Source of the DNA: Nitrospirota bacterium | Lineage (GTDB): Bacteria > Nitrospirota > UBA9217 | Assembly (NCBI GenBank): GCA_963663225.1 | Contig: OY760142.1 | Span: 1,952,001 to 2,016,000 of the forward strand | Length of the DNA stretch: 64,000 nt | Reading direction: 5' to 3' | In this document: piece by piece, positions 1-64,000 of the stretch | How the letters are laid out: every line of letters starts with the position of its first letter | Position numbering within the stretch: position 1 is the first letter of the stretch | Translations under genes and position numbers: made by a program | The notes under the pieces: generated by a model | Databases searched by the model: none | The model's input: only the letters and a program-made list of their open reading frames with translations | Told to the model about the DNA's origin: nothing

Positions 1-2
1 AC

Positions 3-1247
3 GCGAAGCTTCTCACGGAAAGCATTCTGCGCGCGGTTTCAGAATCGGACATGGTGATTGTGAACGCGGGATCATCCGCCGGCAGGGAAGATTTTACCGC
101 GGACGTAATCGCGGAAATCGGCGAAGTACTGGTGCACGGTGTTTCCATAAAACCCGGCAAACCCGTTATTCTCGGAATTGTCAGGGGAAAGCCGGTGATC
201 GGCATTCCCGGATATCCGGTATCGGCGGCGCTCACCTTCGATATTTTCGTAAAACCGCTGATTTTCGCACTGCAAGGACTCATTCCTTCCTCTCCTGAAA
301 CGGTTGTCGCCACGCTCAGCAGGCAAGTCGCTTCCTCGCTCGGGCAGGAAGAATTCATACGCGTAAAAATTGGAGATGTCTCGGGGAAGTTGATCGCGAC
401 ACCCGTGGCGAGGGGCGCTGGCGCGCTTATGTCGCTCGTGCGCGCCGACGGTGTTCTTCGCGTTCCGGCACAGTTGGAAGGATTTGGAGCGGGGCATGAA
501 GCGGAGGTGGAACTTTTGCGTCCAGCGCACGAAATCCGGAACACCATCGTATGCATCGGTTCGCACGATACCGCGCTCGACGTGCTCGGCAACTTTTTAA
601 AGAAAAAACATCCCCAGCTTTCGCTCTCATCTGCCCATGTCGGCAGCATGGGAGGGCTTCTGGCGCTCAAGCGGGGTGAAGCCCATTTGGCAGGCACGCA
701 TCTTCTTGATGAAGAAACGCATGAGTATAACGTCAGCTATGTCAGGAGGCTTGTTCCGAACAAACGCATCGTGCTGGTCAATCTTGCTTACCGGACCCAG
801 GGGCTTCTCGTGCAAAAGGGAAACCCCAAACAAATCCGCGGATTTGAGGATCTGGTGAGAAATGATGTCGTATTCGCAAACCGGCAGGCCGGGGCGGGAA
901 CCCGACTGCTTACCGACATGCATCTGAAAAAATTGCAGATTGACCCGGGAAGCATAAAAGGGTATGATCACGAGGAGTTTACGCACATGGCTGTAGGGGC
1001 TGCCGTGGCTTCCGGCGCGGCAGACACGGGACTCGCGGTACTTTCGGCTGCTCAGGCGCTCGGCCTGGATTTTATTCCGGTTGCGCAGGAACGATATGAC
1101 TTTGCGATTCCCCAGGAATTCTACGAGACGCCGCTGCTGCAGGCGTTGATGGAAATCATCCGCAGGGATGCCGGATTCCGCAGCCATCTTATTGCAATGG
1201 GCGGATATGATGTGTCTGAAATGGGGAACATCGTCGGTACAAATTGA
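3..1247 (+). CDS. moeA: Molybdopterin molybdotransferase MoeA fused to a C-terminal PBP/LysR-like substrate-binding domain (5'-partial)
   Basis: Frame is open from the window edge. MoeA motifs GSSAGREDF, KPGKP and GIPGYPVS are followed by a PBP-superfamily domain (GSHD, VGSMGGL, NRQAGAGTR). Confidence 0.9.
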   Translation, partial: AKLLTESILRAVSESDMVIVNAGSSAGREDFTADVIAEIGEVLVHGVSIKPGKPVILGIVRGKPVIGIPGYPVSAALTFDIFVKPLIFALQGLIPSSPETVVATLSRQVASSLGQEEFIRVKIGDVSGKLIATPVARGAGALMSLVRADGVLRVPAQLEGFGAGHEAEVELLRPAHEIRNTIVCIGSHDTALDVLGNFLKKKHPQLSLSSAHVGSMGGLLALKRGEAHLAGTHLLDEETHEYNVSYVRRLVPNKRIVLVNLAYRTQGLLVQKGNPKQIRGFEDLVRNDVVFANRQAGAGTRLLTDMHLKKLQIDPGSIKGYDHEEFTHMAVGAAVASGAADTGLAVLSAAQALGLDFIPVAQERYDFAIPQEFYETPLLQALMEIIRRDAGFRSHLIAMGGYDVSEMGNIVGTN

Positions 1248-1319
1248 CAACGGTAACGCAGTGATATGATCGTATCGCGCGTTGCTTGAATTTATCATGA
1301 ATGGTATGGAGGCTCTACA

Positions 1320-2036
1320 ATGCTTGCAATCAGTGCAGTGCCCGCATTAGGCACAGGTGTACTCGGTCTTTTCCAGGAGACTGGCTGGGTTGGGAAGGGG
1401 ATCGTAATCATTTTGATGGGATTTTCCATCGTTTCCTGGGCCATGATCCTGCTCAAGTATCAGTTCCTTCGAAGAGCGGAGAAGGAGTCTCATAATTTCC
1501 TGGCCGCGTTCCGCAAAACCAAAAAAATTGAAGAGCTGTTGATACACGCGGACGCCAAGAAATTCAGTCCGCTCGCAACACTCTTTGTCGAAGGACACCG
1601 GGAGGCGGAAGCCATCGTAAAAACACTGCCGGGCGGAAAAGCCGCCGAGGAAGAAATTCCGCTGATTTCGACGGAAATAGAACGGCTGCTCAAAATTACC
1701 ACGCAGGATGAAATAGCATATATGGAGCGCTACCTTGCGTTCCTCGGCACGACAGGCACGGTCGGTCCGCTTTTGGGCCTCTTCGGAACGGTTTGGGGCA
1801 TCATGGACGCGTTCTACGGCATCGGGCTCAAGGGAGCCGGCGACATCGGCGCGCTCGCTCCGGGGCTGGCCGCCGCGCTGATCAATACCATTTCCGGATT
1901 GTTTGTCGCCATCCCGGCGGTCATAGCGTACAACTATTTTTCCGACAAAATCAGGGACATTGCCATCCGCTGCGATTCCTTTTCCATGGAGTTTCTGAGT
2001 TTTGTTGAACGGCACGTCCTGAGGGGGCGGTCATGA
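1320..2036 (+). CDS. tolQ: TolQ (MotA/TolQ/ExbB proton channel)
   Basis: Three TM segments, PLLGLFGTVWGIM motif, and it heads the tolQRAB order. Confidence 0.9.
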   Translation: MLAISAVPALGTGVLGLFQETGWVGKGIVIILMGFSIVSWAMILLKYQFLRRAEKESHNFLAAFRKTKKIEELLIHADAKKFSPLATLFVEGHREAEAIVKTLPGGKAAEEEIPLISTEIERLLKITTQDEIAYMERYLAFLGTTGTVGPLLGLFGTVWGIMDAFYGIGLKGAGDIGALAPGLAAALINTISGLFVAIPAVIAYNYFSDKIRDIAIRCDSFSMEFLSFVERHVLRGRS

Positions 2037-2452
2037 GCTTCGAGCGCAGAGAGAGAAGTATCATTCGTGACATCAATCTCGTGCCGCTTATTGACGTTTT
2101 GCTTACCGTGCTGTTTTTTTATATGATTGTGTCTCCCATGATGAGCAGAGGACTGGACGTCAATCTGCCGAAGTCGGAGTCAAACACGGTCAAGCCGGAA
2201 GACCGCATCGTGCTTACCGTTACGCGCGCGCAGGAAATTTTTGTTGAAAAAGAGCGGGTAGGCATTTCCCGGCTCAAGGGCGTGCTCGAGGCCATTCGCC
2301 ATTCCAAACCGCAGATTAATGTTTATCTCCGCGCCGATAAGGACGCGCCGTATGGCGCCGTCGTGCAGGTGATGGACATTGTAAAGCAGGCCGGGATTGA
2401 CCGGCTTGGCATGGTGACTGATACTGCACCCGGGGGCGAGACTCGAAAATGA
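2033..2452 (+). CDS. tolR: TolR/ExbD biopolymer transport protein
   Basis: INLVPLIDVLL TM motif and LRADK..PYGAVV..MD. Overlaps the tolQ stop by ATGA. Confidence 0.9.
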   Translation: MSFERRERSIIRDINLVPLIDVLLTVLFFYMIVSPMMSRGLDVNLPKSESNTVKPEDRIVLTVTRAQEIFVEKERVGISRLKGVLEAIRHSKPQINVYLRADKDAPYGAVVQVMDIVKQAGIDRLGMVTDTAPGGETRK

Positions 2453-3150
2453 AGTGGTACTCAAGGAAGAGAACCGGCCAGTCAGGCGGAAAACTGACGC
2501 TGGCGCTCGCCCTTTCCTTTTTTTTCCATGTGGTGGTTGCACTCGCCGCGGTCTTCCTGTATAGTAAGGCGACTCCGAAGATACTTATACCGCTGTCCTA
2601 TCAGGTGATGCTTGTCGGGCAACCGATGGATGTTCCCCAGGTGTCGCCGGAGGAAACTCCGCCGGAACCTCCAAAACAGGAACCACAGAAAAAAACAAAG
2701 TCGGCGCCGAAAGCGAAAAAAACGAAACCCAGCAAAAGCGCCTTGCCGGACTTCTCATTGCAGAAGAAAGAGCCTCTTCGAGAGCAGCCAAAACCTGCGG
2801 AAGCCGAAACACGCAAGGAGCAGGCGGCACCAGCCGCTTCTGTCATGGTGTCGGCGCCGCAGATGGACGATAAATTTTCCTGGTACCTTGGACTCCTTCG
2901 CGGTCGAATAGAGCTGAACTGGAAACCGACACCGGACGTGAAGGACGCGAAGGCCCGGATTCTGTTTACCGTCAACCGATCGGGATGGGTGACTGATGTA
3001 AATATTGATGCTGACCACTCCAAGGGGACGTTTGAATTCAAACAGGCGGCGATCAGGGCAATACGCGCATCGAACCCGTTCCCGCCTTTGCCCGAAGATT
3101 TTCCAAGATATTCCCTGGATTTCAGCGTGGATTTGGTCCAGAAACAATAA
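2449..3150 (+). CDS. tolA: TolA/TonB-family energy transducer
   Basis: N-terminal TM helix with S-x3-H, Pro/Lys-rich linker, TonB/TolA C-terminal domain (AAIRAIRASNPFPPLP). Lies between tolR and tolB. Confidence 0.75.
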   Translation: MKWYSRKRTGQSGGKLTLALALSFFFHVVVALAAVFLYSKATPKILIPLSYQVMLVGQPMDVPQVSPEETPPEPPKQEPQKKTKSAPKAKKTKPSKSALPDFSLQKKEPLREQPKPAEAETRKEQAAPAASVMVSAPQMDDKFSWYLGLLRGRIELNWKPTPDVKDAKARILFTVNRSGWVTDVNIDADHSKGTFEFKQAAIRAIRASNPFPPLPEDFPRYSLDFSVDLVQKQ

Positions 3151-3189
3151 TACTGACAACAGCCGGATAACCGGCATTAAAAAAAAACT

Positions 3190-4476
3190 ATGAAACGTAT
3201 TCTTTTCCTTATAATTCTTTGCATGCTTTCAGCGGTTCCCACCGCTGTTCATTCCCAATACTATCTCGGAGTGATCCAGGGGGAAATAAAAAAGATACCC
3301 ATTGTCGTGCTGGACATCCATGATGACATGGGGGATCCGAAACTCCGCGCCCTTGCTCTTGAAATTCTCCAGGCGGACCTTCGGCGCTCCCAGATATTTG
3401 AAATCATGGATCCGGCCAAGCTCGATCTGTCCTATTCGTTGCCCACGGAGCCCAAGCAGGACATTATTAAACGCGCTGGAATTTTCGGCCTCACCGGCGT
3501 TGTCTGGGGATCGTTGCACAAAAAAGACAAAAAAATCATGCTGACCGGCAAGCTGTTCGATGCTGCATCAGGGGTGCGGATGTCGAACAAGGACTATTTC
3601 GGAAGCGACGATACGTTCCGCCGGAGTGTCCACGCGTTTGCTGATGAGATTGTTGCCCGGTATACCGGGGAAAAGGGAATTGCCCGTACGCGCATTGCCT
3701 ATGTGTCGGATAAAACCGGCAACAAGGAATTGTACCTGATGGATTACGATGGCCAGAATACGATGCGTTTAACCGCGGACCGGTCAATCTGCCTTTCTCC
3801 GGCGTGGAGTCCTGATGGAAACATACTAGCGTATGTTTCGTACCGTGACAGGAACCCCGATCTGTATGCGCTGGCCATGGACACGGGCAAGCGCTGGAAA
3901 TTGTCGGGAAACGACGGTCTGAACATATCACCTGCGTGGGCTCCGGGAGGAAAACGGCTTGCACTGGCGCTGAGCAAGGACGGCACCGCGGAAATTTACA
4001 CCATAGACATCAGCGGCACTGATTCGGAAAGACTTACCTACGGAGCTTTTGACAATGTTTCGCCCGCATGGTCGCCAAACGGAAGAGAAATTGTATTTAC
4101 GTCCGGACGAGGCGGCACACCCCAGCTCTATATTATGGGTTCGGACGGTACCGATGTCCGGCGTATTACCTTTGAAGGTTCCTACAATGCCTCTCCCCAC
4201 TGGTCTCCCCGGGGGGACAGAATCGTGTTTTCCTCCATGGTGAATGGCGTGTTCAAAGTCGCCACGGTGAACACGGACGGCTCGGGTTTCCGGCTGCTTA
4301 CCAGCGGACGGGGAAACGACGAGAATCCATCCTGGTCTCCTTCCGGGAGGCAGATTGTCTTCAGCTCCAATCGAGAAGGAAAATACAACATTTATACGAT
4401 GAATGCGGACGGCACGGACATAGAGCGGATCACTCCGAACGATGCAAACTACACTTCACCTGCCTGGTCCCCGTAA
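3190..4476 (+). CDS. tolB: Tol-Pal system beta-propeller protein TolB
   Basis: Signal peptide, TolB N-domain, repeated SPAWSPDG (PD40) units. Confidence 0.93.
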   Translation: MKRILFLIILCMLSAVPTAVHSQYYLGVIQGEIKKIPIVVLDIHDDMGDPKLRALALEILQADLRRSQIFEIMDPAKLDLSYSLPTEPKQDIIKRAGIFGLTGVVWGSLHKKDKKIMLTGKLFDAASGVRMSNKDYFGSDDTFRRSVHAFADEIVARYTGEKGIARTRIAYVSDKTGNKELYLMDYDGQNTMRLTADRSICLSPAWSPDGNILAYVSYRDRNPDLYALAMDTGKRWKLSGNDGLNISPAWAPGGKRLALALSKDGTAEIYTIDISGTDSERLTYGAFDNVSPAWSPNGREIVFTSGRGGTPQLYIMGSDGTDVRRITFEGSYNASPHWSPRGDRIVFSSMVNGVFKVATVNTDGSGFRLLTSGRGNDENPSWSPSGRQIVFSSNREGKYNIYTMNADGTDIERITPNDANYTSPAWSP

Positions 4477-4569
4477 AAACGACACCGTCCAATTTCCCAA
4501 CCAGCGGATTCCGCACTATTCTTCGCATTTCTTTTTGTGACTGCAGAGTAAACACAAAGGGCATACGGC

Positions 4570-5376
4570 ATGGACGAGCACAAATATGTTCATGGTTATT
4601 CATCCCGGGAAAATGAAAGGCTGCTAGACCAGGCCGACGTATTGACTGAACTGCTGCACCACGACACGCGGTATTCTGCAGGCTGCTCAGTGCTGGAGGC
4701 AGGGTGCGGAGTCGGGGCCCAGACTGTCGTGCTGGCGGCAAACAACCCGGAAACACGGTTTACTTCCATAGACATTTCACAGGCCTCCCTGAATGCCGCG
4801 CAAAGCAAGGCGTCCGGCGCCGGCTGCAAAAACGTTGTTTTCCGCAAGGCGGATATCTTCAACCTGCCTTTTCCTGACGAAAGCTTTGATCATCTCTTTC
4901 TCTGCTTCGTACTGGAACATCTCAACAATCCCCTGGATGCACTTCGCAGGCTCGGGACAAAACTGCGCCCGGGCGGCACCATCACCGTTATAGAAGGCGA
5001 TCATGAATCGACGCTTTTTTATCCCCCCAGCAGGGACGCGTGGCGGACGATCCAATGCCTGATTGATTTGCAAAAAGCGGCGGGCGGTAATGCCCTTATC
5101 GGCCGGGAGCTGTTCCCTCTTTTGCAGAGCGCGAGGTTCCGAAACGTCGCTGTTTCGCCGCGGATGGTCTATGCTGATGCGAGCAGGCCTAAGGTGGTCG
5201 AAGGTTTCACGAAAAACACCTATATTGCCATGGTGAAGGGGGTTCAAGAACAGGCTTTGAGCGCCGGATTGATCAAAAAAGAAATCTGGGACAATGGCAT
5301 CCGGGATCTTTATAAGGCGGCCGGGCCGGAGGGGACATTCTGCTATACTTTTTTTAAGGCGGTTGCCTGCAAATAA
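4570..5376 (+). CDS. Class I SAM-dependent methyltransferase
   Basis: VLEAGCGVG motif I and LPFPDESFDH...VLEH...LRPGG. Confidence 0.88.
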   Translation: MDEHKYVHGYSSRENERLLDQADVLTELLHHDTRYSAGCSVLEAGCGVGAQTVVLAANNPETRFTSIDISQASLNAAQSKASGAGCKNVVFRKADIFNLPFPDESFDHLFLCFVLEHLNNPLDALRRLGTKLRPGGTITVIEGDHESTLFYPPSRDAWRTIQCLIDLQKAAGGNALIGRELFPLLQSARFRNVAVSPRMVYADASRPKVVEGFTKNTYIAMVKGVQEQALSAGLIKKEIWDNGIRDLYKAAGPEGTFCYTFFKAVACK

Positions 5377-5512
5377 GCAGCAAAGCGGAGCTGCACGAGA
5401 AACGTTCTCAGAGCTTTTCCCGGTGAATGGAACCGTCAAATAAAATTACCATCTGTTCAAAACTGTAAGCTATCGTTCTTTGCAAATTGAACATTCCTCA
5501 GGGAGGTGCGGT

Positions 5513-8500
5513 GTGCAATTCAACCGGCAAACAGTTCTTTCAAAAATCCGTTTAATCTCAGACCGACTGCGCGATTTTTCGAAAACCCGCAAAGCAAGAA
5601 ACCTCGGCATTATCATTTTTATTTTTCTTTTCCTCTTTTCGATTACCGGTTTTTTTATTCTGCCGCCCTATGTGAAGCGGGTGGCCGTGGATATCCTGAG
5701 TGAACAGCTCGGGCGCACGGTGAGTATCGGCTCGGTAAGCTTGAATCCCTACTCCCTCGGCGTCACCATCAAGGACTTTGAGATCAAGGAGGAAGACGGC
5801 ACCACGCCTTTCGTATCCTTTGCAAAACTGTACGTCAACATCCAGATGATGTCCGTTTTCAGAGGAGGCCCTGTCGTCAAAGAGGTAAAACTTGAGAAAC
5901 CCCGCATCCATCTGGTCAGGACGAGCGCAAATACTTACAACTTTACGGATATCGTGGAACGGATTCAGGCCAAGAGCAAAAATGAACCAAAAGACAAACC
6001 GCAAAAACCGTTCTTTTATTCATTCAGCAACATTCAGGTCCTCGACGGTGCTCTGGAATTCGACGACCATCCCGCCCGAACGAGGCATGAGATTACCCAA
6101 GTAAACCTCGGCATTCCCTTTATCTCAAACCTTCCTTCCTATGTGGAGGCATACGTACAACCCTCACTGAGCGCCGTGATTAACGGGACTCCGCTTGATC
6201 TCAAGGGAGCGTCAAAAGTATTTTCCGACTCGCGGGAAACCTCTTTTGATATGCTTCTGAAGGACATAGACATTCCGTATTACCTGGCCTATGTCCCCGC
6301 AGAAGTCAAGGTGAGCGTGCCGTCAGGCAGGCTTGATATTGCGATTAAAATCATTTACCGGCAGTATAAAGACCGCCTGCCTACACTCATTCTCCAGGGC
6401 GAAACAACGTTACGAGGCCTAAGAGCTGTCATTAAAAAGATTCCGGGTGATTTCCTGAACATCCCGCTGCTGAGCGTACGTGATATTTCGCTTGACCTGC
6501 AATCGAGAAAGATCGAAGTCGGCTCCATTGCAACCGAGAAAGGTTTTCTGGTTGTTTCCCGCAGTGCAGACGGCCGGATGAACTTCGATTCGATTGTTGA
6601 CACTACGCGCACCGCGCCGTCTCCGGAGACAAAGAAAGCCGGGTCCGCTCCTTCGTGGTCGGTGCTGCTCAAATCCCTTGTTGTTGCGGATTATACTGTG
6701 AAGACCGCGGACAGCAGTCTGAGGAATCCATTTGCCCTGACGATGGACGAAATAACCCTGAAAACACAGAACCTTTCCACTGACGAGAAAGACAACAAGG
6801 GCAGCGTCGCGTTTTCCATGCGGGTGGACCGCAAAGGGACCGTCTCGATCGGCGGTGATGTCAAATTGAAACCTCTTGCAACGGATCTTACTGTAAGCAT
6901 CAAGGGGGTTCCTCTGAAACCGGTGCAGCCGTTTCTGGCCGAGCGGGCACGGGTCATCCTTGCCGGCGGCTCACTGAACCTACATGGCACTCTGTCTGCG
7001 GCCCAGAATCAGAAGGAGGAGGTGAATACCGCGTTTAAGGGAAAACTCTGGATCAACAAGCTGTCTTTGCTCGATCAGGCAAACGCGGAGGATCTGCTCA
7101 AATGGGAGTCCTTGTATATCGGTGAAATGGATATCCGTGCCCTGCCGTTGTTTGTTCATATCCGGGAAATTGCGCTGTCGAATTTTTATTCACGTATCAT
7201 CATTAATGCGAACAAGACCGTAAATCTGCAGGAAATCTTCAGCACGCCGACCGCAACGGCTCCGGAGGCTGCCGCACCTCCGCAGACTATTCAACCGGCC
7301 TCAGCGCCGGACGAACAGAAAAAATCTGAAGGGGAACGCAAAATCCGAATTGATAAGATTACGGTCCAGGGCGGCACCATCAATTTCACTGATGAGAGCA
7401 TAAAACCGCGGTTCAGTTCAAACCTGCTCGAAATCGGCGGACGGATTTCCGGGCTTACCTCTGAAGAAGGCAAATTGGGCGAAATAGAGCTCAGGGGCAA
7501 GTATGACCGCTATGCGCCGCTTGAAATTCTCGGCAAACTTAACCCGCTTGGAAAGGACCTCTTTGTGGATCTGAAAGCGGATTTTAAGGACATGGACCTC
7601 ACCCAGGTCAGTCCGTATGCCGGAAAGTATGCAGGGTATGGAATTCAGAAAGGGAAGCTTTCATTTCACCTTGAATACCTGGTCGAAAAAAACAAGCTTG
7701 ATTCCAAAAACAATATTTTCATCGACCAGTTCACTTTCGGCGACCCGGTTTCAAGTCCTGACGCGACGAAACTGCCGGTTAAACTCGCAGTGTCCCTTCT
7801 GAAAAACCGCAATGGAGAAATCGCGCTTGATATTCCCGTCTCAGGTGAGTTGAATGATCCGAAGTTCAGCATAGGGCGGATCGTGTTGAAAGTTCTGATG
7901 AACCTTCTTGAGAAGGCCGCCACCTCGCCCTTTGCCCTGCTGGGTGCGGCCTTTGGAGGCGGAGAACAGCTCGGTTTCGCAGAATTTACGCTCGGATCAG
8001 CCGATCTTACGGACGCGACAAAAAAGAAACTGGATATTCTGAGCAAGGCTCTCTATGATCGGCCGGCACTCAAGATGGACGTTGTGGGACATGCTGATCT
8101 CGATAAGGACCGTGAAGGCCTGAAGCAAAATCTTATGCTGCGAAAAGTGAAAGCGCAAAAGGTAAAGGACCTATCCCAAAAAGCCGGCGAAGCAGTTTCA
8201 CTTGAGTCGGTAACAGTGACGCCTCAGGAATATCCGGAATACCTGAAGCGGGTATATAGGGAAGAGAAATTCCCCAAGCCCCGCAATATCATCGGCTTGG
8301 CAAAGGATTTACCGGCGCCTGAGATGGAGAAGCTTATTATCACCAACACAAAGGTCAGTGATGATGATCTCAAAGCGCTGGCCGGAGAGAGGGCACGGGC
8401 GATCAGAGACTATCTCGTGCAGTCGAAAAAGACCGAAATGGAACGTATTTTCATTGTAGAAGCCAAAGCCATTGCGCCCGAAAAAAAAGAAGGGGTCAAA

Positions 8501-8530
8501 GACAGCAGGACTGATTTCATTCTGAAATAA
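5513..8530 (+). CDS. DUF748 (AsmA-like) membrane-anchored protein with an OmpA-like C-terminal region
   Basis: GTG start after GGAGG at 5502. N-terminal TM, repeated beta-rich units, LPVKLAVSLLKNRNGEIALDIPVSG signature, C-terminal GHAD...LAGERARAIRDYL. Confidence 0.82.
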   Translation: MQFNRQTVLSKIRLISDRLRDFSKTRKARNLGIIIFIFLFLFSITGFFILPPYVKRVAVDILSEQLGRTVSIGSVSLNPYSLGVTIKDFEIKEEDGTTPFVSFAKLYVNIQMMSVFRGGPVVKEVKLEKPRIHLVRTSANTYNFTDIVERIQAKSKNEPKDKPQKPFFYSFSNIQVLDGALEFDDHPARTRHEITQVNLGIPFISNLPSYVEAYVQPSLSAVINGTPLDLKGASKVFSDSRETSFDMLLKDIDIPYYLAYVPAEVKVSVPSGRLDIAIKIIYRQYKDRLPTLILQGETTLRGLRAVIKKIPGDFLNIPLLSVRDISLDLQSRKIEVGSIATEKGFLVVSRSADGRMNFDSIVDTTRTAPSPETKKAGSAPSWSVLLKSLVVADYTVKTADSSLRNPFALTMDEITLKTQNLSTDEKDNKGSVAFSMRVDRKGTVSIGGDVKLKPLATDLTVSIKGVPLKPVQPFLAERARVILAGGSLNLHGTLSAAQNQKEEVNTAFKGKLWINKLSLLDQANAEDLLKWESLYIGEMDIRALPLFVHIREIALSNFYSRIIINANKTVNLQEIFSTPTATAPEAAAPPQTIQPASAPDEQKKSEGERKIRIDKITVQGGTINFTDESIKPRFSSNLLEIGGRISGLTSEEGKLGEIELRGKYDRYAPLEILGKLNPLGKDLFVDLKADFKDMDLTQVSPYAGKYAGYGIQKGKLSFHLEYLVEKNKLDSKNNIFIDQFTFGDPVSSPDATKLPVKLAVSLLKNRNGEIALDIPVSGELNDPKFSIGRIVLKVLMNLLEKAATSPFALLGAAFGGGEQLGFAEFTLGSADLTDATKKKLDILSKALYDRPALKMDVVGHADLDKDREGLKQNLMLRKVKAQKVKDLSQKAGEAVSLESVTVTPQEYPEYLKRVYREEKFPKPRNIIGLAKDLPAPEMEKLIITNTKVSDDDLKALAGERARAIRDYLVQSKKTEMERIFIVEAKAIAPEKKEGVKDSRTDFILK

Positions 8531-8619
8531 TTGTGTCACGGTCTTGATAATCCTCAGTCTGTCGACAATGCCGGACGAACCATCTTCTAACCTACTCAGC
8601 ATGATGAGGCGAGACAGGC

Positions 8620-9555
8620 ATGAATAGAATTGTAAAGTCAGTTCTGCTGGCTTTCCTTGCAGCATATAGTTGCATTCTCTCTGATGCGGAATATACTACT
8701 TGGGCCGCAGAACGGGCATATTATCACCTTGTTGTTCTTGGCGACCCGCATCTGCCGGGGAAATACAGGGAGTCAAAAGAACACGTCATTGAGACCATCA
8801 ACTCCTGGACGGATGTGGATATCGTTATTCCCGTTGGTGATCTTAATGAAAGCGCCGGAACCGACAATGAGTATGCCGCTGTAAAGGATTTTTTTGCAAA
8901 TCTGCGCAAACCGGTATGCCCCATCGCCGGGAATCATGACTATATTTATGAAAGTAACACCGGGCCGAAAGGAAAACGATTAAAAGCCGCTCCCGATACC
9001 CGGAAAGCAAAGCTGCATGCGTTTCGTGAAACATTCGGTTTGCAGGAAGATTTCTACAGTAGAAGAATGGGCGGTTATCTCCTGATTTTTCTCTCCACGG
9101 ATCATCTGCTCTCGGACAACCTTGCGGAAATGTCTGAACGGGAATTGAAATGGCTGGGCATGGAATTGTTGCAGAACAAGAAAACACCGACGATAATATT
9201 TTTCCATGCCCCGCTCAAGGACACGCTGCGAAATTACAACAATCATATCAATACTCCGCCATTTTTTGCCCAGCCTTCGGAAGCTCTTCGCTCCATCCTG
9301 ATGGAAAATCCCCAGGTGTTTCTCTGGATTTCCGGACATACGCATACGTCTCCAAGAGAAGAAAGTTTCGCTGCCCCGGTCAATGTGTATGAAAAACGCA
9401 TCACGAACATCCACAACACGGATATGAACAGAGCAGGGATCTGGACCAATTCAATCTATTTGTATCCGGACAAGGTACTAGTTAAAACATATAATCACAA
9501 GACGGGAACATGGCAGCCGGAACTGCAGCGGATCATAGTGCCGCCTGCTCTCTGA
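8620..9555 (+). CDS. Secreted calcineurin-like metallophosphoesterase
   Basis: Motifs DxH (GDPH), GD (VGDL), GNHD, FHAP and GHTH. Signal peptide-like N-terminus. Confidence 0.88.
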   Translation: MNRIVKSVLLAFLAAYSCILSDAEYTTWAAERAYYHLVVLGDPHLPGKYRESKEHVIETINSWTDVDIVIPVGDLNESAGTDNEYAAVKDFFANLRKPVCPIAGNHDYIYESNTGPKGKRLKAAPDTRKAKLHAFRETFGLQEDFYSRRMGGYLLIFLSTDHLLSDNLAEMSERELKWLGMELLQNKKTPTIIFFHAPLKDTLRNYNNHINTPPFFAQPSEALRSILMENPQVFLWISGHTHTSPREESFAAPVNVYEKRITNIHNTDMNRAGIWTNSIYLYPDKVLVKTYNHKTGTWQPELQRIIVPPAL

Positions 9556-9654
9556 AGAATGCACCTGCGGATGCAGTGTAATACTTCTCTGTACAGGGTA
9601 AAAGCAGTCATGCCACTGTTTATCAGAATCCGGCTCTGAAAGGATACCATCAGT

Positions 9655-10029
9655 ATGGTAACCATAGTAAAAAAACCGACCGTTCTTCAGGCAGAGGGCA
9701 ATAAGCCGAAGCAGATCGAGGAATTCATCGGAACGGTAAACTCGCGGACTTCAGCCCTGAGCGTGGCGCGCATGAAAAGCCCGGAAGGCTGGATTGAGCA
9801 GGGGCAGACCCCTGAATTCGATGAATATACTCTTGTGTTGCGCGGAATGCTCAGGGTCAGCACAAGGACCGGGACATACGAAGTCAGATCGGGAGAAGCC
9901 ATCATAGCTCCCCGCGGCGAGTGGGTCCAGTACAGTACGCCTTCTCCGGAGGGCGCCGAGTATATTGCCGTTTGCATGCCGGCTTTTTCCCCCGCACTAG
10001 CGCATCGCGATACGGAGCATCGCGCGTGA
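9655..10029 (+). CDS. Cupin domain protein (EutQ-like)
   Basis: Cupin pattern QTPEFDEYTLVLRG...GEAII.PRGEWVQYSTP. Confidence 0.82.
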   Translation: MVTIVKKPTVLQAEGNKPKQIEEFIGTVNSRTSALSVARMKSPEGWIEQGQTPEFDEYTLVLRGMLRVSTRTGTYEVRSGEAIIAPRGEWVQYSTPSPEGAEYIAVCMPAFSPALAHRDTEHRA

Positions 10030-10033
10030 GCAG

Positions 10034-11416
10034 TTACGTCTTTCTTTTCAACACTTCTCTTGCCGCAACTACTCCGGAGATGGAAGCCTGAATCAGTCCC
10101 CGCGACACGCCGGCGCCGTCTCCCACGGCAAAAAGATTGTTCACTTCCGTCTCCAGGGAGGGCGTGAGTTTAAGCTTTGTGGAGTAAAACTTGACTTCCA
10201 CGCAGTAGAGCAGGGTGTCTCCTGAATTCACGCCCGGTGCGACATTGTCGAGCGCTTCGAGCATTTCCATAATATTGTGCAGATGCCGGTAGGGAAGTGC
10301 GAAACTGATATCGCCGGGGGTGGCATCGTCAAGCGACGGCCGCACCGATCCGTCCGCAATCCGCTCCGGCGTCGAGCGCCTTCCCATCTTCAGGTCGCCA
10401 AGCCGCTGCACAATCACTCCGCCTCCCAGAAGCTGGGCAAGGCCGGCAATATATTTGCCGTAGGATATGGGATCGTTGAACGGCTTGGTAAAGTCCGTGC
10501 TCACCAGCAGCGCAAAGTTGGTGTTCTCCGTTTTGCGGTTTTTGTAGCTGTGGCCGTTCACGCTGTAAATGCCCTCGCTGTATTCCTTTACCACTTCTCC
10601 GTACGGGTTCATGCAGAATGTGCGCACCCTGTCGCTGAACCGCTTGGTCGTGTAAATAAACTTGCCCTCATACGCCACATCAGTAATATCCGTCATAATG
10701 CGCGCCGGAAGTTCCACCCGGACGCCGATGTCCACCGGGTTTTTCTGGAGCGAAAGCTTCAGTCGTTTTGCCTCTTCAGAAAGCCACGTTGAACCCTCCC
10801 TGCCCGCCGCCGCTATCACGATGGGCGCGGAGAATTTTCGTCCGTCCAGCGTTATGACTCCGGTGACGGCACCGTTGTCGTGCGTGACGTGCTGCACCGG
10901 CATGCTGAAGAGCATGTCGATCCGTCCTTCAAGATAGCCCCGGATGTTCCGCAAAACCTCCTTGCAAAGGTCCGTACCAATATGTCGGATACGCGCTGGT
11001 ATGAGATGGAGATCGTAACCGGCGGATTTTTTCTTGAGACGCGCAAATGCGTCATCGTCTTCTCCGTGGATTGCACCGTATACGCCGAATGAGCAGTAAA
11101 TGGAATCCACGTAGTCAATGAAAATCGTCAGATCTTCAACTGAAAGATAGTCGCGCAGCCATCCCCCGAATTCGGAAGTGAGGGTGAGTTTCCCGTCGCT
11201 GTATGCGCCGGCTCCTCCCCAGCCGCATAGGATGCTGCATTGATCGCATTGTGCGCAGGGAGTTTCGGATTCGACCATAGGACACGCCCGGGTCTGGATA
11301 TCACCGCCTTTTTCTATCATGAGAATACTGAGGTTTGAATTTTTAACGAGTTCAAGAGCGGCGAAAATTCCGGACGGTCCGGAACCGATTATAATGACAT
11401 CATAGGCTGTTTTCAC
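10034..11416 (-). CDS. NAD(P)/FAD-dependent oxidoreductase (COG2509-like) with an N-terminal Cys cluster
   Basis: GSGPSG Rossmann motif, CP-x7-C-x2-C-x2-C, GGAGAYSDGK and C-terminal GDGAG. GTG start with an AGGAG RBS. Confidence 0.87.
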   Translation of the reverse strand: MKTAYDVIIIGSGPSGIFAALELVKNSNLSILMIEKGGDIQTRACPMVESETPCAQCDQCSILCGWGGAGAYSDGKLTLTSEFGGWLRDYLSVEDLTIFIDYVDSIYCSFGVYGAIHGEDDDAFARLKKKSAGYDLHLIPARIRHIGTDLCKEVLRNIRGYLEGRIDMLFSMPVQHVTHDNGAVTGVITLDGRKFSAPIVIAAAGREGSTWLSEEAKRLKLSLQKNPVDIGVRVELPARIMTDITDVAYEGKFIYTTKRFSDRVRTFCMNPYGEVVKEYSEGIYSVNGHSYKNRKTENTNFALLVSTDFTKPFNDPISYGKYIAGLAQLLGGGVIVQRLGDLKMGRRSTPERIADGSVRPSLDDATPGDISFALPYRHLHNIMEMLEALDNVAPGVNSGDTLLYCVEVKFYSTKLKLTPSLETEVNNLFAVGDGAGVSRGLIQASISGVVAAREVLKRKT

Positions 11417-11612
11417 GGAGAACTCCTTCCCATTCGTGCAGAATAGAGTAATGCGGGTACGCCTGGTAGCCGGATGATCGTAACATTAATCTGATAACCG
11501 AACGGGCATCGTGCTGACGAGGAATTTTGGAGCCAGGGCTGTAGCACGGTTCAGGCAGGAAAGAGCAGAATCCTCCGCCTGCCTATAATTCTTTAGGTTT
11601 AGTATTGTTTTA

Positions 11613-11640
11613 AGTGTATCTCACTGACGGCAATAGTCAA
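11613..11640 (-). promoter_or_regulatory. Candidate sigma70 promoter for the FAD oxidoreductase
   Basis: TTGACT-16 nt-TACACT on the minus strand. Confidence 0.45.
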
Positions 11641-11780
11641 GGATAAAGCAATAGAAAACAGCACCGTGACAACTTTGTACGCTATACTATTCAATAAGAA
11701 TAAACACGAAGATTGTAATTATTAAATGACGGAGAGGTTGCTGCGGAAGAGGAGTTCTATCCAACGAAAGGAGGGACGTT

Positions 11781-12965
11781 ATGAAACGGGTGTACCTAGT
11801 GTTATTCATTATGATTGCTGGTTTGTCCTGTTTTCTGGTCAATACAGCCCAATCAGAAGTCATGAAGGCAGTGTCAAAAAGCGATTATGTGGGGTCCATA
11901 ACATGCCAGAAATGCCATAAAATTCCTTCCGACACATGGAAACTTACCTATCACAGCAAACTCATTGGAAAACAGGACCAGCGGCTGCTGAAGGATGCGG
12001 CTGAAAAATGGGAAACAGACGGTTTTAACCCCGGTCCAACGAAAGGCAATGCAACAGGCAAGAAGTTTACGAGAACCGATGTGAAGTTCACAATCGGCTC
12101 AAAATGGAAGCAGCGATATCTGGTTTCGAATGAAGAAACCGGCGGCTATCAGTTCCTTGACAAGCAGTTCAACCGGATGTCGGGAAAATGGGAAAATTAC
12201 GGTCAGAAGAACGACTGGAACACCACCTGCGCAACCTGCCATACGACCGGATACCGCATTACCGAGTATGATACCGCTAGTCCAAAGACCCAGAAGACGT
12301 CATGGGTTGAAACGAGCATAGGGTGCGAGGCGTGCCATGGCCCCGGGGCGAAACATGTAAAAACAGGATCGAAAAAAGACATCTGGAATTTTGCCGGCAA
12401 GTCACCAGCTGAACAGTCCCGCGTGTGCGGGTACTGCCATATTCGTCTTGAGAACGACATGTACAAGACGGCCCAGGGGAACCCCCGGGAAGATTTTCCC
12501 GCACCAAAGGTTGGTGGAAGTTTCAAACCGTCGGATGACTGGACCACATGGTATCCTGAACAGGTGATCATTCCGGGGGTGCAGCCCGGAAATCCTTTTG
12601 ATAAGGAGTATACCGGCGACCTCAAGGGGCTTTTCATCGTGGACGAAATTTCAAAAAAGAACGGGGTATATGAAGAGGCAAAACACCATCAGGAATACCA
12701 GGGGTTCATCCAGTCGAAGCACTACAAGAGCGCGGGGATGGGGTGTCTTTCCTGCCATTCCCCTCACGCGACCAAGAAAAAACCGATGGTTGAGGCGTCA
12801 AACAGCTGTACGGCCTGCCACGATGCTTCATATACCGTGGACAAATACATGCCCGGCCTCGGCAAGACCGCTGATAATCTTTTCGTGAGATCCCATACGT
12901 TTATCAAGGACCAGCAGCGGAAAGGCCTGCCGACATATCAAGGTATACCTGTGTTCTACAAATAG
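11781..12965 (+). CDS. Periplasmic multiheme (6 CxxCH) c-type cytochrome
   Basis: Signal peptide. CQKCH, CATCH, CEACH, CGYCH, CLSCH, CTACH. GGAGG RBS. Confidence 0.92.
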   Translation: MKRVYLVLFIMIAGLSCFLVNTAQSEVMKAVSKSDYVGSITCQKCHKIPSDTWKLTYHSKLIGKQDQRLLKDAAEKWETDGFNPGPTKGNATGKKFTRTDVKFTIGSKWKQRYLVSNEETGGYQFLDKQFNRMSGKWENYGQKNDWNTTCATCHTTGYRITEYDTASPKTQKTSWVETSIGCEACHGPGAKHVKTGSKKDIWNFAGKSPAEQSRVCGYCHIRLENDMYKTAQGNPREDFPAPKVGGSFKPSDDWTTWYPEQVIIPGVQPGNPFDKEYTGDLKGLFIVDEISKKNGVYEEAKHHQEYQGFIQSKHYKSAGMGCLSCHSPHATKKKPMVEASNSCTACHDASYTVDKYMPGLGKTADNLFVRSHTFIKDQQRKGLPTYQGIPVFYK

Positions 12966-13012
12966 CCTGAAGCAGGGAATACCGGAAACATATGCGGTGA
13001 ATACATATTGCC

Positions 13013-13046
13013 GGGGAGTGAAACAATCGTCATCGTTTCACTCCCC
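13013..13046 (+). terminator. Stem-loop after the cytochrome gene (probable terminator)
   Basis: 12-bp perfect inverted repeat GGGGAGTGAAAC/GTTTCACTCCCC. The U-tract is weak. Confidence 0.6.
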
Positions 13047-13175
13047 TATTAGAACGAAACCTCACTTGCTATCCATAATTTCCTGTGGTATCTTCTAACT
13101 ATCCATCCTGGGAAACAAGCACCCAACATCAGTCTCTTTCTTAATGATAACAATACACTTCAACGGTTTTCAGAC

Positions 13176-13217
13176 AGCAAGATTTTACAAGACAACAATC
13201 TGATTTGTTTCTATAAT
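13176..13217 (+). promoter_or_regulatory. Candidate AraC-type activator site and -10 box
   Basis: AGCAAGATTTTACAAGAC (CAAGA direct repeat, 10-bp period) overlaps the -35 position. TATAAT at 13212-13217. Confidence 0.45.
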
Positions 13218-13412
13218 TTCAACAGTATTATCGGCATCGGAAGCAGCAAAAAGAGCCGCCTGCATGCTTTTGTGCAGAATGTCGCTCTCTGTTTGTTTGT
13301 ACGCATTTTTTGCCGGCCGAGCACGTGCATACCCCGAAAGAAGCATTTTGCCTCATTGTGCCGCCTGCCCTTCTCGTTTTGATTTTGCGGTTTTCTTGAG
13401 GAGTGTGATGTT

Positions 13413-14366
13413 ATGAGTTCAATACAAAATGTTTGCAGGAAGAGAAAAACAAGCTTTCCAGAAGAGGCTCTTCGCGAGATTATGCCTGCGAACTGGCAGG
13501 ACAGGGATATATCGTATGAACAACCGAACGATCAGTGCATGAAACTGATTCAGGCAAAAGACATCACAAATTATTTTTCGAAGCATGTTCACGAAAAACT
13601 GTATATCGGGATTATTCAAAAGGGCGTACGGCGGATGCGATACCGGGGCTCTTCCGCGGATCTTAGCCCTGGGCAGATATTCCTTCTGAATGTCGACGAG
13701 CCGCACGAATGTGATGACGATGATCTCAATTTGCAGATTATCGGTTTTCCGGAACGCATTTTTTTGCAAATAGCCCGTGAGATCAACCTCAAATCCGCTC
13801 CGCAAACAATATCTTTTAGCAAATTAGTTGCCACTGACCGGTTTCTTTTTTCAGAAATAACATCATTATTATCACTTCTTGACTCCAATGCATCACGACT
13901 TACAGTCGAGTCGAAAATTAACGGCATTCTGTCCCGGCTTGTCATGCGACATACGACCTGGAGCGAGACCCTGCCCGAAAAAACGCTGTCGTTCACGGCA
14001 TCTGTGCGCCTGGCGAAAGAATACGTCCAGGAGAACTACGCTCGCGAGATATCGCTCGGTGATCTTGCTCAACTCACCGGGTTGACACCGTACCATCTCA
14101 GCAGGATTTTCACCGCCACGTATGGCATGTCACCGCATCAATATTTAACACACGTCCGCGTAGAAGCCGCCAAAAAACTCCTTACAAATCTGGACACGAC
14201 GCTGTCCGATGTGGCCCTGAACGCAGGATTTTATGATCACAGCCATTTCTGCAGGACGTTCAAGCGGTATACGGGAAGCACACCGCGGGAATTCGTTGAG
14301 CAGCATAAAGCAGGGAGCATTCCTGTTACGATGAGAGAAACTCGAAAAGTGCCTGCGACGCGATAA
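13413..14366 (+). CDS. AraC family transcriptional regulator
   Basis: Cupin-type ligand domain (KHVHE, EPHEC) and tandem HTH (LSRIF...GMSPHQY, GFYDHSHFCRTFKRYTGSTP). Confidence 0.93.
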   Translation: MSSIQNVCRKRKTSFPEEALREIMPANWQDRDISYEQPNDQCMKLIQAKDITNYFSKHVHEKLYIGIIQKGVRRMRYRGSSADLSPGQIFLLNVDEPHECDDDDLNLQIIGFPERIFLQIAREINLKSAPQTISFSKLVATDRFLFSEITSLLSLLDSNASRLTVESKINGILSRLVMRHTTWSETLPEKTLSFTASVRLAKEYVQENYAREISLGDLAQLTGLTPYHLSRIFTATYGMSPHQYLTHVRVEAAKKLLTNLDTTLSDVALNAGFYDHSHFCRTFKRYTGSTPREFVEQHKAGSIPVTMRETRKVPATR

Positions 14367-14425
14367 TAACGATATTTCGGGAGCAGCATGCTGGCTGGTG
14401 TGCGACAGGAGGGGAAAAGTCCTAT

Positions 14426-15307
14426 ATGGAGGTCGGAGAAGACAAGATAGTCGAAACAATTGGCCTTGTAAATCATGTGTGGCTGGCCACGCTGGCCGAC
14501 GAACAAGCAAAAAAACAAATAGGCCTGAATCATGTAAGCCATATGTGGGACCAGGACCGACCCTACTGGTACCTCTGGTTTGATGGCTGTCCCGGAGTTT
14601 ATAAAATGGAACTCCAGGGGTCAAAATCCGCAAAAGGCTATGATTGGCTGGCGGCGTTTTCCCTCAAGTATTATCCCGCAGAAACAGAATCGTCCTTTGA
14701 TAACCTCTCAACGCTTGAAAAACTTTGCAGAACCAGCGATATGTTCCACTCCCTTCCGTCGTACGGGGTCTGTGATTGCCCTTGCCAGGGACTGCATCCC
14801 GGCCATGGCCATAAAATTCACTCGTCAAAAAATACGGGTGCACCCGATATTGCCTTTCATGACGTCATACCTGCCGGTTTTTTTTATACCGGTGACGTGC
14901 AGATCGCATTTAACGAGCGGTCCGGCAGTGTGATTCGTTTGGAAAGCCAGACAAGCTGGAAAACAATCATGCAGAGTGATTTTACGCTGCGTGATGACGC
15001 AGGCGGCACCCTCGCGGAACTTAAAAAGGGGCAGGCGGATAAGGATTATCCAGGATTTACTATCTCCCAGTTGTTGTACCGGAGGCTGGTTGCAAGCTGG
15101 TCACGCATCCATCAGTACACAGTTGAAAGTAAATCCGTGCGGGAATTAGAAGGAACAGTGTTTCTGTCAGATGGCTATACAGCCGCACCTATGCCATCCG
15201 CTGATGTGAAACGGACCATAATCCAGTCTGAATTGCGCCGCAATCCATCGGACAGACTGGACCCGCTTCCTTGGGATGACCACCATCTGATGGAAAAAAT
15301 AGTCTGA
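14426..15307 (+). CDS. Hypothetical protein with a Cys/His-rich segment
   Basis: 293-aa ORF with an AGGAGGG RBS, co-oriented with its neighbours. Contains CDCPCQGLHPGHGHKIH. Confidence 0.75.
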   Translation: MEVGEDKIVETIGLVNHVWLATLADEQAKKQIGLNHVSHMWDQDRPYWYLWFDGCPGVYKMELQGSKSAKGYDWLAAFSLKYYPAETESSFDNLSTLEKLCRTSDMFHSLPSYGVCDCPCQGLHPGHGHKIHSSKNTGAPDIAFHDVIPAGFFYTGDVQIAFNERSGSVIRLESQTSWKTIMQSDFTLRDDAGGTLAELKKGQADKDYPGFTISQLLYRRLVASWSRIHQYTVESKSVRELEGTVFLSDGYTAAPMPSADVKRTIIQSELRRNPSDRLDPLPWDDHHLMEKIV

Positions 15308-15432
15308 CAGAACGCGAGGAGCGTCAAATTTTAGAATAAAACGCTGAAGCTGAAATGGTCTCGGTTGCGGAGGCGAGATAGAGGGATAGAGACAAAGGAA
15401 ATATGCCAGATTAATCGAAAGGAGGTGATAGC

Positions 15433-15753
15433 ATGAGGAAACGTCATGCCGTTGTACTCGCCGTATGCGCATGCATGCTTCTTTCAGTTTTTAGTATTGC
15501 ATATGGATATTCAGAAAACGACATAACCGTCAAGGCAACGGTTTATGGTGCAGCCTGGAACGCAACCGGAGATGTGACGAGCGTATCCCTGCTCACCGTC
15601 GAAGGTGATGAATTGTTTGTGGTGCATAATGCAGTCGGAGATGAGCTTTTAAAACAAGTTGATCAGAATATCAAGGCAAACGGGGCGGTGCTTGTTGATA
15701 AGCAGGGTCGAAAAAATATAACCATCTACAAATATGAAATTTTGTTCAACTGA
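15433..15753 (+). CDS. Small secreted beta-rich protein (possible OB-fold), copy 1
   Basis: AGGAGGTG RBS, Sec-type signal peptide ending AYG, close paralog at 16972. Confidence 0.85.
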   Translation: MRKRHAVVLAVCACMLLSVFSIAYGYSENDITVKATVYGAAWNATGDVTSVSLLTVEGDELFVVHNAVGDELLKQVDQNIKANGAVLVDKQGRKNITIYKYEILFN

Positions 15754-15789
15754 TAAGACAGTAAAAACGCGGAAATTTAAGGAGGGCTT

Positions 15790-16854
15790 ATGGAACGAAG
15801 AGATTTTCTGAAAGCGATGGCCGCATCCGGAGCGGCACTCGCGGCTACAGGACTGGGCGTGGACGGGAAGAATGCCTGGGCCGATGCAAAGCGTGAAGAT
15901 ATCGGAATGTGCAAATCGGTGAAAGTCACCTGCGTTTCGGAAACAAGCTGGTTCGATTCACCGCGGATGCTCCAGGACATCAAGGACGCGGGCGGCGCCA
16001 TGGTCTCGCACTATGAAATACCGTGGACCCAGAGCAATCTTGGCGGTTATGTGGCGCTTATAGAAGTCGAACAGCTTGACGGCACGAAGCACATTATCCA
16101 GCTGGATACCGGCTGGAGTGTAGCCTGGACCGATTATGTCCTTGAGAAGTCGGGCCTGTCCAGCCTGCTCCAGAAGAAGAAAGTAGATGTCCTGGTCATG
16201 AGCCATGAACATGAAGACCATTTCTTTGGGCTTACGTCAACCCTTAAACGGTATGACAAAATTCCGATGGTCATTCCGAACACGTTCTATCCGGAAGGGA
16301 AGTTGATGCTAGCCGGCAAGTACAAAAACGACAAGTCGAAAGCTTCAAATAATATTCCGCACAGAGGAGAACTCGTCGAGGTGAGCGGCAGCAAGCTTTA
16401 TAAGATGTATCCCGGCGTAGCGGTCAAAATGTTTGATATTCCGATTATGCTCAGAACGCGCGGAGAGCAGGCTCTTATCTTCAACATCAAAGACAAGGGA
16501 GTCGCTACCGTGACCGGCTGCTGCCACATGGGCATTATGAATCTCGTAAACTATGCCGCCAGAAATATTGAAGGATACAAGCCGTATGGAAGTTACGGCG
16601 GGTTCCATATCGCGGCATTCGAAAACTGGGATCCCAAGTTTGACGACATCATCCACGGGCTGAAAAAAATGAACCTTACAAAGCTCGGTTGCAACCATTG
16701 CACGGGATGGGTATGGGCCCAGCGCGCGCGCGAATTGGGTCTTCCCATCGTGTTAGGCACACAGAAATACAAGGAATACAAGAGATTGCCGACCACCGGG
16801 CCGGGGGCCAAGGAAAACGTGTATCTCAGAAACGGAGACGTTATTGTTTTCTAG
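15790..16854 (+). CDS. Tat-exported metallo-beta-lactamase-fold hydrolase (COG1237-like), copy 1
   Basis: Twin-arginine ERRDFLK, DTG, SHEHEDH (HxHxDH), TGCCH, GGFH, NHCTG. Confidence 0.88.
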   Translation: MERRDFLKAMAASGAALAATGLGVDGKNAWADAKREDIGMCKSVKVTCVSETSWFDSPRMLQDIKDAGGAMVSHYEIPWTQSNLGGYVALIEVEQLDGTKHIIQLDTGWSVAWTDYVLEKSGLSSLLQKKKVDVLVMSHEHEDHFFGLTSTLKRYDKIPMVIPNTFYPEGKLMLAGKYKNDKSKASNNIPHRGELVEVSGSKLYKMYPGVAVKMFDIPIMLRTRGEQALIFNIKDKGVATVTGCCHMGIMNLVNYAARNIEGYKPYGSYGGFHIAAFENWDPKFDDIIHGLKKMNLTKLGCNHCTGWVWAQRARELGLPIVLGTQKYKEYKRLPTTGPGAKENVYLRNGDVIVF

Positions 16855-16971
16855 TCTGTCAGGGAATGGGCGATCAACCCCGCTGCATAGTTACAGGCGG
16901 GACAAATGCCGGTCAATATGGTCTCGTGTCATACTGTGCACAATAACACCTGAATGGTAAAGGAGGTTAAA

Positions 16972-17295
16972 ATGCGACAAAAGCGGAACTCGGCAATGAT
17001 GGTGCTGGCTGTCTGCATGTTGTTGTCCCTCTTCACCAGTGCTTATGGATATTCTGAAAATGATATTACCGTAAAAGCATCGGTTTATGGTGCAGCTTGG
17101 AACGAAAAAGGAGAAGTAACTGAAGTATCTCTTCTCACCACGGACGGGGATGAACTTTTTGTTGTGCATAACCCTGTCGGCGACGAGCTTTTGAAGCTGG
17201 TCGAGCAGAACATCAAAGTAAACGGCGCCGTTACCCTTGATAAACAAGGGAGGAAAAACATAACGATTTACAAATACGAGATCAGTTTCAACTGA
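16972..17295 (+). CDS. Small secreted beta-rich protein (possible OB-fold), copy 2
   Basis: AGGAGG RBS at 16961. Mature part is 67/81 identical to copy 1 (manual count). Confidence 0.85.
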   Translation: MRQKRNSAMMVLAVCMLLSLFTSAYGYSENDITVKASVYGAAWNEKGEVTEVSLLTTDGDELFVVHNPVGDELLKLVEQNIKVNGAVTLDKQGRKNITIYKYEISFN

Positions 17296-17331
17296 GCGGC
17301 TGTTTGCACAAACTGCGGGAAGGAGGAACAT

Positions 17332-18402
17332 ATGGATCGTAGAGATTTTTTGAAGACACTGGCTGCATCCGGAGCTTCCCTTGCGGCCACGGAGTTGGGA
17401 ATGGGCGGCAGCGCGAAGCAAGCCTGGGCTGTTGGGAAAAAAGAAGATATCGGGCAATGCAAATCGGTCAAAGTAACCTGTGTTTCCGAAACCGCCTGGT
17501 TTGATTCTGCAAGAATGCTTCAGGATATTAAGGATACCGGCGGCGCCATGGTCTCCAGTTATGCCCACCCCTGGACACAAAGCAACATTGGAGGATACAG
17601 CGCCCTTATCGAGGTGGAACAGCTTGACGGTTCAAAACACACCATTCTCATGGACACCAACTGGACCCAGGAATGGTGCGACTATGTGTTCCAGAAATCC
17701 GGGGTGGATGCCCTGCTGCAGAAAAAGAAAATCGACATCATGGTGATTACCCATGAGCACCATGATCATTACTGGGGCATAAAGTCTACGTTGAAAAGAT
17801 GGCAGAACATACCGCTGGTCATTCCCAATACGTTTTATCCGGAAGGGAAAGCGCTGCTGGAAGGCAAATATAAAAACGACATCGCCAAAGTGGAAAATAA
17901 TATTCCGCATACGGGCGAACGCATCGTACTGGGGCCCGACAAACTCCTGAAACTCTACCCCGGCGTTGCGGTCAAGATGTTTGATTTGCCGATTATGAAC
18001 AGGGTGCGCGGCGAGCAAAACCTCTACTTCAACGTACAAGGCAAGGGAATCGTGGCGGTGACCGGATGCTGCCATGCAGGCATCCTTAACCTGATGCATT
18101 GGGCCGTGCGCAATATCGAGGGAGCAAAGCCGTATGGTTCCTACGGCGGGATGCATATCGCAGCATTTGAAAACTGGGACCCGAAGTTTGACGATATCAT
18201 TTTCGGCTTGAAAAAAATGAACATGACGAAAATCGGATGCAATCACTGCAGCGGTTGGGTTTGGGCAACACGCGCACGGGAGCTGGGACTGCCGATTGTC
18301 CTCGGTTCGCAAAAATACACGCAATATAAGAGAGTGCCCACTACAGGGCCGGGAGCAAAGGAAAATGTCTACCTCCGCAACGGAGACGTGGTCGTTTTCT
18401 AA
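17332..18402 (+). CDS. Tat-exported metallo-beta-lactamase-fold hydrolase (COG1237-like), copy 2
   Basis: DRRDFLK, THEHHDH, TGCCH, GGMH, NHCSG. Collinear with copy 1. Confidence 0.88.
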   Translation: MDRRDFLKTLAASGASLAATELGMGGSAKQAWAVGKKEDIGQCKSVKVTCVSETAWFDSARMLQDIKDTGGAMVSSYAHPWTQSNIGGYSALIEVEQLDGSKHTILMDTNWTQEWCDYVFQKSGVDALLQKKKIDIMVITHEHHDHYWGIKSTLKRWQNIPLVIPNTFYPEGKALLEGKYKNDIAKVENNIPHTGERIVLGPDKLLKLYPGVAVKMFDLPIMNRVRGEQNLYFNVQGKGIVAVTGCCHAGILNLMHWAVRNIEGAKPYGSYGGMHIAAFENWDPKFDDIIFGLKKMNMTKIGCNHCSGWVWATRARELGLPIVLGSQKYTQYKRVPTTGPGAKENVYLRNGDVVVF

Positions 18403-18438
18403 CAGGCACTGAATACGGCACGAGGAGGTCATTGCACT

Positions 18439-19689
18439 ATGGCTATTAATTCAGCGGAAGCAACAGGGCTCAGCGAGAAAAAAGCAGGAGCCATCTTGCC
18501 GCAACCACTGGGGGGCTTGTTGAACCTTGCCTTACTGCTTTTACTGTCCGAAGCAATATGGTATGGACTCTTTTCTCCGGCAGGCCCGGTAAGTCTTTAC
18601 ACGCCCAATGTCGGGCTTGCCCTTGTTATTACCATTCTCATGGTTATACACTGGGGTGTTGATGTGTTCGATTTCTGGCCGTTCAGCAGAAGTTTTATCC
18701 GTGAGGGAAATCCGATCATTAAGGGTATAATTCTTCTCGCGGTGTATGTTGGGGCTGCAATCGTGGTCATGTTCGGCATATATTACAACGTTGTCGGACG
18801 CTTCGGCCCGGTGTTTTTCAGCGGCCCCCAGCTGATTGTGAGCGGCGGATTGGGACAATATTCGCAGACTGCAATCGAGAATGGCTGCTACGCACAGATT
18901 ATGATGAACACCTGCATTATTTTCTTCACGATCCTGTGGGTAAGAAGTTTCAACTTCTCACCATGGCAGCAGAACACTTCGGTGGTCAAATCGTTTTCAG
19001 CCTGGCTTATGGGGATGTTCCTTGCGATTCTTGCCTTCTCGGTGCTTTTCTATCCCCATATCGCGTATCAGTTCTATCCTCCCCAGATATTTATGGCAGC
19101 ACAGCCGTGGTGGTCCGATTGGGCCATGACCCAAAGCAGCTTGTTCCATTTCGGCTGGATTGTGCCTGCACTCGTCCTTCTTTACTGGACGAAGATGCTG
19201 TGGGAAGACCGGCCTTTTTCCCTCATTAAGTCCGTATGGCTAAGGGGAGCCGTTATGATGATTTCAGTCATTGCGGGCGGAATACTCATCATGTTCGCCG
19301 CAAACTCGATCATGAATTGGTATTTCGGAGGGGAAGCGTTCCTGGGAGGAAACACCACGGAGCAGCCGGCATGGAGATGGAACCATGTTGCGGAAATGGC
19401 CATGTTCATGCAGACGGCCGCTGTCATCTTGTATTACTATTTTGACAACTGGCCTTCGAAATTAAGCTTGCCGGTGCGGGCCGTGGTCAGAACTGCAATT
19501 GCGGTTGTGGGTGGCTTGATCATTGCCAAGCTGTACTATCTTCTGGGACCTACGTTTCTCGGAACCGTTCAGGGAATAGGCCAGGACAACGATACAAGCC
19601 TCTGCTGGACTGTCATGGTGCTGATCCTGATTGTTGCGCATGGAGAATTTTTTGATGGTTTCCCGTTTAAGAAGCGAGCAGTAAAATAA
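18439..19689 (+). CDS. Polytopic integral membrane protein, putative transporter of unassigned family
   Basis: About 10-11 hydrophobic segments, Trp/Pro-rich repeated loop motif, GAGGAGG RBS. Confidence 0.8.
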   Translation: MAINSAEATGLSEKKAGAILPQPLGGLLNLALLLLLSEAIWYGLFSPAGPVSLYTPNVGLALVITILMVIHWGVDVFDFWPFSRSFIREGNPIIKGIILLAVYVGAAIVVMFGIYYNVVGRFGPVFFSGPQLIVSGGLGQYSQTAIENGCYAQIMMNTCIIFFTILWVRSFNFSPWQQNTSVVKSFSAWLMGMFLAILAFSVLFYPHIAYQFYPPQIFMAAQPWWSDWAMTQSSLFHFGWIVPALVLLYWTKMLWEDRPFSLIKSVWLRGAVMMISVIAGGILIMFAANSIMNWYFGGEAFLGGNTTEQPAWRWNHVAEMAMFMQTAAVILYYYFDNWPSKLSLPVRAVVRTAIAVVGGLIIAKLYYLLGPTFLGTVQGIGQDNDTSLCWTVMVLILIVAHGEFFDGFPFKKRAVK

Positions 19690-19700
19690 TCATAATTTGC

Positions 19701-19738
19701 GACCGTTCCGGCCATTTGGCCGGAACGGTCAGATTTTT
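19701..19738 (+). terminator. Rho-independent terminator-like hairpin
   Basis: GACCGTTCCGGCC/GGCCGGAACGGTC 13-bp stem followed by AGATTTTT. Confidence 0.7.
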
Positions 19739-19792
19739 AGGTAAGAAAAGCTTCATACGGGAGATATAGGAAGTAAATCTAGGAGCGTTAAT

Positions 19793-20095
19793 ATGGAATT
19801 ACCAGACAGATCTTTTTTAACAGGCATTATTCGTGAAATAGCGCAGGTCACAGCTGCATTTAAAGAAAGCTATGCCGAAGTCCAAGATGAAATGAAGCAG
19901 ATTATAGACTTTGAGGATCTTCCCATAGCATCCACATATCCCCGGGAGCTTTTCGAGGAAGAAGCCAAGAGACTGGGGATCGACATTGATGCGGTCGGTG
20001 AGCAGGAGGCGATCAAGCAAATTGTGATGCTCCAGTTTGAGCGGGAGAAGGGAAAAACCGGTATGCAGCTTGATGAAGAAAAGTCCAGGACGTGA
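19793..20095 (+). CDS. Hypothetical acidic protein (100 aa)
   Basis: AGGAG RBS and plausible helical composition. Confidence 0.65.
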   Translation: MELPDRSFLTGIIREIAQVTAAFKESYAEVQDEMKQIIDFEDLPIASTYPRELFEEEAKRLGIDIDAVGEQEAIKQIVMLQFEREKGKTGMQLDEEKSRT

Positions 20096-20142
20096 CCGGT
20101 GCGGGCTTGTCTTCGCTTGCAGAATACAATATCAGCGGTTTC

Positions 20143-20790
20143 TTATATGACCAGTAACTCACGCTCGCCACTAAGGTATTTGCGGGCCAGGAGAAGGATT
20201 CTCAGATAGTAATTGTCGAGACAGGAAACGAAATCAGAACTTGATGCCCGCAATGGTTCGGCAGGGGAACCCTCTCCCCGAAAGAACATTCCGGTAACAT
20301 GCGGCTCTTTTCCCGAGAACAGCCTGATTCCGGAATCGATATCCAGCACGAACACACCATCAACCTCTTCCTTTTGCAAGATCAAATCCTGTACATTCAG
20401 CGGATAGGGCAGCAAAAAAACATCTTGGAATTCATATTCGCGTACTCCGGGCGTGAAACCGTATACACACACTCTTGGTCCAACGGGGACAAGCTGTTCA
20501 AACCGTACGTCGAGACCCAGTTCTTCCCGGATTTCACGGAGGCCTGCCGTTCGTGCTTCCTCTCCTGATACATAATGCCCGCCCACGCTCACATCAAGTT
20601 TTCCCGGGGCGACTTTTTTTTCGGATGAACGCCTCTGAAAAAGTGCCGTGGCAACACCGTTTTGCCGGTAGATGATCAGGCAGTGAAAGGCTCCGTGCCA
20701 GGCGCCCGTTCTGTGCGCTTCATCGCGCGTGATAACCCGGCCGGTTTTTTTGCCGGTGTCGTCCAGTAGGTCGAAATATTCAGGAGCCAT
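20143..20790 (-). CDS. NUDIX hydrolase (isopentenyl-diphosphate isomerase-like)
   Basis: AHRTGAWH, FQRRS..K...PG..DVSVGGH, GE-x6-REIREELG Nudix box. Start moved to ATG 20790 (GAGG RBS). Confidence 0.88.
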   Translation of the reverse strand: MAPEYFDLLDDTGKKTGRVITRDEAHRTGAWHGAFHCLIIYRQNGVATALFQRRSSEKKVAPGKLDVSVGGHYVSGEEARTAGLREIREELGLDVRFEQLVPVGPRVCVYGFTPGVREYEFQDVFLLPYPLNVQDLILQKEEVDGVFVLDIDSGIRLFSGKEPHVTGMFFRGEGSPAEPLRASSSDFVSCLDNYYLRILLLARKYLSGERELLVI

Positions 20791-20917
20791 ACGCTGTTCC
20801 TCGGTGTTTTTTTTTATCTGGTTCCATTCCTTAGGAGAAGCTGTTTGACCGCCCAAGATCGTGTTACGATTTCCGCATGTGTAAAATACAGCGGTTTTGC
20901 CGGGTGACGCGTGCAAT

Positions 20918-20993
20918 AAAAAAAGCCACCAAGACATGCGCTGGGGCATACAGAACAGGCAGGGGGGCGTATGCCAGCGCTTCCTCGTGGCTT
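20918..20993 (-). terminator. Long interrupted hairpin plus U7 tract downstream of ihfB
   Basis: AGCCAC..GCGCTGGCATAC-loop-GTATG..CCAGCGC..GTGGCT followed by T7 on the minus strand. Confidence 0.6.
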
Positions 20994-21050
20994 AGGATGT
21001 CACAAGACCAGTATAAAAAGACAATAGATGGAGATTATTGAACGCTCAGA

Positions 21051-21338
21051 TTAGGAAACTTTTCCATCCACCATTTCCCGCATCTCTTTGCCCGCTTTGA
21101 AGAAAGGGACTTTTTTGGGCGGCACCGATACGGTTTCACCGGTCTTGGGATTTCTTCCTTCCTTTGCGCGGCGATGCCGTATACGGAAACTCCCAAAACC
21201 GCGGATTTCTACTTTGTCTTCCCGCGAGAGCGCGTCCTTGATTCCATCAAGGACGGTGTTTACAACGATTTCGACCTGTTTCCTGGTGAGCCCAGGCTTC
21301 TTTTCCGCTATCTTATCTACCAAATCCGCCTTTGTCAT
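21051..21338 (-). CDS. ihfB: Integration host factor subunit beta
   Basis: MTKADL, VEIRGFGSF, GRNPKTGE, PFFKAGKEMRE. Follows rpsA-sppA. Confidence 0.92.
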   Translation of the reverse strand: MTKADLVDKIAEKKPGLTRKQVEIVVNTVLDGIKDALSREDKVEIRGFGSFRIRHRRAKEGRNPKTGETVSVPPKKVPFFKAGKEMREMVDGKVS

Positions 21339-21364
21339 GCAATACCCCCTTCACCTTACGATTA

Positions 21365-22294
21365 TTATCGGTAAAGATACTGTAATGACACCGTATTTCT
21401 GTTGAGGCCCTGTGCAAGCACCTCCGCTATCCACGTTGCGCTTTCTTCCTTTAAGTATTCGAAGAAAGGTATCTTTTTCTTTTTTTCAATTATCTGCGGT
21501 TTTCCTTTGATCCCTGCAAGGGCTCCGGCTATACGGATGCTGTCCGCCAGGTCCCCTAATTCATCCACAAGCCTGAGGTCATACGCTTGCCTTCCGGTCA
21601 GGATGCGGCCGTCCGCAACGGCCCTGACTTCGTCTATCGACAGTTTGCGGCCTTCTGCAAGGGCCTCGTTGCGGCCTTTGACAACGGCCTCTATAAACTG
21701 GTTATGGACGTCGTCGATCACCGTTTGAAGAAGTTTTCGTTCCTGTGGAGCCATATCGCGGAAGGGGGAGCCGACGTCTTTATACTCGCCGGCTTTGATG
21801 ACGTTTCCCTTTACGCCGATTTTGTCCAGCAGTTTCTCGATTACAGCAAACTGCATGATGACCCCGATGCTTCCGGTAAGGGTGCCGGGATTGGCAACAA
21901 TTTTATCGGCCGCAGCAGCCACATAGTAGCCCCCTGAAGCTGCAACAGTGCCCATGGATACGATGACTTTCTTTCCTTCTTTTTTGGCGTTTTGCACGGC
22001 ATTATAAATTTCCTGTGAGACTACTACCCCTCCGCCAGGGGTGTCGATGCGGAGGATGATGGCTTTTATTGAAGGATCTTCTGCATAATCATTCAGTTCG
22101 TCCACAACAGGCGCGGACGCCATGAGCACTCCTTCAACCTTGACGAGTGCTATCTTGCCTGATCCCACCATCGGCAGCGTCTTCTTCGTTTTTTTGTTTC
22201 CGGCGAAGAATGACGTTAAGGACATCATAATAAAAAAAATGACGCCGAGTATTACTGCTGTCACCAGCACAATGACGAGAGGATTTCTTTTCAT
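21365..22294 (-). CDS. sppA: Signal peptide peptidase SppA (S49)
   Basis: DTPGG, ASGGYY, GSIGV, GEYKD motifs and an N-terminal TM. Confidence 0.93.
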   Translation of the reverse strand: MKRNPLVIVLVTAVILGVIFFIMMSLTSFFAGNKKTKKTLPMVGSGKIALVKVEGVLMASAPVVDELNDYAEDPSIKAIILRIDTPGGGVVVSQEIYNAVQNAKKEGKKVIVSMGTVAASGGYYVAAAADKIVANPGTLTGSIGVIMQFAVIEKLLDKIGVKGNVIKAGEYKDVGSPFRDMAPQERKLLQTVIDDVHNQFIEAVVKGRNEALAEGRKLSIDEVRAVADGRILTGRQAYDLRLVDELGDLADSIRIAGALAGIKGKPQIIEKKKKIPFFEYLKEESATWIAEVLAQGLNRNTVSLQYLYR

Positions 22295-22300
22295 GACGGC

Positions 22301-23995
22301 CTAGCCCCGTTCTTTCATCAACGCGCCCAGCGTGGTATCAGGTTTTGGCTGTTGGCTCATATATTCCCGAAGCGTTGTTCTGTCATAGCCCTTCAGGTAT
22401 GATTTAATGGAAAGCGCTATTCTCCTGTCACTTCTATCCACTTTGACAACGCGTGCGGTCACTTCATCGCCTTCCTTGACATCGCCGCTTTCCTTCGGAA
22501 TTTCCGACGCTGGTATCAGCCCTTCGATGCCGAACTCAAGCTCAACGAACATGCCGAAATCAGCCTTCTTGGTCACCTTGACTTTTTCATCGCTGCCCAC
22601 CTTGTACCGTTCAAGCAAGGCTTTTTCCCACGGGTCGGGATTCAACTGTTTGATCCCCAAGGAGATGCGCTCTTTCTGGGGGTCGATGGACAGCACGACT
22701 GCCTTTGTTTTCTGGCCTTTTTTGAGGACCTCGGACGGGTGCTTTATATGTTTTGTCCAGGACAAATCGGAAATATGAATGAGACCGTCTATGCCTTCTT
22801 CCACGCCGATGAATGCTCCGAAATCAGTCAACGTTCTGATTTTCCCCTCAATTTCCGAACCGACAGGGTAGCGGTCTCCGAGGTTATGCCAAGGATTCGG
22901 CGTCACTTGTTTTATCCCGAGCGAAATGCGTTTATTGGCCGGATCTACCGAGAGCACCTGGGCCTCAACGGTATCGCCGACGGAGACCACTTTGGAAGGA
23001 TGCTTTATCTTTTGCGTCCAGGACATTTCGGAGACATGAATAAGCCCTTCAACGCCGGTTTCCAGTTCAATGAATGCGCCATACTCAGCCAGACTTACCA
23101 CTTTGCTCGCGACCTTGCTTCCCACCGGGTATTTCTGTGCGACCGTGAGCCAGGGATCCTGTGTTTTCTGCTTGAGTCCCAGAGATACTTTTTGCTTTTC
23201 ACGGTCGTATTTCAGCACCACCACGTCTACCGGCGCGCCGACCGTAAACAACTCTGAAGGGTGGTTGATCCTTCCCCAGGACATGTCCGTAATATGGAGC
23301 AATCCATCGATGCCGCCGAGGTCGACAAAAGCACCGTACTCGGTTATGTTCTTGATGACTCCGTGCACAATCTGCCCTTCAGCCAGAGAAGCAAGTCGTT
23401 CCTCTTTGCGGGCGATCTGATCGGCCTCAAGCAGCGCCCTGCGGGAGAGGACGATATTCCCCCGCCCGGAGTTCATTTTGAGAATTTTCATTTCCATGGC
23501 CTGGCCAAGCAGCTGATTAAAATTCTGAACCGGTTTCACATCGATTTGCGAACCAGGCAGGAATGCCATTACTCCGCCGATGTCCACCGTCAGGCCTCCC
23601 TTGATTGCCGCGACTATTTTCCCTACGATGGGTGTTCCGGTTTGATAAGCGCGGTTGATCGTGTCCCAAATCTGCAATTTTTTGGCTTTTTCCCGGGACA
23701 ACAACAGATTGCCGCGAAAATCTTCCGCAGTTTCAATCAACACTTCGAGCTCGTCGCCGGGTTTGAGATTCTTGAGTTCCTCTTCGGTAAATTGCTCTGC
23801 GGGAATGATGCCGTCCGATTTGTATCCGAGATCCAGCATCACGACGCCGGATTGGACCTGCAGCACGCGCCCACGCACCACCGTTCCTGCTTTGAAGCTT
23901 TTCAGTGACTGATTGTAAAGTTTCTCAAATTCGGTCTCGTTCTGTTCCGTTTGTGAAGCGTCTTCATGCTCGAAGTGATCGCGCGCAGTGTTCAT
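22301..23995 (-). CDS. rpsA: 30S ribosomal protein S1
   Basis: Six S1 repeats (YGAFVDLGGIDGLLHITDMSW etc.). Confidence 0.97.
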   Translation of the reverse strand: MNTARDHFEHEDASQTEQNETEFEKLYNQSLKSFKAGTVVRGRVLQVQSGVVMLDLGYKSDGIIPAEQFTEEELKNLKPGDELEVLIETAEDFRGNLLLSREKAKKLQIWDTINRAYQTGTPIVGKIVAAIKGGLTVDIGGVMAFLPGSQIDVKPVQNFNQLLGQAMEMKILKMNSGRGNIVLSRRALLEADQIARKEERLASLAEGQIVHGVIKNITEYGAFVDLGGIDGLLHITDMSWGRINHPSELFTVGAPVDVVVLKYDREKQKVSLGLKQKTQDPWLTVAQKYPVGSKVASKVVSLAEYGAFIELETGVEGLIHVSEMSWTQKIKHPSKVVSVGDTVEAQVLSVDPANKRISLGIKQVTPNPWHNLGDRYPVGSEIEGKIRTLTDFGAFIGVEEGIDGLIHISDLSWTKHIKHPSEVLKKGQKTKAVVLSIDPQKERISLGIKQLNPDPWEKALLERYKVGSDEKVKVTKKADFGMFVELEFGIEGLIPASEIPKESGDVKEGDEVTARVVKVDRSDRRIALSIKSYLKGYDRTTLREYMSQQPKPDTTLGALMKERG

Positions 23996-24036
23996 TAAAA
24001 TCTCTTCCCTCCTGATAATATGCGGCCGGCAAAAAG

Positions 24037-24879
24037 CTAACCGCCCATCTTCCCGCTTCGTAATTTTTCCAGGACGCCTTCCACCACCCAGTCGGGAGTG
24101 GAGGCCCCTGCAGTAACACCAACTTTGGTCACGCCGTTAAACCACGGCGTCTCAATTTCATCGGCTACTTCGATGTGATATGTCGGCTTGCCTTCCTGCT
24201 GGCAGACGGAGACCAGCCTGCTGGTATTGGCGCTGTTGCGTCCGCCGACCACCAGCATGACATCAACCTTGCCGGCAAGAACGCGGGCAGCGTCCTGTCG
24301 TTCCTGCGTTGAATCGCAGATTGTGTTAAAAACCTTTAATTCCTTGGAAAGACGGAGTAATTTTAACACAATTTTTGAAAAATTGCTATATGATTGCGTC
24401 GTTTGAGCGACGATTCCCAGCCGGTTTTTGAAGTGGATTTCTTCCACGTCGTCAGCTGTTTCCACGACAACCGCGTTATCACCCGCGTACCCCCGGATGC
24501 TTTGCACTTCGGGATGTTTTTTTTCGCCGACGATGACGACCTGGTATCCGTCTTTATGGAGCGCTTCGGCATCCCGTTGCGCCTTGCTTACGAACGGACA
24601 GGTCAGGTCTATGATGCGCAGCCCTTTTTTGCGGATTTCATCCAACACTCCCGGCGGTACGCCGTGCGAACGGATGATAAGGGAATCGCCCTGCGTGAGA
24701 GAAGAAAAGTCTTCGACCAGCTGTACTCCTGCCTGCCGCAGCCGCTCGACCTCCTGGGGATTGTGGATTAATGGTCCCAAACAATATACTTTGCCCTTGG
24801 CGGCAGCCTCAAATGCCGTATTAATTGCCCGCTTCACGCCGAAGCACAGGCCTGCTTTATCAGCAAGATAAACTTCCAT
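24037..24879 (-). CDS. ispH: 4-hydroxy-3-methylbut-2-enyl diphosphate reductase
   Basis: GLCFGVKRA, IHN, RSHG, TCPFV, QTT, TICDST, NSANT, TAGASTP. Confidence 0.96.
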   Translation of the reverse strand: MEVYLADKAGLCFGVKRAINTAFEAAAKGKVYCLGPLIHNPQEVERLRQAGVQLVEDFSSLTQGDSLIIRSHGVPPGVLDEIRKKGLRIIDLTCPFVSKAQRDAEALHKDGYQVVIVGEKKHPEVQSIRGYAGDNAVVVETADDVEEIHFKNRLGIVAQTTQSYSNFSKIVLKLLRLSKELKVFNTICDSTQERQDAARVLAGKVDVMLVVGGRNSANTSRLVSVCQQEGKPTYHIEVADEIETPWFNGVTKVGVTAGASTPDWVVEGVLEKLRSGKMGG

Positions 24880-24946
24880 GCTCACCTCGTGGTATACGCC
24901 TGAGTCAGAAAATAAATATTGGAACCCTCGGCTTTTTGCCGGGCGT

Positions 24947-25630
24947 TTATGGTGCGCGCTCTGCGCGTCTTATCACAGACAACATTGTTTCGATTGTCGC
25001 ATCAATGCTGAGCGCAGTGGAATCGATCAACAGTGCATCGTCGGATTTTTTCAATGGTGCTATATCCCGGCCGCAGTCCTGCTTGTCGCGTTCCTGAATT
25101 TCTCTGGTAATCCGGGCACAGTCCACGTCCAGGCCTTTTGCCTTCAGTTCGAGGTAGCGGCGTTTCCCCCGCGCCTCCGCGCTTGCGTCCAGAAAAAATT
25201 TTACGTCAGCATCAGGAAAGACCACCGTTCCGATGTCCCGACCATCCATAACGACGCCGCCGTTTCTGCCCAGTTCTCTTTGGACGGTGAGCAGCAAAGC
25301 CCTCACCGCCGGCGATTTTGAGACCGCTGAAGCAATCATTCCCATTTCCGGCGTGCGGATTTCTCCGCTCACATCGATTCCATTCACGTAAATCCGGGGA
25401 TCGTTGTTGTCTTTTTTAATCGTAATGATGCTTCGGGTGCATAAGTCCGCGAGTTTGTTCTCATCGGCAGTATCTATGTTCTCCTGCCGGGCTTTCCACC
25501 CGATGGCGCGGTACATGGCTCCGGTGTCAATATAAAGGTAGCCCAAACGTTGCGCGAGAAGCCGGGCAGCGGTGCTCTTTCCCGCACCGGAAGGACCGTC
25601 AATAGCAACTACTAAACCGTTTTTTTTCAT
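24947..25630 (-). CDS. cmk: Cytidylate kinase
   Basis: IDGPSGAGKST, DTGAMYR, DGRDIGTVVFPDA. Confidence 0.96.
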   Translation of the reverse strand: MKKNGLVVAIDGPSGAGKSTAARLLAQRLGYLYIDTGAMYRAIGWKARQENIDTADENKLADLCTRSIITIKKDNNDPRIYVNGIDVSGEIRTPEMGMIASAVSKSPAVRALLLTVQRELGRNGGVVMDGRDIGTVVFPDADVKFFLDASAEARGKRRYLELKAKGLDVDCARITREIQERDKQDCGRDIAPLKKSDDALLIDSTALSIDATIETMLSVIRRAERAP

Positions 25631-25716
25631 GTTCAGAGATACATAACTGCCGTAAAAGATCGTGGCGCAAAAATTGTCTGCCGCACATTGAATTATTCAG
25701 AGCGTACTATCTTTAT

Positions 25717-27015
25717 TTAGTAGGCGGCCTTTTGCAACAACTGCTCAAAACCCGGAAAAGATGTTCCGATCCAGCCGCAATTGTGAACAACCGTGTCTCC
25801 TGTTGCGGCGAGACCTGCCACTGCCATGGACATGGCGATGCGATGGTCGCCATGACTTTCGCAGGCAGCTCCGCTCAGGGATTTCTGTCCCATGATTTCC
25901 ATGCCGTCCGGCCGTTCCATAACGCGCACGCCCATCTTGCGGAGTTCTTCCGCCATGGTTGCCACCCGGTCGGATTCCTTGACCCGCAGTTCCGCCGCGT
26001 CCTGTATCACGGTTGCTCCTTCGGCATAGGCGGCAGCTACTGCCACGATAGGGATTTCGTCAATGGACCGCGGAACCAGGTCTCCGGCTATCCGGACAGC
26101 GTGCAGTTTTTTATATTTGACACGGATATCCGCCACGGGTTCGCCTGCCTGCTCACGCTGGTTTAAAAGCGTGATATCTCCTCCCATGGCAGTCAAAATA
26201 TCGATAATGCCGGTGCGGGTCGGGTTCACTCCCACGTTCAGGATCAGGAGGTCCGAATCCGGCACAATGGATGCTGCTACCAGAAAAAATGCGGCTGATG
26301 ATATGTCCGAAGGGATGTCGATCTGTTTTTTTCCCTGGAGCTTTTGTCTTCCCCGGACACTCACGCACAGCCCTTGCTCTTTGATCTCGACGCCGAAGAA
26401 TCTGAGCATTCGCTCGGTATGGTCCCGGGATTTCGACGGCTCGCTGACGGATGTTTCTCCATCAGCGTACAATCCCGCAAACAAGAGGGCTGATTTGACC
26501 TGTGCACTCGCTATCGGGCTGATGTAATCAATAGCGTTTATCAGGCGTCTTCCACCTCTGATCGAAAACGGAGCGAGTTTTCCTTCTGAACGGCCGTCTA
26601 CCTGGACCCCCATCATTCTGAGCGGATCGATAATTCTGCCCATGGGCCTCTTCACAAGGTATTGATCCCCGGTCAGGATTGAGAAGAAGTCCTGCCCCGC
26701 GAGGACGCCTGCCAGGAGCCTCATGCCGGTTCCCGAGTTTCCGAGGTTGAGTACTCCGGCCGGTTCGGAAAGGCCATCCAATCCTTTCCCGTGCACGACA
26801 AGGCGATCGGTGCCGAGGCCGGTTATCCCAATGCCCATCTGCTGGACCGCTCTCGCTGTGTTTTGGGTATCTTCCCCGGTAAGGAACCCGTTGATGGTTG
26901 TGGACCCTTCAGCAAGAGCGGAACAGAGTACTGCACGATGAGATATGGATTTATCTCCCGGAAGTATAATTTCCCCGTGCAGGCCGCGGGAGGGTTTTAT
27001 CGTGAGGTCGGTCAT
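25717..27015 (-). CDS. aroA: 3-phosphoshikimate 1-carboxyvinyltransferase (class II)
   Basis: PGDKSISHR, GNSGT, SAQVKS, RDHTE, KESDR, DHRIAM. Confidence 0.97.
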   Translation of the reverse strand: MTDLTIKPSRGLHGEIILPGDKSISHRAVLCSALAEGSTTINGFLTGEDTQNTARAVQQMGIGITGLGTDRLVVHGKGLDGLSEPAGVLNLGNSGTGMRLLAGVLAGQDFFSILTGDQYLVKRPMGRIIDPLRMMGVQVDGRSEGKLAPFSIRGGRRLINAIDYISPIASAQVKSALLFAGLYADGETSVSEPSKSRDHTERMLRFFGVEIKEQGLCVSVRGRQKLQGKKQIDIPSDISSAAFFLVAASIVPDSDLLILNVGVNPTRTGIIDILTAMGGDITLLNQREQAGEPVADIRVKYKKLHAVRIAGDLVPRSIDEIPIVAVAAAYAEGATVIQDAAELRVKESDRVATMAEELRKMGVRVMERPDGMEIMGQKSLSGAACESHGDHRIAMSMAVAGLAATGDTVVHNCGWIGTSFPGFEQLLQKAAY

Positions 27016-27879
27016 CTATTCCAATCCCCGCCTGGCCTGGCTTGCGGCAGAAAAATGCGCTTCAAGTTTTTGCTGATCGCCGCTTACTAAATCTTCCCTG
27101 AATCTGTTCAATGCGGCCAGGTAGCGGTCCATCATCTGGATGATGTTGTCGCGGTTGAGGAGGCAGATGTCCTTCCACATTTCCGGCGAGCTTGCTGCAA
27201 TACGGGTAAAGTCGCGAAACCCGGCTCCTGAGAAATTGATATACCGCTCTGCCCCGGTATTCAGCTCCGACACGGCGGACATCATCGCGAAGGCCGCTAC
27301 ATGAGGCATATGGCTGACGGCGGCGAATATTTTGTCGTGCATGTCAGGGGTCATGGTGAGGACTTTTGCTCCGGCCATTGTCCACAGCTCCGTGAGGACG
27401 GCTATTGCCTGTTTGTTTGTTTTTTGGGTCGGCGTGAGGATGCACTTGGTCCCTTGAAACAGGGACTCCGTCGCTTCTGCCACCCCGAATTTTTCCTTGC
27501 CGGCAATTGGGTGGCCCGGGACAAAATGGACGCCCGGAGGCGTACGATCTTCAATAGTTGTTGCCAGTGAGCCTTTTACACTTCCCACATCCGTGAGAAT
27601 TGCCCCGTTCTTGAGGTGGGGCGCAATATCGCGCATGATTGGTTCAAATACTCCCACCGGAGACGCAAGGACAACAAGGTCCGCATCTTCGACTGCGCGT
27701 TTCGCGTCCGGTTCCGCATGGTCAATCACGCCGAGCTTCAATGCCAGTTCAAGCGATTGTTTGCTCCTGCCCGTGCCGGTTATCCGGCCTGCAAGTTTTT
27801 TTGTCTTTAAAACCTTGGCCAGCGAACCGCCGATCAGTCCGACGCCGATGATGGTGACGTTATGAAAAAAAAGCTTCAT
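27016..27879 (-). CDS. tyrA: Prephenate/arogenate dehydrogenase
   Basis: GVGLIGGS, DVGSVK, GHPIAG, HD..AAVSHMPH, FRDFTRIA. Confidence 0.93.
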   Translation of the reverse strand: MKLFFHNVTIIGVGLIGGSLAKVLKTKKLAGRITGTGRSKQSLELALKLGVIDHAEPDAKRAVEDADLVVLASPVGVFEPIMRDIAPHLKNGAILTDVGSVKGSLATTIEDRTPPGVHFVPGHPIAGKEKFGVAEATESLFQGTKCILTPTQKTNKQAIAVLTELWTMAGAKVLTMTPDMHDKIFAAVSHMPHVAAFAMMSAVSELNTGAERYINFSGAGFRDFTRIAASSPEMWKDICLLNRDNIIQMMDRYLAALNRFREDLVSGDQQKLEAHFSAASQARRGLE

Positions 27880-27883
27880 GATT

Positions 27884-28897
27884 TTATATTTCTCGTCCGA
27901 CTGCCTGGGCTATTGGCTTCAGTTCGTCCATGAGCTGCTTGAACATTTTTGGCTTCAGGGACTGTTCTCCGTCCGAGAGGGCTTCTTCCGGGTTCGGATG
28001 CACCTCTATGATAAGCCCGTCCGCGCCGGCGGCAACTGCCGCTTTCGCCATGGGGGCCACGAGGTCCCACTTGCCGACTGCGTGGCTGGGATCAACAATG
28101 ACCGGCAGGTGAGTAAGCTGCTTCAGCACCGGCACAGCAGAAAGATCAAGGGTGTTTCGCGTCGCCGTTTCATAGGTCCGGATTCCCCGTTCGCAGAGGA
28201 TTACATCATGGTTCCCGCCTGCCATAATGTATTCAGCGGACATGAGCCATTCCTTGATTGTCGCGGAAATGCCGCGTTTCAGCACGACCGGTTTGTGATA
28301 CGATCCCACTTCCTTCAAGAGCCTGAAGTTTTGCATGTTCCGGGCGCCTATCTGCACAATGTCTGCATACTTTACAATGGCATCCATATCCCGGGGGTCC
28401 ATAACTTCGGTCACCACCGGAAGTCCCGTCCTCTCCCGTGCGTTCGCAAGATATTTAAGCCCTTCTTCACCGAGCCCCTGAAAGGTATACGGTGAAGTGC
28501 GGGGTTTAAACGCTCCTCCGCGGATAAAACTGGCTCCCGCCGCTTTGACCTCTTTCGCCGTTTCAATAAGAAGGGTCAGGTTCTCCACGGCGCAGGGCCC
28601 CGCCATGACGGCGATTTTTTTGCCGCCGATCTCCATGTTGGAGACTGTGATGATGGTATTCTCTTTGCGGAACTCTCTGCTGGCGAGTTTATACGGCTTC
28701 AAAATGGAATGTACTTTTTCCACGCCGGGGATGGCTTCGAGGGGAAGCGAACGCAGTACGGCTTCGTCGCCGATGGCGCCGATGACCGTTCGCTCGGTGC
28801 CTTTGGAAACATGGGCCTGCAGGCCGAGGCCTTTTAATTTTTTGACAATATGACTGGCCTGTTCCTCTGTTGCGTCAGGCCGGAGAACAATAATCAT
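27884..28897 (-). CDS. aroF: DAHP synthase, type I-beta with N-terminal regulatory domain
   Basis: [37 protein letters not shown]. Confidence 0.95.
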
Positions 28898-29043
28898 GGC
28901 TGCCTTTCTTCATCCTTGAGAGAGAATGTGCTTGCGGAGTAAAGGAACCGCTGGGAATTATGCAGTCATAAACATCAGGCAGGTATGCCGCGTCTTTGAG
29001 GGCTGTTGAGCCGCTCTGTATTGCGATAATGGTTCTCTGTTGT

Positions 29044-30120
29044 TTATGCTTGAACAATTTTTTTCAACTCGTCAACGAACCGCTTGTTTTCTTCCGGCAA
29101 GCCGATTGTGACCCTGAGCCTTTTCCCGCCCATGGGACGGATGATAACGCCCGTTTTCAGGAGCCGTTCATACAATTCTTTGGCATCAAATGATGTTTCA
29201 AACATAATAAAATTCGTCTCGGTTTTTATGAACGGAACACCCATCTGCGTAAACGACTGGTACAGAAATTGTTTGCCTTCGTTGTTGCTGGCGATGGATC
29301 TCTCCACGTGTTTTCGGTCAGAGAGGGCGGCCAGAGCGCCGATTTGCCCGAGCGTATTGGTATTGAAGGGCTGACGGACCTTGTTCATGAACCCTGCAAT
29401 CGATGCTGTCGTGAGCCCGTATCCGATGCGGAGCCCTGCAAGGCCGTAAATTTTCGAAAAGGTTCGGAGCGCAAGCACATTTTTCCCCGATTTCAGATAA
29501 TCGAGAGAGTCCGGATAATCGGCATGAGTGGCATATTCAAAATATGCCTCGTCCGTAGCAACAATCACATGGTCAGGCACGCGGTTCATTAGCCGGTCCA
29601 TCTCTGCTTGTGTGTTCATGGTGCCTGTGGGATTGTTGGGATTTGCAACGAAAATAAGTTTTGTTTTATCGGTAATTCTGTCGGCCATGGCGTCCAGATC
29701 GTGCCGGTCGTCTTTCATCGGAACGATGATATTCGTTCCGCCGACGGCCTGGGTGACCATCCGGTACACGACGAAGGACTGTTCTGCCGAAATCACTTCA
29801 TCCCCCGGCTGCACGAACGTGCGGATTGCCAATTCGATCAGTTCATTCGAACCGTTGCCCAGAATGATCTGGGAAATGTCCACATTGAATTTTTTGGACA
29901 ACGCCTGGGACAGATAGTAACCGCTTCCGTCAGGATAACGATTCAGTCCTTCCAGGGCCTTTTTGACGGCAGCCACTGCTTTTGGCGATGGGCCCAGCGG
30001 ATTTTCGTTTGAGGCAAGTTTGATGCTCCCTGTTATGCCAAGCTCCCGTTCGAGTTCTTCAAGCGGTTTTCCGGGAACATAGGGGGTGATGTTTTTGATG
30101 TTGTCCGAAACAATAATCAT
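29044..30120 (-). CDS. hisC: Histidinol-phosphate aminotransferase
   Basis: KLASNENP, NPNNPTG, DEAY, RTFSKIYGLAGLRIGY. Start placed at ATG 30120. Confidence 0.94.
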   Translation of the reverse strand: MIIVSDNIKNITPYVPGKPLEELERELGITGSIKLASNENPLGPSPKAVAAVKKALEGLNRYPDGSGYYLSQALSKKFNVDISQIILGNGSNELIELAIRTFVQPGDEVISAEQSFVVYRMVTQAVGGTNIIVPMKDDRHDLDAMADRITDKTKLIFVANPNNPTGTMNTQAEMDRLMNRVPDHVIVATDEAYFEYATHADYPDSLDYLKSGKNVLALRTFSKIYGLAGLRIGYGLTTASIAGFMNKVRQPFNTNTLGQIGALAALSDRKHVERSIASNNEGKQFLYQSFTQMGVPFIKTETNFIMFETSFDAKELYERLLKTGVIIRPMGGKRLRVTIGLPEENKRFVDELKKIVQA

Positions 30121-30193
30121 TGAATGAAATATCGGGATTCCAGTGCTCAAATTACGGCACGCGGCCGCGTTCTGAAATCCATACTGAAACCGG

Positions 30194-31267
30194 TCACTGG
30201 CTCTTAGGGTAGGATCCCAGAACCTTCAGAAACAGGCAGTCATTTTTTAATGTATCGATGGCTTTTGCCACCGGCTCATCTTCTATGTGTCCCACCATGT
30301 CCAGAAAGAACACATAATCCCAGACTTTTCTGCCGGATGGGCGGGCATCGAGCCTGGTCAGGTTGATCCCCATTTCTGCAAACGGGGTAAGCATGGCATA
30401 CAGCGCTCCCACTCTGTCTTTAATGGAAAACATAATGGAAGTTTTGTCTCTTCCTGTTTTGCTCGGGGACTTGGCGGCAATAACAAGGAAGCGTGTGAAA
30501 TTGTTCGGATTATCTTCAATTTTTCTTGCCGCTATCTGCAATCCGTAGAGCGCGGCCGCCATTTCGCTCGCAATGGCGCCTGCCGCGGGGTCGTCTTTTG
30601 CGATTTCCGCCGCTCTGGCCGTGCTTGACGCGTCCATGATCGGAATGCCGGACAGATTTTTTTCTATCCACTGTCTGCATTGCCCTGGTACCTGTGGATG
30701 GGTGTAAATTTTCTTGATGTCTTCTATTCTGCCCGATTTGTTCATAAGATTTTGAGACACCTCAAGCATGATTTCCGCGTATATCTGAAGGTCTGAATCA
30801 ATGAACATGTCGAGCGTGTAGTTCACCACGCCTTCCGTGGAGTTTTCCACAGGCACCACACCGTAGTCGGCGCGGCCGCGCTCCACCTCGGTGAATACAT
30901 CACGGATGTTTTCCACAGGCACATATTGCGCCGCAAGGCCGAACTGCTGCATGCCCGCCATGTGCGTGAACGTGGCGCGCGGACCAAGGTACGCGACCCT
31001 GAGCGGCCGTTCAAGGGAAAGCGATGACGAAAGTATTTCGCGATAGACGGCCCGCAGGGTGTCCTGCGGAAACGGCCCTGTGTTGCGTGCGGCCAACCGT
31101 TCAAGAATTTCCCTCTCCCGTGAAGGGGAGTGAAAATCGAGCTTTTCCGTTTTCTTGATGTTGCCTACCTCGACAACGATTTTTGCGCGTTCGTTGAGAA
31201 GATCAATCAGCCGATCATCAAGCTCGTTGATTTTTTTTCTGAGTTCCTGTATTTTTTCCATCGACAT
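30194..31267 (-). CDS. pheA: Chorismate mutase/prephenate dehydratase (P-protein)
   Basis: CM domain (LRKKINELD..LLNERA), ENSTEG, TRF motif and ACT domain. Start at 31267 or 31261. Confidence 0.95.
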   Translation of the reverse strand: MSMEKIQELRKKINELDDRLIDLLNERAKIVVEVGNIKKTEKLDFHSPSREREILERLAARNTGPFPQDTLRAVYREILSSSLSLERPLRVAYLGPRATFTHMAGMQQFGLAAQYVPVENIRDVFTEVERGRADYGVVPVENSTEGVVNYTLDMFIDSDLQIYAEIMLEVSQNLMNKSGRIEDIKKIYTHPQVPGQCRQWIEKNLSGIPIMDASSTARAAEIAKDDPAAGAIASEMAAALYGLQIAARKIEDNPNNFTRFLVIAAKSPSKTGRDKTSIMFSIKDRVGALYAMLTPFAEMGINLTRLDARPSGRKVWDYVFFLDMVGHIEDEPVAKAIDTLKNDCLFLKVLGSYPKSQ

Positions 31268-31308
31268 AGTTGGGCGGCCGGGCTTGCGCACAGCAAACTG
31301 GATTATGA

Positions 31309-31337
31309 ATTATAGTTTGTTTTTCGAGCAGTTGCAA
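31309..31337 (-). promoter_or_regulatory. sigma70 promoter for the pheA operon
   Basis: TTGCAA-17 nt-TATAAT on the minus strand. Confidence 0.7.
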
Positions 31338-31731
31338 GGACTTTTTGGAGAGCAGTACAGCGGCAACGTGATGGTCATGGCGATCGGGTATGTCCGGCGC
31401 AGGTTGCAACGCGCTGCTCTGTCTGTGACGGACGCCCTGTATTTTCGTGCTGCCGGACAATACGCGAAATACAAACTGCATCATTTTTTTACCGTCCGGT
31501 TTGTTTTTCAAACAGTTCAATCCCTACGACAGGGGATCCCCTGGCTCCCGCCGGAGGGGGCTCCACTGCCGATCTTCTTGCAATTGACGTTTACTTGTTG
31601 TACTCTCTCGGTATGAGAGCGGCTTCGCCGACCGCCTTTCGTGCGGTCGAGCGGTTCGTAAAAGCTTCCGCATAAAATTCTCAGGCTCGGCAATGCTGCA
31701 AAGTTCATGCAGCAGCTGACAGGATATCTTG

Positions 31732-32886
31732 ATGAAAACTACTGCTCGGTCTAAAAAAATGACGCCGTTTTACGTGATGGAACTGCTGGAGCAGGCCCGG
31801 GCCATGGAAGCCCGGGGCGAGCATATTGTACATCTGGAAATCGGCGAGCCGGATTTCCCGACGCCTGAAGCGGTCAAGGAAGCTGCCGTTGCGGCAATCC
31901 GGGAGGATCGGACTTTTTACACGCACAGCCTCGGCATTCCGGAACTGAGAAAATTGATTGCCGACCATTACCGGGAAAACGACGGCGTACGAATTTCTCC
32001 CGAGAGGATTATTATCACCAATGGCACTTCAGGAGCGTTCCTCCTGCTTTTTTCCGTCCTTTTGGAGCGGGGGATGACCCTCGCCCTGTCTGATCCCGGT
32101 TACCCCTGTTATAAAAATTTCGCCGCACTTTTCGATGCAGCAGTGCGCACCATTCCGGTATCCGCAAAAACACAATTTGAACTTACCCGCACTGACCTCG
32201 AGTCAGGAGGCATCCCGGATTTACTGATCATTTCGAACCCGGTAAACCCGACCGGCACGGTATATCGCGGGGATACCATGATGTCCCTGGAGCGAACCCT
32301 TGCGGAGAACCGCGGAATTTTTATCGTCGACGAAATTTATCGAGGGCTCTCTTATAGGGGGGAAATACGCACCGCTCTTGCGCTGTCCGACCGTATTATC
32401 GTGGTGGACGGATTTTCGAAGGTATTTGCCATGACCGGCTGGAGACTCGGCTGGATGGTCGTGCCGGAAGAACTGGTGCGGCCCATTCAGACGGTGGCGC
32501 AAAACGTATTTATTTCACCGCCCACCCTGTCGCAGCATGCCGCGGTAAAGGCATTTGAGTCCACCGCAGAAGTTGACTCCATGCGAAAATTCTATAAAGA
32601 ACGAAGAGATTTTCTGCTCCCGGCGCTGAAAAAACTCGGTTTCCGGATTCCGGTGGACCCTGAAGGAGCGTTCTATATCTATGCAGGGATTGAGCACTGG
32701 GGCATCGACAGCCGAGAATTTGCCGATCGCGCATTGCGGGAGGCAAAAGTTGCACTTACGCCGGGATACGATTTCGGCTCATTCGGGGCGGGGAACCATG
32801 TGCGATTTTCCTATGCAACGGACGTGCAAAAGCTGAAAACAGGCTGCGATCGTCTTGCCGCGTGGCTTCCGACCCTGAAACACTGA
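31732..32886 (+). CDS. PLP-dependent aminotransferase class I/II (aspartate aminotransferase-like)
   Basis: GEPDFPTP, NPVNPTG, DEIY, FSKVFAMTGWRLG. Confidence 0.92.
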   Translation: MKTTARSKKMTPFYVMELLEQARAMEARGEHIVHLEIGEPDFPTPEAVKEAAVAAIREDRTFYTHSLGIPELRKLIADHYRENDGVRISPERIIITNGTSGAFLLLFSVLLERGMTLALSDPGYPCYKNFAALFDAAVRTIPVSAKTQFELTRTDLESGGIPDLLIISNPVNPTGTVYRGDTMMSLERTLAENRGIFIVDEIYRGLSYRGEIRTALALSDRIIVVDGFSKVFAMTGWRLGWMVVPEELVRPIQTVAQNVFISPPTLSQHAAVKAFESTAEVDSMRKFYKERRDFLLPALKKLGFRIPVDPEGAFYIYAGIEHWGIDSREFADRALREAKVALTPGYDFGSFGAGNHVRFSYATDVQKLKTGCDRLAAWLPTLKH

Positions 32887-33032
32887 GCAACGGATGATCA
32901 GGCACTTCACTTCATAAGTATTCCTGGATAGCCTTCCCGAGATATCGCCATTCATATTTTTATGTTTATGAAGTCATGCCGTACGCGGCAGCGTTGCTGA
33001 AGAGGTTTTTTGAAATAATCTTGTGACCGCCG

Positions 33033-34979
33033 TTATTTTTTTAGCCGGTTCAGAAAACTCCTGAGATTTTCCCGGTCGTCCGTGATGCTGCACGTTGGGA
33101 TGGATTTTAAAAACCACTTGCCGTAGTTTTTTGTCATGATCCGGGAATCGAGCACTACGACCGCCCCCCAATCATTTTTGGTACGTATGAGCCTGCCGAA
33201 GCCCTGGCGGAACAGGAGGGTGGCCTGGGGCACTTGATATTCAAAAAAGGGGTTTTTCAGCCGCTCCATTCTCGCCTCGACAATCGGCTCGTCGGGCACG
33301 GCGAACGGCAGTTTTGCAATTACCACGCACTGGAGTGAATCGCCCGGGATGTCAATCCCCTGCCAGAATGACGCGGTGCCCATGAGTACGGCGTCGGAAG
33401 CCTGTTTGAACTGTTCAATCAGCCGGTACGCAGGCATTTCTCCCTGGCAGAGAAAACCCAGCCCCGGCAGTTTCTTTCGCAATGCGTCCGCGCTTTTTCG
33501 CAGTTGGCCATAGCTGGTAAAAAGCACCAGTGTTCTTCCCTTTGTTATGGACAGGACGGATGTCAGCTCTGCTTCAAACCTTTCCTGAAATCCTTCTTCC
33601 TGTTGATCCGCAAGCCCGGATGCAATATACAGCAATGCCTGATTCTCGAAATCGAAAGGGGAGTCAAGCCTGAGCTCCTGCGGAGCATCGAGGCCCAGAC
33701 GGTTCTTGATATACGTGAACGTGCCGCCGGCGGAGAGTGTCGCCGAGGTAAGCACTATGGTGTCTGTTTTCTCGAAGAGTTGTTCCCTCAATGATTCTGC
33801 GATATCAATGGGTGATGCAACGAGCCGGTACCGGCTGTTTTCCCGTTCTGCCCAATAAACGAGCCCTTCCGCGCTGTGCGCGAGATTTATCCGTACTGCC
33901 GTGGCCATCGTTTGTGCTCGTGCGGCAAATGCCTTGATTTCAAGCTCCTCTTCCTGAGTCTCCGCCGAGAGGTTCAGCAATGCATCACTCATTTCAAGCA
34001 GCGGGCCGCTCAAGATATCCGGCACGATGTTTGTCGTTTTTATTCTAAGATATGGCTCCTCACGCAAAAGCGGGTGCAGGTTGAAAAAGAAATTGTCCGC
34101 GACAATCCTGAGTCCGTCCACCATGCCCCTCAGATGCTGCAGTTCGCTGTCCTGCGCGGTGAGTCGGGTCAGCAGTCCTTTGCGCGTACGGTAGCTGAGA
34201 AGGGAATCAAGAAGATAGCGCACCGAATAATTGGTGACTTCCACACCAAGGTAGTCGGTTGCAACATCCTCTAACTGGTGCGCCTCATCGAAGATGACCG
34301 CTTTATAGTAAGGAAGAATATTGCCGCCTGTCGCCATATCGGCAAAAAAGAGATGATGATTGGCCACAAGAATTTGCGCCTGCTGTTCAGATGCCCTGGC
34401 TTTCTGGTAATAGCAATCCCTGAAAAAACCGCACTCTTTCCCAAAACAGAGGTCTGCCTGCCGGCATGCTTTTGCCCAGAGGCCGGCGGCAGGCTCGAAT
34501 TCAAGCTCGCTTCTCAGTCCGGTCCGCGTTCGGGTGGACCACGCAAAGAGGCGGTTCAACCCGTCCAGTTCGGACTGCTCATACAGATCGCCCATACGCA
34601 GATGGTCAAATCGGCGGAGGCAAAGGTAGTTTTCACCTCCCACGCAGAGACTGAAGCGAAAGTCTCCCAGCACTTTCCTGAGAAAGGGCAGGTCCTTATC
34701 TACAAGCTGCTGCTGGAGCGCCTTCGTATACGTGGCAACCACGGCCCGGCAGCCCTCGTGCCGCACCCAGTGGATCAGAGGGGCGAGATAGGCGAGGCTC
34801 TTGCCCACGCCGGTGCCTGCTTCAACGATCAAATGCGTTTTTCGATCAAGGGCGTGCTCCACGGCCTCCGCCATGGCGGCCTGCTGGGGCCGGTGTTCGT
34901 AGGCCTCTCGCATGGCCCTGCTGATCAAACCTGTCGTGCCGAATACCTTCAACGCGTTCATGGGCCTGTAGATTAACAT
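33033..34979 (-). CDS. DinG/YoaA-family ATP-dependent DNA helicase (Fe-S)
   Basis: EAGTGVGKS, NYLC plus Cys ligands, DEAH, TSATL, LFTSY, QGFGRLIR. Start uncertain (34979 or 34961). Confidence 0.93.
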   Translation of the reverse strand: MLIYRPMNALKVFGTTGLISRAMREAYEHRPQQAAMAEAVEHALDRKTHLIVEAGTGVGKSLAYLAPLIHWVRHEGCRAVVATYTKALQQQLVDKDLPFLRKVLGDFRFSLCVGGENYLCLRRFDHLRMGDLYEQSELDGLNRLFAWSTRTRTGLRSELEFEPAAGLWAKACRQADLCFGKECGFFRDCYYQKARASEQQAQILVANHHLFFADMATGGNILPYYKAVIFDEAHQLEDVATDYLGVEVTNYSVRYLLDSLLSYRTRKGLLTRLTAQDSELQHLRGMVDGLRIVADNFFFNLHPLLREEPYLRIKTTNIVPDILSGPLLEMSDALLNLSAETQEEELEIKAFAARAQTMATAVRINLAHSAEGLVYWAERENSRYRLVASPIDIAESLREQLFEKTDTIVLTSATLSAGGTFTYIKNRLGLDAPQELRLDSPFDFENQALLYIASGLADQQEEGFQERFEAELTSVLSITKGRTLVLFTSYGQLRKSADALRKKLPGLGFLCQGEMPAYRLIEQFKQASDAVLMGTASFWQGIDIPGDSLQCVVIAKLPFAVPDEPIVEARMERLKNPFFEYQVPQATLLFRQGFGRLIRTKNDWGAVVVLDSRIMTKNYGKWFLKSIPTCSITDDRENLRSFLNRLKK

Positions 34980-35045
34980 GGCGGAAATGAGAATGCAAAT
35001 TCAACCGGTACTGCCTGATTTTTTTGTGATTTTCCCGCCTTTTTC

Positions 35046-35074
35046 TTGCACTAATCAGTCTCTTGTGTTAGTAT
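35046..35074 (+). promoter_or_regulatory. Candidate sigma70 promoter for amidase-GerMN-murI
   Basis: TTGCAC-17 nt-TAGTAT. Confidence 0.5.
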
Positions 35075-35084
35075 AACCGGCGGT

Positions 35085-36110
35085 ATGCGGACAGTGATCA
35101 GGCTTTTTATTCTTTTCATGCTGGTAACGACTGCTGATGCGTTGTCAGCTGAAAAAGGATTGGTTGTAAAAAATGTGCGGTATTTTTCCTATTCCGCATT
35201 CACGCGGATTGTCCTCGAAGTGGAGTCCGCGTCACCCTATGTGCTGAATAAGACCGCAGACGGCAAAGGCCTCATGTTTGCCGCCTATAACATGCCTCTG
35301 GAGATACAGTCGCATCTGCCGGTCATCAAGGACGGCGTGGTGCGCGGATTGGAGTCGGTGCAGGACGCGGGCAGGAACACGATTATTGTGCGTCTTGATT
35401 CTGCGGCGGGAGAGATCAAGGACTTTGTTCTGCATTCTCCCGACAGGATTGTGCTGGATATCGCACGGGGAGCCGCACCCGCTTCCCCTGTTTCATCATC
35501 AGTTCAGGGGAAAAAAATGATTACCGTTGTGCTCGATCCGGGGCATGGCGGCAGAGAAACAGGCATACTTACGGCACAGAGTATGGAAAAAAACTTCACG
35601 CTGAATGTGGCGTTGGCAGTCAAAAAAAATCTCAGCAGAAACCCGCGGTTTAGGGTGCTGCTGACCAGGGAAAAAGACCAGTTGCTCTCGCTGGAAGAAC
35701 GGGTGGTTGCCTCAAACGCCTCAGAGGCCCAGTTCTTCATCAGTATTCACGGCACAACAAGCGCGGCTGCGCAGGTCTACCTGCAGGATTTTTTTGATGA
35801 TACGCCGGTGCAAGCAATCAAACCCGGGGGTGGCGATTTTCTCGGGTTTGAAATCGGAAGCGAACAGCAGCAAATGCTGTGGGGCAGGCAGCAGGCGGCT
35901 CACGTACGCGAAAGCGGAATGCTGGGCCGGAGCATTGCAACACAACTTGTAGGCAAGGACACCGCAGAGCCCGTTCAGGCACCGCTTGCAGTACTCAAGG
36001 CCGCGGATGCGGCGGCGGTTCTGGTCGAATGCAGTATGATGCAGGATGGACAAAAAGCCGCCGAAGCCATTGCGGAGGGGATTGAGCGCTATGTCAGACA
36101 GGGCAAATAG
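35085..36110 (+). CDS. N-acetylmuramoyl-L-alanine amidase (AMIN + Amidase_3)
   Basis: Signal peptide, AMIN-like PDRIVLDI, DPGHGG, EK, SIH, VLVE zinc/catalytic residues. Confidence 0.88.
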   Translation: MRTVIRLFILFMLVTTADALSAEKGLVVKNVRYFSYSAFTRIVLEVESASPYVLNKTADGKGLMFAAYNMPLEIQSHLPVIKDGVVRGLESVQDAGRNTIIVRLDSAAGEIKDFVLHSPDRIVLDIARGAAPASPVSSSVQGKKMITVVLDPGHGGRETGILTAQSMEKNFTLNVALAVKKNLSRNPRFRVLLTREKDQLLSLEERVVASNASEAQFFISIHGTTSAAAQVYLQDFFDDTPVQAIKPGGGDFLGFEIGSEQQQMLWGRQQAAHVRESGMLGRSIATQLVGKDTAEPVQAPLAVLKAADAAAVLVECSMMQDGQKAAEAIAEGIERYVRQGK

Positions 36111-36696
36111 AAGCGCCAGCAACCGCCAGTTGTTTATCGGAGGAATTTTGGTCATCGCTGCGGCCATAAGCGTGGGCGCATATCTCGGATGGCGCATGAA
36201 TGCTTCGTCAGCAGTAGGGCCGGCCCCGCGCCCGGTTCTACAGGATCAGTCATTTTCCGCACAGATGCTCCGGCGCGATGTCCCCTTTACCGTGACGCTC
36301 TATTATCCCGTCAATGGTTTGCTCTCAACGGGCTCGGCTGCGGTAAAACGGCAACCGGATACGCAGACGCAGGCGCGCGATGCCCTTGCGGCGCTGCTGG
36401 CTGATCAACGAGCGTCACTGGTCTCCGTACTGAAAGACGTACGGCTCCAGGAACTTTATCTCGATGCGTCCGGCACGGCATACGTTGATCTCGTGCCTAA
36501 TTCGCAGAAAGAAATTACGGCGTCAGTAGGGGAGGAGATTCTTGCGCTGTACGCCATAGTGGACACGCTGACCCTGAATTTTGAAGAAATCAAACAAGTT
36601 CTGTTTCTTCTGGACGGAAAAGAAGTGCGAACGATTGCCGGACACGTGGATCTATCGGTAAAGTTCGCAAAACGAACTGATTTGATAAGACAATGA
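36091..36696 (+). CDS. GerMN domain protein
   Basis: TM anchor, AYVDL, AIVDTLT.NF..IKQV.FLLDG...TIAGHVDL. Sits between amidase and murI. Confidence 0.85.
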   Translation: MSDRANRSASNRQLFIGGILVIAAAISVGAYLGWRMNASSAVGPAPRPVLQDQSFSAQMLRRDVPFTVTLYYPVNGLLSTGSAAVKRQPDTQTQARDALAALLADQRASLVSVLKDVRLQELYLDASGTAYVDLVPNSQKEITASVGEEILALYAIVDTLTLNFEEIKQVLFLLDGKEVRTIAGHVDLSVKFAKRTDLIRQ

Positions 36697-36845
36697 GGTG
36701 AAGGAGGGCTTTCTGCCGCAAAAGCAGAGAACTCGAGTAGAGACAGTAGCTCTTCCGAAAAAGAGTAATAGCTTCGTGGTTGTCGGTTGAAATCGCGGCT
36801 GCTGTTTTCACAGCACCGGTTACGGTAGAAAGTGTTCGGTTTATC

Positions 36846-37670
36846 ATGCAAAAAGCAATCGGAATATTTGACTCGGGTGTTGGCGGACTGACCGTACTCA
36901 AAGAGGTTGTAGCGAAGCTTCCGGATCAGAATATTATTTATCTGGGGGATACGGCACGCGTGCCGTACGGCATACGGTCGGCCGAGACGGTGACTCGCTA
37001 CAGCTTCCAGAATACCCGGTTTCTGCTGTCGCTGGATATCAAGATGCTTGTGGTTGCCTGCAATACGGCATCAGCCGTCAGCCTTGACGCGGTGCAGAAA
37101 GAGTTTCCGCTCCCCGTTGTCGGTGTTCTGGAGCCGGGGGCGCGAGCCGCGGTGGCTGCGACCGCTTCCCGGAGAGTTGGCGTGATCGGAACCGAGGCCA
37201 CCATCAGCAGCGGCGCCTATGAAAAAGCGATAAAGCGCCTTGCACCTGATATTGAGGTGCACAGCCTTGCATGCCCGCTGTTCGTCCAGCTGGCGGAAGA
37301 AGGTTGGACGGACAATGATGTTGCTGAGCTCGTGGCCCAAAAGTATCTTTCCCCGCTGCGCGGCACGGGCATTGATACTCTTGTGCTGGGCTGCACGCAT
37401 TATCCATTGCTCAAATCAGTGATCGGCAAGGCGGTGGGACCGGAGATCAAACTGATCGATTCCGCCTCGGAAACGGCCAAAGAAGTTGTATCGGTTTTCG
37501 AACGGCTGGGATGGAAATCGCAGGCTGAAGGGGTGCGAAAATTTTATGTAACGGATACTCCTGTGCGGTTTGAAAAGATAGGGAAGCGGTTCCTTGATGT
37601 TGCACTTTTGCAAGCGGAGCAGGTAAAACTGAGTGAATTTGAGATGCAATCAAAGATCAAATGTTGTTAA
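36846..37670 (+). CDS. murI: Glutamate racemase
   Basis: FDSGVGGLTV, PYG, ACNTAS, LGCTHY. Confidence 0.96.
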   Translation: MQKAIGIFDSGVGGLTVLKEVVAKLPDQNIIYLGDTARVPYGIRSAETVTRYSFQNTRFLLSLDIKMLVVACNTASAVSLDAVQKEFPLPVVGVLEPGARAAVAATASRRVGVIGTEATISSGAYEKAIKRLAPDIEVHSLACPLFVQLAEEGWTDNDVAELVAQKYLSPLRGTGIDTLVLGCTHYPLLKSVIGKAVGPEIKLIDSASETAKEVVSVFERLGWKSQAEGVRKFYVTDTPVRFEKIGKRFLDVALLQAEQVKLSEFEMQSKIKCC

Positions 37671-37766
37671 GTGTATTTTGCTATAAAATTTGTTAATGAA
37701 TGTGCGGCCCCCGGATGTATTGTCGCGTCCGGCTTTCATGCCGTGGCTTGTACGAGGTGGAGCAGT

Positions 37767-38594
37767 ATGGAAACTGAATGTGCACATGTCAAAAAGGTCC
37801 TTCCCAAATATCTGCGGGGCCATTTGTTTAAATTCGAGCGGATCAAGATTGAGCGCCATCTGCAGTCTTGCATCGTCTGTCATTCTCAATATGAAGCACT
37901 GAAAAGAGCTGAAGAAACCAGAAGATTTTTAAAGGATGTTACGCCTCCTGAAGGAATCCTGCAGATTATAAAAGAAGGGGTGGCCGGCCTGTCGAGATTG
38001 AAATTGATTCTGTATCGGCCGCTTTGGATTTTTGGCATAATCGTAATTGGACTGACGGTGTATTATTTTTTCAGCAAACCGCGACAACTGGATGTGGAGC
38101 TTGAAAATATTGCCAAGACGGCCCCGACCTCTTCCGCCCCGGCATCCTCTTCCACCGTACCGCCTGCAACCGCTCCTGCAACAGTGTCTCCACCTGCTCA
38201 TCCGGCACCGCCGGCGACCGAGCCGTTGCTTATTACGTTGGCAGTGACTGATGACAAAGCGGCGATACGGCACATCAATGATATTATGCGGTCGCATGAC
38301 CAGCTTAGGAAGTTCAAGTTTACCGATACGGTCCGGGAAATTTCCGGCAGCCTTGCTGACAAGGAATTGCTCGCTTTTTTCAAACATATTCAGTCGATTG
38401 GGAAAGTCAGCTATAACCGTAAGCAGTTCGAAACATTCTCCAGAGCACAGGCGGTTCCTTTTATCATGAAACTGACGGTGGTGCCGAAAACTCCGGAAGA
38501 AGCAAGGCCCTCTGAACGGCAGCATTCAAAACCTGCAGAGACAGGCAGCGCTGCTCCATCTGCCGGGACCGGCACTCAACCTGCAGAGCGTTAG
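37767..38594 (+). CDS. zf-HC2 (anti-sigma-like zinc-binding) membrane protein
   Basis: C...HLQSCIVC (HxxxCxxC), single TM, Pro/Ala/Ser linker, periplasmic domain. Confidence 0.75.
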   Translation: METECAHVKKVLPKYLRGHLFKFERIKIERHLQSCIVCHSQYEALKRAEETRRFLKDVTPPEGILQIIKEGVAGLSRLKLILYRPLWIFGIIVIGLTVYYFFSKPRQLDVELENIAKTAPTSSAPASSSTVPPATAPATVSPPAHPAPPATEPLLITLAVTDDKAAIRHINDIMRSHDQLRKFKFTDTVREISGSLADKELLAFFKHIQSIGKVSYNRKQFETFSRAQAVPFIMKLTVVPKTPEEARPSERQHSKPAETGSAAPSAGTGTQPAER

Positions 38595-38643
38595 CATACG
38601 GCAGCCTGCCGCACGTCGTGGAATGAAAAGGATCCTGGTCGAA

Positions 38644-40002
38644 ATGGCCTCTGAATCGTCGTACCAGAAAACAGTCAAGTATCTGTATGATCTTCAAAAG
38701 CACGGAATAAAGCTTTCATTATCAAACAGCCAGAAGCTCATGGATGTCCTGGGAGATCCTCACCGGAAATTTATTTCCGTGCATGTCGCCGGAACGAACG
38801 GCAAAGGGTCAACGGCTGCATTTCTGGCAAGCATTCTGGGTGCGGCTGGTTACCGCGTGGGGCTTTATACTTCGCCGCATCTGATTGATTTTACCGAACG
38901 GATAAGGGTCAACAATGTTCCGATATCCGAGGACGCAGTGATAAGGCTGACGCAGCACGTAAGGAGCCTCGGCAATCTTGGAGAGTCGGGAGAAAACACA
39001 TACGGGCTGAACCCCACGTTTTTTGAAGTGACGACTGCCCTTGCTTTCGCATATTTTGCTGAGCAAAAAATTGATATCGGCGTGATTGAAGTGGGGATGG
39101 GGGGACGGCTTGACGCCACGAATGTCATTACCCCGCTGGTGTCGGTGATTACGAACATCGATCTGGAACACCAGGAATTTCTCGGAACGACGCTGGGACT
39201 GATCGCGCAGGAAAAAGCGGGCATAATAAAGACCGGTATCCCCGTGGTCACGGGCGCGGTTCAGACTGAAGCAATTGATGTCATAGAAAGTACGGCGGCA
39301 GCGAAGCAGGCTCCGGTCCATCGGTTATGGGTTGATTTCAAACCCAAAAATACCGAACCGGGTCCTCCACAGGTTTTTGACTACCAGGGGGAGGGCACTT
39401 TTTACCGAGGTCTGCGTATCGGCATGCTTGGCGCATATCAAGTGGAAAACGCGTGCCTCGCTGTCCGGACGATCGAGCGCCTTCAAAATGCAGGCATGCT
39501 GATCGATGAGGCTGCCGTGCGTCGCGGACTCGAACAGGCGCGCTGGGAAGGAAGAATGGAGCGGGTAGGAACACACCCGGCAGTCTACCTGGACGGTGCA
39601 CACAATCCGGCATCGGCAAAAAAACTCGCGGAAACGGTCCGACAGATAAAAGGATCCTTTCAACGGATTATTCTGGTTATCGGCGTTCTTGGCGATAAAG
39701 ACTACCGGAGCATGGTCACGGAAATTGTTCCTTTGGCGGACCACGTGGTGGCGACCAGGCCTCAGTACGCACGGGCGTTGGATCCGGAGCAGCTTGAACA
39801 AGAAATAAAAAAACTGCATAATTCTGTCGAGAGAACGGACAGCATTCAGTGTGCGATTAAGAAGGCAATGCATAGTGCTTCGCCCGGCGATCTCGTGCTT
39901 ATTACCGGTTCGCTCTATGTGGTGGGAGAAGCGCGGGCTCTTTTTCCTGCCGGTGTTTCCGGCGCAAACCGATCGGGTGCGCTGGCGGGATTGAAGGGCT
40001 GA
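38644..40002 (+). CDS. folC: Folylpolyglutamate synthase/dihydrofolate synthase
   Basis: HVAGTNGKGST, YTSPHL, EVGMGGRLDATN, DGAHN, GSLYVVG. Start at 38623 or 38644. Confidence 0.95.
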   Translation: MASESSYQKTVKYLYDLQKHGIKLSLSNSQKLMDVLGDPHRKFISVHVAGTNGKGSTAAFLASILGAAGYRVGLYTSPHLIDFTERIRVNNVPISEDAVIRLTQHVRSLGNLGESGENTYGLNPTFFEVTTALAFAYFAEQKIDIGVIEVGMGGRLDATNVITPLVSVITNIDLEHQEFLGTTLGLIAQEKAGIIKTGIPVVTGAVQTEAIDVIESTAAAKQAPVHRLWVDFKPKNTEPGPPQVFDYQGEGTFYRGLRIGMLGAYQVENACLAVRTIERLQNAGMLIDEAAVRRGLEQARWEGRMERVGTHPAVYLDGAHNPASAKKLAETVRQIKGSFQRIILVIGVLGDKDYRSMVTEIVPLADHVVATRPQYARALDPEQLEQEIKKLHNSVERTDSIQCAIKKAMHSASPGDLVLITGSLYVVGEARALFPAGVSGANRSGALAGLKG

Positions 40003-40014
40003 AAAAACGGATCC

Positions 40015-42123
40015 ATGATGAATAGAAAAAACATCGAGATGCTGATCACTAATATGAAAAACATACCCTTCGGCATTCTTTTTTTGCTTGTGCTCGCCGG
40101 ACTGTTTTGTCTCCCCCGGCTTGCTGTAAGTCAGGAATTTTCAAAGGCAGGTCCTGTCGCGATAACCGCCGACAAGCTTGATTATGATCGTATCGCGGAT
40201 GTCTACACCGCTGCAGGGCATGTTAAAATCGAGTACGAGGGCATGCGGCTTGAAGCAGACAAAGTAGTATTGAACAATAAAACAGGCGAAGCCATGGCCG
40301 AAGGCAAGGTGTTCCTGCAGGATAAAGGAGACTCCACCCGGGCCGACAGCCTGCAAGTGAATATTAATACGCGGTCCGGCGTCATGTACAAAGGTGAGAT
40401 TTTCAAACAGAAAGAGAATCTTCACGTAAAGGGAGACGTGATAGAGCGGCGGTCGGAAACCGTTTATCATGTAGAAAAAGGCGCAATCACGACCTGCGAT
40501 GAAAACGAATGGTATCTGAAGGCGAGCGAGCTTGATGTCGACATGGACCGGTACGCCACCGCAAAGGGCGTATCTTTTAACATGTTGGGGCTGCCGATGT
40601 TTTATACCCCCTACTTTCTCTTCCCGGTAAAAAGGCAGACCGGATTTCTGGTCCCCATGGTCGGCAACAGCAGTCTTGACGGTTTCAGTATTCAAAATGC
40701 GTTTTTCTGGGCGATATCAGACTACAAGGATATGACGGTCTATTCTGATTACCGGGCTAACACAGGGCACGGTACGGGCCTAGAATTCCGATATATGAAT
40801 TCCATAGAATCATCCGGCCAGATTTACGGAAAATTTTGGAACATGTTTCGTACAAGCGAAATCCGCGATGCACGGTTTGGACATGAGACAAATGAATCAC
40901 GATGGGAACTTCTGCTGAAACACCGCGAAGAATTTACGGAGGACTTTTCAGGAAGCCTCGATGTTAACCTTGTGAGTGATCAGCATTATTACTACGATCT
41001 TGATAAACAGCTGGAAAAAAAGTCCAGGCCCTACCTTGACTCGAATGTTTTTTTCACGGAGCGATGGAACACCTCGATACTGTACCTCTTAGGCCAGTAC
41101 TCTACGGACCTTACACAGTCCAATCGCAACACGATTCAGAAACTGCCGGAGATCCGGTATACAATGTTTGCGGAGCCGCTGTTCGGGCCTCTCTATTTCA
41201 ACTTCGATGGGTCGGCGGTCAATTTTGTGAGGCAGGAGGGGGACGGCTTGCGGCGGCTGGATTTAAATCCGAATTTTGCCGCGGTATTTGGAAGCAACGG
41301 CCTGAGCCTCATGCCCCGGGTGGGAGCGCGGGCAACACTGTATGATCGAAAGGATCCGAATGCTTCAACCGACACGGCAACAAACCGCTCCTATCTATAT
41401 GCCGGTGTAGATGCGAACGCCCGTATTTCGCGCATCTACGGCAGCGATCGGGAAGAAGGAATCGGAAAACTGAAGCACTCGATAGAACCGACCGTGTCGT
41501 ACACATACATTCCCCATACCAAGACGTCAGATATCCCGCGTTTTGATGCTGTTGATTCAGTGGTGTCTGCGAATACGGTAACAGTTTCATTGATCAACCG
41601 CGTTACGGCACACTACAAGGAAACTAAAGAAAATTCGAATATCACTAATTTTGACCTGCTTGTCTTTAAACTGTCGCAGGGCTACAACCTGACTGCCATG
41701 GACACAACAAGCCATCCCTCGGTTTTTCAGGGCGACTTGTATATCAATGCCCCCAAGTTTTTTTCCTTCTCAGGAACTGGAAGTTATTATCCCGATCTCG
41801 GCCATGCATCGCATACTGAAACTGCCAGCTTTACGACGGATTCTGTTAAACTCAATCTTTCGTACCAACACTCACGGTCGCTGCCACTGGCAACTTCCGG
41901 AGAATATCTTATTCTCGGAGGCGAATTAAAATTCGGTAAATGGAATTTTGCGGCAAACTACTCTCAGGATTTGGTGAATAATATTACAAACCAGATAGAA
42001 TACCGGGTGCGTTACAGTGCTCAATGCTGGGGAATTACTGCCGCATTTGTTCATTCTCCGGGCGAGTCTCGTTTTACGGCGATGCTGGACCTCAAAGGTC
42101 TTGGCGGCGGTTTTGCCAGATAA
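40015..42123 (+). CDS. lptD: LPS-assembly protein LptD
   Basis: Signal peptide, OstA-like N-domain, TTC, RQTGFLVP, beta-barrel, C-terminal QCW. Exact start uncertain. Confidence 0.88.
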   Translation: MMNRKNIEMLITNMKNIPFGILFLLVLAGLFCLPRLAVSQEFSKAGPVAITADKLDYDRIADVYTAAGHVKIEYEGMRLEADKVVLNNKTGEAMAEGKVFLQDKGDSTRADSLQVNINTRSGVMYKGEIFKQKENLHVKGDVIERRSETVYHVEKGAITTCDENEWYLKASELDVDMDRYATAKGVSFNMLGLPMFYTPYFLFPVKRQTGFLVPMVGNSSLDGFSIQNAFFWAISDYKDMTVYSDYRANTGHGTGLEFRYMNSIESSGQIYGKFWNMFRTSEIRDARFGHETNESRWELLLKHREEFTEDFSGSLDVNLVSDQHYYYDLDKQLEKKSRPYLDSNVFFTERWNTSILYLLGQYSTDLTQSNRNTIQKLPEIRYTMFAEPLFGPLYFNFDGSAVNFVRQEGDGLRRLDLNPNFAAVFGSNGLSLMPRVGARATLYDRKDPNASTDTATNRSYLYAGVDANARISRIYGSDREEGIGKLKHSIEPTVSYTYIPHTKTSDIPRFDAVDSVVSANTVTVSLINRVTAHYKETKENSNITNFDLLVFKLSQGYNLTAMDTTSHPSVFQGDLYINAPKFFSFSGTGSYYPDLGHASHTETASFTTDSVKLNLSYQHSRSLPLATSGEYLILGGELKFGKWNFAANYSQDLVNNITNQIEYRVRYSAQCWGITAAFVHSPGESRFTAMLDLKGLGGGFAR

Positions 42124-42147
42124 GAGGTAGCGAAGGAGGGGAAGTCT

Positions 42148-42468
42148 GTGTCTCATGAAGTTGTCGTACTGATTACTGCTGCGAATCAAGAAGAAGCCGC
42201 ACAAATCGGGACAACCCTCGTCCATGAACGTCTTGCCGCGTGCGTTAATATTGTACCCGCGGTGCGCTCCCTGTTTATCTGGAAAGGAACAATGCAGGAT
42301 GAACAGGAGACCCTTCTCCTCGTGAAAAGCAGACGACCTCTTATGGAGCAGCTTGCCGCGCGGGTGAAGTCCCTCCACTCTTATACAGTGCCTGAAGTGA
42401 TTGCCCTTCCCATTGTCAGTGGGTCCGAGGAATATCTAACATGGCTGAACGAATCAACGAAACCGTGA
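42148..42468 (+). CDS. cutA: Divalent-cation tolerance protein CutA
   Basis: LAACVNI, WKG, HSYTVPEVI. Confidence 0.94.
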   Translation: MSHEVVVLITAANQEEAAQIGTTLVHERLAACVNIVPAVRSLFIWKGTMQDEQETLLLVKSRRPLMEQLAARVKSLHSYTVPEVIALPIVSGSEEYLTWLNESTKP

Positions 42469-42754
42469 AAGCGGAGTTGAGGCTTCCAGTCACCCCTATC
42501 AGGAACCGCTAAAGTTCTCTTCGCGTGTACCGAAAAGAATATTATAACAGCCAGATAGATGACAGTTTTTTGCAAAAAAAATTGTTTGTTTATTATATTT
42601 TTTTTGGTTATTCTATATATTGATACTTTAAAACAAAACATACAATGTGTTGTGGGATATCAGTGCGGATAGTAGGTAGAAAGTAAGAAAATATTGACAT
42701 TTACCAGCTGTTTATGATAGCTTTAATTGGTTATTTGCGTTTTTTGGAGGATTG

Positions 42755-43690
42755 ATGATCGCAAGAAAGCCAAGAAATAATAAGAAAAAAGAATATTTTA
42801 CCTTTATGTTCCTGCCCGGCCCGAACAAGCGGGTGCGTACACTCAGCATATCCAAATCTGTTCTTAAGAGCGTGGTTCTTTCTTTTCTGGGCGTCTTGGT
42901 GTTTTCAAGCTACCTTATTTACGAGTACAATGATGTAAAAGATAAAGTGTGGGAACTGCAGACTGTTCGTGAAGAGTTAATGCAGCAAAAGGCGCAGGTG
43001 CAGGGTTTTGCGCTCAACATGCTGGATTACAAACGACAGATGTTCTTGCTCAGAGATTTGGACACAAAACTTCGCCGAGCCGTAAGCCTGGGCCCGAGGG
43101 ACAAAGCTCAGCAGGTGCTGGGTATTGGAGGCCCTGATGAACTTGGTTTGCACAACCTGGCTTCACTTGGCGAAAAAAAGCAGGAAGAAGCGCTTAAGGA
43201 AATGCACCAGGAGTTGACGCAGCTCAAGGGTGCCGCTGCAAAACAGGAAACAAGCCTCCAGATGCTCATCGAATATTTCGAAGATAAACGCTCATTATAT
43301 GCATCCACGCCATCCATATGGCCGGTGCGCGGTTGGGTAACGTCTCCTTTTGGCAGCAGAACCTCGCCGTTCAGCGGAATACTTAAATTCCACGAAGGCA
43401 TTGATATTGCCGCCCAGACGGGAACGCCGGTCATGGCGCCCGCGGATGGCGTTGTGATGAAGGCCGGTTTTACCAGCGGTTATGGAAATGTGGTTGAGAT
43501 CAGTCACGGGTATGGTATTAAAACAGTATATGCCCATAACTCACGTTTGCATGTCAAAGAAGGACAGCGGGTCAAGCGTGGAGATGTTATTTGTTATGTA
43601 GGGGACACGGGTTCCAGCACGGGGCCGCATCTCCACTATGAGGTCCGCTTGAATGGTTTGCCGGTAAATCCTGTAAAATATATGAATTAA
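42755..43690 (+). CDS. M23 family metallopeptidase with coiled-coil
   Basis: TM, coiled coil, HEGID, YAH, STGPHLHYEV. Confidence 0.92.
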   Translation: MIARKPRNNKKKEYFTFMFLPGPNKRVRTLSISKSVLKSVVLSFLGVLVFSSYLIYEYNDVKDKVWELQTVREELMQQKAQVQGFALNMLDYKRQMFLLRDLDTKLRRAVSLGPRDKAQQVLGIGGPDELGLHNLASLGEKKQEEALKEMHQELTQLKGAAAKQETSLQMLIEYFEDKRSLYASTPSIWPVRGWVTSPFGSRTSPFSGILKFHEGIDIAAQTGTPVMAPADGVVMKAGFTSGYGNVVEISHGYGIKTVYAHNSRLHVKEGQRVKRGDVICYVGDTGSSTGPHLHYEVRLNGLPVNPVKYMN

Positions 43691-43880
43691 GAAGTACAGA
43701 ATCGAACATCCATCCTCTTCAGATTATCACCGCTATTCATGATTGCATAAACTCTTAACAGTAGCCGGGGATAGAGCGTAATCAAGAACTATACGCTTAT
43801 CCCTTAACTATATCGATTCCGCAGGAGTGGCAAAACACGGGTCATTGCCTTCGGAAACTGGCAAGGAGGGGGTTGGCATT

Positions 43881-44087
43881 ATGTCTACAGGGAAAGTGAA
43901 GTGGTTCAATGAGTCAAAAGGATATGGGTTTATCGAACCGGATGGAGGTGGACGCGATGTGTTTGTGCACTTCTCGGCAATTCAGGGAGATGGATACAAA
44001 ACACTTTCGGAAGGGCAGGCGGTTGAATTTGAAGTAATCCAGGGCGAGAAAGGCCCTCAAGCATCAAATGTATTAAAGGCATCCTGA
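43881..44087 (+). CDS. cspA: Cold-shock protein
   Basis: GKVKWFN..KGYGFI and [18 protein letters not shown]. Paralog identity cannot be resolved. Confidence 0.93.
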
Positions 44088-44154
44088 TCGTTTTTCCCGA
44101 CGATATGCCTATACTTTATGGGAACTGTGGCCCGGTTACCTGCGTACATAATTT

Positions 44155-44190
44155 AAACCCCGAAGATTCTTTCGCTCTTCGGGGTTTTTT
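44155..44190 (+). terminator. Rho-independent terminator between the convergent csp and arsR genes
   Basis: AAACCCCGAAGA/TCTTCGGGGTTT stem plus T6. Confidence 0.85.
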
Positions 44191-44255
44191 GTGCGCTTGG
44201 CCTAAGCTTTTGCTGTCAACAGATACCAAACAGAAAACATTAGTTGTCTTGTTCG

Positions 44256-44588
44256 TCAGACGCCTGCAACAACTTTTCTCTTTGCGGCATGCTGTTCAAA
44301 AAGTACTTCCTTCATCAGGGTGCACGCATCAATGACTTTTACGTTGGCAACCCGATAAAAGATATTCACCCCTTCCCGCCGTGTGGTCAAAATACCTTTG
44401 TGCCGCATAACAGCAAGATGCTGAGAGACATTTGCCTTTGATGCTCCGAGCGCTTCCACCAGCTCTGTGACCGTTTTCTCATGGTGCTTCAGGACGCTTA
44501 ATATTTCTATTCTCTTGGGATTCGTGAGGGTTTTGCAGAGCTCGGCCTGCATTTCGTATATCGCCTTGTCAGTCAAAATATTTTTCAT
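44256..44588 (-). CDS. ArsR/SmtB family transcriptional regulator
   Basis: K.L.NPKRIEIL, VSQHLAVMR..G, RREG..IFY. Two Cys (ELC, DAC) as in BigR/SqrR-like members. Confidence 0.9.
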   Translation of the reverse strand: MKNILTDKAIYEMQAELCKTLTNPKRIEILSVLKHHEKTVTELVEALGASKANVSQHLAVMRHKGILTTRREGVNIFYRVANVKVIDACTLMKEVLFEQHAAKRKVVAGV

Positions 44589-44819
44589 GGAGACTTTTTA
44601 CACTTACCGGGTACATTTGTCAAGCAACAAATAGCCAAATAGAAGGTCGTTTTTAATCTGGAATTCCCGGTATGAACAGCATCAATCGAAACGTAAACAC
44701 AAGGTAAGCAATGACCTTTTTCGTACGAATAGACAACGATTATTTGCTTGAATTCCCCGGTAAAAATGATAATATCAAAATGCTGATAATGTCACAAGTG
44801 TTATATGGAGAGAAAATAG

Positions 44820-47456
44820 ATGATAGGCGGTATTCTAAAAAAAGTATTTGGCACGCAGAATGATAGAGAACTGAAACGAATTCAAGCGTACGTTGAGAAG
44901 ATCAATGCTCTCGATTCTGAATTTTCACGTCTGACTGATGCGGACTTGCGGGGCAAGACCGATGAATACAAGAAACGGCTGCAGCAGGGAGAAACGCTCA
45001 CGGATCTTCTTCCCGAAGCATTTGCCGCGGTGCGTGAGGTTTCGAGGCGGACGCTCGGTATGCGCCATTTTGACTCTCAGCTTGTGGGCGGCATTGTGCT
45101 GCATGAAGGCAAAATCGCCGAGATGAAAACCGGTGAAGGCAAGACGCTTGTCGCCACTCTTCCTGTCTACCTGAACAGCCTGACGGGCAAAGGGGTGCAT
45201 GTGGTTACCGTGAATGATTATCTCGCCCGGCGCGATGCACAGTGGATGGGGCCCGTTTACCAGTTCCTCGGCCTCTCCGTGGGGGTGATCGTCCACGGAC
45301 TTGAAGACGAAGAACGCCAGCAGGCCTATGGGTCTGATGTGACCTACGGCACCAACAACGAATTCGGTTTTGATTATCTGCGCGACAATATGAAATTTGA
45401 CCTCAAGGATTATGTCCAGCGCGAATTGAACTTTGCCATTGTCGACGAAGTGGATTCCATCCTGATTGACGAAGCCCGGACCCCGCTCATCATTTCCGGT
45501 CCGGCGGAAGATTCAACCGACAAATATTATAAAATAAACCGCATTATTCCGAGCCTTAAAAAAGATACCGACTACACGATTGAAGAAAAAACCAAGACCG
45601 TGGCGCTGACCGAAGACGGCAATATTAAGGTAGAGCGCATGATCGGTGCGGGGAATCTGTATGATCCGGCAAACGTGGAACTCGTGCACCATGTACACCA
45701 GGCGCTGAAAGCGCACGCGCTGTTTCACCGCGACGTGGATTACGTCGTCAAGGATGACCAGGTCCTGATTGTTGATGAGTTTACCGGCAGACTCATGCCC
45801 GGCAGGCGCTGGAGCGACGGCCTCCATCAGGCCATCGAAGCCAAGGAAAATGTCAAGATCGAGAATGAGAACCAGACATTGGCATCGATTACGTTCCAGA
45901 ATTACTTCCGGTTGTATAACAAGCTTGCTGGAATGACAGGCACTGCGGAGACGGAGTCCGCGGAGTTTGCAAAGATTTACAACCTCGACGTGCTGGTGAT
46001 TCCCACCAACATGCCGATGATTCGGGCGGACAATCCCGACTTTATATACAAGAGCGAGACAGGAAAGTTCAACGCGGCCATCAACGAGATCGAGGAGCGG
46101 CATAAAAACGGCCAGCCCATGCTGGTTGGCACGATCACCATCTCCAAGTCCGAGATACTTTCCGCGATGCTCAAGAAAAAGGGCATCAAACATACGGTGC
46201 TGAATGCCAAATATCATGAGATGGAAGCCGAGATTGTGGCGCAGGCAGGCCGATATGGTGCCGTTACCATTGCGACAAACATGGCGGGCCGCGGAACGGA
46301 CATCATTCTCGGCGGCAATCCCGAAGGGCTTGCGCGCCAAATGCTGAAAGGCAAGGAATATACCGCGGAAGAATGGAACGCAACGCTTTCTTCGCTGAAA
46401 GACCAGTGTGCTGCAGAAAAAGAGAAAGTAAAAGTCGCGGGTGGCCTTCATATTCTGGGTACTGAGCGGCATGAGGCGCGGCGCATCGACAACCAGTTGC
46501 GCGGACGGTCCGGCCGTCAGGGAGACCCCGGGTCATCGCGATTCTACCTTTCTCTTGAAGACGATCTGCTCCGTATCTTCGGGGCCGACCGGATCAAGGG
46601 ACTTATGAGCCGGCTCGGCATGGAGGAAGACGTTCCTATTGAGCATGGCATGGTGTCCCGTACCATTGAAAATAATCAAAAGAAGGTGGAGAACCACAAC
46701 TTCGAGATACGAAAACATATTCTTGAATACGACGACGTGATGAACCAGCAGCGTAAAGTCATCTATGAACAACGGCGCCAGATTCTCGGTGGTGAAGATC
46801 TTAAGGAAGAAGTTCTCGGACTTGCAGAAGACATGCTCGAAGGCATGCTCGGATTCTACTGCCCCGAAGACGCCTACCCGGAGACGTGGGATATCACGGG
46901 CCTGCGGGACGCGCTCGCAGCCAAGTTTTCCTATCGTATGACGGATATAGACCCGCAATCTATGGAGCGCGGCGAATTATACGAAAAACTTTGGGAGGCG
47001 GTCAAACAGAGTTATGACGCCAAAGAGCAGCAGATCGGCACCGAGTTGATGCGGCATTTAGAGAAAGTCTTTATGCTCCAGGCAGTGGATCAGCAGTGGA
47101 AAGACCACCTCCTTGCCATGGACCATTTAAAAGAGGGGATCGGGCTGAGGGGCTATGGCCAGAAAGACCCCCTGATAGAATATAAAAAAGAGGGCTTCGA
47201 GATGTTCGAAGAAATGAAGCTGCGCATCGTGGAATCTACGGTGGAGAACCTCTTCCGCATCAAGGCTGCTGCAAAAGAACAGAGCCAGGAAATCGAACGG
47301 CGCCAGCGGCGTCAGATGGAGAAACTGAGCTTTGTCGGTTCCGGCGACGCAGCCCCGCAACCGGCCCAGCCTGTCCATGCAGGCCAAAAAGTCGGCAGAA
47401 ACGACCCCTGCCCCTGCGGGAGTGGTCTGAAGTACAAAAAGTGCCACGGAAAATGA
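44820..47456 (+). CDS. secA: Preprotein translocase subunit SecA
   Basis: [39 protein letters not shown]-terminal [18 protein letters not shown]. Confidence 0.98.
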
Positions 47457-47495
47457 ACTGATAGTAAGATGATCGTTTTATGACATTGACTTTTC

Positions 47496-47529
47496 AATGC
47501 GGTCCCCATGTTCGGAGGCCGCATTTTTT
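47496..47529 (+). terminator. Rho-independent terminator after secA
   Basis: AATGCGG/CCGCATT stem followed by a T-run. Confidence 0.7.
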
Positions 47530-47868
47530 GTTTGCGGGGCTTTACAGAGCGTCTGGTTTCATTTCTTGGTCTTACTAACCTCCGTAAATCATCATATATT
47601 GTGCGCAGCGGGGAATAAGATAAGGATTCTTTTATGAAAAGGGACCTCTCTGTATTATTCCTATTACAGGTTCCGGCGTTGGCGTTCAGTGGTAACTAAA
47701 ACGTTCGATGTCGCACAGGGTAGACCATTGCCAATCTTTTATGTGTAAAGCCATAAATACTTGTAGATTATAGGATGCCTTTGTTGTATAATTAAATAAC
47801 ATTACGATACGAACTTTTTGGATTGCATCTGATCTGATATCCGATCCGCCTGAGCCTGGGGGTGTGAC

Positions 47869-48051
47869 ATGTTTATACCGCTAGAGCAGTGCCAAATCTA
47901 CAAGGATGGTCAATGGATTACGGTGGCAGCTTCGGACTGCATGTGTTTCACCTGCGATGCTCCGTGTTCTCCTTGTGAAAAAGACTGTCCGGGGCCGACG
48001 AAGGAATGTAAAAAGAAACAAGACGCAGTAAAAAACGGCAGGCTTCCTTGA
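47869..48051 (+). CDS. Small cysteine-rich protein (60 aa, 8 Cys)
   Basis: ATG after GGGGGTG, upstream TATAAT, CxCxxCxxxCxxCxxxC cluster. Confidence 0.55.
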   Translation: MFIPLEQCQIYKDGQWITVAASDCMCFTCDAPCSPCEKDCPGPTKECKKKQDAVKNGRLP

Positions 48052-48210
48052 TTTTATTTACAAACGGAGCTAAAGAAACCGAAGAAAATGCAGCTAAGAT
48101 AACTGCGGAGCTTTTCGCCGACGTTCTTTCAACTTTGGGTACGAATCTCACCTGGACACCGGCATGTGTGCATAGATTTCGACCACCGGTGTCTTATTAT
48201 GGAGGTGACG

Positions 48211-48681
48211 ATGATATCGCCGATCGGACCACCTGCTAGCCTGTTTTCCTACTTTCAGACCGATGCTGTTGCCAGGAACAAGTCAGCTTCCCCCGCAGAT
48301 ACTATGGCTGTTCAGGCCTCCGCGGATTCAGAAAAAACCGCAGCCATAGGCCCGAACGAGTGCAAAACCTGAGCGTCGAGAAAGTACAAGGATCGGTCAA
48401 ATGATCCTTCCGTTTCGTTTCAGACGCCGACGTCGGTAGCCCCTGAACTTGCCGCGAGTGCTGTGCGCGCCCATGAGCAGGAGCATGTTCAGCACAATGC
48501 ATTAAAAGCAGAGAGCGCCGGTATGAAAGCGACCTCAATCGTACAGATACATACCGCCGTATGTCCTGAGTGCGGCAGAATTTATGTGTCTGGGGGGACC
48601 ACTATCACGACCTTTTCACCTGACCAATCCTTCACTCCAACGGACTCTTCCAACGGAATGCTCGTCAATATCCGCGTATGA
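48211..48681 (+). CDS. Putative selenoprotein (156 aa) with CxxU, HExxH and CxxC motifs, function unknown
   Basis: GGAGGTG RBS. The ORF-track pieces 48166-48372 and 48463-48681 are in one frame, separated only by TGA 48370-48372 (ECKT-U). SECIS-like hairpin downstream. Confidence 0.78.
48388..48409 (+). promoter_or_regulatory. Candidate bacterial SECIS element
   Basis: AAGGATC-GGTCAAAT-GATCCTT. The stem starts 15 nt after the UGA and the loop begins GGUC. Confidence 0.65.
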
Positions 48682-49021
48682 GCGCGGCAGCGTCCTGTGT
48701 CACGAGATGCATCCATCGGGTTCCAAGTATCTCACACGTGTTTACAAATTGAATTGCCTGGAAAAATAACCTGCCTGTTGCAGGCAAATCTTCTTCTCAA
48801 CAATATGCACGGACGTCTTCATGAGTTGAGCTTCTTGAGCCCTGCAGGGCGGGCGGAGGGTTTTGCCGACTTGCGGACTTTTATGTCTGATACGAAAATA
48901 TTATGTAGAATCTGTTTTAAAATACTGATAGACTTGTTGCCGAAGATGCATAATAGCCGCTATGCTTTTTACACGGAACCTATTTGAATTCTCATTATTT
49001 ACTATGACGGGGAGGCAAGGC

Positions 49022-49384
49022 ATGTTTGGGATGGGAGCCATGGAGTCTATCGCGATTATTCTGCTGGTTGTGCTGATAGGGGCCGCAATCTGGTTGACTT
49101 TTTTCCTTAAAAAAAAATATCCGAACAATATCTGGATTGGGTTTATTCTCAGTTTTTTGCTGCCTCCCATCGGTCAGTTGTACATCGCGGGGGCGCTGCC
49201 ATGGATCACCGCTTTATTTGTCTGCTACGTTTTTTTTCAGGGCTTTCGCATAACGATAGCCACGGCATGGCTGTTGACCGCGGCGGTTTCGGGCATAATC
49301 ATGTGTTATAGACTGCTCCAGCAAAAGAAATCACCGGAGAATTCACCGGTGAAATTGCCAGCGAAAAAAAGCAAAAAAAAATAG
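49022..49384 (+). CDS. Hypothetical membrane protein (about 4 TM)
   Basis: GGGAGG RBS, hydrophobic segments, basic tail. Confidence 0.7.
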   Translation: MFGMGAMESIAIILLVVLIGAAIWLTFFLKKKYPNNIWIGFILSFLLPPIGQLYIAGALPWITALFVCYVFFQGFRITIATAWLLTAAVSGIIMCYRLLQQKKSPENSPVKLPAKKSKKK

Positions 49385-49408
49385 GGTGTGCCGATTATGG
49401 AGTTGATA

Positions 49409-50002
49409 ATGCCTCGGGTCCGTTTAGAAAAACAACTTCGATTTATGGTGGAACTGGACAAGCTTAAACGTATCGTTCGTCATACCAGGCTTACCGATCA
49501 TTCCCGCCTGGAGAATGACGCCGAACACTCCTGGCATATGGCTGTTTACGCGTCATGGATGGCGGAATATGCAACAGAGAAAATGGACGTGCTGCGGGCG
49601 GTAAAGATGTGTCTCATCCACGATGTTGTTGAAATTGATGCAGGGGACGCATACGCATACGATGCTGCTGCCAATGTGGGCAAAGCCGAGCGTGAGCGCA
49701 AAGCCGCAGAGCGAATTTTTCACCTGCTGCCGGAAGACCAGTATCTTGAGATTCGATCCCTCTGGGAGGACTTTGAGGAAATGAAGTCTCCCGAAGCGAG
49801 GTTTGCCGCGGCTCTTGACCGGCTTCAGAGCGTTCTGAACAACTACCATGCCGGCGGCGTTATCTGGAAAGAACATGGCATAAAAGAGAGCCAGATCCAG
49901 TCGCGGATCGGGCCGGTGCGGAGCATCACTCCCGCTCTCTGGGAGTATTTACAAGAAATCGTGACGGACGGTGTTCGCCGGGGGTGGATTGCGCCAGGGT
50001 AA
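49409..50002 (+). CDS. HD domain phosphohydrolase (HDDC2/YfbR-like)
   Basis: ENDAEHSWH, IHDVVEIDAGD, DRLQ. Confidence 0.9.
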   Translation: MPRVRLEKQLRFMVELDKLKRIVRHTRLTDHSRLENDAEHSWHMAVYASWMAEYATEKMDVLRAVKMCLIHDVVEIDAGDAYAYDAAANVGKAERERKAAERIFHLLPEDQYLEIRSLWEDFEEMKSPEARFAAALDRLQSVLNNYHAGGVIWKEHGIKESQIQSRIGPVRSITPALWEYLQEIVTDGVRRGWIAPG

Positions 50003-50017
50003 GAGCCGTCCTGCTTT

Positions 50018-50689
50018 TTACCTGGAGCCGGTTCTTTTGTCGTCGAATGACAGGGCCTGTTTCGGGCAGGCCACCACGCAGGTTCCGCATTTGATGCAGT
50101 CGTTGTCACGAACTACGCCAAACTCCCTGTCTGATGAGGGCGCAAGCTGCATTGGACAGGTTTTATCGCAAGCCTTGCAGGAAATACAGCTTGCCTGTAT
50201 TCTGAGCGGCTCCTTTCCATCTGAAAGCCAGTTTGCAATGGTCCCCATGGGGCATATATGGCACCACGTCCGGGGATGTATGGCGATACCGAGAACAATT
50301 CCGACTGTGGTTGTTACCGTGAGAATTATGACGAATGCCCTCCCTATGTTGTCAACATGCGGCCAGGCAAAAAAGATTTGCATGCCGAGCACTGAAAAGA
50401 GCAGGGCAATGACCGCGATGCGGGCACCGGTTGAACGGAAAAAGGGCGGTATCGTGCGCTTGCTGCTCAACCGGTCAAGGAAGAGATCGTAAAAACTTCC
50501 CCGCGGACACATCCAGTCGCACCATGCCCGCCCGCGATACGCGGCAATACCGAGTGCCCCCGCCATGCATCCCAGCAGCAGAAATCCTAGTTTGGGATAG
50601 AACCAACCGCCGATAACAACGAGGGGCAGGCCGAACCAGGTGTAATGTTGAAAGTTTTTTCTTTTTTGTCTGAACTCTGCAAGGGTCAT
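50018..50689 (-). CDS. Membrane-bound 4Fe-4S binding protein (NapH/YccM-like)
   Basis: Two CxxxCP motifs, TM helices, two CxxCxxCxxxCP ferredoxin motifs. Confidence 0.9.
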   Translation of the reverse strand: MTLAEFRQKRKNFQHYTWFGLPLVVIGGWFYPKLGFLLLGCMAGALGIAAYRGRAWCDWMCPRGSFYDLFLDRLSSKRTIPPFFRSTGARIAVIALLFSVLGMQIFFAWPHVDNIGRAFVIILTVTTTVGIVLGIAIHPRTWCHICPMGTIANWLSDGKEPLRIQASCISCKACDKTCPMQLAPSSDREFGVVRDNDCIKCGTCVVACPKQALSFDDKRTGSR

Positions 50690-51087
50690 TTTTTTCTACT
50701 CCGTTGTTTTTTTTGCATGTACGCGAGAAACGTTTCCATGTCGCATTTTCCCGTTTTTTTCTGAAATTCAGTGCATTCACCAAGAGACTGCAAGTCGTTT
50801 TTAAAGACGTCGCTATTCTGAAGTTCCTCGCGCAGGAGCGCGAGCAATCGCGCCTGCAGGCGGGGAAGTTTTTTCTTGATGCGGTAAAACGTCATTTTCC
50901 CCTCTCTGCGGTCATCGAGGAATCCGGCCTTGTAAAGAAGGGAAAGGTTCCTGGAAACAAGCGGTTGGATCATGCCGAGCGCACCCATGATCTGGCAGAC
51001 GCAGAGTTCTTTCTGGGAAAGGAGCAGCAGAATCCGCATCCGCGACGTATCCGCGAGGAGCTTGAATATATCGGAGGCAAGACGCAT
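50686..51087 (-). CDS. ArsR/SmtB family regulator with ELCVC motif
   Basis: FKLLAD.SRMRIL, ELCVCQI, VSRNL and an extra C-terminal Cys pair. Overlaps the downstream gene by ATGA. Confidence 0.9.
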   Translation of the reverse strand: MRLASDIFKLLADTSRMRILLLLSQKELCVCQIMGALGMIQPLVSRNLSLLYKAGFLDDRREGKMTFYRIKKKLPRLQARLLALLREELQNSDVFKNDLQSLGECTEFQKKTGKCDMETFLAYMQKKQRSRKK

Positions 51088-51090
51088 TAA

Positions 51091-51122
51091 CATATATATA
51101 TACAATTATATGAAAAAGTCAA
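51091..51122 (-). promoter_or_regulatory. Candidate promoter and ArsR operator
   Basis: TTGACT on the minus strand, followed by the AT-rich inverted repeat CATATA-N10-TATATG next to the start codon. Confidence 0.45.
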
Positions 51123-51195
51123 GGGGTTTTCAGCAAAATAATTTGCTTTTCGCGGCATAATCGCTATAATAATTCCGGAGACTACTCATTTTCCT

Positions 51196-52005
51196 ATGAA
51201 AATCGCCGGTATACAAGTCAGCGCCGGTCCCGATGTGGACCGAAATATCGAACGCGCGTTGGAAATGGCCGAGGTGGCAATCGAAAAGAACGCCAGGACC
51301 ATCTGCTACCCCGAGTTGTTTCTAACCGCATGGTTTCCACGGACGGAAGACCCCTCCTGCATATCCTGGGCGCGTCATGCCGCATGCGAAACCCTGACGC
51401 CGTTTCGTGCATTTTCGAAAGAAAAAAACGCTGTTTTGATCGTTCCTTTTTTTGAATATTCTGAAAACAAGTACTATAACAGCGCGGCAGTTTTTGATTC
51501 AGGCGCGCTTCTGGGGACATACCGGAAGCTGCATATCCCCAATCTCTCTCTCTACCGGGAGCAGTTCTATTTTTCCCCCGGCGACATGGGGTTCCCGGTT
51601 TTTGCAACCTCCCAGGGCAGAATCGGGGTCCAGCTCTGCTGGGACAACCTGTTTCCCGAAGGCACCCGCATTCTTGCATTGAAGGGCGCTGATTTTATTT
51701 TTGCGCCCACCGCTGCGTCGGTAAGCACGCATACCCTGTGGGAACGGGCCATCTGCGCGAATGCTTTTGCCAACAATACGTTCATTTTCCGGGTCAATCG
51801 GGTAGGGAAGGAAGAAGGCATCTCCTTTTACGGCAGAAGCTTCTGCGTGAACCCCTGGGGAGAAATGACCTCGGAGCTCGCCGGCAGCAAAGATGCGATC
51901 GTGATTGCGGACATCGACCTTGCGGATCGCGACGCGGCGGCCGAGACCTGGGGCTTTCTGAAGAAGCGCCGTCCCCGGGAATACGGCGATCTGGTTCAGG
52001 AATAA
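51196..52005 (+). CDS. Carbon-nitrogen hydrolase (N-carbamoylputrescine amidase/beta-ureidopropionase-like)
   Basis: Catalytic Glu-Lys-Cys triad in YPEL, YRKLHIP and LCWD. EQFYFSPGD. Confidence 0.9.
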   Translation: MKIAGIQVSAGPDVDRNIERALEMAEVAIEKNARTICYPELFLTAWFPRTEDPSCISWARHAACETLTPFRAFSKEKNAVLIVPFFEYSENKYYNSAAVFDSGALLGTYRKLHIPNLSLYREQFYFSPGDMGFPVFATSQGRIGVQLCWDNLFPEGTRILALKGADFIFAPTAASVSTHTLWERAICANAFANNTFIFRVNRVGKEEGISFYGRSFCVNPWGEMTSELAGSKDAIVIADIDLADRDAAAETWGFLKKRRPREYGDLVQE

Positions 52006-52166
52006 CAAGGTACGACGACCTTCCGGCTTCCCGCGTGTTTTTTTTCGATGATGGCACCTTTCCTTTCTGTGTTTGATTTTTGCCGAGCGCATTATTTTGC
52101 CACAATAAACGCCTTCCTTTTTTTTAGCATCACCAGACACGAAATAAAATTCAAGGGAGCTCATTC

Positions 52167-53195
52167 ATGAAGGCAATGGTTTTGAAAAAACTCTCTTCTA
52201 CTTTTGAAAACAATGGTCCTCTCGAATTTGTCCATATGCCTGTTCCGTCCCCCCGGAAAAACGAGATTCTGTTAAAAGTTTCAGCCTGCGGGGTATGTCA
52301 CACCGAGCTGGATGAAATTGAAGGTCGGACTCCGCCCGCTGTACTGCCGATGATACTCGGCCACCAGATTGTCGGACGCGTCCAGGAATCGGGAGCAGGA
52401 GCGCGCAGGTTTAAGAACGGGGAACGGGTGGGAATTGCCTGGATACATTCAGCCTGTGGAACATGCAAATTCTGCCTCGAAGGACGGGAAAACCTTTGCC
52501 GTGATTTTAAGGCCACCGGCAGGGACGCTTGCGGCGGATATGCAGAGTATACTACCGTTCCGGAGCGCTATGCGTACGCAATACCTGAAGGTTTTTCGGA
52601 CTCACAAGCCGCACCGCTGCTGTGTGCTGGTGCAGTAGGGTACCGGTCTTTGAATCTGACAGGAATCCGTGATGGAGAAAAGATCGGGCTGACCGGTTTT
52701 GGCGCTTCCGGCCATCTGGTTCTTAAAATGATACAGCATGAATTTTCGAACACCAGCGTGTATGTTTTTTCCCGGACCGAGGCAGAACAGCAATTTGCTA
52801 AAGAACTCGGAGCGGTCTGGGCGGGCAGCCCGGAAGAAGAGACCCCGGAAAAGCTGAAAGCGATCATAGACACGACACCCGCGTGGCGACCGGTTGTTGC
52901 GGCGCTGAAGAATCTCGAACCCGGCGGCAGGCTGGTCATCAATGCAATCCGCAAGGAGGAAACTGACAAAGACGCCCTGCTTGCTCTCAATTACCAGCGC
53001 GATCTCTGGATGGAAAAGGAAATCAAAAGCGTGGCAAATATCACGCGAAAAGACGTAGAAGAATTTTTGAAACTGGCTGCGGCAATTCCAATCAAACCGG
53101 AAATTCAGGAGTACCGGCTTGAGGATGCAAATATTGCGTTGCGTGAACTAAAACAACGAAAAATCCGGGGCGCAAAAGTATTGCTCATTGCATAA
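52167..53195 (+). CDS. Zinc-binding alcohol dehydrogenase family protein
   Basis: CGVCHT, GHQIVG, CGTCKFC..G.ENLC, PLLCAG, GFGASG. Confidence 0.92.
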   Translation: MKAMVLKKLSSTFENNGPLEFVHMPVPSPRKNEILLKVSACGVCHTELDEIEGRTPPAVLPMILGHQIVGRVQESGAGARRFKNGERVGIAWIHSACGTCKFCLEGRENLCRDFKATGRDACGGYAEYTTVPERYAYAIPEGFSDSQAAPLLCAGAVGYRSLNLTGIRDGEKIGLTGFGASGHLVLKMIQHEFSNTSVYVFSRTEAEQQFAKELGAVWAGSPEEETPEKLKAIIDTTPAWRPVVAALKNLEPGGRLVINAIRKEETDKDALLALNYQRDLWMEKEIKSVANITRKDVEEFLKLAAAIPIKPEIQEYRLEDANIALRELKQRKIRGAKVLLIA

Positions 53196-53244
53196 GGGGT
53201 ATTCTACCTGCAGATATGGTCGGTGCACCTGCTGCTTGATGGTC

Positions 53245-53433
53245 TCAAGGACACTGATTGTTTATAAAACAGTAGGGATCTCTGTCTTCAAAGATATTCA
53301 GATTATGGCTGTATGCACTGGCTAAGCACCCTCCACATACCGGGTGCATAGTGCAGGACCTGCATGCAGCACTGCCTGAACGATACTTTCTGGCCTGTTC
53401 AGAATCGTAAATATCGGCAAGAGTCTGTTTCAA
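53245..53433 (-). pseudogene. C-terminal SPASM-domain fragment of a radical SAM protein
   Basis: LADIYDS...CRSC-x5-CGGC...DPYC. The frame is closed upstream and no CxxxCxxC radical SAM domain is present. Confidence 0.65.
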
Positions 53434-53494
53434 ATTGACCGGAAACTCTGGTCCCAGCGGACATGTATTGACGCGTCGTGTAATTATTCATACC

Positions 53495-54316
53495 TCAAGG
53501 AAGGATCTTGTTGATGTCTTTTTCCGCATAGTTTTCCCGGCGCCACCGGTACGGTAAATCTATGATGGCGCCCGGATTACGTATCTCGTGCAACGCGCGG
53601 AAAGCTTCAGCAAGAATGACGCGATGTTGTGCAGGCTTGAACGGCTCACCGAGCGGATGTCCGAAAGGCCATCTGACAAAAACGGTTCGCGGAGGCTTGA
53701 CTGCTTCGGAATATTTACGGACAATCGAGATGCCTATCGTCGGGATGCCGGCTTTTTCTATCACCCGCTGTATCAGTCCGACGGACTGATTACAAATGCC
53801 TCAGGCGGGAGTCAACAGAACAACATCCACGCTGTCCGCCTTTAGTTTTTGAGCTATTTCAGGTGCGCTCGTCCTTGTCAGAGTCTGGATGTGGCGGCCG
53901 GTGATATGACCCATAAAACCATAGTGAGTGTCTGCTATTCGGCCAATGAGCCCTTCCTGCTCGAATTCTTTCAATCGTTCAAGTGGAAACACGATGTTGA
54001 TGTCTTTGTCGGCATCAGCGTGGTCATAATAATCGTGCGTGATCTTGAGACTGGAAAGGGGTCTCCTTGCATCGAGGGCTCTGTAGGAAGGGTCTCCATC
54101 ATGGTCTGACATATTGAAAGGTTCCTGGTCAATATGCTGTACACCGGACGTCGTTACAATAGCTATTTTTGAACTTTTAAGGCTTTTTATAACGGGAGTC
54201 CAGGGGATATCAAGCGAAGTCAATGGATCGTAAGCGTCTATGAATTTTTTCGCCAGCGATGGGAACCGAGTAATTACTTTTGCGATGAGTTGATTTTTAA
54301 GTCTCGCAAAGTCCAT
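53495..54316 (-). CDS. Glycine/sarcosine/betaine/D-proline reductase selenoprotein B family protein (PrdB-like, 273 aa, UxxC)
   Basis: AIVTTSG, GDPSYR, D.DINIVFPLERL, VLLTPA-TGA-GICNQSVGLIQRVIEKAGIPTI...KPPR...FGHPLG. In-frame TGA at 53801-53803. GGAGGT RBS. Confidence 0.88.
53769..53794 (-). promoter_or_regulatory. Candidate bacterial SECIS element
   Basis: TGT-A-ATCAGTCC-GTC-GGACTGAT-ACA. The perfect 8-bp stem starts 10 nt after the UGA. Confidence 0.72.
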
Positions 54317-54419
54317 GTTTGGACCTCCAATGGAAAAGGTTTTTAAATCCAAAAATTCCACCAAAATGCCGGATGCTGTGCTGGGCCAATGTTTGCTCTC
54401 TGCGCCTGCTCCTGCGAAG

Positions 54420-55427
54420 TTATCTTCGCTCCGACCGTCCGCCTCCGTGCGGACTGCTGCCCTCTCTTCCTCCGCCCGGGAATCCACCTTCACGGCCTCC
54501 GCCGGGAGCCGGAGTAAATGTTTTCCCTTCTCTGCTCATACCGCCAGACGGACCGCCCTGCCTGCTACTTTCAGGAACAGGGGTGAACGTTTTATCTCTG
54601 CCTGTCAATTCACGTTCCCGGAAACCTCGAAAAACTGCATTGCTGCCTCCACGAGCACCGGTGATGATAAAGCGCTTTGACTTCTGCGGTACGCCTATTC
54701 CGCCATACGTTCGTCCATTGAACCTTTTAATCGGATCTATTCTGAAGACCCTGTTTGCGCGACGATCAACGAAGTGGTTTGAAATGATTTCCACCCGCCC
54801 GTGTACATGGACGACTCTGTGAAAATCAACCAGAATAAAATATCCGGGAAACCAGAAATCCCACCACCAGAAAGGATAGGGAATCCACGTATAAAGATAG
54901 AAATAATCCGGCGGCGGAGCGTAGTAGGTTACTATTGGCGGGCCCTGTTCAGCATAGTAGTTATTCACCACGGTAGTTCCTTCAGAATTGTCATAGTGCG
55001 GGCTTGTCTGAGCAGTTTGCCCAGGAGGCGTTCCTTGTTTTACTGCAAGGCTTAGTCCTGTTGTAACTTTCTGGAATCCCCGCAATGCCTCGTCTTTTCC
55101 GATATCCAGCCGATTTGCATCTGCAGCGTCTACAACAGATTGCCTCAACTCTCCGATGATGTCGGGTGTAACCGGGTAATCTGCAATCCATCCGTTTCTG
55201 GGGGCAATGCCTACGTCTGCCAGCCTGTTTTCGGCTTCGGTTTCATTTGCCGCTGTTGGGAGATTAAGCGCTTCAACCAGCTTGAGTGCAAGATCTCCTT
55301 CACGCACCAGGGGTTGGGCTATCGGAGGTTTTATCTCAGCAGGCTGCATCGGCTGGGCATATGTTCCTGCGGGTATTAAACACAAAACAGCAAAAGTTAT
55401 GAGTAAACGTTCAAACGACTTTTTCAT
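54420..55427 (-). CDS. Hypothetical secreted protein with an aromatic/Pro-rich core and a Gly/Arg-rich tail
   Basis: GAGGTG RBS, signal peptide ending AYA-like (TYA), YYAPPPDYFYLYTWIPYPFWWW segment, low-complexity C-terminus. Confidence 0.75.
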   Translation of the reverse strand: MKKSFERLLITFAVLCLIPAGTYAQPMQPAEIKPPIAQPLVREGDLALKLVEALNLPTAANETEAENRLADVGIAPRNGWIADYPVTPDIIGELRQSVVDAADANRLDIGKDEALRGFQKVTTGLSLAVKQGTPPGQTAQTSPHYDNSEGTTVVNNYYAEQGPPIVTYYAPPPDYFYLYTWIPYPFWWWDFWFPGYFILVDFHRVVHVHGRVEIISNHFVDRRANRVFRIDPIKRFNGRTYGGIGVPQKSKRFIITGARGGSNAVFRGFRERELTGRDKTFTPVPESSRQGGPSGGMSREGKTFTPAPGGGREGGFPGGGREGSSPHGGGRSERR

Positions 55428-55763
55428 GTGCCACCTCGGAGTCGAATTATTTGAATCTTTGGTATCATAAGGCATTTTTCTGTGTTTATGAGCCTGTTAT
55501 TTTTATAGCACTTGCCGCAAATCCTGTCAATTTGCTCACGATAAAATAATAATTATGAAATTAATATATCGAAAAAGCGGCATGACAAGGAAGTAACGAA
55601 ATAGATAAGCAGACATCAACGGTTTGTTCTGAATGCAGATGGCGATATCGTTAAGTGGATTAATATTTGTCTACTTCTTTAAAGCAGAATATTCCAGGAT
55701 GATGTATATTATTATAAGCATAAAAATGTTTAAAAATATTATTTATGCATGCCGAAAAAGGGC

Positions 55764-55819
55764 TTGACAGGGTTGTCATTTTATCATAGTATTTTACCGC
55801 AACAGATAAGATATCTTAT
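55764..55819 (+). promoter_or_regulatory. Candidate sigma70 promoter and palindromic operator of the liv-larA operon
   Basis: TTGACA-17 nt-TAGTAT. Perfect palindrome ATAAGATATCTTAT at 55806-55819. Confidence 0.55.
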
Positions 55820-55865
55820 GACAGATTTATTGTGTTTAAAAATAGAGAGAAGGAGGAAAGTTGAG

Positions 55866-57140
55866 ATGGCACAAAAGGGTTTTATAAAAGTATTCTTGAG
55901 TGTTGTATCACTGGTGCTGCTTCTTGGTTTCTCGGTGTCTGCACAGGCACAGCAGAAAGTCATCAAAATTGGTGCTGTTTATCCTTTAACCGGCAATATT
56001 GCCTCAACAGGTCTGGACAATAAGAGGGGTGTTGATCTAGCAGTAGATATCATTAATGGCAAGTATGATCTTGACCTCCCCCTGGCAAAAAGCGAAGGTC
56101 TACCGAATCTTGGCGGTGCAAAGATCGAAATTGTTTATGCCGACACCAAGGGCGACCCCAAAAACGGCATGTCTGAGACCGAACGTCTTATTACCCAGGA
56201 AAAGGTTGTCGGTATAATCGGCGCTTACCAGAGTTCCGTGACAAAGACAGCCAGCCAGGTAACAGAAAGGCTGAAGATTCCGTATGTTTGCTCGGATTCC
56301 TCTTCTCCTACCTTGACGGAAAGAGGGTTTAAGTATTTCTTCAGGGTAAGCCCTCATGATGCGATTTTTGCTCATGACCAATTCCAATTCCTGAAAGACC
56401 TCGAAAAGAAAACCGGACAAAAAGTTAAAACCATTGCCCTGCTTTATGAGAACACAGAGTTCGGCGCCAATGTGGGCAAGGCCGAGAAAAAGTATGCTGA
56501 GCAGTATGGATACAAGGTCGTTGCCGACGTGACCTATGCTGCGAACGCGACTGACGTGACGAGCGAGGTCGGCAGACTGATGAGCAGCAACCCGGACGTT
56601 TTACTGCATGCTTCCTATATTACCGATGCCATTCTGTTTACCAAGACCTTTAAGGAAAGAGGGTTCCAACCGAAAGGCATCCTGACGATGGCGGGTTATA
56701 TCGAACCGGGTTATCTTCCGGCAATCAAGGCAGACGGGAATAATATTATGGTAAGATCCACCTTCGCCCTTGATCTTGCAAAAAAGAAGAAACTTGTTGC
56801 CCAGGTCAACCAATTGTTTAAAAAGAAATACGGCATAGATATGAGCGAAAATGCTGCCAGAAGCTTCATGGCACCCTTTGTCCTTGCAGAAGCCATCAAC
56901 CGGGCTAAGACAACGGAAGCAGAAGCCGTGGTAAATGCGCTCCTTGCGACCAATATCCCCGGCAAGCAGATCATCTATCCCTGGAAGGGAATAAAATTTG
57001 ACCCCCAGTCACACCAGAATATTTACGCACAGGGAACACTGGTGCAGATTCTGAATCAGGAATATGTGACGGTATGGCCGTTTGATGCGGCGGCCAAGCA
57101 AGTTGTATGGCCTTTCCCGGCATGGAAAGGCAGAAAGTAG
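55866..57140 (+). CDS. HAAT (Liv-type) ABC transporter substrate-binding protein
   Basis: Signal peptide, IKIGAVYPLTG, GAYQSSVT, YFFRVSP. AGGAGG RBS. Confidence 0.92.
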   Translation: MAQKGFIKVFLSVVSLVLLLGFSVSAQAQQKVIKIGAVYPLTGNIASTGLDNKRGVDLAVDIINGKYDLDLPLAKSEGLPNLGGAKIEIVYADTKGDPKNGMSETERLITQEKVVGIIGAYQSSVTKTASQVTERLKIPYVCSDSSSPTLTERGFKYFFRVSPHDAIFAHDQFQFLKDLEKKTGQKVKTIALLYENTEFGANVGKAEKKYAEQYGYKVVADVTYAANATDVTSEVGRLMSSNPDVLLHASYITDAILFTKTFKERGFQPKGILTMAGYIEPGYLPAIKADGNNIMVRSTFALDLAKKKKLVAQVNQLFKKKYGIDMSENAARSFMAPFVLAEAINRAKTTEAEAVVNALLATNIPGKQIIYPWKGIKFDPQSHQNIYAQGTLVQILNQEYVTVWPFDAAAKQVVWPFPAWKGRK

Positions 57141-57155
57141 AATGTTCCTTGTGGT

Positions 57156-57186
57156 CGGCAGCAGGACGGATATCCTCCTGCTGCCG
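57156..57186 (+). other. Intercistronic stem-loop (probable mRNA stabiliser or attenuator after the SBP gene)
   Basis: CGGCAGCAGGA/TCCTGCTGCCG 11-bp stem with no U-tract. Confidence 0.55.
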
Positions 57187-57207
57187 GACCGCAGATGAGG
57201 TTGATAT

Positions 57208-58068
57208 ATGTCTAATGAATTATTGCAGCAACTTATAAACGGTTTACTGATCGGATTCATGTATGCGCTGATAGCCATCGGGCTGACTCTTGTCTGGGGC
57301 GTCATGAATATCGTGAATTTTGCCCATGGCGACTTCCTTATGGTCGGGATGTTCTCCTCTTTCTGGCTCTTTACTTTGTATGCAATCGATCCCATTTTTT
57401 CTATTCCGATATGTTTTCTGCTCATGTTTTTGCTTGGGGTAGGCATTTATCGATTTATTGTGAGCAAAGTAATGAAAGGCCCCATGCTGGCGCAGGTGGT
57501 TGTCACCTTCGGAGTGAGTATTTTTGTCGCGAATCTGGCTGTTTATTTCTGGACCCCGGATTTCCGGCTTCTGCCCGCGACGATTCTTCAGGGAACATGG
57601 ACTCTCGGGGATATCGACTTCAGTGTTCCGAAAACCGTTTCCGCCATCGGGAGCATCGTTACTTCTTTCTGCGTTTATCTTTTTTTGAAGAAGACGAAAA
57701 TGGGAAAGGCAATTCTGGCAACGGAAATGGACCGCGAGGCGGCTTTGCTCATGGGAATCAACACGGAACGTATTAACTCGATTTCCTTCGGACTCGGGTT
57801 GGCGCTCGTGGGTGTTGCCGGTGCGTTTCTTTCCACATATTATTACATCTACCCGCAGGTGGGAGGGCAGTTCGGAACTCTCGCGTTTTGCATCGTTGCA
57901 CTGGGCGGTTTCGGCAGTATCGGGGGGGCATTCATTGCCGGGATACTGGTAGGTCTGGTTCAGACGCTGGGAGGGTTCTTTTTCGATCCAGCGTACAAAT
58001 ACGCTATTGTGTTTATGATCTATCTTATTACAATGTGGATAAGACCGCAAGGTCTTATGGGGTGGTAA
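57208..58068 (+). CDS. livH: Branched-chain amino acid-type ABC permease
   Basis: YALIAIGLTLVWG...NFAHG, GKAILA, ALGGFGS, RPQGL. Confidence 0.9.
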   Translation: MSNELLQQLINGLLIGFMYALIAIGLTLVWGVMNIVNFAHGDFLMVGMFSSFWLFTLYAIDPIFSIPICFLLMFLLGVGIYRFIVSKVMKGPMLAQVVVTFGVSIFVANLAVYFWTPDFRLLPATILQGTWTLGDIDFSVPKTVSAIGSIVTSFCVYLFLKKTKMGKAILATEMDREAALLMGINTERINSISFGLGLALVGVAGAFLSTYYYIYPQVGGQFGTLAFCIVALGGFGSIGGAFIAGILVGLVQTLGGFFFDPAYKYAIVFMIYLITMWIRPQGLMGW

Positions 58069-58071
58069 CGT

Positions 58072-59037
58072 ATGTTTCGTTTAACAGCTCGACAGATTGT
58101 GCCAGGAGTCATTATTCTCCTATTACTGCTAGCCTTTCCGCTGGTTGTCCAGGCGACATTTCCGATACATGTCATGATCCTCGTGTTCCTGTTCGGCATG
58201 CTCGGAATCGGCTGGAATATCATGGGCGGCTATGCAGGGATGTTTTCATTCGGGCAGGCGGCTTTTTTTGGAATAGGAGCCTATACTTCGTCCTTCCTCT
58301 CAATGACCTTCGGGGTTAATCCCTGGATAGGGCTCGTAGTCGGCGGAGTGGTTGCTGCACTGGTTGCTGCGGCAATCGGATATCCCTGCTCCAACCTTCG
58401 CGGCCACTATTTTGCTATCGCGACTATTGCCTTTGCTGAAATTGTAAGGGTTGTATTCAATAACTGGAAACTGGTAGGCGCCGCAGAAGGGCTATCCCTG
58501 CCTATGGTGGATGAGTCTCTTACCAACTTTATGTTCCACACTTCGAAGCTTCCTTACTATTATATTGCACTGGCTTTTCTCATTATCTCACTGATCGTTT
58601 GCTATTTTGTCGCCACCTCAAAAATGGGCTACTATTTCCGGGCTATCAAGGAAAGCCATGATGTCGCGGAGGTCCTGGGTGTGGATGTCGTCCGCTACCG
58701 GTTGATCGCTATCATGATAAGCGCATTTCTGAGTGCGGTAGCGGGAACGTTTTACGCACAATACATACTTTACATCGATCCCGAGAGCGTCATGCTTATG
58801 GCAATATCGGTGCAGATCGTTTTGATTACCATGCTCGGCGGCGCGGGCAGCATTATGGGGCCGGTGATTGGCGCGGCTGTCTTGATCCCCATCGCAGAAT
58901 ATACGCGTACCATGCTCGGCCATAAAGGGACCGGCGTGGATATGCTGATATACGGTTTTCTCATCATGCTCATTTCGATGTACCAACCCGCGGGAGTCTG
59001 GGGTTTTCTTTCTAGGATAGGCAGGAAAACAAAATGA
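58072..59037 (+). CDS. livM: Branched-chain amino acid-type ABC permease
   Basis: GYAGMFSFGQAAFFGIGAY, LRGHYFAIAT, GGAGSIMGP. Confidence 0.9.
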   Translation: MFRLTARQIVPGVIILLLLLAFPLVVQATFPIHVMILVFLFGMLGIGWNIMGGYAGMFSFGQAAFFGIGAYTSSFLSMTFGVNPWIGLVVGGVVAALVAAAIGYPCSNLRGHYFAIATIAFAEIVRVVFNNWKLVGAAEGLSLPMVDESLTNFMFHTSKLPYYYIALAFLIISLIVCYFVATSKMGYYFRAIKESHDVAEVLGVDVVRYRLIAIMISAFLSAVAGTFYAQYILYIDPESVMLMAISVQIVLITMLGGAGSIMGPVIGAAVLIPIAEYTRTMLGHKGTGVDMLIYGFLIMLISMYQPAGVWGFLSRIGRKTK

Positions 59038-59774
59038 ACAAAGCGCTATGCTTAGACGTCAAAGGGCTGTCGATGTGGTTCGGCGGCCTTGCGGCCAACA
59101 ACGATGTAAGCTTCTCCGTGGCCGAAGGAGAAATTGTCAGCATCATCGGACCGAACGGCGCGGGCAAATCCACGCTGTTTAACTGCGTCACCGGATTTTA
59201 CAAACCGACCAGCGGTAGTGTAACGTTTTACGGCAAGGAAATCAGCCGCATGGGGGCCGATAAAATCTGTAAACTGGGAATAGCGCGCACCTTCCAGATT
59301 GTACAGGTAATCAGCGATATGACCGTCCTTGAAAACGTAACAACAGGAGCATTGTTACGCTATAACCGGGTCAAACCGGCCAGGGAAAAGGCAGAAGAAA
59401 TTCTCGCTTTTACGGGATTGCTTGAGAAAAAAGACTATCTGGCACCATCACTTACCATCGCGGATAAGAAGCGGCTTGAGGTCTCCATGGCATTGGCCAC
59501 CCAACCGCGACTGCTGATGCTTGATGAATCCATGGCAGGCCTCACCAAGGTAGAGCTGAACCAGATCATCGATCTGATCAAAAAAGTGCGTGACAGCGGG
59601 GTGACGCTGGTTGTTGTGGAACACGTGATGGAAGCCGTAATGAAAATATCAGACCGAGTCGTCGTTCTGAATTCCGGCAAAAAGATCATGGAAGGAGCAC
59701 CGAAGGAAGTGGTCTCCAATCCTGAAGTTATTCAAGCTTATTTAGGGGAAAAATACCGTGCTGTCTCTCAATAA
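59034..59774 (+). CDS. livG: ABC transporter ATP-binding protein
   Basis: FGGLAA, GPNGAGKST, GIARTFQ, MLDE, VIQAYLG. Confidence 0.9.
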   Translation: MNKALCLDVKGLSMWFGGLAANNDVSFSVAEGEIVSIIGPNGAGKSTLFNCVTGFYKPTSGSVTFYGKEISRMGADKICKLGIARTFQIVQVISDMTVLENVTTGALLRYNRVKPAREKAEEILAFTGLLEKKDYLAPSLTIADKKRLEVSMALATQPRLLMLDESMAGLTKVELNQIIDLIKKVRDSGVTLVVVEHVMEAVMKISDRVVVLNSGKKIMEGAPKEVVSNPEVIQAYLGEKYRAVSQ

Positions 59775-60462
59775 TATATCCGTTGGTTATAAGGGTCTCC
59801 TGGCTGTCCAGGATGCCTCATTTAAGATCAATGACGGGGAGATCGTGAGCCTTATCGGTTCAAACGGTGCCGGGAAATCGACCATCGTTAAGGCCATCTC
59901 CGGTCTTTTGCATCCTCAAAAGGGTGAAATTACTTTCAAAAACATACCGATTCACAAGACGGCTCCCTTCGATATCGTAAAGCTGGGCATTTCCATGATT
60001 CCCGAAGGGAGAAGGCTCTTTGGAAGATTGTCCGTGCTGGATAATCTCTTGATGGGTGCGTACGCGATTTCATCCAAGTCGGAAATTGAAAAAAACCTGC
60101 AGACGGTCTTCGAGTTATTTCCCATTCTGAAGGAAAGACAAGCGCAACGCTCCCAAACCTTCAGCGGCGGTGAGCAGCAGCAGCTTGCCATCGGACGGGG
60201 TCTTATGTCCAACCCGTCGCTGCTTGTGCTGGATGAGCCTTCTCTGGGACTCAGCCCAAAACTGGTTTCGGAAATATTCCGGATTGTCAAGGAAATCAAT
60301 GCCCGGGGTGTCACGATCCTGCTCGTCGAGCAGAATGTTTTCGAAGCTCTGGAGATTTCCCACCGCGCCTATGTTCTCCAAACAGGACACATTGTGATGG
60401 AAGGAAAAAGCCAGGAACTCCTGCAAAGCGATCTCGTGCGGCAGGCCTATCTTGGCATGTAG
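59758..60462 (+). CDS. livF: ABC transporter ATP-binding protein
   Basis: GSNGAGKST, PEGRRLF, SGGEQQ, DEPSLGL, VEQN. Confidence 0.9.
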   Translation: MLSLNNISVGYKGLLAVQDASFKINDGEIVSLIGSNGAGKSTIVKAISGLLHPQKGEITFKNIPIHKTAPFDIVKLGISMIPEGRRLFGRLSVLDNLLMGAYAISSKSEIEKNLQTVFELFPILKERQAQRSQTFSGGEQQQLAIGRGLMSNPSLLVLDEPSLGLSPKLVSEIFRIVKEINARGVTILLVEQNVFEALEISHRAYVLQTGHIVMEGKSQELLQSDLVRQAYLGM

Positions 60463-60487
60463 TCCGTTCTGATTGAGTGAATCAGGT

Positions 60488-61774
60488 ATGAATTTCATCA
60501 TGAAATATGGGAAAACAGGATTGTCTCTTGATCTTCCTGATACTCTAGAGCCGACTGTTATCCAGAAGCAAGTAATGCCTGTTTTGCAAGACCCCGAGAA
60601 TGCCGTCCTGTCCGCTTTTGCAAATCCCGTACAATGCAAGACACTCCGCGAGGAGGCAGCAGGCTCCCGCAGCGCCTGTATTTTAATCTGCGATATTACG
60701 CGGCCGGTGCCGAACAAACACATTCTTCCTCCCCTGGTAAAAGAGCTGATTGCGGCGGGGATGAACCCCCAGTCGATCTCGATCCTTGTTGCAACGGGCC
60801 TTCATCGGCCGAGCGAAGGCGATGAACTTCGTGAACTGGTGGGAAGCGACTGGGTCATGAATACCGTCTCTGTCGCGAACCACTACGCCCGCAATAGTGA
60901 GGACCACGAATATATCGGAACGACCACGACCGGCATCGAAACAAGGCTCGACCGCCGGTTTCTGAAAGCAGAACTTCGCATTGTCATCGGGCTTGTGGAA
61001 CCGCATTTCATGGCAGGATATTCCGGAGGAAGAAAGATCGTGGCCCCCGGCGTTGCTTATGAAAAGACGATCCGGTCCTTTCACTGCGCAAAGATTCTTG
61101 AGGATTCCAAATCCGCAAGCTGTGTCTTAGAGGGAAATCCGCTGCACGAGACGCAGATGGAAATTGTGCGGATGGTAGGAAAGTGTTTCGCCATCAATAC
61201 CGTCATTGACGAAGACAAAAAAATGTCTTTTGTGAACTTTGGAGAGATCGAACAAAGTCATCTAGAGGCCGTATCTTTTGTACGACCGTATGCAATTATT
61301 CCGGTCCATCGCAGGTTTAAGACAGTTTTGACCAGCTCTGCAGGCTATCCCCTCGATAAAACATACTATCAGACAGTCAAAGGAATGGTGGGCCCCGTTG
61401 ATATTCTGGAGCCCGGCGGAGATATTATCATTGTTTCCGCATGTTCAGAAGGCGTCGGATCGCCTGAATACGCAGAGGCCCAGTTGTGTCTTGTGAATCA
61501 GGGACCAGACAAATTTCTTGATGAAATTTTGGAGAAACGGTACGCAGCGGTTGATGAATGGCAGACGGAAATGCAGGTCAAGGCCATGAAGAGGGCAAAT
61601 ATTTATTTGTATACCGAGGGGTTAACAAAGGAAGAACGGTCCATTACCGGGGTTTCCCTGATTCCGTCTCCGGTGGCCGCGATCATGGATAGTGTTGCGC
61701 GCCATCGTGATAACCGTATAGCCGTAATTCCCGAAGGACCGTACGTGGTTCCTATGTTTATACCATCTCCATAA
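60488..61774 (+). CDS. larA: Nickel-pincer-dependent lactate racemase LarA family (alpha-hydroxy acid racemase/epimerase)
   Basis: DITRP, ATGLHR, EPHFMAGYSGGRK, FH and YQTVKG catalytic/cofactor motifs. Confidence 0.9.
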   Translation: MNFIMKYGKTGLSLDLPDTLEPTVIQKQVMPVLQDPENAVLSAFANPVQCKTLREEAAGSRSACILICDITRPVPNKHILPPLVKELIAAGMNPQSISILVATGLHRPSEGDELRELVGSDWVMNTVSVANHYARNSEDHEYIGTTTTGIETRLDRRFLKAELRIVIGLVEPHFMAGYSGGRKIVAPGVAYEKTIRSFHCAKILEDSKSASCVLEGNPLHETQMEIVRMVGKCFAINTVIDEDKKMSFVNFGEIEQSHLEAVSFVRPYAIIPVHRRFKTVLTSSAGYPLDKTYYQTVKGMVGPVDILEPGGDIIIVSACSEGVGSPEYAEAQLCLVNQGPDKFLDEILEKRYAAVDEWQTEMQVKAMKRANIYLYTEGLTKEERSITGVSLIPSPVAAIMDSVARHRDNRIAVIPEGPYVVPMFIPSP

Positions 61775-62062
61775 ACTGCATACTCTCTTCAGATGCAGTT
61801 GTTTTCCCCGCGATGCTGCCTGTCTCAATACTCGGCGCCTTTCCTTTCTTTCAGAACATCTTTTTCAATATCCCATGATGACATTTTTGTTAAAACGATG
61901 TTTGTATACTGCTGTTTAGATAGAAAAAATAGTTTTTTCGCGCTGTAATGCAATGCAGTATTGTGCAATTTTTTGTTGCTAGAGGCCATAATTTTGTGTA
62001 ATATATAAGACTAACTTTTTTATTACAAAAACACACGAATCTCAGGAAAGTATAATCTGGTA

Positions 62063-63211
62063 ATGAAGGTAGCACAGAATATATGGAAGAGCGGTAATAG
62101 CCTTATGTCCTCTGCAGACGGCCCCCTCAATACGTCTGCCCAACTTGCTCTTGTTTTTGGGTCAAAACCCGTTTTAGAAGAACGGTTCTTCTATCAGAAG
62201 ATGCGAAGCCTCTATCCGAACGCTCACATTTTAGGGTGTTCAACCGCAGGAGAAATACAGGGAACGCAGGTATATGATGATTCAGTGGTAGCAACTGCGA
62301 TAACCTTTGAAGCCACGCGGATTGAAAGAGCGCGGATTACTCTGAAAGAAGTAGAAAATGCATTTCAAGCCGGAGAAAGACTTTCTCACGCACTAGCAAA
62401 AGACGGACTGGTTCATCTATTCGTTTTATCGGATGGATTGAACATAAACGGCAGTGATCTTGTCCGGGGTCTTACGCAGCACCTCCCAAAAGATATAACC
62501 GTTACCGGAGGACTGGCCGGCGACGGCGACCGCTTCAAGAAAACACTCGTATTCTGTGATGGAGATCCGGAAACAGGAACAATTGCCGCCATCGGACTGT
62601 ACGGAAGCAATCTGCAGGTCGGGTACAGTTCCCGGGGAGGTTGGGACCCTTTTGGACCTGAGCGGCTGATTACCCGCTCGCAGGGAAATATTTTGTATGA
62701 ACTGGACGGCCGGTCCGCGCTCGAACTTTACAAAAAATATCTTGGGGAACATGCGAAAGGGCTTCCGGGATCAGCTCTTCTTTTCCCCCTTAGCCTTCGT
62801 ACGCCGGGAAGCAGAGAAACCGGGGTTGTCAGGACTGTACTTTCCATAAATGAAGAAGACCAGAGCATGATTTTCCCTGGTGACGTCCCGGAAGGGGCCT
62901 ATGCGCGTTTTATGAAGGCGAATTTCGACCGGCTGATAGACGGCTCTATCAATGCGGCCAAAAGCTGCTACGGTGCCGTGGGATCTGCACCGCCGGATCT
63001 TGCGATACTCATCAGCTGCTTCGGCAGAAAGATGATCTTAAAACAAAGGACAGAAGAAGAAGTGGAAGGTGTGCGGGATGTTTTTGGGGACAATACGGTG
63101 CTTACGGGTTTTTATTCCTATGGCGAAATCTCACCATTCACTTCAAGCGGGAGTTGTGAATTGCATAATCAGACCATGACGATTACAACGTTTACGGAGC
63201 GCGGATCATGA
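62063..63211 (+). CDS. FIST signal transduction protein
   Basis: GCSTAGEI, SDGL..NG, GGLAGDG, ELDG, SC.GR, GFYSYGE, LHNQT. Confidence 0.93.
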   Translation: MKVAQNIWKSGNSLMSSADGPLNTSAQLALVFGSKPVLEERFFYQKMRSLYPNAHILGCSTAGEIQGTQVYDDSVVATAITFEATRIERARITLKEVENAFQAGERLSHALAKDGLVHLFVLSDGLNINGSDLVRGLTQHLPKDITVTGGLAGDGDRFKKTLVFCDGDPETGTIAAIGLYGSNLQVGYSSRGGWDPFGPERLITRSQGNILYELDGRSALELYKKYLGEHAKGLPGSALLFPLSLRTPGSRETGVVRTVLSINEEDQSMIFPGDVPEGAYARFMKANFDRLIDGSINAAKSCYGAVGSAPPDLAILISCFGRKMILKQRTEEEVEGVRDVFGDNTVLTGFYSYGEISPFTSSGSCELHNQTMTITTFTERGS

Positions 63212-64000
63212 ATCAGATGCACAGTCTCCTGAAACGACAGCTCAAAAAATTTTTCAATAGTACGTACCCTGTTCCACAGGAGTGGGAGCCGTTTATTAAT
63301 GCAATCAACAATGCCTATCGGGAATTCGATGAAGACCGTGCACTCCTTGAACGTGCCCTCGAACTCAGTTCTCAGGAGCTGATCGAGGCCAATTCCGAAA
63401 TGCGGGCCATTTTTGAAGCTCTTCCTGATCTGCTTTTCAGATTTGATCACGATGGAAGAGTTATTGATTACAAAGCGGGGAGAGTAAATGATTTATACTT
63501 CTATCCTGAAAAACTAATCGGAAAGCGTATTCAGGATGTTCCTCCTGCGCATGTCGGAAGCAAGTTCCTGGAGTGCATCCGGAAAGTTCAGGATACAAAA
63601 GCAATACAAAGCTTTGAATATTCATTGCCGATACAGGACCGGGAATGTTTTTATGAGGCAAGGCTTCTGCCTCTCATTGAGGACCAGATCATTGCCATCG
63701 TACGGAACATTACCGCCAGAAAAAAAGCGGAACTGGCCCTGAGACAAAGCGAGGAGGAATACAGAACGCTTGTTGAGAATATCAACGCGGGCATATACAG
63801 GAGCAGTCCGGATGTATACGGACATTTTATACAAGTAAATAACGCCATGGTAAAAATTTTTGGCGCTGCTTTTGCAGAAGATTTGATAGGGTGCTGTGTT
63901 CTTGATTTTTATAAAGACAAAGAGGCACGAAATGCTTTCCTGCAGGAAATAGATCAAAAAGGCTTTGTAAAAGACAAGGAATTGTACCTGCGGAAACAAG
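63208..64000 (+). CDS. PAS-domain sensor protein (3'-partial; output domain lies outside the window)
   Basis: Open frame from ATG 63208 (MNQMHSLLKRQLKKFF...LLERALELSSQEL) through PAS repeats (RNITARKKAE, YRTLVE) to the window end. Overlaps the FIST stop by ATGA. Confidence 0.85.
   Translation, partial: MNQMHSLLKRQLKKFFNSTYPVPQEWEPFINAINNAYREFDEDRALLERALELSSQELIEANSEMRAIFEALPDLLFRFDHDGRVIDYKAGRVNDLYFYPEKLIGKRIQDVPPAHVGSKFLECIRKVQDTKAIQSFEYSLPIQDRECFYEARLLPLIEDQIIAIVRNITARKKAELALRQSEEEYRTLVENINAGIYRSSPDVYGHFIQVNNAMVKIFGAAFAEDLIGCCVLDFYKDKEARNAFLQEIDQKGFVKDKELYLRKQ

Follow-up and report, generated by a model that had tools for sequence, protein, structure and literature searches.

Do nine co-oriented genes that sit side by side in a Nitrospirota genome form one system, and what might that system do? 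A sequence-only reading of the window (the whole stretch of DNA analysed, 64,000 nucleotides) had proposed them as a candidate scavenging system, inserted between ordinary genes and without a known characterised counterpart. We confirmed all nine plus-strand open reading frames (Table 1). The insertion was confirmed too: a 100% complete genome of the same genus that has no memb homologue (G015; gene order S1-SppA-IHF-NUDIX-FAD) keeps the NUDIX and FAD genes only 126 nt apart, versus 8.7 kb in the window, where an 8.7-kb island splits them. Neither direct nor inverted repeats were found at the island flanks. The sequencing runs containing the stretch are labelled anaerobic digester, sludge, biofilm, or bioreactor metagenomes. 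The nine genes are not one system, however. The conserved unit comprises only a Tat-exported COG1237-type MBL-fold enzyme, the 10-TM protein memb, the ~300-aa p293, and the ~95-aa RRxFF protein p100.

Table 1. Features of the island and its borders (window coordinates).
Feature	Coordinates	Strand	Basis
FAD-dependent flanking gene	10034-11416	-	island boundary
Inserted island, between FAD-dependent gene and NUDIX gene	11417..20142	.	G015 comparison
Hexahaem c-type cytochrome, 394 aa	11781..12965	+	six CxxCH; Pfam Cytochrome_C7, c3_2, C554 matches
Hairpin 3' of cytochrome gene	13013..13046	+	15-nt arms, 93% complementary, 4-nt loop
AraC-family regulator, cupin ligand domain and two HTH domains	13413..14366	+	Pfam
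p293, cytoplasmic Cys/His-rich core protein, 293 aa	14426..15307	+	CDCPC...HPGHGH patch
sm1, small Sec-exported beta-rich protein, mbl1 partner	15433..15753	+	signal peptide visible in sequence
mbl1, Tat-exported COG1237-type MBL-fold metalloenzyme, copy 1	15790..16854	+	Pfam, TIGR01409
sm2, sm1 paralogue, mbl2 partner	16954..17295	+	signal peptide; 74% identical to sm1
mbl2, Tat-exported COG1237-type MBL-fold metalloenzyme, copy 2	17332..18402	+	Pfam, NCBIfam
memb, 10-TM inner-membrane protein, putative permease, 416 aa	18439..19689	+	AF2 model
Intrinsic-terminator-like hairpin after memb	19701..19730	+	13-bp stem, 10 GC pairs, T-rich tail
p100, small cytoplasmic core protein, 100 aa	19793..20095	+	alignment A4, HMM matches
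NUDIX flanking gene	20143-20949	-	island boundary

Seeding a neighbourhood analysis with the MBL gave 80 loci, 58 of which counted as well flanked and 73 of which had at least 1400 nt downstream; some neighbourhoods are truncated because most loci come from metagenome bins. Of these 73, 66 have memb next to the MBL. Among the well-flanked loci, memb is present in 52, p293 in 51, and p100 (by HMM matches) in 47, with all four core proteins together in 47/58. The reverse search, seeded with memb in a sample of 401 Desulfobacterota genomes, found a strong-type memb in 24 of them and an adjacent MBL in 24/24 such loci. The earlier reading had staked itself on its components being found together elsewhere, and across many genomes they are. 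The lineages concerned are Desulfobacterota, Nitrospirota, Myxococcota, and Negativicutes; gene order varies among them, with p293 and p100 downstream in Desulfobacterota but upstream in Negativicutes, without the set breaking up. The module is accessory (carried by 4/301 genomes in the phylum of the window). For three of the four core proteins, Pfam, NCBIfam, and PDB offer no match (0 PDB sequence-profile hits), and neither these resources nor the literature searched yielded a module or characterised pathway of such composition, in agreement with the sequence-only reading. The module is widespread but previously undescribed.

The hexahaem cytochrome c lies outside this conserved module. It has a lipoprotein-like N-terminal signal (…AGLSC), and no T-run follows its hairpin at 13013-13046. 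Its only homologue among the 80 related loci is in L004, which is near-identical to the window, and a 49-kb contig (run X5) from a ~98%-identical strain skips 11659-13056 with the remaining island present. Because this strain lacks the cytochrome alone, the gene is a separately acquired, dispensable cassette, as had been suspected. The AraC-family regulator (Pfam HTH_18, 2.2e-24; HTH_AraC; AraC_binding, 1.7e-14) had been counted as part of the system; it does stand beside the module, but a homologue occupies this position in L004 and L005 only (80 loci), and the upstream position is shared out among at least five regulator families (AraC, sigma54-PAS, GntR-FCD, TetR, and Rrf2). AraC is a local regulator, which would control the island's module. 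All five families are of substrate type, in favour of inducibility.

Both MBLs (73% identical) carry RRDFLK Tat signals with an AWA end, and in Negativicutes loci a TatA-like protein (by eye, alignment A4) and TatC (Pfam) are encoded directly after memb. mbl1 matches Lactamase_B (24.7 bits, cut-off 22.7) and TAT_signal in Pfam, and TIGR01409 in NCBIfam (20.6 bits, cut-off 16.7). The metal ligands are invariant: H141, H143, D145, and H146 (HxHxDH), E228, C246, H248, H275, H305, and C306 occur in 83/83 homologues. Judged by fold family these enzymes would be hydrolases, but redox enzymes with an MBL fold exist too. A recent tandem duplication of the small-protein and MBL units was rejected, since the units are just 70-74% identical in DNA and a quick ML tree places mbl1 and mbl2 in separate well-supported subclades. 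The sm family lies directly upstream of the MBL in 9/80 loci.

The protein described earlier as a Cys/His-rich unknown, p293, does have the patch and lacks any Pfam, NCBIfam, or PDB family match, but its fusions to COG0523 GTPases mean that it is now best read as a putative client-specific metallochaperone-like maturation factor or adaptor. The family has 483 cluster representatives in a 1.84-billion-protein library. A CxC/CC patch is present in 52/60 stand-alone homologues, at positions that differ by clade (exact CxCC in 10). In a sister variant of the module (type-2), 7/8 loci join a p293-like domain (A3 HMM, E 1.8e-28 to 2.5e-8) in one protein to a COG0523 (CobW-type) GTPase that has Walker A and CVCC motifs; six of these seven domains have no Cys/His patch of their own, and the seventh (L129) retains a single CC pair. 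Among the best 150 p293 representatives, three (P0293, P0294, and P0358) are natural fusions with p100. Both kinds of fusion suggest that p293 and p100 load metal in the cytoplasm and are not catabolic enzymes; they may metallate the MBL. p100 had been left outside the system, behind the terminator at 19701-19730, but is a core member. Its family has an N-terminal RRxFF peptide, degenerated to DRSFL in the window copy, with one arginine lost.

Known metal-loading and Tat systems offer partial parallels. COG0523 chaperones bind metal with high affinity at a CxCC site and can have a dedicated client (PMC11672702). Nha3 with Fe-type nitrile hydratase and ZNG1 with METAP1 are such pairs. They share with the module an enzyme-specific CxCC-type factor whose gene lies next to that of a single metalloenzyme, or which is fused to an adaptor for it; the type-2 p293 domain is likewise joined to a genuine COG0523 GTPase. 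In contrast, the window p293 has no GTPase domain or family match and carries its metal patch as an insert or tail that shifts position, the module's client is Tat-exported, and the set has a second small member, p100. TorA/TorD, DmsA/DmsD, and NapA/NapD are Tat-exported enzymes with system-specific chaperones, and vestigial RR peptides serve as chaperone handles. As in these pairs, a periplasmic cofactor enzyme would be matured in the cytoplasm by dedicated proteins of the same locus and then exported by Tat. However, p293 and p100 match neither the TorD/DmsD/NarJ family nor any other Pfam family, and the cofactor would be just a metal site and neither molybdopterin nor Fe-S.

The AF2 model of memb (pLDDT 85.5, pTM 0.88) has 10 TM helices and is N-in by the positive-inside rule. 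Foldseek gave no match at E<=1e-3, the best natural VIA match had a Z of 5.7, and memb belongs to an undescribed superfamily. Conservation in memb is concentrated almost entirely at helix ends and in periplasmic loops, and covers an invariant PWW stretch and H316. Its conserved His, Glu, Arg, and Tyr are on the side poor in K/R, the periplasmic one, and would suit a catalytic or cofactor site just as well. A family of distant but full-length memb paralogues has an MBL neighbour in 0/12 places and adjoins acyl-CoA synthetase, CoA-transferase, or thiolase genes in 8/10 places examined, and its neighbours also include methylmalonyl-CoA mutase. The adjoining acyl-CoA synthetase and CoA-transferase genes lend indirect support to a permease role, drawn from the paralogue's neighbours and not from memb itself: the "novel permease" proposed earlier is novel, and its role is putative.

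Our best explanation, to which we give slightly less than an even chance, is a conserved four-protein module, here with a local AraC, that would combine a chaperone-loaded Tat-exported enzyme with a permease. The COG1237-type MBL (two diverged copies in the window) would be synthesised in the cytoplasm, where p293, with its mobile CxCC/CGC-His metal-binding patch, and the small RRxFF protein p100 would help to load its His/Asp/Cys metal site, and Tat would export the folded holo-enzyme. In the periplasm, each copy, paired in function with its small Sec-exported partner, would act on a small substrate, most likely by hydrolysis of an ester, lactone, or phosphoester-type bond, and the product, probably a carboxylate, would be taken up by memb, encoded immediately downstream. 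The position of p100 behind a strong terminator and its lost arginine in the window count against this explanation. The module offers a testable pair, an exported metal-dependent enzyme and its own metal-loading helpers.

A purely hydrolytic model leaves one recurrent gene unexplained, and the coupling to electron transfer suggested earlier may or may not apply. A monohaem cytochrome c family of ~110 aa is encoded inside the module, on the same strand and at two positions, in 25/80 loci, and never alongside the sm family. It underlies an unlikely alternative, a periplasmic redox module in which the MBL would be an oxidoreductase, with a metal centre that the chaperone inserts and that passes electrons to or from the small cytochrome; in cytochrome-free loci, electrons would pass to or from quinones via memb, a quinol-interacting anchor instead of a permease. 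MBL folds can host redox centres, as in flavodiiron proteins, periplasmic redox enzymes typically leave by Tat and have dedicated factors to insert their metal, the conserved periplasmic residues of memb would fit, and the window contributes its additional hexahaem cytochrome. The best NCBIfam match of the monohaem family is SorB, the cytochrome subunit of a Tat-exported sulfite dehydrogenase, and the pairing recalls SorAB; the match is weak, however (E 5e-4, 20 bits vs a cut-off of 93), and the MBL fold is not a molybdoenzyme. The monohaem cytochrome is also found in 0/17 loci of the Bacillota clade (Negativicutes), is missing from many Desulfobacterales loci, and is replaced at its position in the window's clade by a non-haem beta-rich protein. 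Further points against redox are the dispensability of the multihaem cytochrome in the sister strain, the lack in memb of an invariant intramembrane His pair for haem b, and the catabolic, CoA-activating context of its paralogues. A 4-Cys Fe-S site in the MBL is unlikely, as C247 (79/83 homologues) and C303 (76/83) are not invariant.

Genes for ExbB-ExbD-TonB flank the module in two very distant lineages (7/80 type-1 loci, all Acidaminococcaceae, and 3/8 type-2 loci, Desulfobacterota), which speaks for uptake of a metal or a scarce nutrient more than for simple catabolism. A metal chelate might reach the periplasm through a TonB-dependent receptor whose gene lies elsewhere; there the MBL would open the chelator and the cytochrome, where present, would reduce the metal; memb would import the ion and p293 or the COG0523 protein would receive it in the cytoplasm. 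The soft-metal motifs of p293 (CPCC-His-rich, CGCH) and its COG0523 fusion, the Rrf2 regulators near the module in Negativicutes, and the periplasm-facing His and Glu of memb are consistent with this, as are the run labels, since sulfide makes trace metals scarce in anaerobic digester and sludge-type habitats. We nevertheless consider it rather improbable: the loci examined show no TonB-dependent receptor, no Fur, Zur, or NikR-type regulator, and no binding protein, the regulators found are organic-substrate types, memb matches no Pfam metal-permease family and its paralogues keep company with CoA ligases, not metal genes, and a Tat-exported, already metal-loaded protein would be an odd uptake component. 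A Tat-exported organophosphate hydrolase of Sphingobium, an amidohydrolase TIM barrel, reportedly works together with the Ton complex. The module is similar in linking a Tat-exported metalloenzyme, perhaps a hydrolase, to ExbB, ExbD, and TonB (10 loci), but it has an MBL fold and the window island has no adjacent Ton genes; we know of no dedicated permease or chaperone set for the Sphingobium enzyme.

It is very unlikely that memb is instead an O-antigen ligase-like or MBOAT-like enzyme with a periplasmic His/Arg/Glu active site, its substrate or product being processed by the MBL on an envelope lipid or glycan: its conserved periplasmic residues and the AMP-binding enzymes often beside its paralogues would suit acyl-transfer systems such as DltA/DltB, but the patchy distribution of the module, its substrate-type regulators, and the catabolic paralogue neighbours all argue otherwise. 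The AF2-model and profile comparisons run brought up no WaaL, MBOAT, or GT-C relatives in fold or in Pfam, a result that may carry little weight.

The hydrolase-permease reading has an architectural parallel in EfeUOB iron uptake, which combines Tat-exported EfeB, periplasmic EfeO, and the permease EfeU. Here too the genes for a Tat-exported enzyme, its small partner in the periplasm, and a putative polytopic permease lie together, but the two systems are unrelated in sequence and fold, neither FTR1 nor any other Pfam family matches memb, and EfeUOB has no cytoplasmic chaperones. The closest solved relatives of mbl2, PDB 2P4Z, 7DCK, and 3H3E (TM1679), are COG1237-type MBLs with no listed function that share its subfamily and the HxHxDH, GC.H, GG.H, and HC.G motifs. 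They are about 250-285 aa long, and chain lengths and alignment starts suggest that they have no signal peptide, whereas the window MBLs have an extra Tat signal, about 70 additional N-terminal residues, and the family-specific residues C247, N304, and W309/W311.

A set of four genes recurs across genomes, encoding a Tat-exported MBL-fold protein (MBL), a membrane protein with ten transmembrane helices (memb), a Cys/His-rich protein of 293 aa (p293), and a protein of 100 aa (p100). A search seeded with an alignment of MBL homologues, with one genome per species, returned 381 confirmed relatives, and the best 80 loci (numbered L), most of them in metagenome bins, were kept and scanned with HMMs built from our own alignments on simple ORF picks. 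Among these best 80 of 381, memb adjoins the MBL in 66 of the 73 loci with at least 1,400 nt downstream. Where at least 3,200 nt downstream and at least 1,500 nt upstream are available (58 loci), memb is found in 52, p293 in 51, p100 in 47, and all three in 47. A reverse search seeded with memb detected a memb-like gene (E ≤ 1e-20) in 35 of 401 sampled Desulfobacterota genomes; 24 of these have the strong memb type, and the MBL is adjacent in 24/24 loci. The co-localisation proposed by the sequence-only reading is thus borne out for MBL, memb, p293, and p100, but not for the window's cytochrome, which recurs in 1 of 80 loci.

The gene order is MBL-memb-p100-p293 in Desulfobacterota, p100-p293-MBL-memb followed by a TatA-like protein and TatC in Negativicutes, and (p100)-memb-MBL in a sister variant (type 2); the set is kept together in all three. 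By record titles, the carriers are Desulfobacterota, Nitrospiraceae, Anaeromyxobacter, Rhodoferax, Phascolarctobacterium, Succiniclasticum, and Clostridia bins. Among cultured organisms, protein records list Desulfomicrobium apsheronum, Desulfosarcina alkanivorans, and Limisalsivibrio acetivorans. Seven loci lack memb despite having room for it, and in four of them (L065, L072, L074, and L078) the MBL has no RR signal. The signal-less MBLs of L065 (~9932-10993), L072 (~9941-10993), and L074 (~421-1497) are followed by genes whose N-termini, by eye, resemble NifS (cysteine desulfurase) and IscU/NifU, and in a quick tree they nest within the Desulfomonile Tat clade. Two memb homologues, L051:11082-12332 and L086 (G674:C390:27093-28331), each contain one in-frame stop, a TAG in L086, which could reflect pseudogenes, sequencing errors, or recoding.

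All nine co-oriented genes described for the window are present as ORFs. A 13-bp GC-rich terminator-like hairpin (19701-19730) lies 3' of memb, where a terminator had been proposed, and the hairpin noted after the cytochrome gene has 15-nt arms and lacks a T tail. The regulator is an AraC/XylS protein with a C-terminal double HTH and an N-terminal cupin ligand domain, and the cytochrome is of the multihaem c type, with several CxxCH motifs behind an export signal. For p293, memb, p100, and the small exported partners of the two MBL copies (sm1 and sm2), permissive thresholds also gave no Pfam or NCBIfam family.

Genes of the island in the window, and the distant memb paralogue family
Feature	Coordinates	Remarks
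Hexahaem cytochrome	11781-12965	six CxxCH; signal ends …AGLSC; Pfam Cytochrome_C7, c3_2, and C554 matches
AraC-type regulator	13413-14366	Pfam HTH_18 2.2e-24, HTH_AraC 4.2e-22, AraC_binding 1.7e-14
p293	14426-15307	no Pfam/NCBIfam family
sm1	15433-15753	74% identical to sm2; no Pfam/NCBIfam family
mbl1	15790-16854	73% identical to mbl2; Tat signal; Lactamase_B above gathering score
sm2	16954-17295	74% identical to sm1; no Pfam/NCBIfam family
mbl2	17332-18402	73% identical to mbl1; Tat signal; Lactamase_B above gathering score
memb	18439-19689	no Pfam/NCBIfam family
p100	19793-20095	no Pfam/NCBIfam family
memb paralogue family	L115-L126, e.g., L115:6648-7967, L120:7129-8496, L123:6826-8142	~430-455 aa; no Pfam match

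In G015, a same-genus genome that is 100% complete and has no memb, the order S1-SppA-IHF-NUDIX-FAD is contiguous, and the gap between NUDIX and FAD measures 126 nt, compared with 8.7 kb in the window. Memb-type genes occur in 4 of 301 sampled genomes of the phylum, the window's own included, a rarity that fits horizontal acquisition; no flanking repeats or mobile-element borders were found around the island. The cytochrome, which had been suspected of being independent, is indeed a separate piece. A 49-kb DNA contig from another sequencing run (X5) aligns with 11400-11658 and 13057-20300 of the window at ~98% identity but carries 46 other letters in place of 11659-13056, so that in a close strain the island is complete except for the cytochrome gene and the greater part of the hairpin after it. 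Among the 80 loci (best of 381), the only homologue of this cytochrome is in the near-identical L004. Two runs labelled RNA-Seq are probably DNA, and one of them duplicates a DNA run. A small cupin-domain protein is encoded beyond the FAD gene and outside the island, at 9655-10029; it is shared with L005 (8279-8671), a 74%-related Nitrospiraceae locus where it also lies near the AraC/module region, and was not seen in other clades.

Both window MBLs match Lactamase_B (24.7 and 27.5 bits; cut-off 22.7), and by sequence comparison they are assigned to the COG1237-type MBL subfamily. They are Tat substrates, each with RRDFLK…AWA, a hydrophobic stretch, an AxA cleavage site, and a TIGR01409 score (20.6 and 19.9) above the cut-off of 16.7. 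The nearest solved relatives are 2P4Z (2.7e-17) and 7DCK (1.6e-14), both profile matches, and 3H3E, none with a stated function. Ten residues (H141, H143, D145, H146, E228, C246, H248, H275, H305, and C306) do not vary in any of the 83 homologues, and HxHxDH with the downstream His/Cys ligands is also present in two generic cytoplasmic COG1237 neighbours. Since the additional cysteines are incompletely conserved (C247 in 79/83, C303 in 76/83), a 4-Cys Fe-S cluster was dropped. Many homologues are automatically annotated as 7,8-dihydropterin-6-yl-methyl-4-(beta-D-ribofuranosyl)aminobenzene 5'-phosphate synthase, which is a cytoplasmic enzyme of methanopterin biosynthesis; the name misfits proteins with Tat signals, encoded in a bacterial locus beside a membrane protein and putative chaperones. 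We also dropped a split ComEC-like DNA-uptake machine made of an OB-like protein, a membrane protein, and the MBL: the matches to TIGR00361 are limited to the generic MBL motif (E ~3e-5), and memb has no match to the Pfam Competence domain. In a quick IQ-TREE phylogeny (SH-aLRT only), mbl1 and mbl2 fall into different well-supported subclades of one 29-row clade, which points to long-standing paralogy or to independent acquisition. At L038:9461-10363 and L068:9064-9903, a gene for a generic cytoplasmic COG1237 MBL lies directly upstream of the Tat-type MBL, in L068 beside genes that by eye are MinD-like ATPase- and DUF59-like; this hints that COG1237 proteins may be tied more widely to the biology of metal clusters.

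AlphaFold2 modelled memb from 25 homologues as ten long helices (pLDDT 85.5, pTM 0.88). Lys and Arg occur only in its two tails and in alternate loops, which indicates an N-in, C-in topology, and the conserved residues are almost all on the periplasmic side (Y54-T55-P56, E147, P206-H207, Q216, P223-W224-W225, T231, R313, H316, and Y366-Y367). The structural searches suggested for the proteins without a family could be run on confident models of memb and p293; they returned no relative, and we do not claim a new fold. For memb, Foldseek gave no PDB match at E ≤ 1e-3, and VIA (all against representatives) ranks a de novo designed helical barrel first (Z 9.1), its matches among natural proteins reaching at most Z 5.7. 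The sequence profile has no match among PDB chains at E ≤ 10, and the 127 matches among 5.8 billion proteins all belong to its own family and lack Pfam domains. Some homologues are automatically labelled 'AAT family amino acid transporter', a name that Pfam does not support, as no AA_permease-type (APC) or other family is matched even at E ≤ 5; there is no LeuT-fold chain among the Foldseek and VIA matches listed, and absence from these lists is no exclusion. A haem-handling (WWD-like) role for the PWW loop and its flanking His residues finds no support in the fold lists and is noted here as a remark only.

The Desulfobacterota sample contains a distant, full-length paralogue family of memb (110-163 bits), which has W41, P56, P223, W225, H316, and Y367 in common with it. 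None of 12 places has an MBL near the paralogue, and in 8 of 10 places scanned the neighbours are an AMP-binding acyl-CoA synthetase, a CoA-transferase, or a thiolase-type or methylmalonyl-CoA mutase protein, a typical context of carboxylate uptake. It is mainly because of these CoA-activation neighbours that we read memb as a permease. The paralogues are probably undescribed organic-acid transporters of Desulfobacterota, and with memb they form a superfamily without a solved relative, probably one of new transporters.

We found 483 cluster representatives of p293 at E ≤ 1e-3. Its model (pLDDT 88.2) retrieved nothing with Foldseek, and the top VIA matches are SRPBCC/Bet v 1-like (Z ≤ 5.7), none a clear structural relative; a PP2C lead (atlas clusters scored 0.92, with just 137 features in common) was dropped, as the fold lists do not support it. 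The Cys/His patch changes position: the window protein (CDCPC…HPGHGH) and those of Firmicutes (CPCC plus His runs) have it in the middle of the chain, and those of Desulfobacterota at the extreme C-terminus, mostly as CGC followed by H, S, or T. Among 60 stand-alone homologues, it is C-terminal in 38, mid-protein in 14, and absent by pattern in 8, and an exact CxCC occurs in 10. Eight of the 11 type-2 loci could be extended, and in seven of these the gene after the MBL encodes a fusion of ~600 aa. The p293 profile matches the N-terminal ~290 residues (E 1.8e-28 to 2.5e-8), after which comes a COG0523 GTPase (Pfam cobW at E ~1e-36, CobW_C in 6/7, Walker A and CVCC). The p293 part of the fusions lacks its own patch in 6/7, and L129 retains a single CC pair. 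The window p293 is itself no COG0523 G3E GTPase, having no Pfam cobW match, but the fusions to a true COG0523 protein suggest that p293 probably works with or like one. In COG0523 chaperones, CxCC is the high-affinity metal site, and the bacterial clients are mostly unknown, according to a 2024 review (PMC11672702). Members of the p100 family (~95 aa) have an N-terminal RRxFF peptide with no hydrophobic stretch after it, and three of the top 150 p293 representatives have p100 fused to the N-terminus of p293. No Pfam or NCBIfam family identifies either protein as a TorD/DmsD/NarJ-type maturation protein. The patch, the COG0523 fusions, the role of CxCC, and the p100-p293 fusions together lead us to read p293 and p100 as a putative pair of factors that insert metal into the MBL, their specific client, and escort it.

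The interpretation that we tentatively favour, at somewhat short of even chances, is that p293 and p100 would metallate the MBL in the cytoplasm, Tat would export the folded enzyme, the MBL would act, probably hydrolytically, on a periplasmic substrate, and memb would import the product, probably a carboxylate; in the window's lineage, the system would be induced via AraC. A predicted complex of memb with the mature MBL (median score 0.17, mark 0.32) is evidence neither way. Two features of the loci are unexplained by the hydrolysis-and-uptake interpretation and count against it, a monohaem cytochrome c and Ton genes. The slot directly upstream of the MBL holds a monohaem cytochrome c, an sm protein, or neither. 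Within the 80 loci (best of 381), the cytochrome (~110 aa) is found in 25 and the non-haem sm protein in 9, all of the window's clade, and the two are mutually exclusive; in four Desulfuromonadales-type loci the cytochrome is downstream of p293. The enzyme could be an oxidoreductase of the periplasm that is coupled to either cytochrome c or quinone, which we regard as rather unlikely, although it is the best placed of the alternatives. A little less likely again is a new periplasmic metalloenzyme system as a whole. In it the p293 domain, alone or fused to a COG0523 GTPase, would be a new class of client-specific chaperone that builds a thiolate-containing metal centre (possibly Ni, Co, or Fe, and not necessarily Zn) in an MBL-fold catalyst, and this catalyst would act on a small molecule as an oxidoreductase or reductive hydrolase, wired to the dedicated monohaem cytochrome c and to memb as the founding subunit of a new superfamily. 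If true, the system would join the handful of COG0523 client pairs in bacteria other than those of CobW and Nha3, and would add a new activity in the respiration or detoxification of anaerobes. ExbB-ExbD-TonB follows the module in 7 of 80 type-1 (MBL-seeded) loci, each of them from Acidaminococcaceae, and in three of the eight type-2 loci; acquisition of a metal or metallophore with memb as the metal permease is nevertheless distinctly unlikely, given less weight than either redox proposal. An envelope-modifying enzyme pair is very improbable.

The logic of the module resembles that of Tat enzymes with dedicated maturation proteins, of COG0523 chaperone-client pairs (Nha3 with nitrile hydratase, ZNG1 with METAP1), of the enzyme-plus-permease design of EfeUOB, and of SorAB-type enzyme-cytochrome pairs, but no core protein except the MBL is a member of the families of these systems. 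Our search of the literature on COG1237, periplasmic MBLs with the dihydropterin name, Tat-MBL-cytochrome sets, and COG0523 with Tat found nothing on such a module, and a preprint with an MBL gene in a Tat context treats the MBL as an unrelated neighbour. An exported metalloenzyme with chaperones and a membrane partner is familiar; the composition of the module and three of its protein families are undescribed. It is widespread in anaerobes (Desulfobacterota, Nitrospirota, Anaeromyxobacter, and gut and rumen Negativicutes) yet has no database name, and for three of the four core proteins Pfam, NCBIfam, and the PDB contain no relative. The 'dihydropterin…synthase' and 'AAT family amino acid transporter' labels can now be corrected. 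A dedicated adaptor domain that is fused to a COG0523 GTPase and in every case encoded next to one Tat-exported MBL is also a concrete candidate for a chaperone-client pair, and few clients of bacterial COG0523 metallochaperones are known, as the 2024 review (PMC11672702) also states.

At least five regulator families are represented at the 5' end (AraC, sigma54-PAS, GntR-FCD, TetR, and Rrf2). Bins of Phascolarctobacterium and Succiniclasticum carry tatA-like and tatC genes immediately 3' of the module (L066:12464-13680, L070:13100-13918, and L083:13129-13998); after these come a hybrid sensor kinase or response regulator and then exbB-exbD-tonB. The MBL may be a principal Tat client in these bacteria, and the position of the tat genes inside the Acidaminococcaceae locus suggests that it may be a main reason for keeping Tat.

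Follow-up and report, generated by a model that had tools for sequence, protein, structure and literature searches.

Does the single in-frame UGA that divides a short open reading frame of this Nitrospirota genome stand for selenocysteine (Sec), and what kind of protein would then be made? The frame lies near the end of the window, by which we mean the whole 64,000-nucleotide stretch of DNA that was analysed. We consider it likely that the locus is a working selenoprotein gene whose product has a Cys3Sec-type site and a tie to the flagellum. The parts of this reading differ in strength and are taken in turn below.

A reading frame divided by one UGA codon

The frame runs on the + strand from an ATG at 48211 to a terminal TGA stop at 48679-48681, and its sole interruption is the TGA at codon 54 (48370-48372). 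A Shine-Dalgarno-like GGAGGTG (48201-48207, + strand) can be read directly 3 nt 5' of the ATG, and a terminator-like hairpin with a weak T tract, placed by a consensus scan only, lies 91 nt past the stop codon (48772-48786, + strand). Translation and comparison with homologs give a putative selenoprotein coding sequence (48211-48681, + strand) of 156 residues plus stop, with Sec as codon 54. The read-through product is ...NECKT-U-ASRKYKDRSNDPSVSFQTP...VRAHEQEH...HTAVCPECGRIYVSGG, and the homolog codons place the TGA within a C51-K-T-U54 knuckle (48361-48372, + strand).

The preliminary description of this locus had claimed a frame that is uninterrupted apart from TGA54 behind a strong ribosome-binding site and ATG, with the motif order C-K-T-U, HExxH, CxxC in the product; direct reading of the DNA and its translation bear out both. 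Its expectation that standard annotation would split the gene was also right, as translation table 11 divides the frame into small ORFs and gene callers elsewhere reduced homologs to shortened C-terminal ORFs. No RNA data set is listed as containing the stretch. A 190-nt contig from a run labelled RNA-Seq was flagged as probably DNA.

Cysteine and UGA at codon 54 of the homologs

A word-indexed protein search returned 860 proteins at E <= 1e-3, 120 of which were listed. In these 120, the column of residue 54 holds Cys in 114, Trp in two and no residue in four; the two Trp entries are TGA codons called as Trp, and the four missing ones come from ORF calls that start just past the codon. At the DNA level we compared 87 loci: seven belong to the window's phylum, and 80 come from a species-genome scan (the best 80 of at least 518 confirmed relatives among at least 600 pattern matches). 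Codon 54 is TGC at 41 of these loci, TGT at 36 and TGA at 10, which makes Cys the encoded residue at 77 of the 87. Because two of the ten TGA loci repeat the sequence of another, they represent eight distinct Sec forms.

The gene is present in 7 of the 401 genomes sampled from the window's phylum. Six of them have TGA (three from the window's genus, one from its family and two from a second family), while the seventh (G015), a member of the window's own genus, has TGT. Further TGA forms were found in records titled Desulfocapsa, Nitrospirota and Smithella. In all nine Sec-form loci that were examined the frame continues across the TGA, and they share a common N-terminus, M-I/T-x-P/S-I/V/L/Y-G/N/S. 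Two predictions about the homologs were thereby confirmed: that they would carry Cys in line with the UGA, and that TGA would occur in other Sec-using genomes, which it does at ten loci with eight distinct sequences from several lineages, followed there by a conserved SECIS-like hairpin.

The codon is also kept in other public data sets, and a sequencing error or a peculiarity of one strain, either of which would have undone the proposal, can be set aside. The contig of run X5 shows no differences over 530 nt and retains the TGA, the contig of run X6 retains it with 29 differences over 801 nt, and the contig of run X18 has 7 differences that leave codon 54 untouched. A raw-read run (X23) contributed a single partial read. 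A pseudogene or sequencing error, in which TGC or TGT had become a nonsense TGA that ends translation at codon 53, would account for the frame being divided under table 11 and for the shortened C-terminal ORFs called elsewhere, but it is barely credible and already contradicted by the data, since the TGA occurs at ten loci of several lineages with the frame intact on either side, is kept in three independent data sets, lies in a segment (48343-48603) that is unchanged in the X6 relative despite its 29/801 differences, and is followed by a hairpin conserved in the TGA forms only.

A bSECIS hairpin and the Sec machinery

The preliminary description had noted a hairpin with a GGUC-starting loop after the UGA. 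We located it at 48388-48409 (+ strand), where a 7-bp stem (arms 48388-48394 and 48403-48409, that is, nt 19-25 and 34-40 counted from the U of the UGA) closes the loop GGUCAAAU. The bacterial SECIS (bSECIS) model, in the form summarised in PMC13188914, has a loop of 3-9 nt, a stem of 4-16 bp, a minimum free energy of <= -7.5 kcal/mol, a G within the first two loop positions and a distance of 16-37 nt from the UGA. With its loop of 8 nt, its stem of 7 bp, a G at the first loop position and a GGUC-type loop 22 nt past the UGA, the hairpin falls within all four of the constraints summarised there. Folded in isolation it reaches -9.3 kcal/mol (z -2.36; equalled by 5 of 200 shuffles), which is also below the energy limit given in that summary (<= -7.5 kcal/mol, PMC13188914). 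The wider 71 nt after the UGA are unremarkable (z -1.23; 21/200 shuffles equal the value).

Conservation of the hairpin follows the UGA. The ten TGA loci form 7, 7, 7, 5, 7, 6, 7, 5, 6 and 7 of the seven stem pairs, and their loop begins with GGUC in nine cases and AGUC in one. The same stem positions in the 77 Cys loci form 0-6 pairs, with a mode of 3 and one locus reaching 6, and GGT stands at the loop position in five of the 77. Across the 87 loci, the conserved hairpin is confined to the TGA forms. The GG of the loop is encoded by Arg62 (CGG), a residue present in 9/10 Sec forms, and the corresponding D-R-S is found in 1/77 Cys forms; therefore, the RNA constrains the protein in the UGA-bearing forms alone.

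In an alignment of the eight distinct Sec forms, 92.9% of the cells pair, compared with 21-50% in controls with the 3' arm slid. Two stem pairs have changed on both sides, from A-U to C-G and from A-U to U-A; this covariation comes from eight sequences, and 20 of 500 shuffles attain the same values. Part of the stem (GAUC...GAUC) is there because two conserved Asp codons dictate it. In the mean folding energy of the 63 nt past the codon, Sec forms (-15.6) and Cys forms (-13.7, sd 4.0) are much alike.

The genome of the window, a single contig of 3.26 Mb that is 99% complete, also encodes the machinery for Sec insertion. A tRNA-Sec gene scores 62.8 bits and is assigned the anticodon TCA by ARAGORN, selA scores 597 bits and the adjoining selB 376 bits, and selD (372 bits) is of the Sec type, with a single in-frame TGA of its own. 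All four genes that the proposal calls for, selA, selB, selC and selD, were thus found by model scores and ARAGORN. A second tRNA-Sec-like Rfam match beside selD was rejected, as ARAGORN calls no tRNA there.

Sec is very probably inserted at UGA54, judging from the codon, the hairpin and the machinery. By the established mechanism of Sec decoding, a ribosome reaching UGA54 would encounter SelB with Sec-tRNA(Sec) bound to the hairpin that begins 16 nt downstream, this decoding hairpin with its 7-bp stem and GGUC loop lying inside codons 60-67. Sec would be inserted and translation would continue to yield the 156-residue protein.

Two variants would do without Sec: the UGA could be read by a near-cognate Trp or Cys tRNA, or the halves could be separate products, with a peptide of 53 residues followed by a C-terminal domain made by reinitiation. 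Gene callers have indeed taken an in-frame GTG or ATG at V68 as a start, which would agree with reinitiation, but the genome has the complete Sec machinery and the hairpin fits the bSECIS model, as summarised in PMC13188914, at the right distance. Moreover, the homologs are single chains in which the knuckle is joined to the core, and separation would lose the invariant CxxC partner. We regard both variants as highly improbable.

Predicted architecture and a putative Cys3Sec site

We built an AlphaFold2 (AF2) model with 32 sequences, which has a mean pLDDT of 70.7. The protein would consist of a disordered tail, about 45 residues long, joined to a compact core of roughly 90. The N-terminal segment (48211-48345, + strand) is predicted disordered, with a pLDDT below 50 at residues 1-37 and 42-45; it is variable apart from a start, M-I-x-P-I-G, that is conserved when N-termini are compared. 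In the core, where pLDDT is 84-94, the model places a short helix (52-55) at the CxxU motif, a long helix (78-102) and a β-hairpin with strands 105-117 and 124-137. The long helix carries the HExxH motif, H88-E-Q-E-H92 (48472-48486, + strand). The tip of the β-hairpin bears a CPxCG-type knuckle, identified from the alignment and the model as H114-x3-C118-P-E-C121 (48550-48573, + strand), with CPEC at the turn; in the product this stretch reads H114-T-A-V-C118-P-E-C121-G.

The positions C51, C54, R57, D61, S63, D65, V68, S69, H88, E89, H92, C118, P119, C121, G122, Y125, G128 and G129 are invariant in the 32 aligned members. Both CxxC-type knuckles, one of them CPxCG, are therefore preserved (C51, C/U54, C118, P119, C121 and G122), as are H88, E89 and H92 of the HExxH motif. 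The family motif given in the preliminary description agrees with this consensus.

When the protein and the 32 members were scanned with Pfam and NCBIfam, no family rose above its cut-off. Sub-threshold matches to zinc-ribbon models were found for Rpr2 in 26 of the 32 members, FYDLN_acid in 24, an MqsA-type CxxCG model in 19 and FmdB in 6, and Zn_peptidase_2 matched below threshold in 7/32 (best E 0.012). A Foldseek search of the AF2 model against the PDB returned nothing at E <= 1e-3 (best 0.029, an HU-like protein, TM 0.15), the best Z that VIA-align reached over 48,161 chains was 4.2 and its 50 rows contain no peptidase, and a sequence-profile search of the PDB found nothing below E 1.5.

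C51-x-x-U54 and C118-P-E-C121 most likely share one tetrahedral metal ion in a zinc-ribbon- or rubredoxin-like arrangement. We infer this Cys3Sec site because the CPxCG is invariant, because a second CxxC/U is invariant as well, and because both knuckles are absent in the nearest relatives. The selenolate of U54 would be one of the four ligands of the shared ion, and the site would clamp the N-terminal knuckle onto the β-hairpin packed against the HExxH helix. H114 is a candidate third zinc ligand, and HExxH, possibly together with H114, may form a second metal site with a catalytic or sensing role.

The main rival to this structural role is a redox one, in which Sec is encoded but U54 is redox-active, forming a CxxU selenenylsulfide in a thiol oxidoreductase or redox switch with the second CxxC as the resolving or partner pair. 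The spacing of H114-x3-C118-x2-C121 lends it some colour, as it equals that of the HxxxCxxC zinc site, sensitive to redox state, in ZAS anti-sigma factors; the only match to an anti-sigma model is at E 0.19, in 3/32 members, and the AF2 model has the motif on a β-hairpin, not in a helical bundle. It is also in keeping with the prokaryotic selenoprotein catalogue, where most CxxU/UxxC proteins are thought to be redox proteins (PMC13188914). However, neither the AF2 model nor the Pfam and NCBIfam scans of the 32 members gave a thioredoxin-like fold or model match, and CPxCG accompanied by another CxxC normally marks a zinc ribbon or rubredoxin. The same catalogue (PMC13188914) also has Sec in metal-binding proteins of the CxxC type, such as the FmdB zinc ribbon, MbdU and CopZ-like proteins. 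We consider a purely redox function improbable, and the redox and metal-site roles of U54 are mutually compatible. On the favoured reading of U54 as a metal ligand, Sec would apparently belong to a metal site of the zinc-ribbon type and not to a thioredoxin fold.

PF12118 as the nearest named family

The preliminary description had pointed to the SprA-related HExxH family, PF12118, as a possible relative. A similarity seems to exist, but it is weak. The PF12118 HMM (gathering cut-off 27.3 bits) matches neither the protein at E <= 1 nor the genome at E <= 10, and hhalign of a profile of 12 PF12118 proteins against the window family aligned 49 columns with a P of 5e-4 and a weak probability of 31%. 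The aligned pattern is VRAHExxH...G...(CPEC or GPD-)G-x-x-Y-x-x-GG. When the ESM Atlas was queried with a natural Cys homolog (P0022), the nearest clusters were unnamed and the nearest Pfam-bearing one was PF12118, at 0.75, which we treat as a lead only.

By that alignment, the two families would have in common a V-R-A-H-E-x-x-H helix and, after it, a β-hairpin with G-x-x-Y-x-x-G-G. They also resemble each other in their M-x-I-x-x start, in a linker of low complexity, in a C-terminal tail that is short and hydrophobic, and in co-occurring with flhA. They differ in that PF12118 has GPDG in place of CPEC and lacks both knuckles jointly. The whole CxxC/U-RKYxDxSxD segment is missing from PF12118, which therefore lacks a Cys4-type site and has no Sec form that is known. 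Of 301 genomes of the same phylum, 22 carry PF12118, and in this sample it occurs in other taxonomic families than the window gene. PF12118 has been predicted to be zincin-like (PMC3650047). For its Campylobacter jejuni member CJM1_0395, work on two strains with LC-MS and FLAG tagging detected the protein in wild-type but not in flgG-mutant supernatants (PMC5223770).

Co-occurrence with the flagellar gene flhA

We scored flhA as PF00771 in the phylum sample of 401 genomes and found it in 226, among them 17/64 of the window's family (G000 included) and 3/14 of family f24. All seven holders of the gene have flhA, compared with 13 of the 71 non-holders in families f1 and f24. The pattern holds inside the window's genus, with flhA in 4/4 holders and 0/2 non-holders (94% and 88% complete). 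It recurs in an unrelated Bacillota family, where 27 of 109 genomes that are at least 90% complete hold the gene and 48 have flhA: the latter is present in 26/27 holders versus 22/82 non-holders (Fisher p 6e-11, kinship ignored). The Fisher p-values of 6e-11 and 3e-5 overstate the flhA link, because related genomes are not independent. Five more holders from other phyla all have flhA, as do 21 of the 22 PF12118 holders. flhA is absent from two carriers, one holder of the window gene (G414) and one of PF12118 (G249, 99% complete).

This phyletic pattern, which the preliminary description did not anticipate, links the family to the flagellum, and from it we infer a flagellar role. On such genomic grounds, the protein may serve flagellar type III export as a substrate or as an accessory.

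The association could also be merely phylogenetic, the protein being a cytoplasmic zinc-ribbon and HExxH protein, for instance one that binds nucleic acid or a small metallopeptidase. Several observations agree with this alternative. No conserved operon or gene neighbourhood was found in 100 flanking ORFs at 50 loci (of 51 with enough flank, the L069 pair was omitted since it duplicates L064); three of the 50 have a neighbour concerned with motility or chemotaxis, with an MCP, a flagellin and a PilZ protein once each. Sigma-28 motifs are not enriched family-wide, as the strict motif occurs once upstream in sense orientation over 74 loci, versus 0, 1 and 1 in controls. There are also the two flhA-less exceptions, and the weak top Foldseek matches are HU/IHF-like proteins with a helix and β-arm (E 0.03-0.1, TM ~0.15). 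Against it stand the repeated co-occurrence with flhA, seen in two groups unrelated to each other and also within a single genus, and the experimentally observed flagellum-dependent secretion of one member of the nearest named family (PMC5223770). We take the alternative seriously while thinking it somewhat less than probable, and return to the flagellar tie as the preferred reading.

A more ambitious version of that reading is offered tentatively, and we hold it to be rather doubtful: the protein would be the first flagellar-system selenoprotein, exported by or associated with the type III system, with an HExxH motif shaped by a Cys3-Sec clamp, and would form one superfamily with PF12118. If true, there would be a widespread, unstudied superfamily of flagellum-associated mini-metalloproteins, including PF12118 and spanning Bacillota, Thermodesulfobacteriota, Nitrospirota, Spirochaetota, Thermotogota and others. 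Apart from this version, the nameless family, with its thousand or so clusters, and the uncharacterised PF12118 gain a testable setting, as both occur almost only where flhA does. What this pattern suggests is a flagellar accessory or secreted protein that has gone unrecognised in many anaerobes and in gut Bacillota.

Upstream of the window gene there is a sigma-28-type promoter position at 48071-48097 (+ strand), recognised by motif comparison, with TAAAG at 48071-48075 and a -10 box at 48090-48097; the consensus by which we name these elements is presumably that of sigma-28. The -10 box is GCAGCTAA in the window's genome, which has two substitutions, and GCCGATAA in three relatives. A canonical promoter of the sigma-28 type, TAAAG...GCCGATAA, stands upstream of the gene in two genus mates and one metagenome relative; in the X6 contig, the changes 48092 A>C and 48094 C>A produce the same box as in G050 and G221.

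A replacement of the anti-sigma factor FlgM was considered and ruled out. The protein has a disordered N-terminus and a similar start (the genome's own FlgM begins MKISSNGP), but the FlgM model (PF04316) gives no match on it and canonical FlgM is encoded elsewhere in 5/5 holder genomes tested; the window protein is therefore no FlgM substitute. Among the neighbours at the 50 loci, DUF975 lies downstream at five Lachnospiraceae loci and DUF2752 upstream at four loci.

Evolution and novelty of the family

The family is unnamed and comprises about 1150 clusters at 50% identity, without a Pfam or NCBIfam model: an exhaustive profile search gave 1152 clusters, 1002 of them at E <= 1e-10, and no Pfam domain is present in the 120 listed homologs (of 860). 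Most members carry Cys at position 54 in their sequences, and the Sec forms, as predicted from the codon, are limited to one subfamily from Sec-rich anaerobes. We built a tree from 84 distinct core sequences, and in it all eight Sec forms fall within one 12-row clade (support 100/92) that also holds four Cys forms. The Sec/Cys label needs three changes on the tree, of which the well-supported branches force at least two; in 500 shuffles of the labels, so low a number never occurred. Many forks are unresolved because the alignment has only 95 columns.

The preliminary description had suggested a little-known or new selenoprotein family, and comparison with the 2026 catalogue agrees with it. By the Pfam, TIGRFAM and NF models listed in Table 1 of that catalogue, the window family matches none of the 119 families (PMC13188914). 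A few catalogue families are given only as cd or PTHR identifiers and were set apart by their names alone; these (Prx-like, TlpA, CopZ, BtuF and an Fe-S oxidoreductase) are other folds, as far as the names in the table tell (PMC13188914). Two further sets of candidates, as given in the main texts, were rejected: the NF models of the domain-less deep-Sep families DG, DW and DF do not match (PMC12013277), and OS_HP1-3 of the Olavius symbiont map to other models of the 2026 table. For these OS_HP families, 0-2 Cys homologs were reported (PMC1976440). A full-text literature search found no paper linking selenoprotein, flagellum, zinc ribbon and UGA. The sequence comparisons thus speak for a genuine, formerly uncatalogued selenoprotein family, and the list of bacterial selenoproteins gains a well-supported family that standard annotation splits or drops.

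The family resembles the bSECIS selenoproteins of the catalogue, such as fdhF, in the alignment of the UGA with Cys, the CxxU-type motif, a stem-loop with a first-loop G 16-37 nt downstream and the need for selA, selB, selC and selD; it differs in being absent from the families listed there and in having no thioredoxin-like fold (PMC13188914). Another comparison is offered by FmdB (TIGR02605, UxxU), the dual-CXXC family NF041197 and MbdU, which are likewise small putative metal-binders with Sec for Cys in a CxxC knuckle. They are not homologous to the window family: NF041197 gives no match in the 32 members and TIGR02605 matches six of them, at a best E of 0.053. In addition to such a knuckle, the window family carries an HExxH helix.

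Surroundings of the selenoprotein gene

A sigma-28-type promoter lies upstream of the selenoprotein gene in three relatives (two genus mates and one metagenome relative), where its -10 box reads GCCGATAA. At the corresponding position of the window (48071-48097), the -10 box is GCAGCTAA, which differs from that of the three relatives by two substitutions, at 48092 and 48094. The gene may be expressed differently in the window's genome than in its relatives.

Between secA and the selenoprotein gene, a 60-residue ORF with nine cysteines (47869-48051, + strand) is kept in sequence in two genus mates; it includes CMCFTCDAPCSPCEKDCPGPTKEC. Downstream of the selenoprotein gene, a 140-residue ORF (48962-49384, + strand) had no Pfam match; its predicted product resembles a small membrane protein whose tail is rich in lysine.

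Comparison with other genomes

Within the window's genus, the species G015 carries a Cys form of the gene (locus L026, codon TGT). Its sequence is clearly diverged and similar to that of P0022, a natural Cys homolog whose record is titled Nitrospirota, which hints at replacement or transfer of the gene within the genus.

Among the ORFs flanking 50 family loci, the only recurring neighbourhood was found in Lachnospiraceae (L081, L083, L084, L088, L096 and L106), where the family gene is flanked by DUF2752 (4 loci) and DUF975 (5 loci).

Additional features of the window's genome

The Rfam tRNA-Sec model matched a second site in the genome (locus L002, G000:C1:522308-522451, - strand, 144 nt), directly adjoining the Sec-type selD gene, with a score of 48.9 bits, barely above the cut-off; ARAGORN called no tRNA at this locus.

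The FlgM of this genome (locus L120, G000:C1:271754-271918, - strand) starts with MKISSNGP, resembling the N-termini of both the selenoprotein family (MISPIGP) and PF12118 proteins (MNISS, MEISS). This likeness, albeit anecdotal, may reflect a common export signal.
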